Of a stretch of 64,000 nt of DNA, positions 1 through 64,000 are shown piece by piece. Each line of letters begins with the position of its first letter. The first letter of the stretch is position 1. The position numbers and the translations under genes were made by a program. The notes beneath the pieces were generated by a model. It was given only the letters and a program-made list of their open reading frames with translations. It was not told the origin of the DNA and did not search any database. Where the stretch lies: NCBI GenBank assembly GCA_031414955.1, contig JANOQV010000308.1, forward strand, positions 33,769 to 97,768, read 5' to 3'. Source of the DNA: Pedosphaera sp. Lineage in GTDB: Bacteria > Verrucomicrobiota > Verrucomicrobiia > Limisphaerales > SIBH01.

Positions 1-5
1 ATTAC

Positions 6-1193
6 ATGCTGGTGGGTGACGATGAGAACCAGGTGCTGCGCATTTTCAGCCGCAGCAATTCCGGGCCGGCCCTGGTGAAGTTCGATCTGAATCCGTTCCT
101 CGGCCTGGAAGATTTCTATGACAACGGTAAGCCGCGCGAGATCGACCTGGAAGGCTCCACCCGTGTGGGCAACCGCCTTTACTGGCTCGGTTCGCACTCG
201 CACTCGCGCGATGCCGAGGTGCGCACCAATCGTGCGCGTGTGTTCGCCACCGACATCTCCGGCAGCGGCACGAACCTCGCCCTGAACTACCTCGGGCACT
301 ACGGATACCTGAAGCTCGATCTGATGAACTGGGACGCGACCAACGGCCACGGCCAGGGCAGCAATTATTACGGTCTCGTGGCGAGCGCCGATCCCGGCAA
401 GGATCCCAAATCGCTGGATGGCTCCGGCTTCAACATCGAAGGACTGGCCATGGCCCCGGGCAGCACCAACACCGCTTACATCTGCTTCCGCGCGCCGCTC
501 ATCCCGACGACCAATCGGGTCAAGGCGCTGCTCGTGCCCGTGACCAACTTCGCCGCCGTGGCCACGAGCAGCGCGACCAATCCGGGACTGGCAAAATTCG
601 GCGCACCGATGGAACTGAACCTGGGCGGACGCGGCTTCCGCAGCGTGGAAGGCGGCAGCAACGGCTACCTCATCGTGGCCGGACCACCGGGCTTGGCCAG
701 CGGCGTCACGCCGAGCGACTTTCGGATCTTCACCTGGAACGGCTTCGCCACCAACACGCCGCAGGAGCGCGCCGCCGCGCTCACCAACATGATCCCCGAG
801 GGCATCGTGGAGTTGCCGCCCGGCCCGTGGACGAGCAACTCGACCGTCCAAATCATCTCCGACAACGGCATCACGGTTTTCTACAACGACCTGATCGAAG
901 CCAAGCAGCTCACCACGCCGGAATTCAAAAAATTTCGCAGCGACTGGGTGACGCTGGGACCGGCGGTGATCACCCGGCCGGTGATCAAATCTTTCCTACG
1001 CGCCGGCCCCAATTGCGCGCTCCAGTGGTACTCCGTGGCGGGAACCACCTACCGCGTGCAGTGGAAGCTCGCGCTGCCCGATGCGCTCTGGCGCGACCTG
1101 CCAGGCGACGTGACCGCGAGCGATGCGGTGGCCGCCAAGCTGGTCTCGGTGACCGGCATCACGCAGCGATTTTTTCGCGTGGTCGTACCGTAA
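6..1193 (+). CDS. DUF3616-like beta-propeller protein with C-terminal beta-sandwich domain (5'-truncated by window edge)
   Basis: Motifs DLEGSTRVGNRLYWLGSHS, GFNIEGLA, LGGRGFR and PEGIV resemble DUF3616; frame is open to position 1; ends in QRFFRVVVP. Confidence 0.7.
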   Translation: MLVGDDENQVLRIFSRSNSGPALVKFDLNPFLGLEDFYDNGKPREIDLEGSTRVGNRLYWLGSHSHSRDAEVRTNRARVFATDISGSGTNLALNYLGHYGYLKLDLMNWDATNGHGQGSNYYGLVASADPGKDPKSLDGSGFNIEGLAMAPGSTNTAYICFRAPLIPTTNRVKALLVPVTNFAAVATSSATNPGLAKFGAPMELNLGGRGFRSVEGGSNGYLIVAGPPGLASGVTPSDFRIFTWNGFATNTPQERAAALTNMIPEGIVELPPGPWTSNSTVQIISDNGITVFYNDLIEAKQLTTPEFKKFRSDWVTLGPAVITRPVIKSFLRAGPNCALQWYSVAGTTYRVQWKLALPDALWRDLPGDVTASDAVAAKLVSVTGITQRFFRVVVP

Positions 1194-1220
1194 GTTTGAT
1201 TCCCGGGGCGCGTTTCCTCT

Positions 1221-1250
1221 TTTACCTCCACCCTTCGCTTCGCCTAGCTT
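1221..1250 (+). promoter_or_regulatory. Putative sigma70-type promoter, leaderless start
   Basis: TTTACC-N18-TAGCTT-N7-GTG(1258); no Shine-Dalgarno sequence. Confidence 0.35.
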
Positions 1251-1257
1251 CACGCCC

Positions 1258-2244
1258 GTGGACAACGAACTGCCGCGCGTCACCATCATCGTCCCGACCA
1301 AGCCCGGCCAGACGGAGATCAAATCCGTCGAGGCCGCCCGACGTCTGGATTACCCGAAGGACAAACTGGAGATCCTCGTCGCGCGGGGCCGGCAGCCGGC
1401 CATCCAGCGGAACCGTGCCCTACGCGAGGCCACTGGCGACATCATCTACTTCCTCGATGACGACTCGCAGCCCGCGCCCGACGCTTTGCGCCGCGCGGTG
1501 GAACACTTCCGCGATCCCCAGGTTCAAATGGTTGGCGGACCGAACGTATGCCCGCCCGAGGCCCCGTTCCTGGAGCAAGTCTTCGCCGTGGGCCTCGCCA
1601 GTTGGATTGCCTTCGGCCCGAGCCGCGCGCGTTACGACCAGGTCGGAGCGGTGCGCTCCAGCAGCGAGAAGGAGTTGATCCTCTGCAACCTGCTGGCGCG
1701 GCGCACGACCACGCTGGAACTTGGCGGCTTCGACGAGGCGCTTTATCCGAACGAGGAAAACGCGCTCATGGATGCGTTGCAGAAGCGCGGCGGCAAGCTG
1801 ATTTACGATCCCGACGTCGTGGCCATGCGCCGCCCGCGCCCGACGCTTCAGGCGTTCTGCAAAATGCTCCTGACCTACGGCCGCGGCCGGGCCGAACAGT
1901 TCCGCCTGCATCCGACGCCCGGCTCGGTCATGAATTTCGTGCCGCCGCTGTTTGTGCTCTACCTGGCATTGCAATTGATTCTGCTTAATTTCACCACTTA
2001 CTTCGAGCGCCCTGCCCTCTTCCTGCTCCTCATGGCACCGGCGCTGGCCTACTGGCCGGCCTTGTTGCTTCAGACCCTGGCTTCAATGCCTCGGTTTGGA
2101 GTAGGGCGCAGCATCGCCGCCTTCCCCCTCCTCTTCACCACTCACGTCCTCTACGGTCTCGGTTTCTGGCGCGGATTGTTCACCCGCGCGGATCGTTCCC
2201 AACCCGTCAGGACGGAAGTGGGGATCGAACGCATGACGCCCTAA
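1258..2244 (+). CDS. Glycosyltransferase family 2 with C-terminal membrane helices
   Basis: VTIIVP start, RN.AL, FLDDD (DxD) motif, GGFDE, hydrophobic C-terminus; GTG start. Confidence 0.9.
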   Translation: MDNELPRVTIIVPTKPGQTEIKSVEAARRLDYPKDKLEILVARGRQPAIQRNRALREATGDIIYFLDDDSQPAPDALRRAVEHFRDPQVQMVGGPNVCPPEAPFLEQVFAVGLASWIAFGPSRARYDQVGAVRSSSEKELILCNLLARRTTTLELGGFDEALYPNEENALMDALQKRGGKLIYDPDVVAMRRPRPTLQAFCKMLLTYGRGRAEQFRLHPTPGSVMNFVPPLFVLYLALQLILLNFTTYFERPALFLLLMAPALAYWPALLLQTLASMPRFGVGRSIAAFPLLFTTHVLYGLGFWRGLFTRADRSQPVRTEVGIERMTP

Positions 2245-2347
2245 CGTGTCGACCAACTTGGGGAGGAGGCTGGCAGTTCGCGCCCGCCCCGCTTCGGCGC
2301 TGGCTTGCCACTGGGGCAAGTCGATGTTTTAGTCGCCCCTCAATCGC

Positions 2348-3259
2348 ATGAAAAATTCTGTGAAAACTTTGCTCGTCAGTCTGGCCTTGCCGCTCGCACT
2401 GTCCGTGGGCATCGGTCCGCTGCGCGCCGCAGAGGCACCGCCCAAGCCCACGGCCGCTCCTCCTGGGGCCAATGCCGCTCCTACCCAAATCAGCCCGGTG
2501 CTCAAGCAACTCCGGACGCTCATCGACAAGATCAACAGCAAGCTCACCGCCGGGGTGCGCACTCAGGAAGAACTGGCCGGGGAATTCAAGGAGTTCGACG
2601 TGCTGCTCGCCACGCACCAGCAGGAGAAGACCGAGGACGTGGCACAGATTGCCTGGATGAAGGCCATGCTGTACCTGCAAGTCTTTCAAGACATGCCCAA
2701 GGGCAAGGCGGTGTTGAAGGGCATCGCGACTGATTTTCCTGCGACCAAGATTGCCGCACAGGTGCCGCCAATCCTGGCCAACATCGAGCGCGTCGAGGCC
2801 AAGCAAGAAGCCTCGCGCAAGGCCCTGGAAGCGATGATGCCGGGGAAACCATTTCCAGATTTCAATGAAAAGGATATCTACGGACAGCCGCTCTCCATCG
2901 CCAAATACAAGGGCCAGGTGGTGCTGGTGGATTTCTGGGCCACCTGGTGCGGACCATGCATGATGGAATTGCCCAACGTGCTTTCGACCTATGCCAAGTA
3001 TCGCAGCAAAGGCTTCGACATCCTGGGCATCAGCCTCGACAAGGATGTCGGAGCACTGAAGGACTTCATCAAGCAGAAGCAGATGCCTTGGGCGCAGTAT
3101 TGTGACGGCCAGGTCTGGGAAAGCAAAATGGCCTTGAATTACGGAGTGATGGGCATTCCCGCGACCTACCTGCTCGATGGGCAGGGCAAGATCATCGGCA
3201 AGGACTTGCGCGGCCCCGCCCTCGAAGCCGCCGTGGCCGAAGCGCTGGCGAAGAAGTAA
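2348..3259 (+). CDS. Exported TlpA/ResA-family thiol-disulfide oxidoreductase with N-terminal helical domain
   Basis: Signal peptide; VLVDFWATWCGPC; GIPATYLLD cis-Pro loop. Confidence 0.9.
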   Translation: MKNSVKTLLVSLALPLALSVGIGPLRAAEAPPKPTAAPPGANAAPTQISPVLKQLRTLIDKINSKLTAGVRTQEELAGEFKEFDVLLATHQQEKTEDVAQIAWMKAMLYLQVFQDMPKGKAVLKGIATDFPATKIAAQVPPILANIERVEAKQEASRKALEAMMPGKPFPDFNEKDIYGQPLSIAKYKGQVVLVDFWATWCGPCMMELPNVLSTYAKYRSKGFDILGISLDKDVGALKDFIKQKQMPWAQYCDGQVWESKMALNYGVMGIPATYLLDGQGKIIGKDLRGPALEAAVAEALAKK

Positions 3260-3270
3260 CGGGACCCTCA

Positions 3271-3445
3271 GAGCCTGTCTGAAAATCAGGCGGACGGAGC
3301 GCGCCCGTCTCGGGCGCAGAAGCTTGAAAAGGTGGAAGGCGCTGCAAAAATCCACGCCGGCCTCAGTTCGTGCGTCGCTGCGCCCGGGACGAGCGCACTC
3401 CGGCCGGGTCTGGTGCCACCGGATTCTGGATTTTCAGACCAGCTC
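3271..3445. mobile_element. MITE-like non-autonomous element (175 bp)
   Basis: 17-bp terminal inverted repeats GAGCCTGTCTGAAAATC / GATTTTCAGACCAGCTC (15/17), flanked by TCA on both sides (3268-3270, 3446-3448); internal long inverted repeat. Confidence 0.75.
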
Positions 3446-3696
3446 TCAGCGAATATGTCCCCAGTGCCGATGCGGTTTGGCACTGCGGCTCATGCGGGGG
3501 GCAAGGAGCGACTTGGTTTCAGGATTCCGATCCGAACCGCTTCCAGACTGAGCACCGCTGTCCCCCCTTCTATAACTAGGCTTGGGCCAGAATTTGGACG
3601 TGATCCCCGGAGCAAAGATCCGGCGCAGGTCGAAACCGGCCGTGCACAGAATCCGAACCTCCCTGGATGGCAACTGACTCGGACGAGGTCTCAGTC

Positions 3697-5292
3697 TCAC
3701 TCCATACTGCGGCGCACCAGGCTGTCGCGCTGCGCCCAGGCGGGGTCGGCATTCGGGAAATCCAGACTGTAGTGCAACCCCCGGCTCTCCGGACGTTGCA
3801 GGGCGCACTCCACGATCAGTTGCGCCACCGTCGCGATGTTCCGCAGTTCGAGCAGATCGCTCGTGACGTTGAAGTCCCAGTAGTACTCCTGAATCTCGGA
3901 CTGAAGATTGGCCAGCCGGGCGCTGGCCCGTTGGAGCCGCTTGGTCGTGCGGACAATGCCGACATAATCCCACATGAGCCGGCGAATCTCGTCCCAATTA
4001 TGGGACACGACCACCAGTTCGTCGGCATTGTGCGCCCGCCCTGATTGCCAGGGCGGGAGATCCGCTTCAATGGGCGTGCGTGGGCGTTGCAGAAGTTTCG
4101 CGGCCGCGCGGTGGGCGCAGACCAGCGCCTCGAGGAGTGAATTACTGGCCAGGCGGTTCGCTCCGTGCAGACCGGTGCAGGCCACTTCGCCCACCGCGTA
4201 AAGGTTTTCAATCCCAGTCTCGCCCTCGAGGTTCGTGACCACGCCGCCGCATTGGTAATGCGCGGCGGGCACCACCGGAATGGCCTCCTTGGTGATGTCG
4301 ATACCGAGGGCCAAACAGGTCTTGTAGATGTTCGGAAAACGGTCGATGAGGAAGCGGGCCGGCTTGTGCGTGATGTCGAGCAGCACGCAATCCGCGCCGC
4401 TGCGCTTCATCTCGCTGTCGATGGCCCGGGCCACGATGTCGCGCGGGGCGAGGGATTTCAACTCATGGTGTTTGTCCATGAACTCCACGCCCTGGATCGT
4501 CTTCAAGATGCCCCCTTCACCCCGCACGGCCTCGGTGATGAGGAAAGACTTGGCCTTGGGATGGTAGAGGCAGGTCGGATGGAACTGCATAAACTCCATG
4601 TCCGAGATGGCCGCCCCCGCACGATAGGCCATGGCCACGCCATCGCCGGTCGCAATGTCGGGATTGGTCGTGTAGAGGTAAACCTTGCCGCAACCACCGG
4701 TGGCCAGCAGCACCACGGACGCGGCGAAGGTCTCCACCGCGCCGGTCTGGTTGTCGAGCACGTACACGCCCAGACAGCGATTCACGCCCGACTGGCCGAG
4801 CTTTTTCGTGGTCAGCAGATCGATGGCAAAATGATTCTCGAAGACTTGGATGTTCGGCTGCGCCGCCACGGCGGCGAGGAGGGCGCGTTCGATTTCGCGT
4901 CCGGTCACATCCTTGGCGTGAAGGATGCGACGCTTGGAGTGCCCGCCCTCCTTGCCCAGATCGAGTTCGCGATGACCGGCCACTTCGCGCTCGGAGAACT
5001 TCATGCCCAAGTCGATGAGTTCCTGCACGCAAGCCGGCCCCTCCTCGATGATGGTGCGAACGACCCGCTCGTGACACAACCCGGCCCCGGCCACGAGGGT
5101 GTCGCGGACGTGCATCTCTACCGAGTCCTCCTTGCTGGTGACGGCGGCAATACCGCCCTGGGCGTAGTTGGTGTTGGATTCGGCGCGATGTTTCTTGGTG
5201 ACGATGGCCACGCGCCCGCGCGGCGCGACCTTGAGCGCGAAGGATAGCCCGGCAATGCCGCTGCCCAGAACGATGTAGTCGAATTGTTTCAT
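3697..5292 (-). CDS. nadB: L-aspartate oxidase
   Basis: GSGIAG FAD motif, SNTNYAQGGIA, EGGHSKRRILH, QFHPT, GLHGANRLASNSLLE, ESRGLHY; start MKQFDY at 5292. Confidence 0.97.
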   Translation of the reverse strand: MKQFDYIVLGSGIAGLSFALKVAPRGRVAIVTKKHRAESNTNYAQGGIAAVTSKEDSVEMHVRDTLVAGAGLCHERVVRTIIEEGPACVQELIDLGMKFSEREVAGHRELDLGKEGGHSKRRILHAKDVTGREIERALLAAVAAQPNIQVFENHFAIDLLTTKKLGQSGVNRCLGVYVLDNQTGAVETFAASVVLLATGGCGKVYLYTTNPDIATGDGVAMAYRAGAAISDMEFMQFHPTCLYHPKAKSFLITEAVRGEGGILKTIQGVEFMDKHHELKSLAPRDIVARAIDSEMKRSGADCVLLDITHKPARFLIDRFPNIYKTCLALGIDITKEAIPVVPAAHYQCGGVVTNLEGETGIENLYAVGEVACTGLHGANRLASNSLLEALVCAHRAAAKLLQRPRTPIEADLPPWQSGRAHNADELVVVSHNWDEIRRLMWDYVGIVRTTKRLQRASARLANLQSEIQEYYWDFNVTSDLLELRNIATVAQLIVECALQRPESRGLHYSLDFPNADPAWAQRDSLVRRSME

Positions 5293-5478
5293 GCGTGACC
5301 CCGTGGCCCGGGGAACTGGCGGACACAACACGTCAGATTGGCGGGCGAATGGCAAGTCGCATCATGGCAGCCGCATCATGGCGGTTGGGCAGAGAACTGT
5401 TGTGATCCGCCGCGCGCGGGTCCGGCATTTCGGAATCGCCATCGTAGGGCGACGGGCCAAGGCGCGGGAACAGACCAG

Positions 5479-5507
5479 AAAAAAGCCCACGCGCCGGGCG
5501 CGTGGGC
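5479..5507 (-). terminator. Rho-independent terminator after the Gfo/Idh/MocA gene
   Basis: Minus strand GCCCACGCGCC-loop-GGCGCGTGGGC followed by a T run. Confidence 0.85.
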
Positions 5508-5531
5508 AGGTCGCAATGGATGCTGAACAAA

Positions 5532-6971
5532 TCAAGCTGACCAACCGGCCCGGTTCTGACGTTTCACATACTGTTCGGCTTCGGGCGCATTGGTGGCGCG
5601 CATGTTCGGGCCGTCCCATTCGAGCTTACGGCCCACGCCGACGCGCAGGGCTATGCAACCGAGCAGGATGCTTTCCGTGAGATAGGCGGCGACGTCGAAG
5701 TTCGAGTAGGCGGCCGGGCCGCCGTTCATGGCCGCAAACCATTCCTGGTCGTGGCCCGGCGAGCGCAGGATGGTCTTGGGCACCGCCAGGCAGGCCTCGT
5801 GCTTGTCGCCCTGCTGATAAGCCTTTTCCCCGTTGAGGATGACTTGGAAACGCGCGCCGTAATCGTCGCCGGCGAAAAGCTTGCCCTTGTCGCCAATGAC
5901 GAGGCAGCCGCTGGTCGGGAGTTCGTCGCGCTGGGACACGATCTCGCGGGTCACGTCGGCGCTCGGGCGCAACGGCGAGATGAAGTTGGCCGACTTGCGG
6001 TCGGGATTGCCGTCGTACCACCAAAACTTGCAAGGGGGCAGTCCGTCGCGCTCGGGGAAGTCGAAGCGGATGCGCGTGGTGAGCGGAAAGGTTTCCGGAT
6101 AAATGCGCGAGGCCACTTCCAACTCCACGGCCGTCGGGTAGCCGAGCTTCAGGGCGCGGAAAGGCATGTTCACCGTGTGGCAGGCCATGTCGCCGAGGGC
6201 GCCGGTGCCGAAATCGTACCAACCGCGCCAGGCGAAGTTGTGGTAAACGCTCTTCTTGAACGGACGCATCGCCGCCGGCCCCAGCCAGAGATCCCAATCC
6301 AGGTTCGCCGGCACGGGATCGGAACCGGAAGGTCGCATCAAGCCCTGCGGCCAGATGGGGCGATTGGACCAGACGTGCAGTTCGCGCGGCGCACCGATGA
6401 TGCCGGCATCGATGACCTCCACGGCGCGGCGCAAGCCGTCATTGGCGCTGCCCTGGTTGCCCATCTGTGTGGCCAGCTTGTTCTCCTTGGCCAGGCGGCG
6501 CATCTCGCGCGCTTCCCACACCGTCTGGGTGAGAGGCTTTTGACAGTAAATGTGTTTGCCCATCTTCATGGCCGTGATGCCGACCAGGCCGTGCATGTGG
6601 TCAGGCGTGGAAACGGTCACGGCGTCGATGGACTTGCCGACCTCGTCGAACATCTTGCGCCAGTCCTTGAAGAGCTTCGCGTCGTAGGTGCGGTTGGCCT
6701 TGGTGGCCTTGTCCCGGAACGACTTGTCCTTGCCGGTCAGGGTGTTGGAGTCCACGTCGCAGAGCGCGACAATGTTGCCCCCGAGGTTGAAGGCGCTGTT
6801 GGAGTCGCTGTCGCCTTTTCCGCCCACGCCGATGCAGGCAATGTTGATCTTGCTGTTGGCGTTCTGCGTCTTCGCGATGAAGGGCGCACCTAGAATCACC
6901 CCGCCCGTGAGCAGCGAGGATGATTTGATGAAGTCACGACGTGACCCGTAATGGAAAGTTTGCTTTGGCAT
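5532..6971 (-). CDS. Tat-exported Gfo/Idh/MocA family oxidoreductase
   Basis: SRRDFIK twin-arginine leader, IGVGGKG, STPDHMH, YCQKPL, GALGDMACH. Confidence 0.92.
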   Translation of the reverse strand: MPKQTFHYGSRRDFIKSSSLLTGGVILGAPFIAKTQNANSKINIACIGVGGKGDSDSNSAFNLGGNIVALCDVDSNTLTGKDKSFRDKATKANRTYDAKLFKDWRKMFDEVGKSIDAVTVSTPDHMHGLVGITAMKMGKHIYCQKPLTQTVWEAREMRRLAKENKLATQMGNQGSANDGLRRAVEVIDAGIIGAPRELHVWSNRPIWPQGLMRPSGSDPVPANLDWDLWLGPAAMRPFKKSVYHNFAWRGWYDFGTGALGDMACHTVNMPFRALKLGYPTAVELEVASRIYPETFPLTTRIRFDFPERDGLPPCKFWWYDGNPDRKSANFISPLRPSADVTREIVSQRDELPTSGCLVIGDKGKLFAGDDYGARFQVILNGEKAYQQGDKHEACLAVPKTILRSPGHDQEWFAAMNGGPAAYSNFDVAAYLTESILLGCIALRVGVGRKLEWDGPNMRATNAPEAEQYVKRQNRAGWSA

Positions 6972-7058
6972 GGGCCGTTCGTACGCCTGCGGCCCGGAGA
7001 GGACAAGGACATTTTGCAAAAGACCACGGCGGCGGGGCTTCTTGAAGTTGCGGCTATC

Positions 7059-7150
7059 CGAAAGCGGTGCTCAAGCGACCGCACTCCAAACGCTTCGCGC
7101 GGCACGAGGCGTCGGCCTTGGCACGCCAGCGTTTGGAGTGCGAAGGCTTT
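7059..7150. repeat. REP-like palindromic element
   Basis: Inverted pair CGCACTCCAAACGCT / AGCGTTTGGAGTGCG preceded by AAAGCGGTGCTCAAGCGAC; a similar start recurs at 63981-64000. Confidence 0.7.
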
Positions 7151-7170
7151 CTGACCGTGGGTCCGGCACC

Positions 7171-8349
7171 TCACACCGATTTGAGCGCGCCGATCACGGG
7201 CAGACGCGCGGCCCGGATCGCCGGGGGCAGACTGCCGACCACGCCCACGGTCAAGGCGAAGACCAACCCCTTGAGCAAATCGGGCGGGGTGATTTGGAAT
7301 TGAAAAACCACTTCGCTGAAGGTGTTGAAGTTCATCGTCCCAAAGCGCACGCCCCAGCCCAGGCAGATCGCCTGCGCCAGCAAGGCCAGCCCGCAACCCA
7401 GCAACCCGCCGACCACGGCCAGCATCGCGCCCTCGGCGATGAAGCAGCCCAGCACAGTGCGCCGACGGAAGCCCAGCACGCGCAAGGTGCCGATTTCGCG
7501 CGTGCGCGAGGCGATGCTCGCATACATCGTGTTCATGGCCGCGAACACCGCCCCGATGGACATGGCGGCGGCGAGCACCGTGCCCATGAAGCGGATCGGC
7601 TTCGCGGTCATGGTCTGCGCACTGTAATAGGCCACCTCGGAATCGACGCGCAGGGGCAGGCGCTTGTCCGATTCAATGCGCTGCCGCAAGGCCGCCGCGT
7701 CGTTGGTGTTTGCGACGCGCAGGAGCAGGCTGGAGAAAGCGTCCCGGTCGAAGATCGAGCGCGCTTCATCGGCGTCCATCCACATCTCGGAATCAAAGGC
7801 GCTGTTGCCGCCCTCGAACCATCCGACCACGGTCATCTCATGCGGGCCAGTCTTGAACTTCTGTCCGACCGCACATTGGGCGAAGCGCTCGGCCATTTTG
7901 CGGCTCACGACGGTCTCGCGATGGCCGGGCGAGAACCAGCGCCCCGCCACCAGCTTCACTTGCGGACGGAGCGCAATCCCCTGCCCCGTCACGCCGCGCA
8001 TGGAGACATTGGCCGAACCCCCGTCCCGGCGCGGGAGGTTGATCAGAATGACCAGGTCGGCGGAGATGAGCGGCTGACCCTGGGCGTCGCGCTCGATTTG
8101 CGGGAAGAACTGGATTTGCTGGAACTGCTGGCGGGTGACGATGCTGCTGGATTCGGCGGTGGAGCCTTTGCGGACAATCATCAAGTTGCGCGGATCGCCG
8201 GTGTTCTGACTGGAGCGCACCAACCCGCCGGCCATGGCCTGCATGAGCACATACACGGTGACGACCAGGGCCACGCTGAAGGTGGTCGCGATGGTGGCCC
8301 GCCAGCGGACGAAGACGTTGCGAAGATTGTATTGGAAGGCGAGAGGCAT
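7171..8349 (-). CDS. ABC transporter permease (MacB/FtsX family)
   Basis: One N-terminal TM, periplasmic domain, NTM...RTREIGTLRVLGF, three C-terminal TMs. Confidence 0.92.
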   Translation of the reverse strand: MPLAFQYNLRNVFVRWRATIATTFSVALVVTVYVLMQAMAGGLVRSSQNTGDPRNLMIVRKGSTAESSSIVTRQQFQQIQFFPQIERDAQGQPLISADLVILINLPRRDGGSANVSMRGVTGQGIALRPQVKLVAGRWFSPGHRETVVSRKMAERFAQCAVGQKFKTGPHEMTVVGWFEGGNSAFDSEMWMDADEARSIFDRDAFSSLLLRVANTNDAAALRQRIESDKRLPLRVDSEVAYYSAQTMTAKPIRFMGTVLAAAMSIGAVFAAMNTMYASIASRTREIGTLRVLGFRRRTVLGCFIAEGAMLAVVGGLLGCGLALLAQAICLGWGVRFGTMNFNTFSEVVFQFQITPPDLLKGLVFALTVGVVGSLPPAIRAARLPVIGALKSV

Positions 8350-8352
8350 TTA

Positions 8353-8497
8353 GAAAATCCAAATTCCAAATTCCAAATCCCAAATAAACTCCAATCTCCA
8401 ATCTCCAAATCCCAATCGCCTGCCATGCCGGCCCGCCGGTTTGGAATTTGATTTTTGGAATTTGTTTGGGATTTGGATTTTGGGATTTGGGATTTTC
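8353..8497. repeat. Inverted arrays of 7-nt tandem repeats (AAATTCC/AAATCCC/AATCTCC and complement)
   Basis: Left arm 8353-8415 and complementary right arm 8440-8497 around a short GC-rich spacer; fills the intergenic gap. Confidence 0.9.
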
Positions 8498-8499
8498 AT

Positions 8500-9645
8500 T
8501 CAGTCCAGTGACTTCAATCCTTGCACCACGCTCATCCGCATCACCGACAAGGAGGGCATGAGACTCGAGAGAATGCCCAAGCCGGCGGCCACCACGGTGG
8601 TCACACCGAGGATCTCAGGCGTGACCTCCAGCGCGGTAATCATGCCGTTGGTCAGCTTCGGGATGTCGCCGAAAGTGAACAGGCAGTAGCCGCCGCCGAT
8701 GCCAAGCAGCGCCCCCGCCGCCGCCAGACCAAAGCTCTCGGCGAGGATGAAGGCGAACAGCTCGCGCCGCCGGTAGCCGATGGCCTTGAGGATGGCCAGC
8801 TCGCGGAAACGCTCGCGCACCGCCATGCTCATGGTGCTGGCCGTGACCAGCAGGAGCGTAAAGACCACCGCCGACGAGATGAGCGAGACGAGCAGCCGGA
8901 TGTTGCCCCACATGGAGATGAATCCGAGTTGGAAGGCGCGCTCCGTCTCGGCCCGCACTTCCGCCGAGGTGTTGAGGAAGGCCTGGTTGATCGCCTCGAT
9001 GACCGCCGGCATGTCGTCCGCCGCCCGCACCTTGATCCACCACATGCCGACCTGACCGGACTGCCCGCTGGACTCGTCGAGGTAATCCTGGCGGAAGAAC
9101 ATGTTCCGATCATCCTGCGAACCGGCGTAGATGCCGACCAGTTTGAACTCGAGCGTGACGGGATAAACCGTGCTCTCCATGACAATCCGGTCGCCGACCT
9201 TGAGGCCGTATTTGTCCGCGCTGACCTTGCCCAGCACGCAGCCGGTACGCTCGGACTGAAAGGCGGCGTAAGCTTCTTCCGTCATTTTGGCGTCGCCGAA
9301 AACCGCGCGCAACTTCGTCGGATCGAGCGCAAACTGGGCAAAGCTCATGCTCTCCTCATTCTTGTACTTGCCGCCGAACCAGGTGAAGGGCGTGACCGCC
9401 GCCACCCCGGGAATGCGCTCAATGATGGGCCGCTGTCGGGCGGGCAGGAGGTTGGCAATGGAGATTTTGTTCCGCACCGCCACGCGCAGCTCCGCGCCGG
9501 CGCTCTCCGGCGGATGCGTGACCAGGCGCAGGAACACCATCAGGAACAAGAGCAGAAACAGGCTCACCGCCACGCTGAGAATGGAGAGCGCGGCCCGGCG
9601 TTTGTTCCGCAGCGCGTTCTTGGCGATGAAGGAGGCGAAAGTCAT
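8500..9645 (-). CDS. ABC transporter permease (MacB/FtsX family)
   Basis: KNALRNKRR, RERFRELAILKAIGY; start MTFASF at 9645 (the upstream ORF extension is translated heptamer repeat). Confidence 0.92.
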   Translation of the reverse strand: MTFASFIAKNALRNKRRAALSILSVAVSLFLLLFLMVFLRLVTHPPESAGAELRVAVRNKISIANLLPARQRPIIERIPGVAAVTPFTWFGGKYKNEESMSFAQFALDPTKLRAVFGDAKMTEEAYAAFQSERTGCVLGKVSADKYGLKVGDRIVMESTVYPVTLEFKLVGIYAGSQDDRNMFFRQDYLDESSGQSGQVGMWWIKVRAADDMPAVIEAINQAFLNTSAEVRAETERAFQLGFISMWGNIRLLVSLISSAVVFTLLLVTASTMSMAVRERFRELAILKAIGYRRRELFAFILAESFGLAAAGALLGIGGGYCLFTFGDIPKLTNGMITALEVTPEILGVTTVVAAGLGILSSLMPSLSVMRMSVVQGLKSLD

Positions 9646-9651
9646 GGGGCC

Positions 9652-9753
9652 AATGAGAAATGACGAATGACGAATGACGAATGACGAATGGAAACCGACG
9701 AGCGAAAGGTGCCCTCCCCTTTTGTCATTCGTCATTCTGCATTCGTCATTCAT
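9652..9753. repeat. Inverted arrays of 7-nt tandem repeats (AATGACG)n / (TCATTCG)n
   Basis: Left arm 9652-9690, right arm 9724-9753. Confidence 0.9.
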
Positions 9754-9760
9754 AACCCTC

Positions 9761-10444
9761 TCACTCTTTCACCAGCTCTCCCTTCTCCAGATGAATCGTC
9801 CGCGAGCCAAAGGCAGCGGCCTTCGGATCGTGCGTGACCATGATGACGGTCTTGCCGAGCTGGCCGCTCAGGCTCTTCAAAATATTCATCACCTCGGTGG
9901 CCGACTGGTGATCCAGGTTGCCCGTCGGCTCGTCAGCCACGATGAGCGCGGGGTCGGTCACGAGCGCGCGGGCGATGGCCACGCGCTGTTCCTGCCCGCC
10001 GGACAACTGCCGAGGCAGATGTTTCATGCGATCCTTCAACCCGACCAGCGAGAGCGCATTCTCGACCTGCTCGCGCCGTTCACGCCGGTTTAACTTGGTC
10101 AACAGCAAGGGCAGCTCCACGTTTTCAAAGGCGGTCAGCACGGGAATCAAATTGAAGGTCTGGAAGACGAAGCCCACGTTCTGGTTCCGCCAGTCGGCCA
10201 GGTCGGATTCATTGAGCAGCGGCACGTTCACGCCCTGCACACGGCAGGTGCCGCTGGTCGGGCGATCCACCCCGGCAATGATGTGCAGCAAGGTGGATTT
10301 GCCTGAGCCGCTCGGTCCCATGAGCGCGAGGAATTCGCCCGGTGCGATGTCCACCGACACGTTGTCCAGCGCGGTGACTTTGATCTCCCCCTGCAAATAG
10401 GTTTTGGTCAGATCCCGGATTTCAACAATGGATGCCTCAGCCAT
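9761..10444 (-). CDS. ABC transporter ATP-binding protein (LolD/MacB-like)
   Basis: GPSGSGKS Walker [29 protein letters not shown]. Confidence 0.95.
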
Positions 10445-10550
10445 GACGCGCCGTTGATAAGGGACGCCGGCCATGCTGTCCACGGCGATAGCGGGAAAGC
10501 ACGCGGCCGGGCCGGAAGTCCAGGTCGAGGGGAACCCCGCGCAGCGCGGC

Positions 10551-11954
10551 CTACTTTTTGGGGGCGAGCATCCGGCGCACGGCGGCTTCGAGAGCGGCGC
10601 TGTGCTTTTTCCGGCCCTCGACCGTGGCCCAGGCGGCGGTCGAGCCGGAGGATTCAGCGAGAGTTCCAGTGAGGCCGCTGACGTTGGCCGCAGAGACGGA
10701 AGTGCCGGCGACGGAGTATTGCTGATCGCCGAAAGTGATGATGCTGCCGCCGGGGGCGATCACATCCACGGAGGCGGCGCGGTTGGCGTAGTTCGCAAGG
10801 TTGCCGGAGCGATCGCTGGCCGTGACGGAAATGACTTCGGGATAACTCGCCGGGTAGGTCTCGGTCTGGACGGGGGTGTTGCCGGCGGAGGCGATGAAGA
10901 CCACGCCCTGGTTGTGCGCACTGATGATGGTGTTGTGCATGAACGAGCTGTCGCCTTCGCCACCCAGGCTCAGATTCACAATCATCGCGCCGCCATTCAC
11001 GGCCTTGTAGATGCCGTTGGCGATATCGAAGGTGGTGGTTTGCTCGCCGCCCTCGGAATACACGTTCACCGGCAGGAGGCGCACGGTGGTGGACTTGTCG
11101 TCGCTATTGGCGGCCACGGCGCGGAGCAGTGTTTCGGCCATGGAAGTGCCGTGGGTGGGCGCACCGCCACTCGTGGTGTCGCTGACGGCGGTGCCGGGAA
11201 GCAGAAATTCGGAGAAGCGACCTTCCTTGGGCTGCACCGCCGTGTCCACCAGTCCGATGACCACGTATTGGCCGTCGGGCGACGCTTTGGGCGAAAGGCC
11301 CAACGGGCCACCTGGCGTGCCCAGGGGCCGCGAGCCTTCCGGACGGGAGACGTAATAATTATTGTCCACGCTCTCCACGGCGGGATTGCTGGCGAGATCG
11401 GTGCGCGCTGACTGCGCTGACGCATCATCATCGAAGCTCAGCCGGTAGGTGTTCTGGCCCTCGGCGCGGCCCACGATTTTGGCACCCAGCTTTTTCGCCA
11501 GGGCCTCGATGCTTTCCCCCGGCTTCAGCGTCACGATGAGTTCGTTGCCGATGAGACCCTTGTTTGACTTGGCCTCGGCGGCCTCGGCAGCGGGTTGAAT
11601 GGCCTGGGTGGCCTGGTTGCGGGAACTGCGAAAGACATAGAGCCGGGCCGGGCCGTTGGTCTCGGGAATAAGCGCGTAGCTGTAATCGCCGAGCAAGCGG
11701 CGCAGCGCGTCGCCGGGAGCCTTGCCGGTGAAGCGGGCCGGGATCCGGTTGGTGATGCCGGGGTCGAGATAAATGTGCCAGCCGCTGGAGCGGGCCACGC
11801 GCTGCAAGAGCTGCGGCACGGTCCAGGTCTCGATGCGGGCCTCGACGATGTCACGCTCGGCATCCCATTTAAGCAGGTCGGCGGAGAATGCGGCGGGAGT
11901 GGCCGTGATCCAAATCGTGATCGCCAGACTGAGTTGCTTCTGCCAGTGCTTCAT
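10551..11954 (-). CDS. Exported S8 (subtilisin-like) serine peptidase with N-terminal STN-like domain
   Basis: Signal peptide MKHWQKQ; triad motifs LVDTA, HGTSMA, GTSVSA; SAGN oxyanion-hole motif; NLSLG. Confidence 0.85.
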
Positions 11955-12181
11955 GCGCGCGCAATATAACGAAAGGAAACCCCAGCGCGACAGAAAGGTT
12001 GCTGACCGCACCTGCGGCCCGTGGTCGAAAGCGGAAGCGAGGCCTGCGCCGGCCCTCCGCACTCCGGCTCGGTGCGGTCCTGGGGCTGCTCATCGGCCGG
12101 GGTGTTCAGCCCGCGCGAATCTTGGGCGGAGCGTTTAGTCCTGGGAGCAAACCCGTTGCTGGGCCAACCGGCGGAAGGAGA

Positions 12182-12256
12182 TGGTGCGCGGTACAGGGTT
12201 CGAACCTGTGACCCCTACCGTGTCAAGGTAATGCTCTACCACTGAGCTAACCGCGC
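12182..12256 (-). tRNA. tRNA-Val(GAC)
   Basis: Reverse complement GCGCGGTTAGCTCAGTGGTAGAGCATTACCTTGACACGGTAGGGGTCACAGGTTCGAACCCTGTACCGCGCACCA: cloverleaf, anticodon GAC, encoded CCA. Confidence 0.98.
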
Positions 12257-12467
12257 ACTGAAAAACGGGAGCGCATTTCGCCAAAGCCCCGCCTCGAAGG
12301 CAAGCGTAGAAATGTCATTTATGGATCGGCGAGGAGCGCCTTGAAAGAATCGCCGCCACCATCCTTGCCTCGTCCGTGGGGTCGGATTGAAAGGCTGTTC
12401 TGCGGCGGACCAGTTCCCAGGCCTGGCCGGTTTTCGATTGCTCCGGCTTTCGCCACGGGCTTATAGA

Positions 12468-15400
12468 ATGAGCACCGTCAGGAAAACCGTGCGCAAACTC
12501 TTACATCGCGTGACTGACCGCCTGAAACACTCCGGCGAGGGTGCGATCATCCCGGCGGACGAACCGCTCCGCATCGCCGCCGTCCGGCGCTACGACATTC
12601 TCGACACGCTGCCCGAGGCGGTCTTTGACGATTTGACCAAGCTGGCGGGAAACATCTGCGCCATGCCAGTGTCCCTGCTCGTGCTGGTGGACGAGCACCG
12701 CCTCTGGTTCAAGAGCAAGATCGGGGTCGAACTTTCCGAGGTGATGCGGGACGCGGCCCCCTGCGGCTACGCCATCCTCGGCGAGGAGTTGCTGGTGGTG
12801 GAGAACCTGCACCGCGATCCGCGCTTTGCGAAATCTCCGCTGGTCAAGGGCGGGCCGCAGTTGCGCTTCTACGCCACGACGCCGCTCCTCACCTCGGATG
12901 GCTTCCGCATCGGGACGCTCTGCGTGGCCGACCGGCGCCAGCGGCGGCTCTCGGCCCAACAACGCGAGGCCCTGCGCATCCTGGCCCACCAGGTCATGGC
13001 GCAACTGGAACTGCGGCGGCATCTCGTCGAACTGGAACGCAGCCTCTTCGAGCACCGCCAAACCCAGGCTGCGCTCAAAAACTCCGAGCTGTTTTACCAG
13101 ACACTCGTTGAGTCGTTGCCCCAGAACATCCTGCGCAAGGACACGCAGGGCCGGTTCGTCTTCGTGAACCAAAAGTTCTGCGCCACTCTCGGCCAGCCTT
13201 TGAGCGAAGTGATCGGCAAGACGGACCGCGATTTTTTCCCGGCCCACCTGGCCGACAAGTATCACCGCGACGACTTGCGCGTCATGGCCACGCGCGATCC
13301 CGTGGACACCATCGAGGCGAACCAGACCCCGCAAGGCGATCGCATCTACGTCCACGTCATCAAGACACCGCTCTACGATGCGGCCGGCAACGTGGTGGGC
13401 ATCCAGGGAATTTTCTGGGACGTGACCGAGCGGCGGAAGACCGAGGAAGCCCTGGCCTACGAGCGCGACCTGCTGCGCGCCTTGCTGGATAACATTCCCG
13501 ACCGGATATATTTCAAGGATCTGCAGTCACGTTTCCTGCGCATCAGCCTTTCGATGGCTCGTCGCCTGGGGGTGGGCAACCCGGAGGACGTGGTGGGCAA
13601 GACGGATTTTGATTTCTACCCCAAGACCATGGCCTCGGAGTTTTTCGCCGACGAGCAGCGCATCGTCCAGACCGGGCAGCCATTGATCAACAAACTGGAG
13701 CGCATCGTGGACCGGGACGGCCGCGAGAGCTGGGCCTCGGTCACCAAGGTGCCGCTCTACAACAAGTCCGGCACCGTCACCGGCATCATCGGCATCTCGC
13801 GCGACGTGACCAAACTGAAGGAGGCCGAGTCCGCCCTGGAGCACGCCCGCGACGCGGCGCTGGAGACGGCGCGGGTCAAATCCGAATTCCTGGCCAACAT
13901 GAGCCACGAGATTCGCACGCCGATGAACGCCATCACCGGCATGACCGACCTGCTGGCCGACACCCGGCTCGACGAGGAGCAGCGTGAATTCGTGGAGACC
14001 GTGCGGGGCAGCACCGACACGCTGCTCAACATCATCAACGACATTCTGGATTTCTCGAAGATCGAAGCGGGCAAGCTGACCATTGAGACGATTGACTTCG
14101 ACCTGCGCGAAACCATCGAGGACACGGCCGAGATGCTCGCGCAGCGCGCCCAGAGCAAGGGCGTGGAACTGCTCCATACCATCGAGTCCAACGTGCCGAC
14201 CCGGCTGCGCGGCGACCCGCACCGCATCCGCCAGGTGCTGGCCAACCTGGTGAGCAATGCGGCCAAATTCACGGAGCGCGGGGAGATTGCCATCCGGGTT
14301 TCACTCCGAGGCGAAACGGAGGCGGGGGCCCGCATCCGCGTCGCGGTGTGCGACACCGGCATCGGCATCGGGGCCAAGGCTCTGCCGCTCATTTTCCAGG
14401 CCTTCACCCAGGCCGACGGCTCCACCACGCGCCGTTACGGCGGCACCGGGCTGGGCCTCACCATTTCCAAGCAGCTCGTGGAAATGATGCAGGGGCAGAT
14501 TGGTGTCGAAAGCAAACCCGCCCAGGGTTCGACCTTTTGGTTCGAGCTGCCGCTGGCCAGACAACCCGCGCCGGAACCCACCGAGGCCGCCCCGGATTTT
14601 CAAAACCTTCGCGTGCTGGTCGTGGACGACAACGCCACCAGCCGCGAGTCCTTGCAACAGCAGTTGGGCCGATGGCGGTTGCGGAGCGCGACCGCGAGCG
14701 ACGCGCCCGAGGCCTTGAGCCAGCTCCGCTCCGCCGCCGCCGAAAACGATCCCTTCACCGTCGCCCTGCTCGACCTGCAGATGCCGGGCATGGACGGGTT
14801 GACCCTGGCCGGCGCCATCCGCCACGATCCGGCGCTGACCCGGACCGGCGTGATCATTCTCGCCCCTTTCGGCCAGCGGCTCGATGCCGACCTGATGCAC
14901 GAGGCCGGTGTCAGCCAGTGCCTGATCAAGCCGGTGAAACAATCGCGCCTGCTGGATTCGCTGGTCAACACCACGCACGCCCCCGTGGCTTCCGCTCCAC
15001 CCCACACGCCGCGCGCCGAGGCGGGGCCGCCCCAGATGAGGCCGGCCGTGCAGCCATTACGAATCCTGCTCGCAGAAGACAACGCCGTGAACCAAAAGCT
15101 GGCCCTGCGCCAGTTGCAGAAGCTCGGCTATGCCGCCCACGCCGTGGGCAATGGCGCGGAAGTGCTGCAAGAAGTTGAACGCTTCGGCTTCGACGTCATT
15201 CTCATGGACTGCCAGATGCCGGAGATGGACGGCTACGAAGTCACGATCCGACTGCGTGAATTTGAGAAACGCAATGCCGGTCGGCGCACGCCCGCCTACA
15301 TCATTGCCGTCACGGCGCACGCCATGGACGGCGACCGCGAGCGGTGTCTGAGCGCGGGCATGAACGATTACCTGACCAAACCGCTGCACATCGCGCAGCT

Positions 15401-15806
15401 CGAGACCGCACTCCTCCGCGCCACGCGCCGACGCCCAGTCACGGCCCCGGTCGAGGCCACGCTCGACCCGGTGAGCATCGCGAGCTTGAAGGAATTGCGT
15501 GAGCCGGGCCAGCCTGACCCACTGGTGGAACTGGTGGGCCTCTTTAATCGCGAGGCCGAGGCCTGCACCGACCGCATGGAGAAAGGGCTGGCGAGTCGTG
15601 ACCCCGAGATCACCGCGCGCGCCGCGCATTCGCTCAAGGGTAGTTCCAGCAACCTCGGCGCAGTCCGACTTGCTTCCCTCTGCGCCTCCGTGGAAAAAAA
15701 CTCCAAGGCGGGCGACTGGAGTCCGGTCGGCGATCAACTTCGCGAGATCAAGACCGAGTTGGGCCGCGTGCGGCAGATGCTCCAGGCTGAGATTCAGCCC
15801 GAGTGA
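12468..15806 (+). CDS. Cytoplasmic hybrid sensor histidine kinase (GAF-PAS-PAS-HisKA-HATPase-REC-REC-HPt)
   Basis: [16 protein letters not shown]1/F/G2 boxes, LLDLQMP and LMDCQMP receivers, AHSLKGSS HPt; start uncertain. Confidence 0.95.
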
Positions 15807-15870
15807 CGCGCTGGATCAGAACCGGCCGGGTGGCCCCGGCCGAGTCCTTGCCCAGACAGTTTCCATCTGA

Positions 15871-15903
15871 AAAGCGAAACGCCGCCCCGGATTCGGGGCG
15901 GCG
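15871..15903 (-). terminator. Terminator hairpin between convergent genes
   Basis: CGCCGCCCCG-GATT-CGGGGCGGCG 10-bp stem; T-rich tail on the minus strand. Confidence 0.8.
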
Positions 15904-15935
15904 CAGTCCTGAAACCTTCTGCGATCCTCGGTTTA

Positions 15936-16466
15936 CTACTTGAGCAAACCCACCAGCACCGCGCCCGCTTCCTGCCGGGGAGAGAGCGCCTTGCGCAAAT
16001 CCTCCTGGGCCTTATCCAAGGCCGTCTCCTTGGACTTGCGCGCCTCGCGCACCTTGGACAGTTTGGCCTTCACTTCCTCTGCCGGCGCCTTGTCCTCCAG
16101 CGCCTTGGTGAGTTCCTCGACTTCGGGGCTGGGCTGGGCACCACCCCGATTGCGATTGCCGCCCTGGTCCGCGTTTCCTGCGGGAGCCGCACCGCCCGCA
16201 CCGCCGCGTCCACCGCGTCCACCACCAAAACCACCAAAGCCCGCCCCCATGCGCGCCTCGCGCTGGGCATCCATCACCTTGCCGACGAGCGGTTCGATCT
16301 TCTTCCAATCGTCATCACTCTTAACCTCAATGCGCTCACGGTAGCGATCCATCTGCTGCTGCCGGAACTGGGCGGGGTCGCCCTGCGCCGAAGCGCTATT
16401 CGTGAAGAAACCGATCGCGGCCACCGCGGCGGACAAGGCGAGCCATTGCTGCATTTTATTTTTCAT
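15936..16466 (-). CDS. Exported helical hypothetical protein with central Gly/Arg-rich loop
   Basis: Sec signal ending ASA-Q; coiled/helical halves separated by GGFGGGRGGRGG. Confidence 0.8.
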   Translation of the reverse strand: MKNKMQQWLALSAAVAAIGFFTNSASAQGDPAQFRQQQMDRYRERIEVKSDDDWKKIEPLVGKVMDAQREARMGAGFGGFGGGRGGRGGAGGAAPAGNADQGGNRNRGGAQPSPEVEELTKALEDKAPAEEVKAKLSKVREARKSKETALDKAQEDLRKALSPRQEAGAVLVGLLK

Positions 16467-16490
16467 ATTGAATTTGGGTGTTGTGAGGCC

Positions 16491-16520
16491 AAGACCCGCC
16501 CGCCGTCGCTCAAGTTACAA
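16491..16520 (-). promoter_or_regulatory. Possible ECF sigma promoter
   Basis: TGTAAC-N17-GGTCT about 25 nt upstream of ATG 16466. Confidence 0.3.
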
Positions 16521-16635
16521 AAGTTTTCCGCCCCCGGTCCGCTTGGCCTCCACCCTCAACTTTCAAACTATTCGGGCGAAGGCGTGTCTCCATTCAACCC
16601 ACGGGCACTGCGGTCTGCGAGTCCGGCTCACGCCT

Positions 16636-18153
16636 TCACACGAGCACCTGTTCCACCACACGCCCATGCACGTCGGTCAGGCGGCGGTTGATGCCGTTGT
16701 GGTAGAAGGTCAGCCGTTCGTGATCGAGGCCGAGCAGGTGCAGAATGGTGGCGTGAAAGTCCGGGATGGTGACCTTGTTCTCGGCCACGAAATAGCCCAC
16801 TTCGTCGGTCGCGCCGTGGCGGTAGCCCTTCTTCACGCCCGCGCCGGCCAGGAAACAGGTGAAGGCGGTGGGGTGATGATCGCGGCCCGGTGAATCAATC
16901 CCCTGCGTGGCCGGCCCGCGCCCGAACTCGGTGTTCCAGATGACGAGCGTGTCTTCCAACAGGCCGCGTTGCTTGAGGTCCTGGAGGAGCGCAGCCACGG
17001 GGCGGTCCATGGTGGCGGCCTGGGTGTCGTGGTTCTGCTTCAGGTTTTCGTGGCCGTCCCAATTGATGCGCGGGCTGCCGAAGGCGCCGCCATTGAACAC
17101 CTGCACGAAGCGCACGCCGCGTTCGAGGAGGCGACGGGCCATGAGGCAATTGCGCGCGAAACCCTTGTTCGCGTCGTCGTCGAGTCCGTAGAGCTTTTTG
17201 GTGGCGGCGGATTCGCCGTCGAGTTTGGTCGCCTCGGGAATGCTGGCCTGCATGCGCGCGGCTAGTTCGTAGGAGCGCAGGCGCGCGGCGAAAGCGCCGT
17301 CGCCCGGATGCGCGTCGGCAAACTCGCGGTTCATCTCGGCGAGCAGCTTCATGTCCGCCGAGCGCGTGGCCGGGGCGATGTTGGTCGGCGTGTTGAGATC
17401 AACGATTGGTTCGTGGGAATTGGTGCGGAAAGGAACGCCCTGGTGGTTCGCCGGGAGAAAGCCCGAGGTCCAGTTGATGGAACCGCCGGCCATGAGTCCG
17501 CGCGGGTCGGGCAGCACGACGAAGGCGGGCAGGTTCTCGTTCTCCGTGCCCAGCCCGTAACTCAGCCATGCGCCCATGCTCGGAAAACCGTTCATGGTGA
17601 AGCCGCTGTTCATCTGGAAGGTCGCGGGCGTGTGGTTGTTGCTCTTGGCGAACATGGAGTGGATGAAGCACACGTCATCGACGCAGGAGGCGAGATGCGG
17701 CAGCAGACTGCTGACCCACGCGCCGGACTGGCCGTGCTGGCGAAATTCGTAGGGGCTTTTCATCACCTTCCCCGGCTGGCCGAAGAAGCCGAGGTTCTCG
17801 CCTTTGCCTTCGAGCGTCTGGCCGTGGAGCTTCTCCAACTCCGGCTTGTAATCGAACGTATCGAGATGGCTGACGCCGCCGCAGCAGAAGATTTGGAGGA
17901 CGCGCTTGGCCTTGGGCGGAAAGTGCGCAGGTCTCGCGGAGGAAATCACAGCCGACGACGCGGCGCGCGTTTGCTCGCGGTTCAACATCCACGCCAGCGC
18001 AATGCCGCCGAGGCCACCCGCGGTGTTCCACAGGAAATGTCGGCGTGAGAGCAGCGACGTGGCGAGTGGCTGCGCCGGTGAAGGCGCGGCTGTCTCTTCT
18101 TCAAACCGCCGTGTCGCTGCGGCGGCTACGCGAAGGGCGTATTCACCTGACAT
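16636..18153 (-). CDS. DUF1501 domain protein, Tat-exported
   Basis: LLSRRHFL leader, GGVSHLDTFDYKP, ARRLLERGVRFVQ, WDGH, TEFGR, GRDHHP; start uncertain (ATG 18153 overlaps the relic DUF1553 stop). Confidence 0.92.
   Translation of the reverse strand: MSGEYALRVAAAATRRFEEETAAPSPAQPLATSLLSRRHFLWNTAGGLGGIALAWMLNREQTRAASSAVISSARPAHFPPKAKRVLQIFCCGGVSHLDTFDYKPELEKLHGQTLEGKGENLGFFGQPGKVMKSPYEFRQHGQSGAWVSSLLPHLASCVDDVCFIHSMFAKSNNHTPATFQMNSGFTMNGFPSMGAWLSYGLGTENENLPAFVVLPDPRGLMAGGSINWTSGFLPANHQGVPFRTNSHEPIVDLNTPTNIAPATRSADMKLLAEMNREFADAHPGDGAFAARLRSYELAARMQASIPEATKLDGESAATKKLYGLDDDANKGFARNCLMARRLLERGVRFVQVFNGGAFGSPRINWDGHENLKQNHDTQAATMDRPVAALLQDLKQRGLLEDTLVIWNTEFGRGPATQGIDSPGRDHHPTAFTCFLAGAGVKKGYRHGATDEVGYFVAENKVTIPDFHATILHLLGLDHERLTFYHNGINRRLTDVHGRVVEQVLV
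18066..18129. repeat. GT(A/G)G-type REP-like doublet inside the DUF1501 5' end
   Basis: GTGGCTGCGCCGGTGAAGGCGCGG ... CCGCCGTGTCGCTGCGGCGGCTAC; each arm is self-complementary. Confidence 0.55.
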
Positions 18154-18280
18154 AAGCAAACTCCGTGGCATTAAGCAGCGCGCAGCAGACGTACGGCAGT
18201 CCGCACCCCTTCGCCGCCGGTGTGGCGCATTTCAGTTCTTCGCTCTCGACCTCGAGGTCGAGAGTCTGTCGTACAGAAGC
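18143..18280 (-). pseudogene. Relic 3' end of a DUF1553 gene (about 45 codons)
   Basis: Translates RQTLDLEVESEELKCATPAAKGCGLPYVCCALLNATEFAYVR*, aligning without gaps to RHALGRDATRDELKRGVAVAKARGLPHLCWALLNSTEFVYVQ* of the intact gene ending at 19157. Confidence 0.85.
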
Positions 18281-18282
18281 GT

Positions 18283-19167
18283 TCACAGTTTTTCCGAGCC
18301 GTTAAATTTAGGCTGAACTTTCTCTTCCCAGATTTTCAACAAAGTTGGCTTTCTTTGCTCAAATTCCTTTCGTTTGACCCTGACTTCTTTGGCGGTGAGT
18401 CCGGAGACATCAACAAATGTTTCGAGAATCTCCGGCCATCGAAGGCCTCTTTCGGCGAGGTAATGCATCCCGAACGCGTACGCATCAGCCTCAAATTCCG
18501 GGTTGTTTTCCGCGCTAAAATAGACCGGCAAATTCTGGGTGTAATGCTTCAGCTCATGCAGAAGGCGCGAATCCCGGACCATGATCTCTTCATTATTCCT
18601 GGGCAGGATAAGGATGGCGTACTGTTTCTTGGACTGGTTGGTTCCATAAATCCTGGTCTGCAAACTGGCAAAAAAGTATTCCAAATCTCCATACGACAAC
18701 CGTTGTTTGCGCTGCTCGCGCGAGGCGGAGTTTATCCGGCTCAGAAGCTGGTCTTTGAGTTCCTCCAACTGTTCTCGATACAGATAAAAATAGGCGAACT
18801 TGTTCCGGGCGTTCTCTTCATTGGACAGAAGGCCCTGCATCAATTCCTCTGGAATCAGGAAAGTCTTGATGCGAGCCAGTTCCGAGAAGGACAACTTGAG
18901 TTCTCGCACCGCAAAAGCCTGAGCTTCTGGCGATAATTCTTCGCGTAGATTGATCGCCAAAACTTGGTTAAGAGTTTCATCAACGAATGACGGGCGGCCT
19001 TGGGGTAACGGGCCGGCCGCCATGACGGTTGCTGCCACCAGCGCTGCCTGAACACTCAACACCAAATAACGACGGCGTGAAAGCAGCGTGCCGCCAGCGA
19101 CTTTCTGGCGGTTAGGCGCGGGCATTGGAGGGCCGGCGGAACGTCGGCGGCACGTTTCACTGAACAT
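18283..19167 (-). CDS. Putative Tat-exported zinc metallopeptidase (HExxH...ExEAD gluzincin-like), AT-richer than neighbours
   Basis: LLSRRRYLVLSVQAALVAATVMA leader; LLHELKHYTQ and PEFEADAYA motifs; many A/T-ending codons; start at 19167 or 19125. Confidence 0.7.
   Translation of the reverse strand: MFSETCRRRSAGPPMPAPNRQKVAGGTLLSRRRYLVLSVQAALVAATVMAAGPLPQGRPSFVDETLNQVLAINLREELSPEAQAFAVRELKLSFSELARIKTFLIPEELMQGLLSNEENARNKFAYFYLYREQLEELKDQLLSRINSASREQRKQRLSYGDLEYFFASLQTRIYGTNQSKKQYAILILPRNNEEIMVRDSRLLHELKHYTQNLPVYFSAENNPEFEADAYAFGMHYLAERGLRWPEILETFVDVSGLTAKEVRVKRKEFEQRKPTLLKIWEEKVQPKFNGSEKL
19087..19154. repeat. REP-like doublet directly downstream of the DUF1553 stop
   Basis: CGTGCCGCCAGCGACTTTCTGGCGG ... 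CCGGCGGAACGTCGGCGGCACG with terminal inverted repeat CGTGCCGCC. Confidence 0.6.
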
Positions 19168-22100
19168 AGACAAACTCCGTGGAGTTGAGCAGCGCCCAGC
19201 AAAGGTGCGGAAGGCCGCGCGCCTTCGCCACCGCCACCCCGCGTTTCAATTCGTCGCGGGTCGCGTCACGACCGAGCGCATGGCGATAAGCGGCGCGGAT
19301 GGCCTCCGGCAGATTCTCATTTGCTGCAGCCAGCGTGCGTGCGGCCAGCCTGTCCGCCTGCCGTTGCACGAACGAATTATTCATCAGCGCCAAGGCCTGG
19401 AGCGGCGTGGTCGTCACGCCCCGCCGGGGAGTCTTCACGGAAGGATCGGGACAGTCGAACGCATCGAGCAGCGGTTCTTTGCCGGAGTTCACATTCATGC
19501 GATAGACGGTGCGGCGGTTGAACTCGGGGCCGATCTTGTCCACAGGCAGATACGCATTGGCAGGAAACTTCAGAACCTCGAACGGGCGGTAACTCGGGCC
19601 GCCAGCCTGCAAGTTGATCTCCCCGCTGACCATCAGCATCGCGTCGCGCAATGTCTCCGCCTCCAGGCGGCGCGGCGGAAAGCGCCAGAGAAGCTGATTG
19701 TCAGCATCGAGAACGGCGGCGCGGCGAAAAGTTTCAGGACGGGGAACGCTCCCCTGCCGATAGGCCGCTGAGTTGACGATCAAGCGGTGCAAGGCCTTGA
19801 CACTCCAGCCGTGGTCGATGAATTGCGTCGCGAGCCAGTCGAGTAACTCCGGGTGGCTGGGCGTGGCACCGCTTACGCCAAAGTCGTTGGGTGTCGAGAC
19901 GAGACCCTGGCCGAAATGGAGATGCCAGACGCGATTGACCATGACACGCGCCGGCAGCGGATTGCGCCGGTCACTCAGCCAATCGGCGAAGCGCACCCGG
20001 CGCTGCGCCTCCGGGGCATCGGCGGGCAGTCCGAAGTCAGGCTCCAGATCGACGATGACTGAAAGCGCGCCCGGGGTGACAATTTCATCCGGCGACTTCA
20101 CATCGCCGCGCTTGAGCCGGCGCGTCGGCGCGGGTTGGACGCGCGTGCCGACATAAGAAACAGGCAGGGGTGGAATCGCTTTCAACTCGCCCTTGGTCCG
20201 AGCGAGTTGAGCCAGCGCAGCTTCACGATGAAGCCGTTGCACTTCGGTCAGACTTGCGAGCATCTCCTCGCGCGACACCACGAATCCGCCCGAGCGAAAG
20301 GAAGCCTGAACCTCGGCAACGCTCAAAGCCCGGTCGAACAAGGACGCCTGTTTGATTTCACCCCGCAGATACGGTTTGCCACCGCCCTGGTGGCGCAGGC
20401 CCAACAGGACATGCGACTGGCCCGCCTTGTATGTCTGCAACGGCCCGCCGGGCGTGTAGGGCTGGCCGTATGGTTCACCATTACGAAAGACGGCCACGCT
20501 GTGGTCGGCACGATAAACGACGGCGACGTGCATCAACTCACCCGGCGACGCGTTCTCTTCCGGCGCGTCGAGATCCTTGGTGCGCTGGAAGCCGCTGCTC
20601 CCGGCGGTCCACTTCCGCGACTGGCGTTCACCGAACACGATGGCGTCGAACACGCTGCCATCCTTGTTCTCAATCGAGATGGCCGCGCCACCACCTTGCC
20701 TCAAGTCAGCCAACGTGACCCAGGCTTCGAGTGTTTTCTCGCGGAGGTCGCTTGGCAGGGGCGAGGTTTGGAAGAAATCGCCATCCTGAATCAGACGCAA
20801 CCGCCCATTGGTAACGCTCGCGCCGCCCTTGAGTTGGCCCGGCATCACGGCGTTGGTCGCACCGTCAAACTTCCAGCACACCATCGGCTGCGGCGCAGGA
20901 GCATTCGTGCCCAAATGCGGCTGGTGCCGGACGGCGGCGGTCTGGTAAGCCTCGGTTTCGATGCGCGCCACAGCCGACTCCGCTTCGGATTGTTCGCTCT
21001 TGAGCTTCGCCGTGCGGGCTTCCCGTTCCTTGAGTTCAGCGGGCGTGGCGAGAGAACGCTCGCCGTGTTTCACCCCCTCGAAGACCGACTTGATGCGGTA
21101 GTACTCCTCATGGGAAATCGGATCAAACTTGTGCGAGTGGCAGCGGGCGCAATTGATGGTGAGGCCGAGAAAGGTCTGACCCACCACGCTGATCAAATCC
21201 TCCAACTCCTCTTCGCGAGTGATGGCTTTCTGGGTCGCATTGGCCTGGCTGTTGCCCGCTTCGTCCCACGGACCGCAGACCAGGAGGCTCGCGCCGATGA
21301 TGGAATCCGCCGTCACCGATTCGACCGCATCGCCGGCAATTTGCTCGCGCATGAAACGGTTGTATGGTTTGTCCTCGTTGAAACTCTTGATGACGTAATC
21401 GCGGTAGTGCCAGGCACGGTCGCGAAGCTTGTCATACTCAAAGCCCTGGCTCTCGGTGTAGCGAGCCGCATCCAGCCAGTGCCGGCCCCAGCGCTCACCA
21501 TAACGGGGCGAGGCCAGCAATCGCTCCACCAGCCTCGCATAAGCGTCCGGCGACTTGTCCTCCGCGAACTGTTCGATCTCCGCCGGAGCCGGGGGCAACC
21601 CAACAAGATCAAACGTCAACCGACGGATGAGCGTGGCGCGGTCGGCAGGAGGCGCGAGCGCGAGACCATTGGTGAGCAGCCGGGCGTGGATGAACTGGTC
21701 GATACGGTTGGTGACGGATACGGCCAAACTGCGCAAGGGTTGCAAAGACCAATGCGAACTGCGCGCGGATTTAGCAACCCCATCAGGCCATTGCGCACCG
21801 TGATCAATCCAGGACCGCAATAAGCCAACCTGCTCGGCAGACAATCGTTCGCCCTTGGCCGGCATCACGTTTTCCGAATCGAGTCCGGCCACCAGGTGAA
21901 TCAGCCGGCTCTCGTGGCTCCGACCTGGCACGATGACGGCTCCGCCATCGCCGCCCTTGAGCGCGGCGGATTTCAGGTCCAGGCGCAATCCAGCTTTCTG
22001 CTTCTCGACCCCGTGGCAGGAATCGCAGTGCCGGGTGAAGAGGGGTTGAATGTCTCGGATGAAATCGGCTGGCCCAGAAGCAGGAGGCGGCAGCTTGGAA

Positions 22101-22204
22101 AGATCCGGGGGGGCGGCGGCCTCAAGCGAGGGCAGGAACCACAGGACACAGCCGAGCATCAATAGAATGTTCGTCTGCTTCCGCCATGGCCGCGCGCGAT
22201 TCAT
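19157..22204 (-). CDS. Planctomycete cytochrome c + DUF1549 + LamG-like + DUF1553 protein
   Basis: Signal peptide, CDSCH and CARCH, YGERWGRHWLD, PSHPELLDWLA, TPLQAL, central LamG-like segment. Confidence 0.93.
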   Translation of the reverse strand: MNRARPWRKQTNILLMLGCVLWFLPSLEAAAPPDLSKLPPPASGPADFIRDIQPLFTRHCDSCHGVEKQKAGLRLDLKSAALKGGDGGAVIVPGRSHESRLIHLVAGLDSENVMPAKGERLSAEQVGLLRSWIDHGAQWPDGVAKSARSSHWSLQPLRSLAVSVTNRIDQFIHARLLTNGLALAPPADRATLIRRLTFDLVGLPPAPAEIEQFAEDKSPDAYARLVERLLASPRYGERWGRHWLDAARYTESQGFEYDKLRDRAWHYRDYVIKSFNEDKPYNRFMREQIAGDAVESVTADSIIGASLLVCGPWDEAGNSQANATQKAITREEELEDLISVVGQTFLGLTINCARCHSHKFDPISHEEYYRIKSVFEGVKHGERSLATPAELKEREARTAKLKSEQSEAESAVARIETEAYQTAAVRHQPHLGTNAPAPQPMVCWKFDGATNAVMPGQLKGGASVTNGRLRLIQDGDFFQTSPLPSDLREKTLEAWVTLADLRQGGGAAISIENKDGSVFDAIVFGERQSRKWTAGSSGFQRTKDLDAPEENASPGELMHVAVVYRADHSVAVFRNGEPYGQPYTPGGPLQTYKAGQSHVLLGLRHQGGGKPYLRGEIKQASLFDRALSVAEVQASFRSGGFVVSREEMLASLTEVQRLHREAALAQLARTKGELKAIPPLPVSYVGTRVQPAPTRRLKRGDVKSPDEIVTPGALSVIVDLEPDFGLPADAPEAQRRVRFADWLSDRRNPLPARVMVNRVWHLHFGQGLVSTPNDFGVSGATPSHPELLDWLATQFIDHGWSVKALHRLIVNSAAYRQGSVPRPETFRRAAVLDADNQLLWRFPPRRLEAETLRDAMLMVSGEINLQAGGPSYRPFEVLKFPANAYLPVDKIGPEFNRRTVYRMNVNSGKEPLLDAFDCPDPSVKTPRRGVTTTPLQALALMNNSFVQRQADRLAARTLAAANENLPEAIRAAYRHALGRDATRDELKRGVAVAKARGLPHLCWALLNSTEFVYVQ

Positions 22205-22309
22205 CGAAGCTTCGCCCCTAGGATTGCGAGCAGAGTGGCAAACACCGGGCCGGGCGACAAGCGGTGATTGCCGCGCGACCAGGCCGGCGGGCCGGTCGAG
22301 GACGAGGGA

Positions 22310-22783
22310 TTACACCTTGGCCAGCCCCTGCGCGACGCGACGCTGAGTCTCGCGGTATCCGTGCAGGAACAAGTCATTGTCCGCCACCGCCTTCTGGATG
22401 AACTGAATGAGCAGCATCATTTCGGAACGGTTGACGACGAGGTGGACGCCGAGTTGGAAAGCCTGCAACGGATTGAAACTAGTGAACGACTCGCCCACGA
22501 GGATCAGGGTGGTATGCCGACGGAGATTCATCGGCGCCGTCTGGAGGAAATTCATGCTCCGGTTCTCCGGGGCGGTGTCGGCGGCGAAACACTCCTCAAG
22601 GATGACGACTTGATAAGGCACCTGGGTAAAGTTGCTGATGAAGTCACCGTGGGTCGCGGCGATGTGGACCTTGTAGCCCAGTTCGGTCAGCGCCGCGCGG
22701 GCCAGCTCCTGCCACTCCGGGGTGCTCAAGCCGAGCAGCGCGGGTTTGTCGGTGGTGGTGAGAAAATCAAAGTTGCCGGACAT
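22310..22783 (-). CDS. Hypothetical protein with receiver-like fold, co-transcribed with pilT/pilU
   Basis: Starts 3 nt after the pilU stop; beta/alpha pattern LTELGYKV..YQVVILEE; function not recognised. Confidence 0.7.
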   Translation of the reverse strand: MSGNFDFLTTTDKPALLGLSTPEWQELARAALTELGYKVHIAATHGDFISNFTQVPYQVVILEECFAADTAPENRSMNFLQTAPMNLRRHTTLILVGESFTSFNPLQAFQLGVHLVVNRSEMMLLIQFIQKAVADNDLFLHGYRETQRRVAQGLAKV

Positions 22784-22786
22784 AAT

Positions 22787-24001
22787 TTAACGCATCTTGA
22801 TGGTTTGCATGGGCGGAGGCGGAGGCGGCGCCATCGTGCGAGTGGAGGTTTCAATCTTCTCCGCCATTTTCAGCACGAACTCGGTGGTGTTCTCCCCGCG
22901 CTTCTTCTTGACGTTGTCGATGCCGCGCTGCACCTGGCCGCGCTTGCTGCAATAGAGAAGGGCGGTGTCTTCCGTGATGAGACCCTTCTCGTAGGCTTCG
23001 AGACAGGATTGATCAAAGCTGCGCCAGCCAAAGGTGCAGCTGGCTTCAATGATCTCATGGAAGCTTTTGCCCTCCCCTTCGCCGAAAACAATGCTCTCTT
23101 TGGTGCGCAAACTCGAACCCATGATCTCGAGCAAGGCGTGCCGCCCGCCGCCCACTTTCGGCGCGAGGCGCTGGCCGACAATCCACCGGAGCGTGTCGGC
23201 CAGGCGGTGCCGGACCTGCTCCTGCTCCTCGGTGTCGAACATGCCGAGAATACGGTTGATGGTCTGGCCCGCGTCAATCGTGTGCAGCGTGCTCATGACC
23301 AGATGGCCCGTCTCAGCCGCGTTCAGGGCAATCTCCACCGTGGCCCGGTCGCGCATCTCACCGACGAGAATAATCTTGGGCGCCTGGCGCAAGGCGGCGC
23401 GCAGGCCGCTGGAAAAGTTGTCGTAGTCGGAACCCAACTCGCGCTGGTTGATGGTGGCCATCTTCTGCGAATATACGAACTCGACCGGGTCTTCGAGCGT
23501 GACGATATGAACCGCCTTGGTGCCGTTGATCTCATCCAACACCGCCGCCAGCGTGGTCGATTTGCCGGAACCGGTGGCCCCGGTCACGAGTACCAGGCCG
23601 GTCTTCTCCTTGGCCGGCAGATGGAGAATCTCGGGCAACTGAAGCTCGGCCAAGGTGGCAATCTTGGTGTTCAACTTGCGCAGCACAATCGAGTAAAAGC
23701 CGCGCTGGGCAAAGATGTTCACGCGGAATCGGGCCCGGTCGATCACCGAATAGGAGGTGTCGCAGGAACCGGTGCGCAGCAAGTCATCCATCAGGCGGGG
23801 ATTGCCCCCGATAAGATTGAGGGCCAGCATTTCCGTCTGGAACGGGGTCAGCATTTCGACTGGCGGATCCAGCGGCACTGGCACCAACACGCCGTCGGAC
23901 TCCACCTGCGGCGGCTTGTCCACGGTAAAAATCAGATCGGACACATTGGCCCGAAAATCGAGCATGGTCCCCAGGATATAATCGAGTTCGTTGCGGCGCA
24001 T
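22787..24001 (-). CDS. pilU: PilT/PilU family type IV pilus retraction ATPase (PilU-like)
   Basis: TGATGSGKST, TLEDPVE, LRQAPKIILVGEMRD, AETGHLVMSTLH; lacks the AIRNLIRE motif. Confidence 0.8.
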   Translation of the reverse strand: MRRNELDYILGTMLDFRANVSDLIFTVDKPPQVESDGVLVPVPLDPPVEMLTPFQTEMLALNLIGGNPRLMDDLLRTGSCDTSYSVIDRARFRVNIFAQRGFYSIVLRKLNTKIATLAELQLPEILHLPAKEKTGLVLVTGATGSGKSTTLAAVLDEINGTKAVHIVTLEDPVEFVYSQKMATINQRELGSDYDNFSSGLRAALRQAPKIILVGEMRDRATVEIALNAAETGHLVMSTLHTIDAGQTINRILGMFDTEEQEQVRHRLADTLRWIVGQRLAPKVGGGRHALLEIMGSSLRTKESIVFGEGEGKSFHEIIEASCTFGWRSFDQSCLEAYEKGLITEDTALLYCSKRGQVQRGIDNVKKKRGENTTEFVLKMAEKIETSTRTMAPPPPPPMQTIKMR

Positions 24002-24003
24002 GA

Positions 24004-25107
24004 TTACAGGGCGGCCACTTCGTCATCGAGTGGCGGCGTTGCAAGGAAGGGACGGAACTTTTTCTTGTCGAGGCACTTGTCGTAGGCTTCTTCCGGCGAG
24101 ACACGCTTCATGCGCAAGTGGTCCATGATGGCGTCATCGAGCGGCACGTTGCCGATCTTCTTACCGACTTGAATCATGCCAGGAAGCTGATGGGTCTTGC
24201 CTTCGCGCACCAAGTTCGCGATGGCGGTGGTGAAGACGAGAATTTCCAGCGCGGCCACCCGGCCCTTCTTGTCCACGCGCTTGAAGAGGTTCTGGGCCAC
24301 CACGCCCTTCAAGGCCTCGGAAAGCGTGGCCCGAATCTTGTTCTGCTGATCGGCCGGAAACACGTCGATGATACGATCCACCGTCTTGGCCGCGCTCTGA
24401 GTGTGGAGCGTGCCGAAGACGAGATGCCCCGTGCTGGCCGCAGTGATGGCCAGTTCAATGGTTTCCAAATCGCGCAATTCGCCAACCAAAACAATGTCCG
24501 GATCTTCGCGCAACGCACCGCGCAACGCCGAAGCAAAGGAGCGCGTATGAATGCCGACCTCGCGGTGGTTCACCAGACAGCCCTTGCTCTCATGCACGAA
24601 CTCAATCGGATCCTCGATGGTCAGGATGTGGTCGCGCCGGTTCCGGTTCGCGTAGTCCACCATCGCGGCGAGGGTGGTCGATTTGCCGGAGCCAGTCGGC
24701 CCGGTCACGAGCACCAGCCCCTTGTGCAACATGCAGAACTTCTTCAGCACTGGTGGCAGGGGTGCCTCCAACTTTTCAAAGTCCTCGAAGGACAAAACCT
24801 TGGACGGAATCTGGCGGAACACCGCTCCGACGCCGTTCTTGTGGTTGTAAAAATTGGCCCGGAAGCGCGACACGCCCGGAATCTCATAGCCGAAATCCAC
24901 GTCACCAGTCTCTTCGAACTGTTTGATCTTGTACTCCGGCGTGATCTCGTAGAGCATCGCCTTGAGGGTGTCATTCTCGAGCGGCGGGAACTCGACCCGC
25001 TGCAACTCGCCGTTGATGCGCAGAATGGGTGGGTTACCGGACGAGAGGTGAACGTCCGAAGCTTTTTGCTCGAACATCAAATTGAAGAAAGCATCAATTT
25101 TCGCCAT
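24004..25107 (-). CDS. pilT: Type IV pilus retraction ATPase PilT
   Basis: MAKIDAFF start, TGPTGSGKST, TIEDPIE, LREDPDIVLVGE, AIANLVRE (AIRNLIRE-like). Confidence 0.93.
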   Translation of the reverse strand: MAKIDAFFNLMFEQKASDVHLSSGNPPILRINGELQRVEFPPLENDTLKAMLYEITPEYKIKQFEETGDVDFGYEIPGVSRFRANFYNHKNGVGAVFRQIPSKVLSFEDFEKLEAPLPPVLKKFCMLHKGLVLVTGPTGSGKSTTLAAMVDYANRNRRDHILTIEDPIEFVHESKGCLVNHREVGIHTRSFASALRGALREDPDIVLVGELRDLETIELAITAASTGHLVFGTLHTQSAAKTVDRIIDVFPADQQNKIRATLSEALKGVVAQNLFKRVDKKGRVAALEILVFTTAIANLVREGKTHQLPGMIQVGKKIGNVPLDDAIMDHLRMKRVSPEEAYDKCLDKKKFRPFLATPPLDDEVAAL

Positions 25108-25270
25108 ACAATCAGCTACAGCGGCACGATGCAGAAGGAACCTTAGCCGGGAAATGAAGAATGAGCATGAGGCATAAAGCAGGAGACGGGATGGAACGGG
25201 ACGGAGCGCCGAGCAGCGCGCAGCAAGAGTGCGCCGCCAACGGCCGATCCGCGCGAGGCTCGGCGTTCCG

Positions 25271-26338
25271 ATGAACTCGCTCGCTGCGCAACTCTGCGAC
25301 CACCTCCGGCGCAAAAATCCCCTGCCCTTCGCCGAGTTCATGCGCGCCGCGCTCTACGATCCGGTGCACGGCTACTACGCGCGGGCCGAGGGCCAGATTG
25401 GGAAGCACGGCGACTTCATGACCAGTGTCAGTGTCGGGTCGCTCTTTGGAAAACTGCTCGCCTTCCAGTTCGCCCGCTGGCTGGAGTTGGCGCGGGAGCC
25501 GGACTCGAGATTCCAAATCGTCGAGGTCGGCGCACATGATGGCCGGCTCGCGAGGGATATTCTGGAGGGTTTGGAGGAGCGTGATCCCGATCTGCTTCAA
25601 TCAGTCGAATACTGGATCGTCGAACCTGGGGAGGCGCGCCGATCGGCCCAGAAAGCACAGCTCGACCGCTTTCAAAATGTCCGCTGGTTTGCCCACCCTT
25701 CGCAGTTCGTGCGACCCGTGACGGGAATCATTTTCTCCAACGAGTTGCTTGATGCCATGCCGGTGCATCCATTTGCCTGGAATGCCGGCGCGCGGACTTG
25801 GGAAGAAATGGGGGTGACCTTGGTTGGCCAACGGTTCGCCTGGACCCGAATGTCGCGGCCCTCCACACCTCCCCCCGTTCTCCCCGCTGAACTGCTGGCC
25901 GTGTTGCCCGACGGATACCTGCTCGAACTTGCGCCGTTGTCCACGCAATGGTGGCGCGGCGCGGCGGCGGCCCTGGGCCGCGGCCATCTCATGACCATCG
26001 ACTATGGTGGCGAGATCGAAGAACTGCTCTCGCCGGCGCGCACCTCGGGCACCCTGCGCGCCTACTCCCGGCACCGCGTCGGCCCGGTTGTGCTGGCGAA
26101 TCCGGGTGAGCAGGACATCACGGCGCATGTGAACTTCACGGATATCCGAATGGCCGGCGAGTCAGCGGGCCTGCGCACGCTGACCTTCACCACTCAAAGC
26201 CAGTTTCTCACGGCCATCGCACGCGAGCTTTGGACGCGCACCGGCTCATGGCCGCAAGAACAGGTGCGGCAGTTTCAGACCCTCACTCACCCCGAGCATC
26301 TGGGGCGGCCATTTCGCGTGCTGGTTCAGACGCGATGA
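25271..26338 (+). CDS. MidA/NDUFAF7 family SAM-dependent methyltransferase
   Basis: FMRAALY.P..GYY, GDFMTS, EVGAHDG, SNELLDAMP, IDYG, PGEQDITAHVNF. Confidence 0.92.
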   Translation: MNSLAAQLCDHLRRKNPLPFAEFMRAALYDPVHGYYARAEGQIGKHGDFMTSVSVGSLFGKLLAFQFARWLELAREPDSRFQIVEVGAHDGRLARDILEGLEERDPDLLQSVEYWIVEPGEARRSAQKAQLDRFQNVRWFAHPSQFVRPVTGIIFSNELLDAMPVHPFAWNAGARTWEEMGVTLVGQRFAWTRMSRPSTPPPVLPAELLAVLPDGYLLELAPLSTQWWRGAAAALGRGHLMTIDYGGEIEELLSPARTSGTLRAYSRHRVGPVVLANPGEQDITAHVNFTDIRMAGESAGLRTLTFTTQSQFLTAIARELWTRTGSWPQEQVRQFQTLTHPEHLGRPFRVLVQTR

Positions 26339-28733
26339 CCTCGCGCGCGGTCGCAGTGCGCCAGGCACCTTCTCTCACCGAGATCGTGGTCGAGCCTGCG
26401 GCTCCAGTGTGGAGGACGGCGGCCCCAGTGCGGCGCAGCCGGGAGAGCAACGCGTGGCTGGCCCGGCGCGACAGGGATGTCTCGGAATCCGCAATCACGA
26501 TCAGCCGCGGCTTCAACACCGCGAGCCATTCCGCCGCCAAAGGCTCGTCCTTGACCGGCAATCCGGCGATGACGATGTCGGCCCGCAAGTCGGAATGCCG
26601 TTTAACAAAAGCGTTCTGCCCGGCCTTGCCCAACTGCGGAACCAGCAGCACGCGCACGCCCTCAAACTCGCCCCACGCCACGATGGCGTTGTCTTCCGCC
26701 AGCGGAAATCGCTCCGCAGGCCCGGGGTGCAGGATGATCCAGGGCCGTGCAGCGAAGCCATTCGTGGCGAGGCGGCGCACGCGACCAAGCTTTTCCAACT
26801 CGGTGAGCGTGCTTTGGTAGGCGGCGGAGCGAAATGCCACCGGCGAAACGAGAATGTCCTCGAAGCGAAAAGCCGTTCGCAGTTCCGACACTCCACCAAA
26901 GAAATCGGAATCCCCATGCGTCAGGACCAGGTGTTCGAGACGATTCACCCCGCGTGCTTGGAGAAATGGTTTCAACGTGAATCCCGCTCCGCTCCGGCTG
27001 CCGCAATTGATCAGCCACTGCTCGCCCCCTCGCGCTGGTTCGAGGTAAATGATGTGGGAGCCGCCCACCGGCAGCACGGTCAACCGGTGCCAGGCGCGCT
27101 CCTGACGCCAGTCGATGATCCAAGCCGCTAAAAACAGCACAGCCGCGAATCCGAAGAACCAGCGCGCCCGACGGAAAGTGAACCAGCCGCCGCACAGCGC
27201 GAGGAGCAGACCGTAATAGAGCAAGAACAGCAGCGGACCGGGCGCGCGGACATGGCACCAGGCGGCGGGCAACTCGGCGGCGCGTTCGCTCAACCAGGTC
27301 ATGAACCACATGAAGAACCAGCCGCTGTGGTTAAACAACTCGGTCAAGAACGGTGCCAGGTCGCCCGTGACCAGCGCGCCCAAACCGCTCATCAGCGCGA
27401 GCGAGCTGATGGGCACGACGACCAGATTCGCCAGCAGGCTGCCCGGCGTGAAGAGATGGAAGTAATAAGCCATCAACGGCGCGGAACCGATGAACGCGGC
27501 CAGCGAGGTGGCAAACCCTTTCCAGACCAGGTGACTGATTTCGATCAGAAACCGCTGTCCGCGAGGACGCAATTCGTAGGGCAGCAATGGATCGAGGAGG
27601 AACAGGCGAACGCGCAGCCGCTCAATCGGCGGCGCGAGCAACGCCAGGCTGAGCACGACGAAGAACGAAAGCTGGAAACCGGCCTGGAACAATTGTTCCG
27701 GCTGCCAGACCAAAATGACACACGCGGCGGTGGCCAGGGAATTGAGCAGACTCGGCGGACGTTTCAGCGCAGAGCCGAGGATGATGACACTCATCATGAC
27801 CGTGGAGCGAATGGCCGAAGCCTGCCAACCCGTCGCCGCAGTATAGAACCAGATGAGACCAACCACCGTGCAGCCTCCGATCAGCCGCGGCACCGCCACC
27901 GCCCGCAGCAGCGCCAGAAAAATCCAGGCGATGAGCGCGATGTGCAGGCCGCTGATGGCAAAGATGTGCATGGTGCCCGAGCGCATGAACGGCTCCGAAA
28001 CTTCGGACGTGAGCGCCGTCTGCCAGCCGAGCAGCATGGCCCATTGCAGCCGCAGCGGTTCATCTTCCACCGGCAGCCCGCGCGCGAGTGTGCGCTGCGC
28101 CCAGACGCGGAATCGTTCCGCCATCGGTAGCGGCACCGGAACGCCGAAAACCTTCCAGAGCTGCGGCGATTCGATCTTCAACTCGTAGTGAAGGCCGCGC
28201 AGCGCAAGGTGTCGGCCATAATCGAAGAGTTCCACCGCCACCGGCGGGGGCGGTGGTAGAGCCAGGCCGGAGACTTCTACCCGCTGCCCGTCGAAGAAAT
28301 CCCGGGCCAGGACACCGCCCGTCCTCGACATGATTCGCCCGTGCGCGGGCTGCCAAGGACCGCGCCCGAGGCGGACTGCGGTGACTTTCAACTCGGCCAG
28401 GGTGTGGGATTTCTCCACGCTGCCCTGGAGGAAGATTCTTTGCGAAGGCGTAGCGACGATTTCACCGCGCGCTTCGATGAGTTTTGGGTTATCGCCAAGG
28501 AGCAAGCGAAGATCTTGCGGCGAGACGACCGTCGTTCGCGAAGTCAGGTTCGACCACCCGAAGAGCAACAACGCCGCCGGGAGCAGCAACCCGCGCAGGG
28601 TGCTCGCGATCAAAGCCGCGAGCAGGAGTCCGAACGCGACCAGCCAGGCCGCAAGCAACGGCGCCTCAACAAAATGTCCGAGCACCACTCCCGTGCCATA
28701 GAGCAAAGCCACGGGCACCATCGGCTGTTTCAT
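26283..28733 (-). CDS. comEC: ComEC/Rec2 DNA-uptake channel protein
   Basis: SGTMHIFAISGLHI, SAIRS, GFQLSF, ANLVVVP; C-terminal metallo-beta-lactamase-like domain is degenerate; overlaps the MidA 3' end by 56 bp. Confidence 0.92.
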   Translation of the reverse strand: MKQPMVPVALLYGTGVVLGHFVEAPLLAAWLVAFGLLLAALIASTLRGLLLPAALLLFGWSNLTSRTTVVSPQDLRLLLGDNPKLIEARGEIVATPSQRIFLQGSVEKSHTLAELKVTAVRLGRGPWQPAHGRIMSRTGGVLARDFFDGQRVEVSGLALPPPPPVAVELFDYGRHLALRGLHYELKIESPQLWKVFGVPVPLPMAERFRVWAQRTLARGLPVEDEPLRLQWAMLLGWQTALTSEVSEPFMRSGTMHIFAISGLHIALIAWIFLALLRAVAVPRLIGGCTVVGLIWFYTAATGWQASAIRSTVMMSVIILGSALKRPPSLLNSLATAACVILVWQPEQLFQAGFQLSFFVVLSLALLAPPIERLRVRLFLLDPLLPYELRPRGQRFLIEISHLVWKGFATSLAAFIGSAPLMAYYFHLFTPGSLLANLVVVPISSLALMSGLGALVTGDLAPFLTELFNHSGWFFMWFMTWLSERAAELPAAWCHVRAPGPLLFLLYYGLLLALCGGWFTFRRARWFFGFAAVLFLAAWIIDWRQERAWHRLTVLPVGGSHIIYLEPARGGEQWLINCGSRSGAGFTLKPFLQARGVNRLEHLVLTHGDSDFFGGVSELRTAFRFEDILVSPVAFRSAAYQSTLTELEKLGRVRRLATNGFAARPWIILHPGPAERFPLAEDNAIVAWGEFEGVRVLLVPQLGKAGQNAFVKRHSDLRADIVIAGLPVKDEPLAAEWLAVLKPRLIVIADSETSLSRRASHALLSRLRRTGAAVLHTGAAGSTTISVREGAWRTATAREVIASEPAREMAAPDARGE

Positions 28734-28800
28734 CGCGCCCTCCATGTGCCTGGGGTGAACGGCTCCATGTTCGTGTGGAAGAAACGCGGCGGGCGCGCGG

Positions 28801-29982
28801 TCAGGACTGGCTCAACCGTTTTTTCGGCGCGTCGAACAACAGGGCATGGGTCTCCTCAAGAATCGCGGGAATGCGTTCGGCAAACGGGCTGCGGGCAAGC
28901 AGTGTCCTCCAATCCACCGTGCGGGCCTGCGCGGCGTTCTCGCCGGGGAACCAATGGTCGGCCTGACCCAACAGGTTGTAGCGCATCTTGCCCCAGGCCA
29001 CGAGGTCGAGCGACTTCGCGTAGGTCCAGAGGCGCAGAATTTCAGTGAGGTTAATCTCCCCCGGCACCTCGACGTATTCCGGCAAGCCCTCGCGCCAGCG
29101 TTCGCACCAGTCGCGGCCGAGCGTGGCCAGCATCTCGTCACGCCAGCGCTGCTCGATCGGAGCGATGACTTCGGTGATGCGGTCGTAATGCGCCAGCGCG
29201 GCGACGTGTTCATCGAAATCGCCGGGCCGGGCCGCGCCGCAACTGAGAGTGTGAACTTCCGGGCGCGCGAGGCAGAAAAGGTCGTTGAACTGCATGGGCG
29301 TGAGCGGGGCGCAGAACTTCACCAGCTTGGCCGGCGGCTCGTAAAGTTTTCCGCCCTTGTCGTTCGGACTGATGATGAAGACGCCCATGTCCCGCGCCGC
29401 CGCCGCGCGCACGGCCGTCCAGTTCAGATCATTTACGAAATACCAGTGGACGTTCATGTAGTCGAAGCCGCCGCTGTTCACGGCGTCGAGGATGATGTCG
29501 GTGGTGGCGTGGGTGGAGAAACCGATGTGGCGGGCGCGGCCTTCGCTTTGCAGTTTGCGCGCCGCTTCCAGGCAGCCGCCCTTGCGCAGCGACCATTCGA
29601 GATGCTGCCGGTTATTGATGCCGTGCAAAGAAAGCAGCTCCACATGGTCGAGCCGCAGATACTTCATCGACTGATCAAAAGTGCGGCGGAATTCGTCGGC
29701 CGTCGCGGACGGCGCGACCTTGGTCTGTACGATCAGTTGCTTGCGCGGGAAGGTCGGGAGCACCGAGCCGAGCTGCATCTCGGAGGAACCGTAGCCGCGC
29801 GCGGTCTCGATATGGTTGATGCCGAGCGCGACGGCGCGGCGAATGGTGGCTTCGAGATTGGCCTGATTGTCCGGCGGCACTTCGCCAGGGTCCACGTCCT
29901 GCCATTTGTATTGGTAGCGCATCCCGCCGCAGGAGATGACGGGCATCTGAAGTTCTGTTTTGCCAAAGCGCCGGTATTTCAC
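28801..29982 (-). CDS. Aldo/keto reductase
   Basis: [36 protein letters not shown] start. Confidence 0.92.
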
Positions 29983-30448
29983 GGGCGGGAGCGTGAAGGG
30001 AGAACGACCAAACGGGAAGCGGGAAGTGCGGAACGGAACAGCGTGACCGGGGCGGCGGCGAAACGCGGCGGAGTGGCGGGCACGCGCCGGGCGCGTTCAG
30101 GACGCGAGCAGCGCCACGATCTTCTGCACGAGCAGAATGACCGCCAGCAACAAAGTGCCGGGAATCAGGCTCAACGGACTGGTAATGGTCCTATTCACAA
30201 GTTTGCAATCGGAACAATTCAGCAGGACTTGAGCCATGGCGGAAGAGGCGAAGCCACCGCGCGGTGCCGAATCAGGAACGAGCGCGGACGTATCGCCCGG
30301 CACGGCCCTCCCTCCCGCTCACCACGACCTTTCCACCCAGCCCCTGAACCGGCGGACGGGAGGCCCGCGTTGCCACCATCGGTCCGGGAGAGCGCGCTCG
30401 AACAAGATTCCGCCTTGCCGTTTGCCGGGCGCGGTTTACAAAACTGCC

Positions 30449-31180
30449 ATGCGCCTGCTCCCTGCCCTGTGCCTCCTCGCTCTGACCGCCGGCCTGGCGA
30501 TTGGTGCCGACACCGCCCGACTCGTGGCTGATTTGATGCAGTCCGAACAGGAACTGGGCAGCGTGCCCTTCGCCGAGGTCGTTCACGCCGCCACCGGGAG
30601 AAAAGTGCTGCCGCTCCAACCGACCAACGCCGTGAACCGCGAGATTCTCGCGCGCATCGCCCAGGCGCTGGACACGGTGCTGCCCCAACTCAACGCCAAC
30701 AACAGTCCGGCCCGGCAAAAGCGCCGCATCAACGAAGTCAGCGCGCTCTTCGAGAACGCGCTGAAAGACGCGCTCAACGCAGTGGGTGGCTTCGACTGTG
30801 ATTTTCCCAAACTGGCTTCGGGCGCGCGTCAGCGTTCCGGCTATCCCGACTTGCGCCTCGTGGACCAGGCGAGCGGGCGCGTGCTGTATCTTGATCCGAA
30901 ACTGTTCGAGCGCAGCAGCCGGGCGAGCACGCTGCGCACTTTCTATTTCGAGCCGAAGCGGGAGACGAACAAGATTCTGGATGACGCGCACCATCTCATC
31001 GTGGGTTTCGAGCACGATGGGGCCGCCGGGGCCTGGACCTTCCTGGGCTGGGAGCTGGTGGACCTCGCGAACTTCCGCGTGAAGCTCAAGGCCGAATTCC
31101 AAGGCAGCAACCGCGACCTCTACAAGCCAGAGGCGGTGCTTTTGCGCAGCGCCACCAACGCGCTCCCGAAGGCTCGGTAG
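30449..31180 (+). CDS. Exported hypothetical protein with PD-(D/E)xK nuclease-like motif
   Basis: Signal peptide MRLLPALCLLALTAGLAIGA; RINE...FE helix; SGYPDLRL...YLDPK. Confidence 0.65.
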   Translation: MRLLPALCLLALTAGLAIGADTARLVADLMQSEQELGSVPFAEVVHAATGRKVLPLQPTNAVNREILARIAQALDTVLPQLNANNSPARQKRRINEVSALFENALKDALNAVGGFDCDFPKLASGARQRSGYPDLRLVDQASGRVLYLDPKLFERSSRASTLRTFYFEPKRETNKILDDAHHLIVGFEHDGAAGAWTFLGWELVDLANFRVKLKAEFQGSNRDLYKPEAVLLRSATNALPKAR

Positions 31181-31230
31181 GCTGGGTCATCCGTCAGGCT
31201 GAACCGGCGGACCGGCGGTTCGCCCTCCGG

Positions 31231-34200
31231 TCAGTCTTCGGAGAACAGATACTCCAGATCGCTCTGGGTGAGATTCCGCGCAAAGCCCTCCTCGCCCAGC
31301 ACGTCCGAGATGGTTTGCGCCTTGGTCTGTTGCAGCTCCCAGATTTTTTCCTCGACCGTGCCGGGCGCAATCAGGCGATAGGCGTTGACCGTCTCGGTCT
31401 GGCCAATGCGGTGCGAGCGATCGATGGCCTGGGCCTCGACGGCGGGATTCCACCACGGGTCGTAGAGAATCACATAGCTGGCCGAAGTCAGGTTCAGGCC
31501 GGTGCCGGCGGCGCGCAGGCTGAGCAGGAACACGGCGGCCTCCGATTCATTCTGGAAGTCCTGCACGATGGCCTGCCGGTCCTTGGTTTCACCCGTGAGC
31601 AGATGGGTGGGAATGTTCCGTTGCCGGCACTCGGCTTCGAGCAACTTCAGCATCTGCACGAACTGGGAGAAGATCAGCACCTTCTGGCCCTGGGCCATGA
31701 GCGGCTCCAGCAATTCGAAGAGGGTCTCCGTCTTGCCCGAGGGCGAGTCGTTGCCCACGAGGGTCGGATGACAGCAAATCTGCCGCAGGCGCGTGAGCGC
31801 GGCCAGGACGTGCATCTTGCTTTTGTTGAGGCCCTTCTCGGCGACGATCTGCGCGACCTGCTCGCGGCTGCGACGCAGTTCGGCCAGGTAAAGTTTGCGC
31901 TGCAAATCGCCCAGGTCGCAGTCACGGCGTTCCTCGATGCGATCGGGCAAGTCCTTGGCCACCTGTTTCTTCAAGCGGCGCAGCATGAGCGGGCGCAGCT
32001 TGGCCGCGAGCCGGCGGCGTGCGATGCGCTGGGTGGAGGCAACCTGATCCACGTCGCCCTCGCCCTTGGGCTGGTAGGTCTCGTGAAAATGTTCCTGGGT
32101 GCCGAGATAACCGGGCTGGATGAAATCCACGATGCTCCACAAGTCGAGCAACCGGTTCTCCAGCGGCGTGCCGGTCAACGCGAGCCGCTGGCAGGCCTTC
32201 AACTGCTTGACCGACTGCGTGATTTGCGCGGCCGGATTCTTGATGAATTGCGCCTCGTCCAGGATGACGGCACTGAAGGGGAACTTCTGCAACGCCTCCA
32301 GGTCGCGGCGCAGCAGCGCGTAGTTGGTCACGATGATGTCGTGCTGCGGGATCTGCTTGCGCAGGTTGTGCCGGGCCGAGCCGCTCTCCAACACCAGCAC
32401 CTTCAAGTGGGGCGTGAACTTCTCCGCCTCGCGCCGCCAGTTGTGCAGCACCGAAGCCGGACAGATGACCAGCGTGGGCTTAGGGTCGTCGCCCTGCTGA
32501 TCGCGCAGCCAAGCCATCCAGGCCAGGGTCTGCAAGGTTTTGCCCAGCCCCATGTCGTCGGCCAGAATGCCGCCCAGCTTGGCCCGGGTGAGGTGACAGA
32601 GGAAATCAAACCCGTCCTTCTGATAGGGACGCATCTCGGCCTGCACGGTGCCCGGCAGCTTCACCGAGGGAATGCCCTCGAAATCCGCCAGCTTGGTTTT
32701 CAGCACGCGCAACTCCGGGGAATCCGCGAAGCGCTTCAACTCGGATTCATCCAAATGCGCCGCCTGATCGAGGCTGATGCGCTGGGCCACCGGGGTGAGG
32801 GCGTCCTGGTTCAAGTCCGCCATGGTCTCGTGCGCGCGCGACACGGCGTCCGTGTCGAGTTCCACCCAGCCGGCGTCGGGCAGCTTCACGAAGCGCGAGT
32901 TGGAAGTCGCGAGCCGCTGCAAATCCGCCGCGCTCAACTTCATGCCCTCGTGTTCCCACTCGGTCGAGACGGTGAACCAGTCGATGCCGCTGCCCTTGAC
33001 GATCAGCTTGGGCTTCAACTGGCGCGGGGCCATGAACAGGCGGTGAAAGGCCTGGTTGCCCAGGAACTCCGCCTTCTCCGGCCGGTCCGGCCAAGCCTGG
33101 GCCAGCGTGCCAAGGAAATGCTCGTTCGCGTCACCCACCCACAGGCCGGGTTCGGGCGTGAACCAGTCCAACCGGCGCAGCCAGTAGGTGGCCGGCTCCA
33201 GTCGAGGGTCTTCCAAAATGTTCGGCTTGTCCGCGTTGTTGGCCCGCTTGGTATCCAACTGCCACTCCTGTCCGGTCCAGTGCCACTCGCTGCCGTCGCG
33301 CTCGCTCACCGCGCGCAGGCGCAGGCGCACCGTCTCATCCGAAAGCTCGAAGACAAACTGCGGCTTGGCCGGATGGGCCACGCAAAGCTGCTCCCAATCC
33401 ACCGGGCCGGCCGTTTGCGTGCGGCGCAGTTGCGTGCGCATGCGATTGCTCAACTTGCGCACGGGAATGCCGGGCTTCTCGCTCCAGAACTCCAGCAGCC
33501 GCGAGGATGGTGCGTTCCGCAGCAGGAAGTACTGCGTGTCCACCAGCGCGAGCGGCGGCTGGCCGGCGAAAAACTTCACCGCGCTGATGGGCTGCGTCGT
33601 GCCGTCGGGCAGTTGCAACCGATGGGTGAAGGCCAGGTCGCTGCCGCCGTTCTCCAAGCTGGGACTGAACTCGGCGATCTGTCCGTGAAACGAGAAACTC
33701 GACGGCTGGTTCTCAAACTCGATGCGCCCGGTGTGGCCCCAGCGCGCCAGCCATTGCAACAACTCCAGACCGTGAATCTTCAGCGAATCCTCACGCTCGC
33801 GATCCCCGTAGTTCTCCCCCAGCCAGAGCAGGAACTGCCAGTCAGCCGGGGCAAACAACTCCTGCTCGTGCGCCGAGCGCGTGGTGATTTCGATCAGGTC
33901 GCCGATGGACCGATGCCGTTCGCCGGTGCGCGGACGGAACAGATTGAAGTGGACCTTGAGCGCCTGAAGCTTCGATTTCTCCGCCTCGCAAATCACTTCG
34001 CCAAAGACATGCAGCTTGGCCCGCGGCCCGTCGAGGTGCGTGGGCGCGGGCGGGAACATCCAGTTCTCCAGTTCTGAAAGCACCTGCTGCTCCTGCTCCG
34101 CCTCCTCGATCTCGGCGAAGCGATCCAGGTTCGCATAGGTGGTCAGTTCGGTGGGCAACGGACGGTTGGCCCGCAGGAACAGGATGGCCAGTTCCTCCAA

Positions 34201-34509
34201 CCGCGCCTTGCCCTTGGCCGCCAGCACCCGCGGCCACCAGTCCTGGGCCGTGAAATCCTTGCGCGAAAGCGAGAGCTTCTCGAAGTAATCCTCCAGCAGC
34301 AGCCAGGAACGCTGCGAATCCACGCAACTGGCGAAGAGCTTCAGGATTTCCTCGCGCTCGGCCATGCGCGGCTTGGAGTCGGCCAGTTCGCGCCGCAAGT
34401 CGGCCAGCACCCCGTAGGTCTTGGAAAGCACGGTGTGATGCGCGTCGTATTTTGCCGCCGCCGCCGAGAAGCGCGGCGCGCGTCCTGATTTTTTTGCCAT
34501 TTTCGCCAT
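31231..34509 (-). CDS. SNF2-family helicase/ATPase
   Basis: LADDMGLGKT, LDEAQ, LTGTPLEN, FSQF, DPWWNPAVEAQAIDRSHRIGQ. Confidence 0.96.
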   Translation of the reverse strand: MAKMAKKSGRAPRFSAAAAKYDAHHTVLSKTYGVLADLRRELADSKPRMAEREEILKLFASCVDSQRSWLLLEDYFEKLSLSRKDFTAQDWWPRVLAAKGKARLEELAILFLRANRPLPTELTTYANLDRFAEIEEAEQEQQVLSELENWMFPPAPTHLDGPRAKLHVFGEVICEAEKSKLQALKVHFNLFRPRTGERHRSIGDLIEITTRSAHEQELFAPADWQFLLWLGENYGDREREDSLKIHGLELLQWLARWGHTGRIEFENQPSSFSFHGQIAEFSPSLENGGSDLAFTHRLQLPDGTTQPISAVKFFAGQPPLALVDTQYFLLRNAPSSRLLEFWSEKPGIPVRKLSNRMRTQLRRTQTAGPVDWEQLCVAHPAKPQFVFELSDETVRLRLRAVSERDGSEWHWTGQEWQLDTKRANNADKPNILEDPRLEPATYWLRRLDWFTPEPGLWVGDANEHFLGTLAQAWPDRPEKAEFLGNQAFHRLFMAPRQLKPKLIVKGSGIDWFTVSTEWEHEGMKLSAADLQRLATSNSRFVKLPDAGWVELDTDAVSRAHETMADLNQDALTPVAQRISLDQAAHLDESELKRFADSPELRVLKTKLADFEGIPSVKLPGTVQAEMRPYQKDGFDFLCHLTRAKLGGILADDMGLGKTLQTLAWMAWLRDQQGDDPKPTLVICPASVLHNWRREAEKFTPHLKVLVLESGSARHNLRKQIPQHDIIVTNYALLRRDLEALQKFPFSAVILDEAQFIKNPAAQITQSVKQLKACQRLALTGTPLENRLLDLWSIVDFIQPGYLGTQEHFHETYQPKGEGDVDQVASTQRIARRRLAAKLRPLMLRRLKKQVAKDLPDRIEERRDCDLGDLQRKLYLAELRRSREQVAQIVAEKGLNKSKMHVLAALTRLRQICCHPTLVGNDSPSGKTETLFELLEPLMAQGQKVLIFSQFVQMLKLLEAECRQRNIPTHLLTGETKDRQAIVQDFQNESEAAVFLLSLRAAGTGLNLTSASYVILYDPWWNPAVEAQAIDRSHRIGQTETVNAYRLIAPGTVEEKIWELQQTKAQTISDVLGEEGFARNLTQSDLEYLFSED

Positions 34510-34663
34510 TAAATTCCCACCCGTTAAAAGTGGTTTACTATCTCGTCATGGAACGCACCACAGGGTCAATGGAAAACAATTCTCCACAGGGACACTGAGC
34601 CAGCCCCAAACCCCAGGATTGCGCCCGAACAGGAAGGAGCCACGGACGCGGACGAGACGTGCT

Positions 34664-35167
34664 CTAACGGTGGCGGGGAAACGGGAACGGCGCGCGCGGG
34701 AACGGCACGCGGATGGTTGGCCCATAAAAATAGGGCGCGGGTCCGTAAAAATAAAAATGCGGTCCCCGGCCGTAATACACCCGGCCCGGCGGCGGCTCGG
34801 GCGGGGGCGGTTGGTGCATGTCCAGATAGATGGCCTTGGGAATCCGGTCCCGGTCGGTGCGAAAGGCGCGGGTCTGGGCGTACTGATTGGTGGCGGCGGG
34901 CAGCGCGCGCACGATGAAGAAGTCCGATCCGAAGTCGTGGAAGGTGCCCTTGATGTTGCCAAAGATTTTCAGGTGAACCGGCGACTTGCCCATGTATTCA
35001 CCGTTGGCCTCGATGGCCACGCCCGACTCGGAGGTCTCGACCAGCATGTCATGGGCGATGGTCCGATCCGGCCCGACCTCGGCCCCGGGCGGAATGGGCG
35101 TGCGGCAGCCAGTCCCCATGCTGAGCACTGAAAGGATCGGCAGCAGCCAGAGTAATCGCGATTTCAT
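34664..35167 (-). CDS. Putative lipoprotein with PEGA-like domain and Pro/Tyr/Gly-rich tail
   Basis: MKSRLLWLLPILSVLSMGTG-C lipobox-like signal; VETSESGVAIEANGEYMGKSP. Confidence 0.7.
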   Translation of the reverse strand: MKSRLLWLLPILSVLSMGTGCRTPIPPGAEVGPDRTIAHDMLVETSESGVAIEANGEYMGKSPVHLKIFGNIKGTFHDFGSDFFIVRALPAATNQYAQTRAFRTDRDRIPKAIYLDMHQPPPPEPPPGRVYYGRGPHFYFYGPAPYFYGPTIRVPFPRAPFPFPRHR

Positions 35168-35311
35168 ACGGCGGAGAACATGCGACTCCGGGCCATGATT
35201 GCAAGGTGCGGAGCATGGACCGGGACGAAACAGGCGTACCCCCCGACCCTGCGGGCGGAGTGGTCGCGCGGCGACCACTGCCACCAGGCACGGGAACCGC
35301 CACCATCCAGC

Positions 35312-38300
35312 CTACGGAATGAACGGCGTGATGACGCGATAGTAGCGCTCGGGATCGAGCGGCGGCGACACGGCGGAGTTCACCAGCACCGTACGCACCG
35401 CGGTGGACGGGAAGATGTTGGTCACGTTCCCCCACAGCGCGTCCCCAAGATTCGTCCGGCAGAGGATGGAATAGGTGCGGTTGGTCTGAGCGGTGAACTG
35501 GAGCACGTTCGCGTTGGTCGCGGTCTGGATGAGCTTGAGCAGGCTGAGAGCATTGGTCGGGTTGGTGCCGGCAATAAACTCATCCCGGTTGCTCATGCCG
35601 TCGCCATCGAAGTCGAGCAGGCCATCGGCGGTGTTGTTGGTGCTGAAGCCGAAGTAGTTCGTCTCCCAGATGTCGGCCATGCCGTCGCCATCGAAGTCCC
35701 GCAACACGGTCATGGCCACCGAGGAACTGTTCACATTGCCGGCGGCGTTCACCACGTTGGCGCGCACGGTGAAGGCCGTCTGCGCGTTGGGGAAGATGAA
35801 GATGCCGCTGGTGTTGGTGAGGTAGCCGACGCCATTGGTCAGCCAGCGGTAGAAAATGGGCGGCGCGCCCGTGGCCTGGCAGATGAAGAGCGCGTTCTGG
35901 CCCTGAACAACCTGCTGGGCCAGCGGTTGGAGGATGATGCCGGGACGGATGCGGACGAAGACCTGGGCGTTGGTACTGGTGGCGGTGCTCAGGTCATCGG
36001 TGACGATGACGCGGAAGAGGCCGTGGCCAAAAGCCAGCGAGGCATTGGTAAAGCTGTAGGTGGCGTTGGTGGCGTTGGGCAGATTGGTGCCCTCGAACTG
36101 CCATTGGTAGCGAACCGTCCCCGTGCCCACGGCCAGCGAAACGACGTTCACGTTCGTGCCCGACTCGACCGTGATCTGGTTGGTCGGCGAGATGGTGAAC
36201 GTGACCGGTGCAACCACGGTGAGCAGCGCGTTCGAGCTGAAGACCAGCCCCGCCCCGTTCATGACGAGCACGGAATAATTGCCCGCCAGGGCGAAGCCAG
36301 GGTTGATCAAGACGAGCGAGTCAGCCGTTGCGCCCGGCACGTTGGTGCCATTCAGCCGCCACTGGTAGCGGAGGTCCACACCCGTGACCACCACCGAAAA
36401 TGTATTCGTACCCCGGCCGGAGACCGCGAGGCCGGGCGCGGGCTGGACGGTGATTTGCGGCGCCGCGCCGCCCGTGAAAGCCGCTCCAGGATTGGGAGCC
36501 ACGGCCACCCAGTTGGTGCCGTCGTCGCCGTAGTCCCCAGCCACGATGCGCTGCAAGGCCGGCCCGATGCCGTCGGCCAGTGGATCCCACGGAGCCTGAT
36601 CGCCGTAGTGGACGCGCTCGACCAGGATGGTGGTGATGTTGGTGGGCACGGAGGTGTCGGGCGTTTTCAATTCGACGCGATCATCCGAATTGTCGAGCTG
36701 CCCGGTGTACGGTCCGACGATGGCCACGTTGGTCCCGATACCGTAAATGGCGCGGAAGCCGGAGAGCAGCACGGTGTTGGTGGGATCGAAACTCACCACC
36801 ACGAGCAAACCGCCCGCCGGGATGCTGGTGTTCGTGCTGAAGCTGAAATGCACCGCGTCATCCAGCTTCCAACGATTGGTCGGATAAGTCGGGTCGAAGA
36901 GCGGCACGTTGGTGCCCGAAATGTTTTGCAGCTCCACGAATTCATCGAGCGAGTTGTCCAGGCCGGCGAGGTCCGGCGGATGGTACATGATTTCCGAGAT
37001 CAGGATGGGTCCGACCTTGGGGCCGGCGTTGGTGCCGTTGGGTGTGAGCGCCGTCTGCGCGACATGGCGCAGATCGCCGGTGCTCATGAAATAGCGCCCG
37101 ATGGAAACGCCCTGCTCCGTGGGGTCAAGGTTGAAGCCCTCGAAGTAGCCGGTGATGTTTCCGTTAGTGTCGCCGGCGAACACATACGCCTCGTCGCCCG
37201 CTGAACTGAAGCCGAAGGCGTTCAGGCCAGTGTTGAAGTCGGATTCATAAATGGTCAGGAAGCCGCCGACCGGAATGACGTTCGGCGCCGGGATGCGGTA
37301 CTTGCGCGGCTGGAAATAGTCGTCGCTGATCCACCAGTCGCCCACGTCCACCGCGTTGGTGGTGGGGTTGTGCAACTCGATGAAGTCCACCGCCGGGAAC
37401 ACGCTGTGAGCGAAGACTTCGTTGACCACGATGGGGGCGGAGACGACCGGCACGCCGTCGTTGGTGCCGGCCGAGCCGTAGTAAGCGGCGCTGGGCCGCC
37501 AGCTCGCTTTGAGGTCCCAGGTTTCGAAGGGAGCATTCTCGTCGATGATGACGAGCGAGAAGCCCAAGCCGTCCGTGATCGGATACCACGAGTTGTTGTA
37601 GGTGAAATCCATGATCTGCTCGCCCAGGGCGTCGTCGAGCTTGATGCGTTCGCCGGAGTTATCGAGGCTGTTGGAGTAAACGCCCGCGATGGTCGCGCTG
37701 CCGCCGTGCCGCAACGTGAAGGCCGCGGCGTTCTTGACCAGCAGTACGATCTGGCCGGGCGCGAGGTTCGTCAGCGCGCTGTTGGTGCGGAAGGCGAATT
37801 CCACGCCGTTGGTGAAGTGGATGCCCACGAGGTTGAGATTGACCGGGCCGATATTCTTCAACTCCAGGTATTCAAACTCCTCCTGCGCGTAGGGGCTGCC
37901 GACGTTGGTTGGGCCGGGATGATACATCAGTTCGGTGATGCGCAGGTACTGTTGAGGCAGGCTCGGGGCACCGACATAGGTGAAGGAGTTGTTGGTCTGG
38001 CCGGCGGCATTCAAGATGACGATCGTTTCACCCCGGGCATCCAGCGAGCCTTTGTAGGGCGCGATGACAAAAAGCCCCTGGCCGCTCCGGGGACCGGTGG
38101 TGCGGGAACGGAATCCAGCCAAATCCGGCGACAAGTAGAGCACGCTGTTGGATGGCACCACCGTGCCCGGTTTGAAGGTAAAGTTGACCGCGCCGTCCAG
38201 TTTCCAACCTGAGATATCGACGGCGAGTGGCGCAGGATTGCTGAGGCAGATGAACTCCTGGGCCTGGCTGGCGGAGGGCGGGTTGAACTCCAGCGCAACG

Positions 38301-41300
38301 ACCTCCAGCGTAACATCGGTGGGCTGGGTCAACGGGATGCCCGCATTACTGGTCGGGGTGATGCCGATCGGTTTGGCGGCGTTGGTGATGGAATGCGTGG
38401 CGTTCCAATGGTTCCGCCGCAAGTTGATGAACTGAGTGAACAATTCATCCACCGCGTTGGTGAGCGGTTTGTTGGACGCCGTCCATGTCGAGTAGCCCCA
38501 ACCGGCGCGGTCGAGGAAAGCTTCGTTCCAAATCAGGTTGGTCATGTAACGGATGTGGGTTTCCAACAGGCGTGACTCCGGAGCCACGCCCGGCTCCAGA
38601 ACCCAGCGGTCCAGGATCGTGCGCTGACGGCGCAGCAGCATCTGGCGGGTCTCCGGCAACGCGATGATCACGTCGTAGATGCGGTTATAGGTGCCGCCGT
38701 CGCAGGCAATGATGGTGGAGCCGCCGTAGAGCGGATGGCTCTTGCAGGTATCGGCGATCGCGTCCAGCGGCGTGATGCCGCCATACCGCTGGCCCCAGGA
38801 GGCATTCATATCGAAGGGGATGACCCGCCAGAGCTGGTCGCCGTAGGTGTCGCGATGGAGGGACATGTTCGCCCACACGTCGTCGTTCTCGGCGTTCCAC
38901 CGGGCGCCGGCCAGGTAATTGATGACTTCCGGAATGTCCAGCATGTCGAAGGCGGCGGCGCGCCGGTTGGTGACGGCGGCGGTTTCCACGATGCCGTTGA
39001 CGAGCTGGTTATAGTCCGTGTAATCCGGCGGGCCGTCCGGCTCCAATTTCTGAAAGACGCCCGTGCTGGACCGGCTTAACAAGACGTTGCCCGCCGCCTT
39101 GTAAAGGGCACCCTTGGGATCGTAGCCCATGCGTTCCACCTGTTCCTGGCCGATCACGTCGTTGTGGAAGACCAACCCGTAGAACTGGCCGTTGAGCTGC
39201 GTCCGCACCGGATAGAACAACGGGGTCGGCATCCCCATTTGTTCCAGCATCCAGAACGACAGATGCTGCCGAAGGTAGGCCGGGTCGAGAAACTCGGCCA
39301 TGAACGAGGTTTTGCGGATGCGCGGGAAGCCGGGCAAATGCCGGAACAGGTGCTCGCGGTTAAATTCCAAGCGATGGGACTTCTTATTTTGGCCCGCCGA
39401 AGTGTTGCCGCGCAGTTCCATGTAAACATTGTCGTAGAATTCGCCGTCGTAAAAAATGGCGATACGTCCGCCGCCCTCGCCATCCGCGCCCGTCTGCGTG
39501 GTCACAGGAGTCACCCGTGGCGTCTGAAGCACTGCGGGGGCCGCGAAGAGATGGAAGATCGGCAGCTTGCTCGTGACATTGGTCGGATCGACGATGGTGC
39601 CGAGGTATTCAGCGGAATTCACCGCGCTGGCAAAAATAGGAAAGCGCGAGGTGTTGCCATTGACGTCCGTGGAGCGGAAAAACCAGCGGATCATCTGACC
39701 GTTGGTCGAGCCGCTGGCCGCGGGGATGGTGACTCCATAGACCCCGTCCGCCGCCGCGCCGTCGCCGTGCGCGCCGTCATCAAACATCTGCAACTCGATC
39801 TCCGGGCCGAACATGATGCGATAACGCGCCACGAGATTGGACACCGCATAGAACGTGGGCTGAAGCCGGGCCGTGAGCACAATGTCCTCCGCGTCGAGCG
39901 GCACGTTCGGCGTATGGCTCGCATTGAGGATCGAGGGACCAGGATTGGCCACGCCGCCGAGATTGAGCGCACCGGGCGAGGGCGGCGAAAAATACAGCGG
40001 CGTGGACGAGGCCACCTCCACGCTCGTGATCACCACCTCGGCCGCGATGAGGAAGTTCGTGTCCGACGAGGAGGCGTTGAGTCCGTGAATGGCCAGCACG
40101 TTTGATCCCGCCACCAACACAGCCGAGCCCAGCAGGAAAGTCTCGACCGCGATCGAAGAATGAACACCCGTGGACTGCGCTTGATAGTCGAGAGTCTCGG
40201 GTGCGTTCACGCGCACCACTTCGATTCCGTTGAGGTAGGCGACGAAACCGTCGTTGTAGCGCATGCGCAGCGAAACCTGCGCGGCGTTGGTCGGATTGGC
40301 GATGGTGAAGGGAATGCGCACATAGGCGCTGGCACTCAGGTTTGACATGACGGTGCTGACGTCGGTGCGAATCAGCGCACTGGAGGAACCGCCGCTGGCA
40401 TTCGTGCCCGCCTGATAAAGCCCGAGGATTTCCGCCGGTGAAAGGGCGCGATGGTAAACGACCACTTCATCGATGAGTCCATTGAAGAAATTGCCCGCTG
40501 CGTCCTGAACACCCCCGCCGCCAATGTTAAAACCGAAAGCGGAAGTGCCATAGCTGCCCGTGGGAGCACCACCAGAACCCGCCTGCACGCCATCGATAAA
40601 AATGCGGATGGTCGATCCGTCCGCCACGCCGATGACATGGTGCCACTGGTTGAGCGGAAACGGATAGGGCACTGCGGTCAAGGAACCACCGCCGGGCGTC
40701 CAAAGTTCCAACGTGGTCGCGCTGATGAAGCCGAACTCCACGCAGTCATTCTGGCCGAACAATCCGGTGCGCGCCGCAGGCGCGGCCTGGGGATTGATCC
40801 AGCCGCCCACCGTGAAGGCATTGCGCCCGCTCAAGAGACCCGAAGAGCCGGCCACGAAGGCACTGGAACCATTGAATGTCGGCGCATTGTTGTTGCCCTC
40901 GAACCCATTGAAGGCCGGCGGACGCGGACCCGCCGTGCCCAGCGTGGCGGCGGTGTAAGTGCCGTTGAGGCCGCCGCCCGAGCCGATGTTGGCCGCCGTG
41001 GTGCCGCTGGTTTCGTTCAAGCGCCAGTAACCCAACGGGGCCGTGGGCAACACGGCCAGCGAATAATCCGCCTGCAGAAAACTGCCGAAGCCCACGCCGT
41101 TCGTGCCCGCCGTCCAGGCGCTGTCGTCGTAGCCGTTGGTCAGCCAGTTGCCTTCCGAGCCGTTGGGAATCCGCACGCGCACGGCGGCGTTGGTGCTCAC
41201 GGCGGTGAAGTTCGTAGTCAACGAAACGAAACCATAAGAGACATCCGGCACCTGGCCGGGGTAGGCCGGCGAAAACAGCGAGGCGACCGTCACCCCATCC

Positions 41301-41671
41301 GGCTTGACCAGCGCGAGAAACTCGCCGCCTGCGCTCAGGTTGAAGCTGGTGTGCAGCGTCGCGCCCGGCACCGAACGGTTTTTCCCGTCAGCAAAGATGA
41401 CCAGGAAGCTGCCGGCCAAGATGTTCGTGTTCGGGATGCGCCACTTGGTCGGATTGCCCGCGCTGTCGGTCAGGAACCAGCCGTCGAGGTTCACGTTCGT
41501 GGTGCCGGAATTGTAGAGTTCGATCCAGTCGCCGAAGGTGTTGTCCTCATCGCGCAGGCCGCTGGTGTTCGAGGCCAGGAACTCGGAGATGGTCACCGTC
41601 TCGGCGGCGCGGACGAGCGGTGTGGAGGCGAAAACACACGCCAACAACAGGAGCGAATAGATTTTTTGCAT
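35312..41671 (-). CDS. Large exported protein: lamin-tail domains, LamG, CotH kinase-like domain, Ig-like repeats, C-terminal domain
   Basis: ISEFLASN..DWIELYN, ITELMYHP, VNEVFAH, ISEIMYHP lamin-tail repeats; LRGNTS/IPFDMN CotH-like motifs; YQW Ig domains; DxDGDG motifs; ends ERYYRVITPFIP. Confidence 0.9.
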   Translation of the reverse strand: MQKIYSLLLLACVFASTPLVRAAETVTISEFLASNTSGLRDEDNTFGDWIELYNSGTTNVNLDGWFLTDSAGNPTKWRIPNTNILAGSFLVIFADGKNRSVPGATLHTSFNLSAGGEFLALVKPDGVTVASLFSPAYPGQVPDVSYGFVSLTTNFTAVSTNAAVRVRIPNGSEGNWLTNGYDDSAWTAGTNGVGFGSFLQADYSLAVLPTAPLGYWRLNETSGTTAANIGSGGGLNGTYTAATLGTAGPRPPAFNGFEGNNNAPTFNGSSAFVAGSSGLLSGRNAFTVGGWINPQAAPAARTGLFGQNDCVEFGFISATTLELWTPGGGSLTAVPYPFPLNQWHHVIGVADGSTIRIFIDGVQAGSGGAPTGSYGTSAFGFNIGGGGVQDAAGNFFNGLIDEVVVYHRALSPAEILGLYQAGTNASGGSSSALIRTDVSTVMSNLSASAYVRIPFTIANPTNAAQVSLRMRYNDGFVAYLNGIEVVRVNAPETLDYQAQSTGVHSSIAVETFLLGSAVLVAGSNVLAIHGLNASSSDTNFLIAAEVVITSVEVASSTPLYFSPPSPGALNLGGVANPGPSILNASHTPNVPLDAEDIVLTARLQPTFYAVSNLVARYRIMFGPEIELQMFDDGAHGDGAAADGVYGVTIPAASGSTNGQMIRWFFRSTDVNGNTSRFPIFASAVNSAEYLGTIVDPTNVTSKLPIFHLFAAPAVLQTPRVTPVTTQTGADGEGGGRIAIFYDGEFYDNVYMELRGNTSAGQNKKSHRLEFNREHLFRHLPGFPRIRKTSFMAEFLDPAYLRQHLSFWMLEQMGMPTPLFYPVRTQLNGQFYGLVFHNDVIGQEQVERMGYDPKGALYKAAGNVLLSRSSTGVFQKLEPDGPPDYTDYNQLVNGIVETAAVTNRRAAAFDMLDIPEVINYLAGARWNAENDDVWANMSLHRDTYGDQLWRVIPFDMNASWGQRYGGITPLDAIADTCKSHPLYGGSTIIACDGGTYNRIYDVIIALPETRQMLLRRQRTILDRWVLEPGVAPESRLLETHIRYMTNLIWNEAFLDRAGWGYSTWTASNKPLTNAVDELFTQFINLRRNHWNATHSITNAAKPIGITPTSNAGIPLTQPTDVTLEVVALEFNPPSASQAQEFICLSNPAPLAVDISGWKLDGAVNFTFKPGTVVPSNSVLYLSPDLAGFRSRTTGPRSGQGLFVIAPYKGSLDARGETIVILNAAGQTNNSFTYVGAPSLPQQYLRITELMYHPGPTNVGSPYAQEEFEYLELKNIGPVNLNLVGIHFTNGVEFAFRTNSALTNLAPGQIVLLVKNAAAFTLRHGGSATIAGVYSNSLDNSGERIKLDDALGEQIMDFTYNNSWYPITDGLGFSLVIIDENAPFETWDLKASWRPSAAYYGSAGTNDGVPVVSAPIVVNEVFAHSVFPAVDFIELHNPTTNAVDVGDWWISDDYFQPRKYRIPAPNVIPVGGFLTIYESDFNTGLNAFGFSSAGDEAYVFAGDTNGNITGYFEGFNLDPTEQGVSIGRYFMSTGDLRHVAQTALTPNGTNAGPKVGPILISEIMYHPPDLAGLDNSLDEFVELQNISGTNVPLFDPTYPTNRWKLDDAVHFSFSTNTSIPAGGLLVVVSFDPTNTVLLSGFRAIYGIGTNVAIVGPYTGQLDNSDDRVELKTPDTSVPTNITTILVERVHYGDQAPWDPLADGIGPALQRIVAGDYGDDGTNWVAVAPNPGAAFTGGAAPQITVQPAPGLAVSGRGTNTFSVVVTGVDLRYQWRLNGTNVPGATADSLVLINPGFALAGNYSVLVMNGAGLVFSSNALLTVVAPVTFTISPTNQITVESGTNVNVVSLAVGTGTVRYQWQFEGTNLPNATNATYSFTNASLAFGHGLFRVIVTDDLSTATSTNAQVFVRIRPGIILQPLAQQVVQGQNALFICQATGAPPIFYRWLTNGVGYLTNTSGIFIFPNAQTAFTVRANVVNAAGNVNSSSVAMTVLRDFDGDGMADIWETNYFGFSTNNTADGLLDFDGDGMSNRDEFIAGTNPTNALSLLKLIQTATNANVLQFTAQTNRTYSILCRTNLGDALWGNVTNIFPSTAVRTVLVNSAVSPPLDPERYYRVITPFIP

Positions 41672-41884
41672 AGACTGTCTGGGATTCGCCGCAGACTGGC
41701 ACAAGCTGCGGATGGGGGCGAGAAATTTTTGCCAGGCACGTTGAGCGCCAGAGGCGCGCAAGCGAGTAGTCCACGGCGTGAAACTCACGGCGGATGCGCG
41801 TGGGTCACGCGCGATTCAAGCGTTCAGGGCGCGAAGCCATCGGAAACCTTGCGCGGCACCGGGCGTGCTTGGAGAGTGACGAGC

Positions 41885-42529
41885 ATGAGAACCAAGATGC
41901 AGCGAGCCAGGGGGTGGACGGTGGTGGAAGTGCTCCTTGTCATTGCAACCGCCGTGCTGGTGGCGGCCGTGCTTTTGCCGATGTTGGCAAGAACCCACCG
42001 ACACCCGCCCCACCGCGTGCAATGCGCCAATAATCTCAAACACGCGGGTTTGGCCTTCCGCCTTTGGGCCAACGACCATGACGATCAATTTCCACAGACC
42101 TCGACTAGCTCGAACAGTTCCATCGCTTGGGCGAATTCCCCGCAGGTCTTCCGTCATTTCTCTGTCATGTCGAATGAGTTGGTAACGCCGAAAGTTCTTG
42201 TCTGCTCGTTTGATTCCAAACGAACCAAGGCTGCCGACTTTACCAATTTCTCCAACGCCAATCTCAGCTACTTCGTCGCGCTGGAAGCCGATGAATCGAA
42301 GCCCCAGCGCCTGTTGAGTGGCGACCGCAACCTCACCGGCGGCACGTTGAGCAACGGCTTCCTTCGCACACTCACCTCCAACACCCTGGCCGGCTGGACC
42401 ACCGAGTTGCACAACAAAGCCGGCAACGTCGGCCTGTCCGATGGCAGCGTGCAGCAAGTGACCGGGATGCTCTTACAACGCCAACTCCAAGCAGGCGACC
42501 TCACCGCCATCCGCCTCGCCATTCCATGA
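41885..42529 (+). CDS. Prepilin-type N-terminal cleavage/methylation protein with H-X9-DG motif
   Basis: RG-WTVVE hydrophobic N-terminus, CANNLK, H-NKAGNVGLS-DG. Confidence 0.85.
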   Translation: MRTKMQRARGWTVVEVLLVIATAVLVAAVLLPMLARTHRHPPHRVQCANNLKHAGLAFRLWANDHDDQFPQTSTSSNSSIAWANSPQVFRHFSVMSNELVTPKVLVCSFDSKRTKAADFTNFSNANLSYFVALEADESKPQRLLSGDRNLTGGTLSNGFLRTLTSNTLAGWTTELHNKAGNVGLSDGSVQQVTGMLLQRQLQAGDLTAIRLAIP

Positions 42530-43200
42530 AGTTGAACCCACCACCGCGTCGGCTGACCGGTCTGAGCCTGTTCGAAGTAACCTTGGTGCTGGCCACGGTG
42601 ATTCTGGTCGCGCTGGTGTTTCTCCCCATGCTGGCCCGCTCCAAGCCGGGAAGAAACCGCGTGGGCTGCGCGAGCAACCTCAAGCAGATCGGCCTCAGCC
42701 ACCGCATGTTCGCGAACGACCATGACGACAAGTTCCCTTTTGCCGTGTCCAACGAACTCGGCGGCACACTCGCCTTTGCGAATTCACCGCAGGTGTTCCG
42801 TCACTTCGAAGCGCTGTCGAACGAATTGGTCAGGCCCAAGGTGCTCATCTGCTCAAAGGACCGGATGAGCGGAGCCAGGGTTCCGGCCTCCAATTTCCTT
42901 TCCAGCCTCGCGAACAGCAACGTGAGTTACTTCGTCGGGTTGGACGCGGATGAATCCAAACCGGAGCGCCTGTTGAGCGGCGACCGCAACCTCACCGGCG
43001 GCGCGTTAAGCCAAGGCTGGCTGCGACTGATGACCCCAGCCACGCCCGCCGACTGGACCGGGGAGATTCACCTCGAAGGCAAAACTCCATCCGGCCACAT
43101 CGGCCTGGCCGACGGCAGCGCGCAGCAGATGGAAGCGCCGCAATTACGCCAGCAGCTTCAATCCAACCGCCTCGCTGTGACGCGGCTGGCAATCCCATGA
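42526..43200 (+). CDS. Prepilin-type protein, paralog of the preceding gene
   Basis: [43 protein letters not shown] overlap. Confidence 0.85.
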
Positions 43201-44375
43201 ACCCGCGCCTAAACTTCCCGCACATGCGTCGCGCGTTCACTTTGATCGAGTTGCTTTGCACCATCGCCATCATCGCGATTCTGGCGGCCTTGCTGTTGCC
43301 GGTGCTGGAGCGCGGCCTATCCAGAGCGCGCCGCACGGTGTGCCTGAACAACCTCCGCAGCACCGGCGTGGCCTTCAATGCCTGGGCGCACGACCACTCG
43401 GACTTTTTCCCGATGCAGTTGTCCACCAATCAGAGCGGCACGAAGGAACTCGCCGAGCTGACCACGATGAGTCCCGACCAGTCCTTGACCCATCGCCACC
43501 TCCAGGCGCTGTCGAATGAACTGGTCCTGGCCAAGGTGTTGCGCTGCCCGGCGGACCATCTGCGCGTCGCGGCGGAGGATTTCGCCCGGCTCGACAACAC
43601 CAACGTCAGCTACTGGATCAACCTTGCCGCCAGCATGGCCCAGCCCTCGGTGCCCCTGGCCGGGGACCGGAACGTGCGCACCTCGGGCCGGACCGAGTGG
43701 ACCTTCATCACCTTTGGGACGGGGGATCGCGTGGAGTTCAATGCCGAGTTGCACGGATACCAGGGCAATGTCCTTTTCGGCGACGGCCATGTGGAACTGC
43801 TCGCGGCGGCGGGACTGGTCAAAGCCTTCAGCGGCACGAATGGTCTGGAAGCCACGCTGAGTCTGCCCCGGCCGACGTATGTTCCGCCCGGTGCCACCAC
43901 GACCTCCGGTTCAGAAGGCAACAGCCCGACGCCGAATGGGGGCGGCACCCCGGAGCCAGGCACGTCCGTCTCGTCGCCATCGGCACCCAAGCCAACCGGG
44001 GCAACCCCGGCGAGCGTTGCCGCCAACCCGGCCATTCCCGCCAGCCCGAATCGCGCGGCTCCCGCCGGACAAAATCCAGCCGGCCCAGGTTCCATCGTCA
44101 ATCCCAACGACGGAACCATGACCGTGGTCATGCTGGACGGCTCGCAAGTTTCGACCAACTGGCCGGAAGGAAAAGCGATCTTGTCCAACACCAATTGGTC
44201 TCGAACGGAAGTAGCCGCCACGCCTGCGGACCCGATCATCGAATTCCTCCGGCAATTGACGCGCCAGGCGGCCAACCACACCTACTGGTTGCTGCTGCTC
44301 CTCCTGCTGGTGTTCGTCGCTTTGGAAATCGCGCGCCGGCGGGCCGGGCGCAAGAAGCGACGGCGATTCCGATGA
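43197..44375 (+). CDS. Prepilin-type H-X9-DG protein with Pro/Ser/Thr linker and C-terminal membrane anchor
   Basis: [27 protein letters not shown], then low-complexity linker, [14 protein letters not shown] and [13 protein letters not shown]. Confidence 0.85.
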
Positions 44376-44453
44376 GGCTCAGGCGGCGCAGCGGCGGCCA
44401 GGCTCGCGCGGCGCGGCGGGTTCGCTCCGCGGACTGCGACTGACAGCACCGGC

Positions 44454-45332
44454 CTACTTGGGTCGGAAGCCCGGCGGGAGGTTGGAGGGAGTCGGTGCGG
44501 GCGCGGTGTCCTGACCCACGGGGACTTCGGGCGCGGCGGTCGGGATGAAGTTCGGATCAATCTGCACCAGACGCTCCCGGGCCTTGTTCGCCGCCGTGGT
44601 CTGGCCGTACTCGGCGTCGATGCGGCGCAGCAAGGCGACCGCTTTGTCCGCCTGGTTGAGACGCCCGGAATAGATATTCGCCAGATGAATGGCCGCCCAG
44701 CCCCAGCGTTCCGGCAGCAAGTTCTTCTTCAGCACCTCCTCGTATTCCAGCGCGGCGGCCAGCGGGTTGTTGAGGTTCTCCTCGTAAATCTCGGCGATGC
44801 GCAGCGCCACATATTGCTCGCGCGGATGCTTGTTCAGGTACTCGCGCAAGGCGTTCACGCACTCGAGGTACTTGCCGTCCTTCCACAATTCCTCGGCCTG
44901 ATCGTATTCCGGATCGACGGGCGCGCCGTCGTCGTTGAACAGGGCCTTCTCCGCGCGGCCGCCCAGAAATTGCGCGACATCGAAGGCGATCAACAACGCC
45001 AGACCGAGGCCGAACAAAACCATGGCCAGGCCATAGACCAGCATGCGAGTAAGGCCACGCGACGAAGCGCCGGCGGCTTCCACGGCCAAATCAGGCTTGT
45101 CGCGCATCCCGACGGCGAGGTTGGTCGGGGGCGGGTTGGTCGCCACGGCTTCCGCCGTAAGATTGGTGACGTCCGTGGTGTTGGTGTCCTCGGTGGACTC
45201 CCGGGCCAGCTTTTCCACCCGGCGCTGGCTGGCTTTGGCGGCCTCCCGGTAACCTTCCAGGGTGATCGAGCCAAGAACGACCAGCGCGACCATGCACACC
45301 GCGTAGAGAATGAGTTTGAGCTTCCGGCTCAT
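44454..45332 (-). CDS. Two-TM membrane protein with C-terminal TPR domain
   Basis: Two hydrophobic helices, then YDQAEELW..LRIAEIYEE..LANIY TPR-like repeats. Confidence 0.8.
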   Translation of the reverse strand: MSRKLKLILYAVCMVALVVLGSITLEGYREAAKASQRRVEKLARESTEDTNTTDVTNLTAEAVATNPPPTNLAVGMRDKPDLAVEAAGASSRGLTRMLVYGLAMVLFGLGLALLIAFDVAQFLGGRAEKALFNDDGAPVDPEYDQAEELWKDGKYLECVNALREYLNKHPREQYVALRIAEIYEENLNNPLAAALEYEEVLKKNLLPERWGWAAIHLANIYSGRLNQADKAVALLRRIDAEYGQTTAANKARERLVQIDPNFIPTAAPEVPVGQDTAPAPTPSNLPPGFRPK

Positions 45333-46165
45333 GACGGGCTGAACTTACGCGAACCTCGCGAAGAATCCAAAGCGCGAAGTTCGGCCGAGGCCACACTCCG
45401 GACCAGGCGAAATCCGGGCGCACGGTAGCCGGGACCGTTGGTCGAAGGGGAATACTCGACCGACCCCTGGCCGCCATTGCTGCGGCGCTCATTCTGTTGC
45501 TGGCGATGGAGATGCCAGACGATGCGCCCGCCAATCCAGAGCGCCGCCACCAGCAGCAGCGCGCCGGAGATGTGCTCCATGCGCAGCAACATGCGCGGCG
45601 AGATGCGCCCGTGCCCGCGCGAGACTCCATAGGCGAGGAGGAAAAACCAGAGCGTGGCCCCGAGCGCGACGCCCAGCACGCAACTCACCCGGTCGTCCAC
45701 AGTGCGATCCACCCAACCGTGGGCGAGAAAAGTCGCGGTGAGCGTAACCCAAAGGAGCAGGACGGAGGGGTTTCCCAGGACGCGAACGAAGCCGACCATG
45801 AAGGCGGAGCGGGGATGGAGCTTTTTCTCGATGACTTCGGAGCGGTGGCTCTGCACGGGGAGTTCCTTGGCCGAAAAGTATTTCCAGGAAAGGATCAGCA
45901 GAAACAGGAAACTAAGCAGTTCCATGATGGCCTTCACCCAGGGCAGCGCGAGGAAAGCGGAGAAGCCAGTGAGGGCCAGGCCGCAGTAAATGGCTTCCAT
46001 GAGCACCGAACCCAGGCCGATCATGATCGCCCAGCGGAAACCGCGGCGCGCGCCTTCGTTGATGATGGTGAGATTGATCGGCCCCACGGGAATGGAAACC
46101 AGGAACCCGGCCAGCAGGCCGGTGATGAGAGCGGTGGGACTGTGGTCAGGAAAGAGACTCGCCAT
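45329..46165 (-). CDS. LysE family transporter
   Basis: SIPVGPINL, GFRWA..GLG, NP motif, six hydrophobic segments. Confidence 0.85.
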   Translation of the reverse strand: MASLFPDHSPTALITGLLAGFLVSIPVGPINLTIINEGARRGFRWAIMIGLGSVLMEAIYCGLALTGFSAFLALPWVKAIMELLSFLFLLILSWKYFSAKELPVQSHRSEVIEKKLHPRSAFMVGFVRVLGNPSVLLLWVTLTATFLAHGWVDRTVDDRVSCVLGVALGATLWFFLLAYGVSRGHGRISPRMLLRMEHISGALLLVAALWIGGRIVWHLHRQQQNERRSNGGQGSVEYSPSTNGPGYRAPGFRLVRSVASAELRALDSSRGSRKFSPS

Positions 46166-46171
46166 GACAAT

Positions 46172-47044
46172 TCAACGGCTCGGAGCCGCCGGAGGGGCGG
46201 CATCCTCTTCGTCCTCATCATCTTCCTCGATTTCGCGCTGCATCTTGCGGGAGATGCGGGGCCGGATGAAGCCATAGAGCAGGTAGGCCGTGAAGACGAT
46301 GGGCATGACGATGTAAACGATCTTCTCGCGCAGGATGACCACTAATCCGACCAGCAACGCGGCGATCATGGTCCGCCAGAAGGTGCTGGTGGCGCGCAGA
46401 TCAAATTTCTTAAAAGTGGGATACTTCACCGTGCTGACCATCATGGCGGAGAGGAAGAGCAGCAACACTGGCAGCCCGTACTTCCACTGGTTGGGCGCAA
46501 AGCCCTTTTTGTCGAGATAGATCATCACCATCGTCAGCGAAGCCACCAGTCCGGCCGCCGCCGGAATCGGGAAGCCCAGAAACTCCTTGCCGCCGCCGGT
46601 GCCGGCCATGGTCGCGAGGCAATTGAAGCGCGCGAGCCGGAAAGCGCCGGCCAGCAAATAAGCCGAGGCAATGAACCAGCCCAATTCCTGGTGGTTCTCG
46701 AAGACCTCGCGCAGCACGACCCGATGGACGAGAAAAGCCGGGGCCACGCCGAAGGAAACCAGATCGGCCAGCGAATCGAATTCCCGCCCAAACGGGCTCT
46801 CCACTCCGGCCATGCGCGCCACGCGACCATCGAACAGATCAAAAATGCAGGCCAGCAGGATGAAGAGCAGCGCGTGCTCGATCGGCCCGTAGTTGACCAT
46901 CCCGACGGCATCCGGCGTCAGGTTGGCCTGCACAATCTTGGTCAGGGCCACGAAACCGCAAAAGAGATTCGCCGCCGTGAACAGGTTCGGCAGAAAATAT
47001 ATTTTCAGCTTCGGCTCGGGCGCACTGGGTTCTGGTTCAGGCAT
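46172..47044 (-). CDS. pssA: CDP-diacylglycerol--serine O-phosphatidyltransferase
   Basis: LPNLFTAANLFCG, DLFDGRVAR..S.FGREFDSLADLVSFGVAP, RLARFN, FLGFPIPAAA. Confidence 0.92.
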   Translation of the reverse strand: MPEPEPSAPEPKLKIYFLPNLFTAANLFCGFVALTKIVQANLTPDAVGMVNYGPIEHALLFILLACIFDLFDGRVARMAGVESPFGREFDSLADLVSFGVAPAFLVHRVVLREVFENHQELGWFIASAYLLAGAFRLARFNCLATMAGTGGGKEFLGFPIPAAAGLVASLTMVMIYLDKKGFAPNQWKYGLPVLLLFLSAMMVSTVKYPTFKKFDLRATSTFWRTMIAALLVGLVVILREKIVYIVMPIVFTAYLLYGFIRPRISRKMQREIEEDDEDEEDAAPPAAPSR

Positions 47045-47050
47045 AATGGC

Positions 47051-47719
47051 TCACTCGAATTTCGCCACGACGGTCTGGCCGCCGCAAACTTCATCGCCAA
47101 GGTTGACGCGCCGCTTGACCGAAGCGGGCAGATATAAATCAACCCGCGAGGCGGGGCGCATCATGGCGAGGCGGGCGCTGCGGGCCACGACTTCGTGCGG
47201 TTTTATCCAGGGGACGATGCGCCGGCCCCAAGTGCCGCCGATCAAGCGCACGGCCAGCCTCGTGTCCGGGCGCCCGATGACGTCGAGTCCCAGGAAGAGA
47301 TTCTCCGTCGCGGCCGGCCCGCCCTCCTTCATCGCCAGTTGGTGTTCCAGTCGGGCGATGGTGGCCGTGACCGGGGCGTTTTGCACCTGCACCTGGAACA
47401 GCGAAACCCGAATGGAGATGCGCTGGCATGGTCCGGCCATGAACTCGTTGCAGGATGACTCCTCAATCACGTCCACTTTTCCGTGGGCAGGAGAAACAAT
47501 CGCGTCGAGATCGCTCGGCTCGATCGGGTCGGGATCGCGAAAGAGGTAGAGCACCGCCACGAGGAAGAAGGCCCAGGGGACCAGAAGCACCGAGGGATGC
47601 GCCCAAAGGAAAGTGCCCACACGCGCCCCAATCCACGCCGCAGCGAAAACTCCGACCAGCACGCCCGCTGACCAGAGCAGCAGTCGGATGGCGGCTTTGT
47701 TTGCTTGGCCCGAATTCAT
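47051..47719 (-). CDS. psd: Phosphatidylserine decarboxylase-like protein with substituted catalytic residues
   Basis: FRDP, VSPAHGKV, ARRI-like GRRI, SRVDLYLP, adjacent to pssA; SPADG, VH and FGS motifs are altered. Confidence 0.75.
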   Translation of the reverse strand: MNSGQANKAAIRLLLWSAGVLVGVFAAAWIGARVGTFLWAHPSVLLVPWAFFLVAVLYLFRDPDPIEPSDLDAIVSPAHGKVDVIEESSCNEFMAGPCQRISIRVSLFQVQVQNAPVTATIARLEHQLAMKEGGPAATENLFLGLDVIGRPDTRLAVRLIGGTWGRRIVPWIKPHEVVARSARLAMMRPASRVDLYLPASVKRRVNLGDEVCGGQTVVAKFE

Positions 47720-47780
47720 TTGCCTGGCGCGGACGCTAACGGCGGCGGGGCTTAATGGAAAGAATTTCAGGATGAAACCA

Positions 47781-48386
47781 CTACTTCGCCACGCGAGAAA
47801 TGACTTCCACTTCCTTGTAGCCAAAGGTCTTGAGAAACAACGTGAGCTGCTGGGCGGCGCGCTCGTTGGCCTCGCGCTCGATGTGGCTTTGCCGGGCCGC
47901 GCGCCGGATTTGCGTCTGCGCCTCCTGCCGGGCCTGCTGCTCGAGCTTGCGATCAAACGCGCGCAACAAACCGGTCTGGCGATCCAGCACTTGCGTCGCG
48001 TTCTCGTCCAGATAGCCATCGGTCACGTAGGCCGGCGGCAGGCGCACACGAATTTTTTGACCGGTCACCTCGATGTCCTCCGGCTTGAGCTTCGACAAAT
48101 CGACGCCGGCCTTCACGATGCCGTGCGCGAGCAGGACGATACGGTCATCCTGGCCCGGCAATAAATTCTCCAGCGTGGTGGTCTTGGGCGATTCGGCCAC
48201 GATGACTTTCTCCAACACGTACTTCACCGTGACCAGTTCGGAGAGAGATTGAATCTGCAGCACCACCGTGGCGGTGTTGGCGAACTTTGGGCCGCTGGCC
48301 CGGCGCAGCACCAGAAGCGCGAGGGCGAAGGCCATCACCAGCCCGATCAAGAGCACCACGAGTCCGACGGCCAGCCGTTTTTTCAT
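47781..48386 (-). CDS. DUF4230 domain protein
   Basis: N-terminal TM, IQSLSELVTVKY, GIVKAGVDLSK, LP. Confidence 0.85.
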   Translation of the reverse strand: MKKRLAVGLVVLLIGLVMAFALALLVLRRASGPKFANTATVVLQIQSLSELVTVKYVLEKVIVAESPKTTTLENLLPGQDDRIVLLAHGIVKAGVDLSKLKPEDIEVTGQKIRVRLPPAYVTDGYLDENATQVLDRQTGLLRAFDRKLEQQARQEAQTQIRRAARQSHIEREANERAAQQLTLFLKTFGYKEVEVISRVAK

Positions 48387-48392
48387 CGCCGG

Positions 48393-48421
48393 AGTGTAAG
48401 GGGCAGGTGCTGAGTTGTCAG
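48393..48421 (-). promoter_or_regulatory. Putative sigma70 promoter, leaderless start of the DUF4230 gene
   Basis: CTGACA-N17-TACACT-N6-ATG. Confidence 0.55.
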
Positions 48422-48657
48422 TAACTGCAACGGCGGACCAGGCGTGAAGTTGCGCCCGCCCGCCGGGCTCCGGTTGAGAATGTCCTGAACCCCCGGCCCG
48501 ACCTGACCCCGCTCCAGGCCGCGCGGTGCTCCAGTGCCGCCTGCTCCACGTCCACCCAGTCGCGTCACTCCTCCGGGGGCAGAGCCGGATTCACCCGTCC
48601 AGGGCCGGGGCAGAAAAACTCCTTTGCGCCCGCGCGGCTTTGCGCGAGAACGTCGCC

Positions 48658-49236
48658 ATGCGCATCATCGGTGGCACGGCGGGCGGGTTGATTCTCAAGG
48701 CTCCCAAGGGTCTCGACGTCCGGCCCACGCCGGATCTCGTCCGGCAGGCCTTGTTCAACAGCCTGGCCACCCGGGTGGAAGGCGCGCGCGTGCTGGAACT
48801 CTTCGGCGGCACGGGCGCACTCAGCCTCGAATGCCTGAGCCGTGGCGCGCGCGAGGCGCTCTGCATAGAACTCTCGCCCAAGCACGCCCGGGTCATCGAT
48901 CAGAACTTCATCGCCATGAAACTCACGCCCGGTTCCTTCCGGGTGCGCGTACAGGATGTCTTCACCGCCCTGCCCCAACTGGCCGCGGCCGGCGAGCAGT
49001 TTGATCTCATCGTCGCCGACCCGCCCTACGGCGAGAAGAATGTCGGACGGCGCTCCGAGTCGTTCGCGCAACGGCTCCTGGATGACGAGACGCTGCCCCG
49101 AGTGCTGGCGGCGGACGGTCTGTTCGTGCTGGGCCACGCCCGACGCGACACGCTTTCGCTACCCGCGCGCTGGCACGAGCGCAAGTTCATGAAGCATGGT
49201 GATTCCGTCATGCGCTTCCTGGAGGTCGCCTCATGA
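48658..49236 (+). CDS. rsmD: 16S rRNA m2G966 methyltransferase
   Basis: MRIIGG, RPT...RQALFN, LELFGGTGALSLE, DPPY. Confidence 0.9.
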   Translation: MRIIGGTAGGLILKAPKGLDVRPTPDLVRQALFNSLATRVEGARVLELFGGTGALSLECLSRGAREALCIELSPKHARVIDQNFIAMKLTPGSFRVRVQDVFTALPQLAAAGEQFDLIVADPPYGEKNVGRRSESFAQRLLDDETLPRVLAADGLFVLGHARRDTLSLPARWHERKFMKHGDSVMRFLEVAS

Positions 49237-50177
49237 AAACCCTCCTGGCTGTGACCTCCACCACCATGCTCACCCTCACCCATCTTCCGGCCGCCGAAGC
49301 AGCCGCGCGATCCTACGGTGCTGCGCACGGGCAACAGCTCGTGGAGGAGGTGTGCGCGGCGGCGCTGAAGCATTTCGCGGAGAAAAAACTCCTCAGCCAT
49401 CAGCTCGCCGTGACCCTGGTGGAGGTGCGCGACTCGGGGCCGTTGCCCTCAGGCAGCGTACGCGGCGGCGCGGCCATCTATCCCGCCAGCGTGGTAAAGT
49501 TATTCTACCTCGCCGCCGCACATCGCTGGATGGAAGACGGCCGGCTCGCGGACACGGAGGAATTACGCCGCGCCCTCAAAGACATGATCGTGGACTCTTC
49601 CAACGACGCGACCGCCTACGTGGTGGACGCGCTCACGGGCACGACCAGCGGCCCGGAACTGGCCGAGGCCGAAATGAAAATCTGGAGTGAGAAGCGCAAC
49701 GCCGTGAACCGCTACTTCACCGCGCTCGGCTATACCAATCTCAACCTCAACCAGAAGCCCTGGGGCGATGGACCCTACGGGCGCGAGCGGGTCTGGGTGG
49801 GAAAGAATTACAGCAACCGAAACGCCCTCACCACCGAAGCCACCGCGCAACTGCTCGCCGAAATTGCGCTCGGCCGCTGCGTCACGGCCCGCCGCAGCGC
49901 CGACATGATGCAACTGCTCAAGCGCGATTTTCTGGCCCAGACCACCGATCCGGAAGATCAGGCCCACGGCTTCACGGCGCCCGGGTTGCCGCGCACGGCG
50001 AAACTCTGGTCCAAGGCCGGCTGGACCAGCTCCACACGCCATGACGCCGCCTATGTGGAGTTGGCGGAGGGAAGAAAGTTTGTCCTCGTCACCTTCACCA
50101 CCAATCACGCCCATGAGCGCGGCATCATTCCGTTCGTGACGTCCGAAGTCATTCGTCGGTTGACTTCCAAGCCATGA
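49233..50177 (+). CDS. Exported serine hydrolase, class A beta-lactamase-like fold
   Basis: PASVVK (SxxK), SSNDA (SxN), SKAG, RHD; signal peptide. Confidence 0.85.
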   Translation: MKTLLAVTSTTMLTLTHLPAAEAAARSYGAAHGQQLVEEVCAAALKHFAEKKLLSHQLAVTLVEVRDSGPLPSGSVRGGAAIYPASVVKLFYLAAAHRWMEDGRLADTEELRRALKDMIVDSSNDATAYVVDALTGTTSGPELAEAEMKIWSEKRNAVNRYFTALGYTNLNLNQKPWGDGPYGRERVWVGKNYSNRNALTTEATAQLLAEIALGRCVTARRSADMMQLLKRDFLAQTTDPEDQAHGFTAPGLPRTAKLWSKAGWTSSTRHDAAYVELAEGRKFVLVTFTTNHAHERGIIPFVTSEVIRRLTSKP

Positions 50178-50617
50178 GCCACGCCGAGCCTACCACATCC
50201 GGCGTCTGGCGCGAGGAATTCACCGTGCCGCACGAAGCCATCGACGCGAACGGCCACGTCAACAACGTCGTCTTCGTGCAATGGATGCAGGACGTGGCCA
50301 CTCGACATTTCGAATCATTATGCGGCGTTGAGATCATGGGGAGCGCCGGGGCGATGTGGGTCGTACGCTCGCACCAGATCGAATACTTTCTTCCGGCCAG
50401 GGCCGGCGACAGCCTGCAAGTGATGACTTGGGTGGTCAGTTTCAGCCGCGTTCGCTCGGTGCGAGGCTACAAATTTATCCGCGCCGACAAAGGCCAGTTG
50501 CTGGTGCGAGGCGAGACGGAATGGGTTTTTGTGAACGCCCAAACTGGACGGCCCGGCTCCATCCCGAAAGCGATCGTGCAAGCCTTCGTGTTGGGGTCTG
50601 GGACAGACAAGCCGTAG
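50174..50617 (+). CDS. Acyl-CoA thioesterase (hotdog fold)
   Basis: IDANGHVNN, WVVRSHQIEY. Confidence 0.9.
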   Translation: MSHAEPTTSGVWREEFTVPHEAIDANGHVNNVVFVQWMQDVATRHFESLCGVEIMGSAGAMWVVRSHQIEYFLPARAGDSLQVMTWVVSFSRVRSVRGYKFIRADKGQLLVRGETEWVFVNAQTGRPGSIPKAIVQAFVLGSGTDKP

Positions 50618-50668
50618 CGGAACGGGCCGACCACTCAAGGCTCGTCCCCACTTGGCTTCTGGCTGGCC

Positions 50669-51673
50669 TCAGCCTTTGACGTGGTTCAACAACCGTTCCA
50701 CGATGGTGTCCACGCTGATGCCTTCGGCCTCGGCGCGGTAGTTCACCAGCACGCGATGGCGCAACACCGGCAGGGCCAGCGTGCGGATGTCGTCGGGCGT
50801 GACATGGGAACGGCCTTGGAGCAGGGCGCGAGCTTTGCCACCCAGCACGAGATTCTGCGCGGCGCGCGTGCCCGCACCCCAGCCCACGAACTGGTTGATG
50901 AAGTCCGGCGTGCCGTCCTGCTTCGGGCGTGAAGCCGCGGCCAGTCGCACCGCCATGCGCGCCACATCCTCGGCAATCGGCACCTTGCGCACCACGTCGT
51001 GAAAGCGCAGCACGTCCTCGCCGGTGAAGAGCGCCTGAATTGGCTCGGGCGCGCGCGAAGTTGTTTGCCGCACCACTGCGACCTCGTCGTCCTCGGGCAG
51101 GTAATCGATGAAGACGTTGAACATGAAACGGTCGAGCTGGGCCTCGGGCAGCGGATAAGTTCCTTCCATCTCGATCGGGTTCTGCGTGGCGAGCACGAAG
51201 AACGGCTCGGGCAACGGATAGCGCACGCCCGCCGCCGTGACCTGATGCTCCTGCATCGCTTCGAGCAGCGCGGCCTGGGTCTTGGGCGGAGTGCGGTTGA
51301 TTTCGTCGGCCAGCACCATGTTGGCGAAGATGGGGCCCTTGACGAACTGCATGGCGCGCACGCCCGTGTCGCTCTGCTGGAGAATTTCCGTGCCGATGAT
51401 GTCGGCGGGCATCAGGTCGGGCGTGAACTGGATGCGCTGGAACTTGAGATGAAAAATCTGCGCGATGGATTTGACCAGCAGCGTCTTGGCCAGGCCGGGC
51501 GCGCCGGTGATGAGGCAATGCCCGCCCGAGAGCAGCGCGATCAGGATTTCCTCGATGACCTCGCGCTGGCCCACGATGACCTTGGCGAGTTCGGTGGTGA
51601 TTTGCGCGCGGCTGCGGATGAGTTGTTCCACGGCCTGTTGTTCGGTGGCGTAGGTGTCAGTGGCGGTTTCCAT
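50669..51673 (-). CDS. moxR: MoxR family AAA+ ATPase
   Basis: GAPGLAKT, RIQFTPDLMPAD, DEINRTPPKTQAALLEAMQE, ATQNPIE, LDRF. Confidence 0.95.
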   Translation of the reverse strand: METATDTYATEQQAVEQLIRSRAQITTELAKVIVGQREVIEEILIALLSGGHCLITGAPGLAKTLLVKSIAQIFHLKFQRIQFTPDLMPADIIGTEILQQSDTGVRAMQFVKGPIFANMVLADEINRTPPKTQAALLEAMQEHQVTAAGVRYPLPEPFFVLATQNPIEMEGTYPLPEAQLDRFMFNVFIDYLPEDDEVAVVRQTTSRAPEPIQALFTGEDVLRFHDVVRKVPIAEDVARMAVRLAAASRPKQDGTPDFINQFVGWGAGTRAAQNLVLGGKARALLQGRSHVTPDDIRTLALPVLRHRVLVNYRAEAEGISVDTIVERLLNHVKG

Positions 51674-51775
51674 AAAGTGTTCTTTCGGCAGGATGCGCAG
51701 AGATTGGCGAGCGGTTCACGAAGATTTTGTAGAATGAATCGCCCGCGGATTTCACATCACCGAGCGGAAGGCCCA

Positions 51776-51986
51776 AGCCCGGAGGGCTTGAAGGTGAATA
51801 GCCCCTGGCGAAACCAGGGGTAACGAACAGTGATTCAAACCGACCCCGGCAGGGGTCGAACTTTGGATCTTGAACTACAGGCGAGCGTTCAACCCCATCC
51901 GGGGTTGAGGAAACTTTGGGCGCCAAATCCCAGGGTTCGCTCGTGCCTCGCGACCCGGGGCTATTCACGTTCAAGCCCTCCGGGCT
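51776..51986. repeat. Composite palindromic REP/MITE-like element
   Basis: 30-bp terminal inverted repeat AGCCCGGAGGGCTTGAAGGTGAATAGCCCC (29/30) enclosing smaller hairpins such as CGACCCC..GGGGTCG and TCAACCCC..GGGGTTGA. Confidence 0.85.
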
Positions 51987-52012
51987 GAGCGGCCGGTTCC
52001 CCACTTTCATGC

Positions 52013-52960
52013 TCAATGCGTCATCGCGTAGAAGATGATGTTGATGCCGAGCGGGAAGGCGCGCTTCTCGGAGAAGACGCGGAAGAAATCGTCGTTCTCG
52101 CCTTCTCGCTCCCAGCCGTCGCCGTTGTCGCAGTTATGGGTGGCGATGACCATGATGCGGCCCTGCTCGTCGGTAAGCGCGCGGACGTGCATCTCCTCCG
52201 CGCTGGGGCCAGTGCGATACTCCCAGGTGATGCCGCTGATTCTGCTGCCGGGGTGCAGGCTCTCAATGGCCTGGTAGGCGTTGGGCGTTTGCAATTGCTG
52301 CTTGGGCACCCGGATGTCGAAGACCTGATGGAAGACGGGATGCTCCATCGGCAGTTCCACAAAGTCGCGCTCGGGAAAAACCCGCTTCATCTCGCCGGCA
52401 AAATTCTCCCATTGCTCATCGCCCCAGAAATCATCGGCCATGAGAAAGCCCCCGTTGTTCAGATAGTCGCGGAGTATCTTCACCTCCGCGTCGTCCAGAT
52501 GCAGCCGCCCCGGCTCAACCATGTAAATCCACGGATAGTCGTAGAGGTCCTTGTTATTCAGCCGGAGGAAGCGGCCGTCCGGGTTGACCCGCAGCGAAGT
52601 CATCTGCTGGAGCCGGAAGGACAGGTTCAAATCGCTGTCGGGAAAATCCGTGATCCATCCGCCCAAGGAACTCCGCCGTCCCCAATAGGCGCTGATGTAG
52701 CGGAGCCGGCAGAAAGTAAAGGCGTCCTTCTCGAATCCCGGCGGGTTGGTCCACACCGGCACATCCGTGCTGTGCGAGCCGACCTCGCGCGCGGTGCTCA
52801 TGGTGGCTTCCTCGACGCGCACCCGACCACCGCCGCTGAAGCTGCCTTCGGTGCCGTGAGTCATGCGGTCCCGGTCATCGTCTCCTGACCACTGCGCCAA
52901 CGCGACGACGGACAGAGCCACGCATCCGAGGATGAGGACTGTCCAAGGGCGACGGGTCAT
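52013..52960 (-). CDS. DUF4159 domain protein
   Basis: FTFCRLRY, W.TDFP, YPWIY.VEPG, LRDYL..GGFLMADDFWG, GINIIFYAMTH. Confidence 0.88.
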   Translation of the reverse strand: MTRRPWTVLILGCVALSVVALAQWSGDDDRDRMTHGTEGSFSGGGRVRVEEATMSTAREVGSHSTDVPVWTNPPGFEKDAFTFCRLRYISAYWGRRSSLGGWITDFPDSDLNLSFRLQQMTSLRVNPDGRFLRLNNKDLYDYPWIYMVEPGRLHLDDAEVKILRDYLNNGGFLMADDFWGDEQWENFAGEMKRVFPERDFVELPMEHPVFHQVFDIRVPKQQLQTPNAYQAIESLHPGSRISGITWEYRTGPSAEEMHVRALTDEQGRIMVIATHNCDNGDGWEREGENDDFFRVFSEKRAFPLGINIIFYAMTH

Positions 52961-55524
52961 GGAGCGATGGGTTTAATCGCCGGCCTATTGGTGCCTTGAA
53001 TCTCGCGCAGCAGTTTGTGCGCGTCGCGGAAGCGCGGTGCTTCTTCCAGCGCCTGCAACACTTGCCGCCTGGCATCCGGCTCCCTTTGTTTGTGCAGCAA
53101 CCGCGCCAGACGGAAATGCGCCTCGGTCGGATCGGGCGGGTCGAGCAGGAGCAACACGCGGTTGGCGTGGATAGCCTCGGCATCGCGGCCCAGCGCCTCG
53201 GCGGATTGCGCGAGGAAACGATGCGGACGCGGGACCAGGGGATTCACGGCCAGCGCACGGCGGGCGTTGGCCCGGACAAATCTCCAATCGCTCTCCAACG
53301 CACCCAGTTCGCTCAAGCGATCGAAGGCCTCGAACGCCTCGCCATCCAGCTTGCTCCACTTCTCCAGCGCGGCGCGTTCGGCATTGGTGTTCTTGAGTCC
53401 GCGCTGCGCCCGGGCGAGCAAGGCCCAGGCGCTGTCATCACCCGTTTGCATCGGGAACGCCTCGCCCAGCTTCTCCAGCGGCGGCACCGCATTCGACCAC
53501 TGGCCGCGCGAGAGCGCATCAAGGGCCGTGCGCTGGAGCGCCCAGTAATTCGTCGGATGCTCCGCCAGCCACGCCGCCGTGCGCAACTCGCGAGGCTCGG
53601 GCTTGGTGAAGTCGAGCGTCGGGGCCAGCGACTCCGCCAGCTCACGGGCGAACTTCGCGAAATCTTCCTCCAGTTTCTCCAGCGGCGCGGTGTGCGCTTC
53701 GATGCTCTTGTTGATCTCTTTGCCATCGCCGAGATCGCGCAGGATGGCCTTCAACGAATCGAATCCGAAATTTTTCACGATGAACTCCACCGCCAGCTTT
53801 GATTCGTAGTAAGCAAACTGAAGGTGCATGGGCGTCTTTGGCGCGAGGAAGGCGCTGCTCAGTTCGCCGATGGGCGTGAAGTCGTCGCCCAGGATCATCT
53901 CGCGATAACGCGCCGTCATGCGCTGACCCCAGGCGGGATTCTGCTCCAGCTCCTCATACACGGAGATGCCTTCGCTCAACCAGCGCGGCATCTTGTTGTG
54001 CGTCATGGTCAGGGTGATGACATGCGTGAACTCATGCCAGAGCACCGCCTGCCAGTTGGCCGTGTGCCCCTTCTGCGAGGCCGGGCTGTTGGCCGTGATG
54101 ACCGCGCCGAAGCAGACCCCGAGGTAGCCGGGATTGTCCGGGATGCCGAAGGTGCGCACGCCGAAATCCTTCTGCTCGGGAAAAATCTCCACCACCGTCG
54201 GGCGCGGCAGCGTGAGGCCGTACTTCACCACCAGGTTGGACTTGGCCCGCGAAAGCAGCGACAGCACTTCCGCGCCGTAAATGGGCGCTTCGTTCGTGCC
54301 CATGCGCAGGATGAACCCCTCGTTGGTCAGGGTGGTGAACTTCCCCAGCTTGTCCTTGAGCGTGAGCAGGTTGAAGCTCGTCACGTCATACTCGTCCTGC
54401 TGATGCGCCTCCTCCGCGAGCCGCCAGCCCTCCGCCTCGTCCCCGAGCCGGAGCAAATCCTCGGCAAGTTGCGCGCGGGCCGAAACGTAGTTTGGATCGA
54501 AGGCCAGCGACCGGCGCTGATAGGCCGAGCCTTCGGCGAAGCGGTACTTCTGCGAGAGATTCTGCCCGATCAAAAAGTCCACGCGTGGATTCGTCTTCCA
54601 GTGGCGCAAGGCCTGGTCGCGCGCCGTGCTCTCGCCGGCGGTGTCGCTGCGCAGATGCGCCAGCACCGTGCGATAAGCCCAGGCATCAGGATGCCACGGG
54701 TTGACCGCCAGCGACTGCGCGATCAGCTTCTCGGCTCCTTCATACTCCTCGGCGTCAATCATGTGATCGGCCAGCAGCAGCATGGCTCCGACGTGATTGG
54801 TGTTCTGCTCCAGGGTGGCGTTGAGGTTGAGCAGCATCTGCTTGCGGTCCCCGGACTGGAAGGCCCGGGCCAGGCCAAAGTGCAAGTCAGGATCGTCGGC
54901 GAACTTTTTCAACCCGGCGCCGAACTGCTTGGCCGCGAGCGAGAAGTCGTGCTTGTCCAGCGCCAGTTCGCCCATCGCCAGATAAACATCGCGCGAGTCG
55001 GGATTGGCCTTGCGCGCCGGCTCAAACACGTTGTCGAGCACCTTGCGCGGGTCCGCGCCCAAAATGAGAATCGCCTTGCCAATCGCCACCAGGCTCGACG
55101 CATCGCGGAAGCGATTGTCCGTGCGGGCCGACACCAGCGCCTCAATCTCCCGTGGAATCTGCGCCGCCCGATTGGTCTCGCCGATGTAGGGCAACACTTC
55201 GTGCGCCAGCAGCTTGATCGGAATGCTCCACGAGTAACGCTCCAGCGCATTGGACAAAACCGTGCCGGCCTTTTCGTACTGACCGGACGCCGCCAGCGAC
55301 CGAACCAACAGCGCACGCCATTCCTCCTCATACTCGAACTCCGCGATGGCCTGCTCACAGAGGGCCGTGCAATTCGTGTACTGGCCGGCGATGAATTGCT
55401 GACGCGCTTTGGGGAGATCCGCCGCCTGGGCCGCCCAACTGAGGAAGAGCGCCGCGAGCAGTGCGACGGAGGGGAATCCCGGCCGGTTGGCCGCCACCCT
55501 GCACCATGAAATATTCGCGCGCAT
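52957..55524 (-). CDS. Exported TPR protein with central HExxH (peptidase MA-like) domain
   Basis: TPR repeats at both ends; LWHEFTH..PRWLSEG. Confidence 0.85.
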   Translation of the reverse strand: MRANISWCRVAANRPGFPSVALLAALFLSWAAQAADLPKARQQFIAGQYTNCTALCEQAIAEFEYEEEWRALLVRSLAASGQYEKAGTVLSNALERYSWSIPIKLLAHEVLPYIGETNRAAQIPREIEALVSARTDNRFRDASSLVAIGKAILILGADPRKVLDNVFEPARKANPDSRDVYLAMGELALDKHDFSLAAKQFGAGLKKFADDPDLHFGLARAFQSGDRKQMLLNLNATLEQNTNHVGAMLLLADHMIDAEEYEGAEKLIAQSLAVNPWHPDAWAYRTVLAHLRSDTAGESTARDQALRHWKTNPRVDFLIGQNLSQKYRFAEGSAYQRRSLAFDPNYVSARAQLAEDLLRLGDEAEGWRLAEEAHQQDEYDVTSFNLLTLKDKLGKFTTLTNEGFILRMGTNEAPIYGAEVLSLLSRAKSNLVVKYGLTLPRPTVVEIFPEQKDFGVRTFGIPDNPGYLGVCFGAVITANSPASQKGHTANWQAVLWHEFTHVITLTMTHNKMPRWLSEGISVYEELEQNPAWGQRMTARYREMILGDDFTPIGELSSAFLAPKTPMHLQFAYYESKLAVEFIVKNFGFDSLKAILRDLGDGKEINKSIEAHTAPLEKLEEDFAKFARELAESLAPTLDFTKPEPRELRTAAWLAEHPTNYWALQRTALDALSRGQWSNAVPPLEKLGEAFPMQTGDDSAWALLARAQRGLKNTNAERAALEKWSKLDGEAFEAFDRLSELGALESDWRFVRANARRALAVNPLVPRPHRFLAQSAEALGRDAEAIHANRVLLLLDPPDPTEAHFRLARLLHKQREPDARRQVLQALEEAPRFRDAHKLLREIQGTNRPAIKPIAP

Positions 55525-55705
55525 TTGAGTGGCGCTAAGGTTGCGCCTGCCGACGGCAAGCTCAAGCCACAAGTACGGGCGGGAGAGTTAAAGCCCGGAC
55601 CAGCGCGTGCGGCCAAGGTGGACACCCTGCAGCCTTGGGAGGGAGGGGCCGGCAGTCCGGGGGCGAGTTTCGGTTCATGAGCCTGCCCCCAAGCCATGAC
55701 CATGC

Positions 55706-55734
55706 TTGCACCGGCCGCACAGGTTCAACACTCT
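55706..55734 (+). promoter_or_regulatory. Putative sigma70-type promoter, leaderless start
   Basis: TTGCAC-N17-CACTCT-N6-ATG(55741). Confidence 0.4.
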
Positions 55735-55740
55735 CGCGCC

Positions 55741-58700
55741 ATGAAAAGCATCACCCTCCTGGCCCTGGCCTGGTCTTCCTTGCTGGCCAGCGCCGCGAAC
55801 CTGCCGGTAAAGGAAGGGTTGCTGCTCCACCTCGACGCCGCAAAGCAACCCGGACTGCGGCAGGCGGCGGACTTGCCGCCGGTCTCGAACGGGCGGGCCC
55901 TGGATCGCTGGCTGAATGCCTCGGACGCGACGCGGCACGCGGTGCAACCGTGGTCCGGAGGGCGGCCAGTCTTGCGCGCGGATGGCGCGGAGGCGTTGGT
56001 GCGCTTCGACGGCCAGGATGATTTCCTGAGCGTCTCCGGCCCCAAGCGGCGCGCGCCGGAAGTCACGCTCTTCATCCTCGCCGCGCCGCGCTCGAACCGG
56101 GGTTTGTTCGCGGGCCTGTTCGGCAGTGCGGTGGCGGGGCAAAATGATTACACCAGCGGCCTCAATCTCGATCAGGGACCGGCGGCCACGAAGGAAATCA
56201 GCGTGCTCAACGTCGAGTCTGCCGGGAGCGCGGGGTTCAAGAACTTCATTCAGCCGGGCAAGAATCTCGCAGCCAGCCTGCCCTTCGAGAATTTCCACGT
56301 CTTCACCGTCCGCTCCCAAGTCGGGCCGAAAGGGACCGAGCTGTTCCTGGACGGCATCAAGCTCGGCGAGCGCGAGCGGAAGGAGTCGAGCATCGGTCTC
56401 GATGAGATGGTCATCGGCGGCCGGATTTACTCGAACGATCCCGGCGAGCCATCGAACGCGCAGGGTTCCTTCCACGGGGACATCGCGGCGGTGCTGCTCT
56501 ATGAGCGCGCCTTGAGCGAGGCCGAGCGCAAACAAGTCGAGGAATCGTTGTTCGCGCGCGCGCCGGCCTTGAACGCCCTCGCCGGCGGCAGCAGCGGTCA
56601 CGCGCTGGAAACGCTCAAGGACGCGCCGGTGGTGCAGATGTTTGTGCCCGGCTTTACGGTCGAGGAGTTGCCCCTCGCCATGCGCAACCTGACCGGCATT
56701 CGCTATCGCCACGACGGCAAGTTGGTCGCGCTCGGCTACGATGGCCGCATCCATCTCGTCACCGACACGGATGGCGACGGGCGCGAGGACGCGTCGAAGA
56801 TTTTCTGGGACAAGTCGTCGTTGCGCGGCCCCATCGGGATGGCGTTGCTGCCCAAGGGCGATGCGCGCGGGGACGGCGTCATCGTCGCGAGCAAGGGCAA
56901 GGTGTCGCTCATCGTGGACAAGGACCGCGATGGCGTGGCCGACGAGGAAATCATCGTCGCGAAAGGCTGGAAGGAAATCTCGCAGAGCGTCGATGCCATC
57001 GGCGTGGCGATGGACCCGAAGGACGGCTCGATTTATTTCGGTCTCGGCGCGGCGAATTACGCCAACGGCTATCTCATCGACGCGGCCACGGGCCGGGCGG
57101 GCTATCGCACCGACATGGAGAACGGCACCGTGCAGCGCGTGTCGGCGGACTTCTCGAAGCGCGAAACAGTCTGCACCGGCACGCGGTTCACCTGTGCGCT
57201 GGCCTTCAACCGGTTCGGTGACCTCTTCGCCAGCGAGCAGGAAGGCGCGACCTGGCTGCCCAACGGCAATCCGCTCGACGAGTTGCTGCACATCCAGCCG
57301 GGACGGCACTACGGCTTCCCGCCGCGCCATCCCAAGCATCTGCCGCAGGTCATCGATGAGCCTTCGACCTTCGACTACGGCCCGCAGCATCAGAGCACCG
57401 TCGGCATGATCTTCAACGAGGGTGTGAATGGCGGGCCGTCCTTCGGTCCCGCGAACTGGAGCGGCGACGCGCTGCTCTGCGGGGAATCGCGCGGAAAACT
57501 GTATCGCACCAAGCTGGTGAAGACGGCCGAGGGCTACGTGGCGCAGAACCACCTCATCGCCTCGCTCACCATGTTGCTCGTCGATACCTGCGTGACACCG
57601 CAGGGTGATTTGCTGCTGGCCTGCCACAGCGGCCCGCCTGATTGGGGCACCGGCCCGGCGGGCGCGGGGAAAATCTTCCGCGTGCGCCACACCGCGAAGG
57701 AGACGCCGCAGCCAGTGCTGGCGTGGGCTGCGGCACCGGATGAATTCCGCGTCGCCTTTGACCAGCCGCTCAAGGATTCCGACTGGGCGGGCGCGAAGGA
57801 GAAGGTTCGCATCGAAGCCGGCCGCCACGTCAGCACCGGTGATCGCTTTGAAACCATCCGCCCCGGCTATCAGGTGGTGCGCGACCAGATGACCGCGCCG
57901 CGCCGCTGGGTCGAAGTGCAAAACCTCTCGCTCACCGCCGACCGCCGCACGCTCGTGCTCCGCGTGCCACGCCAGACCGAAGCCATCGGCTACGCCATCA
58001 CCCTGCCCACGCCGGCGTCGTGGCAAACGAAAAGCGCCATCGCGCAAAAGCCCGAGATGGATGTGGCGCTCACGCTCAATGGCATCGAAGCCACGCTTCA
58101 GGCTGGTGGCGAGTCGCGGCGCGTGGTGCTGCCCCATCCGTCGCCCACCGTGGCGCGGGCGTTCACGGCGGGTTCGGCGGACCACGAGAAGTTTTTTCAA
58201 CAACTCACCCGCACGAGCACGCTCACCCTGCACGGCGGCGTGAACGTGGGGAACATCTTCGTGCCCGCCACCCAGCCCGGCGCGAAGCTCGATTGGGACA
58301 TTGGCAACGACGCCTTCGCCAATCGACGCATGACCGTGCGGCAGGACTTCTCCGCCGGCGGAACGCGCGAAGTCGAGTTGAAGCCAGGCGACAAATCGTC
58401 GCTGGCTTCACTCCAATTCACCTTCAATGGCCCGCTCGCACTGAACGGCAGTGGCTTGAGCTTCGCGCTCGATGAGAAGATGCGGCCCATCACGTTGACG
58501 CGGCTCTCCCTGCCCTGGGCTTCCGATGCGCCGCCCAAGAAATCCGACGGCGAAGTCCTCGCCCGCGCCGACGTGAAAGGCAACTGGCTGCACGGACGCC
58601 GCGTGTTCTTCGGCGACGGCGGCTGCGCGACCTGCCACACCCTGCGCGGCGAAGGCACGGCCTTCGGTCCCGATCTCTCGAACCTCGTCTTCCGCGACCG

Positions 58701-59787
58701 CGAGTCCGTGCTGCAAGACATCATGAAGCCGTCCGCGACCATCAACCCCGACATGACGGGCAGCCTGGTGAAATTCAAGGACACCCCCGAAGTCGCCGGA
58801 CTCATCCAGACGCTGACCGACGCGAAGATTGTCCTCCGCCTGCCGGCCAACGCCACGTTGGAGCGCCCGCGCGCCGACGTGGTGAGCCTGGCGCCGATGA
58901 AGGATTCATTGATGCCGGAAACTCTCGGCCAAAATCTTTCGCCCACGCAGATGGAAGACCTGCTCACCTTCCTGCTCACCAATCCGCTCGAACCAGCGCC
59001 CATCACCCGCCTCGATCCGCCCATGCCCCCGGCGCGCACGCGCGAAGAGGTCGCGGCCTTCGTGTCGTCCTCCACCGCTTCGAGCGCGGCCACCACGCCG
59101 CTGCGCATTCTGCTCTGCATCGACACCAAGGATCACGGCGTGGACGAGCACGACTATCCGCTCTGGCAGCAGCGTTGGGCGAAGCTGCTGCCCTTGGCCG
59201 ACCATGTAACTGTGGCGACGGCGAAAGTTTTTCCGACCCGCGAGCAGTTCGCGAAGGCGGATGTGATGGTGCTCTTCTCGCGCAACTCCGGCTGGAACGC
59301 CGAGCGTGCCGCGCGACTGGATGAATTCCAGCAACGCGGCGGCGGCGTGGTGTTGCTGCACTGGGCCATGGCCGGCGGCGAGGACGCGCTGGGCTACGCT
59401 GGACGGGTCGGCCTCGCCACGGGCGCAGGCTCGAAGTATCGCCACGGTGACACGGAACTCACCTTCGCGAAGTCCGGCCATCCGGTCACAGAAGGTTTCA
59501 CCAAGCTCAAGCTGACCGACGAAACCTACTGGGCCTTCCACGGCGATGAGACGCGCATCCAGGTTCTCGCCACGGGCGTCGAGGACGGCGCGCCACGCAC
59601 GCAGCTCTGGGCTTACGAACACTTCAAGGGTCGTGTTTTCGGCAGCATTCCCGGCCACTACAACTGGACCTTTGATGATCCGCTCTACCGCGTGATCGTC
59701 CTGCGCGGCATCGCCTGGGCCGCGCGGGAGAAGGACGTGAACCGGCTCGTGGAACTGGCCCCGGTCGGCGCGCGCCTCGCACCCTGA
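55741..59787 (+). CDS. PVC-type heme-binding protein: LamG-like + beta-propeller dehydrogenase-like + CxxCH cytochrome c + ThuA-like domain
   Basis: Signal peptide; DTDGDG propeller repeats, HYGFP; CATCH..GPDL..SLMPE; DHG..EHDY, DETY, GHYNW ThuA-like motifs. Confidence 0.85.
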   Translation: MKSITLLALAWSSLLASAANLPVKEGLLLHLDAAKQPGLRQAADLPPVSNGRALDRWLNASDATRHAVQPWSGGRPVLRADGAEALVRFDGQDDFLSVSGPKRRAPEVTLFILAAPRSNRGLFAGLFGSAVAGQNDYTSGLNLDQGPAATKEISVLNVESAGSAGFKNFIQPGKNLAASLPFENFHVFTVRSQVGPKGTELFLDGIKLGERERKESSIGLDEMVIGGRIYSNDPGEPSNAQGSFHGDIAAVLLYERALSEAERKQVEESLFARAPALNALAGGSSGHALETLKDAPVVQMFVPGFTVEELPLAMRNLTGIRYRHDGKLVALGYDGRIHLVTDTDGDGREDASKIFWDKSSLRGPIGMALLPKGDARGDGVIVASKGKVSLIVDKDRDGVADEEIIVAKGWKEISQSVDAIGVAMDPKDGSIYFGLGAANYANGYLIDAATGRAGYRTDMENGTVQRVSADFSKRETVCTGTRFTCALAFNRFGDLFASEQEGATWLPNGNPLDELLHIQPGRHYGFPPRHPKHLPQVIDEPSTFDYGPQHQSTVGMIFNEGVNGGPSFGPANWSGDALLCGESRGKLYRTKLVKTAEGYVAQNHLIASLTMLLVDTCVTPQGDLLLACHSGPPDWGTGPAGAGKIFRVRHTAKETPQPVLAWAAAPDEFRVAFDQPLKDSDWAGAKEKVRIEAGRHVSTGDRFETIRPGYQVVRDQMTAPRRWVEVQNLSLTADRRTLVLRVPRQTEAIGYAITLPTPASWQTKSAIAQKPEMDVALTLNGIEATLQAGGESRRVVLPHPSPTVARAFTAGSADHEKFFQQLTRTSTLTLHGGVNVGNIFVPATQPGAKLDWDIGNDAFANRRMTVRQDFSAGGTREVELKPGDKSSLASLQFTFNGPLALNGSGLSFALDEKMRPITLTRLSLPWASDAPPKKSDGEVLARADVKGNWLHGRRVFFGDGGCATCHTLRGEGTAFGPDLSNLVFRDRESVLQDIMKPSATINPDMTGSLVKFKDTPEVAGLIQTLTDAKIVLRLPANATLERPRADVVSLAPMKDSLMPETLGQNLSPTQMEDLLTFLLTNPLEPAPITRLDPPMPPARTREEVAAFVSSSTASSAATTPLRILLCIDTKDHGVDEHDYPLWQQRWAKLLPLADHVTVATAKVFPTREQFAKADVMVLFSRNSGWNAERAARLDEFQQRGGGVVLLHWAMAGGEDALGYAGRVGLATGAGSKYRHGDTELTFAKSGHPVTEGFTKLKLTDETYWAFHGDETRIQVLATGVEDGAPRTQLWAYEHFKGRVFGSIPGHYNWTFDDPLYRVIVLRGIAWAAREKDVNRLVELAPVGARLAP

Positions 59788-59832
59788 TCCCCAAAGGATC
59801 GCAAGGACCGGAATGCACAGGGAGAGGCCCAG

Positions 59833-61335
59833 CTAGGTCGCAAGTTGCTGGACCACCTTCCCCGCCACATCCGTCAGCCGATAATCGCGGCCTTGGAAAC
59901 GGTAGGTGAGCTTCTCGTGGTCGAGGCCAAAGAGGTGCAGCAGCGTGGCGTGAAAATCATTCACATGCACGGGATCCTTGGTGACGCCCCAGCCGAGTTC
60001 ATCCGTCTCGCCCACCACCTGGCCACCGCGCACTCCGCCGCCGGCCATCCACGTCGTAAAGGCAGACGGATGATGATCACGTCCGCTGATGCGGCCCTTG
60101 AACGCAGGCCGGTTCTCGCCCAGCGGGGTGCGGCCAAACTCGGAAGCCCAGACCACCAGCGTGCTGTCGAGCAAGCCGCGCTGCTTGAGATCGCGCAGCA
60201 ATGCGCCGAGCGGCTGATCCACCACGGCGCAGTTGAACGGCAAATCCGTCTCGAGATCGTTGTGATGGTCCCAGCTCGCGTGGTGAATGCTCACGAAGCG
60301 GACCCCGCGCTCGACCAGCCGGCGGGCCAGCAGGCAGTTGCGCGCAAAAGTCTTGAACGTGCCCGTGCCGCCACCGCGCTGGGTCTTGGTGTGTTTGCCG
60401 GCGTCGCGATTGACGCCGTAGGCTTCGAGAGTCTCAGGCTTCTCGCCGGAGAAATCCGTCAGTTCGGGCGCGCTCAACTGCATCCGCGCGGCCAGTTCGT
60501 AATTCGCCATGCGGCTGGAAATTTCCGGATCGCCCACGGCCTTCTGCCGCAGCGTGTTCAGGTCGCGCAAAGCATCCAACCCGTAGTGCCGCATCTCGGC
60601 GGTGACTCCGGCGGGGTTGTGCAAGTCCATCACCGGCTCGCCTTCGTTGCGAAAGGCCACGCCACCGAAGACACTCGGGAGGAAGCCGCTGCTGAACATC
60701 GTGTTGCCCCCGCTCGCCGCCCGCCCCGCCGTCAACACCACGTAGCCGGGCAGATTCTGCGAGGCGCTGCCCAGCGCGTACGCGACCCAGGACCCGGCGC
60801 TCGGCCGACCGAAGCGCTGGAAGCCGGTGTACATGAGCAGTTCGCCGGGATGATGATTGAAGGCCTCGGTGTGCATCGAGCGCACCAGCGCCAGATCGTC
60901 CGCGCACGAGCCGAGGTGCGGCAGCAGTGCGGACATCTCCAGACCGCTCCGGCCATAGCGCCGGAATGGATACGGGCTGCCCAGCAATCGGGCGGACTCC
61001 TTCTGGATGAAAGCGAAGCGCACATTCTTCGTGAGCGACTCGGGCAGAGGCTGCCCGTTCAACTCGGTCAACTTCGGTTTCGGATCGAACAGGTCGAGCT
61101 GGCTCACGCCGCCTTCCATGTAAATGAAGATGCACTGCTTGGCCTGGGATGCGAAGTGCGGCGGACGCGGGGCCAACGGATTCCACGGCGCTCCCATTTT
61201 CGGCGGCTCGCCGGCGAGCAATCCGTCCCGCCCGAGCAACGTGGCCAACGCCACGCCGCCCACGCCGCGCGCGGTGCTGACGAGAAAATCACGGCGGGTG
61301 AAGTTGAGGATTTCGCGCGCGTCCATCGTGTTCAT
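59833..61335 (-). CDS. DUF1501 domain protein, Tat-exported (second paralog)
   Basis: TRRDFL, GGVSQLDLFDPKP, ARRLVERGVRFV, WDHH, SEFGRTP, GRDHHP. Confidence 0.93.
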   Translation of the reverse strand: MNTMDAREILNFTRRDFLVSTARGVGGVALATLLGRDGLLAGEPPKMGAPWNPLAPRPPHFASQAKQCIFIYMEGGVSQLDLFDPKPKLTELNGQPLPESLTKNVRFAFIQKESARLLGSPYPFRRYGRSGLEMSALLPHLGSCADDLALVRSMHTEAFNHHPGELLMYTGFQRFGRPSAGSWVAYALGSASQNLPGYVVLTAGRAASGGNTMFSSGFLPSVFGGVAFRNEGEPVMDLHNPAGVTAEMRHYGLDALRDLNTLRQKAVGDPEISSRMANYELAARMQLSAPELTDFSGEKPETLEAYGVNRDAGKHTKTQRGGGTGTFKTFARNCLLARRLVERGVRFVSIHHASWDHHNDLETDLPFNCAVVDQPLGALLRDLKQRGLLDSTLVVWASEFGRTPLGENRPAFKGRISGRDHHPSAFTTWMAGGGVRGGQVVGETDELGWGVTKDPVHVNDFHATLLHLFGLDHEKLTYRFQGRDYRLTDVAGKVVQQLAT

Positions 61336-63830
61336 TCCCTGGTGAGAAACTCGTCCAAGTTCAACATCACCTCCGCCACCGCGCGCCAGGCCTGCGGCTC
61401 GCCGATGGTGGACATGGTGGAAAGTCTCGCGCTGCGAGACAAGTCCGCGCCGACACCGCTCGCAGCGCGAGCGGTCCCACCCTCCTTGCTCGCGGAAAGC
61501 GCGGATGCTTCGCGATACAACTGCTCAAGCCGCTTCAATTCCACCCGCGCCGGCTCGCGGCTGAAACAGATGCGGAAGGCTGCATCCAGCTTGGCGCGAG
61601 GGTTTCCCGGCAACGCTGTCACGCGTTGCCCGAACGCCTCCGTGGCCTCGGCAAACACCGGGTTGTTGAGCAAGGCCAGCGGCTGCAAGGGCGTGTTCGA
61701 ACGCTCGCGCTGGGCGGTGCATTCGCTCGGATTCGCGCCATCAAAGGTCGCGCTGATCGGGTACGGCACCGTGCGCCGCACCGCGACATACACGCCCCGG
61801 CGATGCTTGGCGGAGCCTTCCGTCTCCGTCCACGTTCCGCCCACGCCGTAGCCCGCCGCCTTCACGTCTTTCGGAATCACCGGGTAAATGCTCGCGCCGC
61901 CCAGCTCGCGATTGAGCAATCCCCCCGCGTCCAGGAACAGGTCGCGCACGATCTCCGACTCCACGCGCAGGCGATTCTGCCGCGCGAGCAGGATGTTCTG
62001 CGGGTCACGGTGCCGCAGGTCAGCCCGCACCTCGGATGATTGCCGATACGTCGCCGACGTGACGATGAGCCGGATGAGTTGCTTGCGGCTCCAGCCGTGG
62101 CGCTGGAACTCCGTCGCCAGCCAGTCGAGAAGTTCGGGATGCGAGGGAGCCTCGCCGCGCAGGCCAAAGTCTTCCGGCGTGTTCACCAGCCCGCGCCCAA
62201 ACAAATGGAGCCAGAGGTGATTCACCGCCACGCGCGCGGTCAGTGGATTCTCCGGCGACACAATCCAGCGTGCGAGATCAAGCCGGGTTGGTTGCCCGTC
62301 GCATTCAAAACGATTCAAGACCCGCAGCACGCCGGGCTGCACCTCCTCGCCGGGCCGGAGAAAGTCGCCGCGCACATGCACGAAAGTCTTGGGCGCGTTC
62401 GTGCGCGCCGCGAGCAACAGCGCCTCTTCGCCGCGATACCTCGGGGCCAGTCGCTGGTGCGCCTTGAGCCTGGCCGCGAACTCCTTCAGGCCCGGATCCA
62501 GCTTGCGATAATGTTTCCACAGCGCCCGCTTTTGCGCGGCGCTGCGTTGCTCCGCCGGCAGGTCGAGCACGTCCGTCACCGCGCCACTCATCCCTCCGCG
62601 GTCCACGCCGCGCTGCCAGCGCACGAAATTCGTCTGCGCCTCGCCGTCCGCATAACGCGAACGCGCCTCCTCCAGCCGGGCCTTCTCCTGCTCCCAGTGC
62701 TTGCGCGCCAGCTCGTACTTCTCCCGCTCGCCGGGCTGCGGCGCGGGCACGTCCAGTTCCTGGGCTTCGTTGAAGAAGGCGTAGAGCCGGTAGAATTCGC
62801 GCTGTGAAACCGGATCAAACTTGTGCGAGTGACACTCCGCGCAACCCAGCGTCAATCCCAGCCACGCCGTGCCCGTGGTCGCGACGCGATCCACCCTGGC
62901 TTTGCTGGCGTACTCGGCCGCGTCCACGCCGTCCTCGTGGTTGGAAAGCGTCATGCGATGAAAGCCAGTGGCAATCCGCTGCTCCAGGGTCGCATCCGGC
63001 AGCAGGTCGCCGGCGATCTGTTCCATCGTGAACTGATCAAACGGCTGGTCGCGGTTCAAGGAATCGATGACCCAATCGCGGAAGAGATAGGCACCGGGGC
63101 GGACGCGATCGATCTGGTAGCCCGCGCTGTCCGCGTAGCGCGCGAGGTCGAGCCAGTGCCGGCCCCAACGCTCTCCAAAATGGGGCGAGGCGAGCAGCTC
63201 ATCCACCACGCGCAAGTAGGCGTCACCGCGGCGGTCCTTCTCGAAGGCCACGACCTGCTCCGGCGTGGGCAGCAAGCCAGTGAGATCGAGATGGACGCGC
63301 CGGATCAGCGTGGCGCGCTGTGCCTCGGGAGAAGGTTTGAGCCGTTCGCGTTCCAATCGCGTCAGGATGAAAGGGTCGATGGCATTGAGAACTTTTGAGT
63401 TGCGATTTTCGAGCAATGGCACCGGCGTCCGCGTAGGCGCAACGAACGCCCAATGCTTCTGCGGGTCAGCCGGCTTGACCGCCACCGCCGCCGGCCACGC
63501 CGCCCCGGAATCGATCCACAACTTTACCGCCGCCACTTCGCCCGCCGAAAGCGCCTCCCCTTTCGGCGGCATGCGCTCGTCCCGGTTGGTCGTGAGCAGA
63601 CGCTGCACCAGCGCGCTGGCCGCGCTGTTGCTGACGATGATGGCGCGCGTGCCCGAATCGCCCCCGGACAAAGCCGTCTCGCGATCATTCAGGCGATACC
63701 CGCTCTTGTGCTTCTCCGGCCCATGACATTCCAGACAGCGCTGCTGAAGAATCGCCCAACCCGCCTCGAACGAAGCAGCGTGAACACCCACCACCGCCGT
63801 CATCAAGACAGCGAGGCCCGAAGCGAGCAT
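61332..63830 (-). CDS. Planctomycete cytochrome c + DUF1549 + DUF1553 protein (second paralog)
   Basis: CLECH, CAECH, FGERWGRHWLD, PSHPELLDWLA, LNLDEFLTRE; ATGA overlap with DUF1501; start uncertain. Confidence 0.93.
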   Translation of the reverse strand: MLASGLAVLMTAVVGVHAASFEAGWAILQQRCLECHGPEKHKSGYRLNDRETALSGGDSGTRAIIVSNSAASALVQRLLTTNRDERMPPKGEALSAGEVAAVKLWIDSGAAWPAAVAVKPADPQKHWAFVAPTRTPVPLLENRNSKVLNAIDPFILTRLERERLKPSPEAQRATLIRRVHLDLTGLLPTPEQVVAFEKDRRGDAYLRVVDELLASPHFGERWGRHWLDLARYADSAGYQIDRVRPGAYLFRDWVIDSLNRDQPFDQFTMEQIAGDLLPDATLEQRIATGFHRMTLSNHEDGVDAAEYASKARVDRVATTGTAWLGLTLGCAECHSHKFDPVSQREFYRLYAFFNEAQELDVPAPQPGEREKYELARKHWEQEKARLEEARSRYADGEAQTNFVRWQRGVDRGGMSGAVTDVLDLPAEQRSAAQKRALWKHYRKLDPGLKEFAARLKAHQRLAPRYRGEEALLLAARTNAPKTFVHVRGDFLRPGEEVQPGVLRVLNRFECDGQPTRLDLARWIVSPENPLTARVAVNHLWLHLFGRGLVNTPEDFGLRGEAPSHPELLDWLATEFQRHGWSRKQLIRLIVTSATYRQSSEVRADLRHRDPQNILLARQNRLRVESEIVRDLFLDAGGLLNRELGGASIYPVIPKDVKAAGYGVGGTWTETEGSAKHRRGVYVAVRRTVPYPISATFDGANPSECTAQRERSNTPLQPLALLNNPVFAEATEAFGQRVTALPGNPRAKLDAAFRICFSREPARVELKRLEQLYREASALSASKEGGTARAASGVGADLSRSARLSTMSTIGEPQAWRAVAEVMLNLDEFLTRE
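61416..61481. repeat. 66-bp REP-like palindrome in-frame within the DUF1553 gene
   Basis: GGTGGAAAGTCTCGCGCTGCGAG ... CTCGCAGCGCGAGCGGTCCCACC; perfect 13-bp inverted core. Confidence 0.7.
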
Positions 63831-63980
63831 TCGAGTGTGTGGATTCACGAGGTTTTCTGACGAGCCATGCGCGGGCGGTGATTCAATTTTGTTTCTCCCC
63901 AACGTGCTCCCGGCGTCATGCCGGCGGGGGCCCATCTTGAAGGTACAGATCTGTCCACCAGCACACGCTCTGGGCGGGCT

Positions 63981-64000
63981 AAAAGCGGCGCTGAAGCGAC
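63981..64000. repeat. Start of a second copy of the 7059-type REP-like element (cut by window edge)
   Basis: AAAGCGGCGCTGAAGCGAC vs AAAGCGGTGCTCAAGCGAC at 7061. Confidence 0.5.

Follow-up and report, generated by a model that had tools for sequence, protein, structure and literature searches.

Among the described systems close to the locus analysed here is the PSCyt/PSD1-DUF1501 module of PVC bacteria, and the available parts of its description (PMC3542564) show the same gene pair, the same LamG domain and a twin-arginine leader on DUF1501. In our locus, by contrast, the module is split by a foreign gene with a duplicated junction, a case that does not occur in those parts of the description. 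In the lpl genes of S. aureus (PMC2568036), the copied unit likewise consists of one gene's 3' end and the next gene's 5' end, but there it shuffles paralogues via a central conserved box, whereas here it brackets a single unrelated gene. Displacement of rhs C-terminal ends (PMC2935791) also leaves a relic gene end downstream, and recombination of a circular intermediate was proposed for it; here, however, both ends are of the same kind, toxin tips and immunity genes are absent and there is one relic only. Gain of a signal peptide through an N-terminal segment (PMC5952966) is similar in that the export segment changes as a block. Our case differs in that an existing twin-arginine (RR) leader appears to have been spliced at RR to another, and in that Tat-containing groups had been removed from the earlier study. 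A literature search returned no paper on a cargo gene lying between duplicated junctions. For the inserted protein, the nearest structural counterparts are small gluzincins (the minigluzincins jannalysin 4jix, abylysin 4jiu and selecase 4qhf; the M48 peptidases 3c37 and BepA 6sar; Wss1; IrrE/ImmA-like M78), which likewise carry HExxH on one helix and a Glu 18 residues on, on the next helix.

Layout of the locus and the duplicated junction

We analysed a 64,000-nucleotide stretch of Pedosphaera sp. DNA, referred to as the window. A sequence-only reading of it had placed an AT-richer, foreign-looking ORF between a DUF1553 and a DUF1501 gene, starting where DUF1501 would be expected to start. The ORF is there as described, on the minus strand at 18283-19167 (294 aa and a stop). 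Its ATG lies inside the last codons of DUF1553, a gene that spans 19157-22204, and the ATG of DUF1501, at 18159, is placed in a like manner. The motifs that had been pointed out, LLSRRRYL in the cargo and LLSRRHFL in DUF1501, HELKH (204-208) and EFEADAYA (224-231), are all present, and in the second operon of the window DUF1553 and DUF1501 overlap at 61332/61335. The order along the locus is DUF1553 end and leader, cargo, DUF1553 end and leader, DUF1501, with the following features:

19157..22204, minus strand: DUF1553-type gene (PSCyt1-PSCyt2-LamG-PSD1), 1015 aa, the upstream host gene, intact
19068..19300, minus strand: junction copy 1, the final 47 codons of DUF1553 together with a start and an n-region to RR that derive from DUF1501
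19175..19178, minus strand: GGAG, 7 nt before the cargo ATG and inside DUF1553, a possible Shine-Dalgarno sequence
18283..19167, minus strand: cargo gene (protein P0001), 294 aa, chimeric leader and zincin-type mature domain
19069..19167, minus strand: residues 1-33, the borrowed n-region, which ends SRRR and lacks six codons relative to DUF1501 and P0002
19018..19068, minus strand: residues 34-50, hydrophobic region native to the cargo, with the likely cleavage site (VMA)
18544..18558, minus strand: HELKH (H204, E205, H208), predicted zinc site and catalytic Glu, invariant in 9/9 rows
18490..18492, minus strand: E226, on the following helix of the model, invariant and predicted to be the third zinc ligand
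18036..18286, minus strand: junction copy 2, the remnant plus the real DUF1501 start and n-region to RR
18143..18286, minus strand: decayed copy of the last 47 codons of DUF1553, frame still open
18243..18264, no strand: perfect palindrome of 22 bp within the remnant, present nowhere else in the genome
16636..18159, minus strand: intact DUF1501 gene, which encodes 507 aa when read from the overlapping ATG

The compositional claim also held. Codons 61-294 of the cargo have a GC content of 0.479 (DUF1553 0.627, DUF1501 0.644, genome 0.623) and a GC3 of 0.58, against 0.74 for DUF1553 and 0.83 for DUF1501, and only 0.05% of the 18,236 genome windows of 702 bp are as low in GC. Codon adaptation, judged against a crude reference set, is less extreme than GC and falls at the 15th percentile. 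Codons 1-60 have a host-like GC content of 0.65. A foreign origin of the cargo gene is supported by its composition. An assembly artefact was ruled out since the two junction copies are only 75% alike and further contigs agree: a 2,541-nt contig from the possible source run covers all junctions with 0 differences, and 17912-18264 and 19040-19190 are matched by contigs from two other studies, each of which differs at 2 positions.

What the sequence-only reading had missed is a second, gap-free copy of the last 47 codons of DUF1553 (18286-18143) behind the cargo. The repeat pairs 18142-18243 with 19156-19257 at 74.5% identity over 102 bp (E 3e-11), and the two DUF1553 ends lie 1,014 bp apart. 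Identity of the remnant to the live end climbs in the 3' direction (19/42, 33/48 and 42/54 nt), and a second short repeat spans the codons leading to RR (18036-18056 and 19068-19088, 86%). The remnant's GTG overlaps the cargo stop by 4 nt, without any trace of a DUF1501 body between the two, and its end overlaps the DUF1501 ATG. We compared both copies with 25 orthologous DUF1553 ends, 5 of 30 having been excluded for low identity. The remnant departs from conserved columns at 12 positions and the live copy at 4, while residues absent from all 25 orthologous ends number 13 and 1, respectively. By this measure, the upstream copy behaves as a live gene and the downstream copy as a relic. Among 31 ends, the live copy is the best DNA match of the remnant (94/144 nt; runner-up 92), and in a tree of the 144-nt ends the two copies fall close together, though with only 68% support and another ortholog in between. 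The palindrome in the remnant is one of 8 perfect palindromes of at least 22 bp in the genome and has no second copy there; neither it nor the leader starts form repeat families in the genome. An empty site is found in the G002 ortholog, where DUF1501 follows straight after DUF1553. In the closest relative by DUF1501 DNA (G005, 85%), the locus ends at a contig edge and is uninformative.

The insert is one gene, with no integrase, transposase or recombinase in it, and a search of the cargo against phages, plasmids and viral contigs for a mobile origin gave no match. An integrative element with att repeats was considered and rejected because the repeats are about 250 bp long and at most 75% identical and the insert lacks a recombinase. 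A scan of the locus found no sigma-70 promoter-like site and no minus-strand terminator-like site. The genome as a whole gave 41 DUF1553-like and 47 DUF1501-like matches, a content that fits a PVC bacterium as portrayed in the accessible parts of PMC3542564 and PMC5615132. The operon has two PilT-like ATPases and a ComEC competence gene as its immediate upstream neighbours (window 22787-25341 and 26283-28745), and with such neighbours DNA uptake is a conceivable route for the cargo. Elsewhere in the window, 10551-12062 encodes an S8 subtilase that looks exported, carries a fervidolysin-like prodomain and is unusual in its N-terminal part.

The predicted peptidase and its hybrid leader

By its sequence, P0001 belongs to a tiny new family of putative zincins. 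A first word search returned three clusters, a fourth, which is a fragment, was found later, and 1.84 billion representatives contained five strong matches. In P0001, P0002 and P0014 the mature part has the same length, 243 aa, and the three align gap-free at 72% identity. The homolog P0003 is free-standing behind a TPR-like gene (locus L002) and has a GC content of 0.485 against 0.61 and 0.63 for its neighbours; a duplicated-junction structure was not found around it in that locus. The ORF that follows P0003 (L002:2476-3546) has no Pfam match and matches contig C97 of the source genome weakly by tblastx (E 9e-06). The cargo was not found in the 40 relatives and 400 other genomes of the order that were searched. 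A search of 400 genomes of the class gave one marginal match with stops (L023), and L021, from genome contigs, is a match at motif level alone. P0012 and P0015-P0017 were rejected as family members since the feature in common is the catalytic helix pair only. Atlas matches at or below 0.90 are unnamed or DUF6647/M78/Tox-MPTase-like and serve as leads only.

H204, E205, H208 and E226 all persist in relatives as distant as 29% identity. A model of residues 58-294, built from 9 alignment rows (pLDDT 75, pTM 0.75), has short strands, one helix with HExxH, another with the Glu and, at the C-terminus, a long helix; HExxH is helical in it, and E226 lies on helix 166-182 of the model, successive to the HExxH helix. 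Folding with the leader included lowered the pLDDT to 52, and a structure search with that model gave no match. In a wide structure search, rows 1-25 and 42 of 50 rows in all were zincin-fold by title, at Z scores of 5.6 or less that possibly reflect just a common arrangement. Rows 1-25 include M48 peptidases, minigluzincins, BlaR1, Wss1 and YbeY (Z 4.4-5.6), fold classes that we assigned from the titles. About 100 model residues align to nearly the whole 104-109-residue chains of the minigluzincins (Z 5.0-5.1, rmsd 3.2-3.5). Unlike these small gluzincins, to which it is 10-16% identical, P0001 has extra helices, a long charged C-terminal helix and an export leader. Foldseek with the cargo model returned nothing at E 0.001, and a PDB sequence search returned a chance match only.

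The proposal of a gluzincin zinc site of the M48/M56/M78 kind is supported as to a zincin-type site and not as to those families. HExxH and the downstream Glu are invariant, while P0001 has no match to M48, M56 or M78 in Pfam and no Pfam or NCBIfam model reaches its cut-off; the best, PF06114, gave E 0.043 and 14 bits against a cut-off of 22, in 3/9 family rows. Because the list of structure matches is uniformly zincin and the motif agrees with it, though each score is weak, we consider P0001 likely to be a gluzincin-type zinc peptidase.

The leaders of the family were compared with that of DUF1501 on either side of the twin arginines. With RR omitted, the n-regions of P0002 and P0014 scored 68 and 70 against the window DUF1501, values reached in 0/2000 shuffles. 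Past RR, the same two proteins scored 59 and 57 against P0003 (0/2000 shuffles) and 22 and 16 against DUF1501, which 323 and 1592 of 2000 shuffles equalled. The n-region of P0001 itself does not match DUF1501 at the protein level (17 vs 18 for shuffles, RR omitted) and matches it modestly at the DNA level (2/2000 shuffles). Compared with P0002, the P0001 leader has two deletions, of 6 and 7 codons, both in frame; the borrowed part in P0001 has since drifted, with six codons lost. P0002 and P0014 begin MSGD/MSGE. In 17/25 orthologous operons the DUF1501 start precedes the last nucleotide of the DUF1553 stop by 11 nt; 3 of those 17 DUF1501 proteins begin MSGD or MSGE. By their N-termini, P0002, P0014 and P0013 would lie in a DUF1553/DUF1501 operon as well.

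It had been suggested that the cargo captured both the translational coupling and the Tat signal of DUF1501. The overlapping start and the n-region to RR bear this out, but the region after RR matches P0003 and not DUF1501, and P0003 carries an RR leader of its own in an unrelated context, an outcome that the sequence-only reading had itself named as counting against it. Likely, only the start and the n-region up to RR are of DUF1501 origin, and not the whole export signal. A scripted pattern finds S-R-R-x-Y-L at residues 30-35 of P0001, 24 uncharged residues and VMA at 48-50, which we take to fit the Tat rule of an RR motif, an uncharged hydrophobic stretch and a cleavage site. Tat-signal HMMs matched neither P0001 nor the neighbouring DUF1501, P0003 matched PF10399 weakly (E 0.008), and the host TatC scored above its cut-off. 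P0001 is probably Tat-exported. The leader of P0011 we take from its motif to be lipoprotein-type, and the P0010 sequence is cut just before a cysteine similar to that of P0011. Export looks to have been native to the cargo family before the leaders were joined. The start of the cargo leader (window 19133-19152) resembles a GC-rich stretch after the DUF1553 stop at L138, in another genome, and the long n-region may therefore descend from a small repeat element.

Origin of the arrangement

In the reading we favour, and hold with somewhat better than even confidence, one insertion that duplicated about 250 bp of the junction brought the zincin gene between copies that have since diverged, and the gene encodes a likely Tat-exported zinc endopeptidase. 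The left join would lie at the shared twin-arginine codons, so placed that the cargo kept its own hydrophobic and cleavage regions and took the overlapping start and n-region of DUF1501. Since the DUF1501 start lies inside DUF1553, a duplicated DUF1553 end carries that start along, which would account for the capture of the leader front; with a borrowed DUF1501 start, transcription and translation of the cargo would therefore proceed as for DUF1501 itself. Thanks to the right-hand copy, DUF1501 would have kept its original start, and the coding part of that copy would have decayed afterwards. The likeliest route would be a template switch or one crossover with a small circle. The event is likely old because this hybrid leader is shared by relatives at 72% identity. 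The protease would most likely be a passenger that acts in the periplasm or outside and is not needed by the DUF1553/DUF1501 pair.

Gene ends are duplicated elsewhere in the source genome, in part around toxin-antitoxin genes. It contains 314 spaced direct repeats, 19 rows of which pass a filter that requires just one of the copies to hold a gene end. Four loci that were opened besides the cargo locus repeat the end of a host gene, namely a DUF1553-type gene, an amidohydrolase, an oxidoreductase and a SIS-domain gene, presumably glmS-like; the relic starts at ATG and is open in 2 of them and not in the other 2. Two more loci look alike by scan (a class II tRNA synthetase; ParE and PIN genes), and most of the remaining filtered rows look like intergenic repeats. 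The cargo insertion looks like one product of a general insertion habit in this genome. At L069 (G000:C229, 2369-2518 and 1238-1363), a DUF1553-type 3' end is repeated at 79% behind a PIN gene and two small ORFs, and the relic has its own ATG, is open and carries an in-frame deletion. At L070 (G000:C215, 4388-4561 and 5638-5812), an amidohydrolase end is repeated at 87% behind PIN genes; the upstream gene seems to shift frame near its end and the downstream copy reads through. The oxidoreductase, the SIS-domain gene, the class II tRNA synthetase (several copies) and the ParE/PIN locus are found at L071, L072, L073 and L074 (G000:C40, C292, C83 and C165). L075 (G000:C267:9900-13540, repeats 11368-11506 and 13140-13278) looks like a diversity-generating retroelement, with an FGE-sulfatase-domain gene, a reverse transcriptase and a repeat, at 84% identity, with an AAC-rich downstream copy.

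The same order of parts would result from two steps, in which the DUF1553 end and a whole DUF1501 were duplicated in tandem and the body of the first DUF1501 was then replaced at the RR codons. DUF1501 modules are often duplicated, according to PMC3542564. We nevertheless regard this route as unlikely, since the 4-nt overlap of cargo stop and remnant leaves no trace of a DUF1501 body and the other gene-end duplications in the source genome flank their cargo without a second whole gene. Another possibility is that the cargo is a tolerated passenger, non-functional or at least not proteolytic, whether as a zincin-like fold used for binding and not for cleavage or as a gene that is slowly decaying. 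The weak fold scores, the two leader deletions relative to P0002 and the failure to find the cargo in 400 other genomes of the order speak for it. Yet both deletions keep the frame, the mature part is free of indels at 72% identity, and the four catalytic and ligand residues persist down to 29% identity, so that we give this explanation a low probability.

The sequence-only reading had gone further and seen in the DUF1553/DUF1501 junction a variable slot that lends exported effectors the coupling and Tat signal of the operon. Such junctions do accept genes: 7/28 in the source genome, the cargo included, and 4/81 elsewhere with DUF1501 in reach. The 28 source-genome DUF1553 genes with DUF1501 downstream on the same contig divide into 17 direct junctions, 2 short gaps, 7 inserts and 2 far-apart pairs. 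Among the six inserts besides the cargo are genes for proteins of the four-helix-bundle, PD-(D/E)XK and HsdR-N-like types, for a GDSL esterase and for a methylase, and an uncharacterised gene on the opposite strand; the DUF1553 end is repeated in none of them. Some junction inserts are also exported (GDSL esterase, sulfatase, DUF6786, and a GH5 with an RR leader). But the genes at these junctions are enzymes, nucleases or a methylase, each with a start of its own, and a repeated DUF1553 end was seen in 0/105 cases in 88 other genomes and in 0/8 other gapped junctions examined in the source genome. The 105 ends, from genomes of the order, were collected with the remnant as query, a sample that favours one subfamily and short flanks; 77 were direct, 4 had intervening genes, 21 had no DUF1501 within 1-2.5 kb and 3 ended at a contig edge. 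Outside the source genome, no match of the remnant lay within an open frame shorter than 139 aa. The GH5 leader was by inspection unlike that of the neighbouring DUF1501, the insert brings no immunity-like gene, array of alternatives or recombinase, and the cargo family already had an RR leader. The junction tolerates genes, the role of a leader-donating cassette is not supported, and we judge the slot proposal very improbable. The GH5-like gene (L130:208-1296, G500) has its own RR leader and lies directly between DUF1553 and DUF1501 with no duplicated junction. A polymorphic toxin cassette was rejected as well, since only the DUF1553 remnant lies between cargo and DUF1501 and none of the 105 ends has an alternative cargo behind a duplicated end.

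A possible relay frame and wider meaning

Overlapping genes can be coupled by termination-reinitiation, as PMC6728339 describes. The remnant is an open 47-codon frame, and it may, on slight grounds, hand ribosomes that leave the cargo on to DUF1501. Only 8/17 orthologs have GGAG ahead of the ATG; DUF1501 may therefore lean on coupling, which the relic could preserve. The exact overlap and the lack of indels in the remnant favour a relay in a suggestive way only; a neutral copy would be expected to stay open 30-52% of the time. As for the remnant freeing the DUF1501 ribosome site from a hairpin, accessibility was within the range of the 17 orthologs. In a broader and rather speculative picture, which we think unlikely to hold as a whole, this lineage would insert accessory genes without a recombinase, duplicating a host gene end each time; in coupled operons selection would keep the relic open as a 47-codon relay, and overlaps of the PSD1/DUF1501 type would give the newcomer a start and the front of a leader. 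If that were true, PSD1/DUF1501 operons would be a repeated source of re-addressed exported proteins.

The locus says little on what DUF1553 and DUF1501 do. It is a tidy case of ordinary gene borrowing and not a general effector slot. It adds a small unnamed family of predicted exported zincins, and it illustrates a way in which a foreign gene can come into a translationally coupled operon with both neighbours unbroken, and in which two twin-arginine leaders can be joined at RR.
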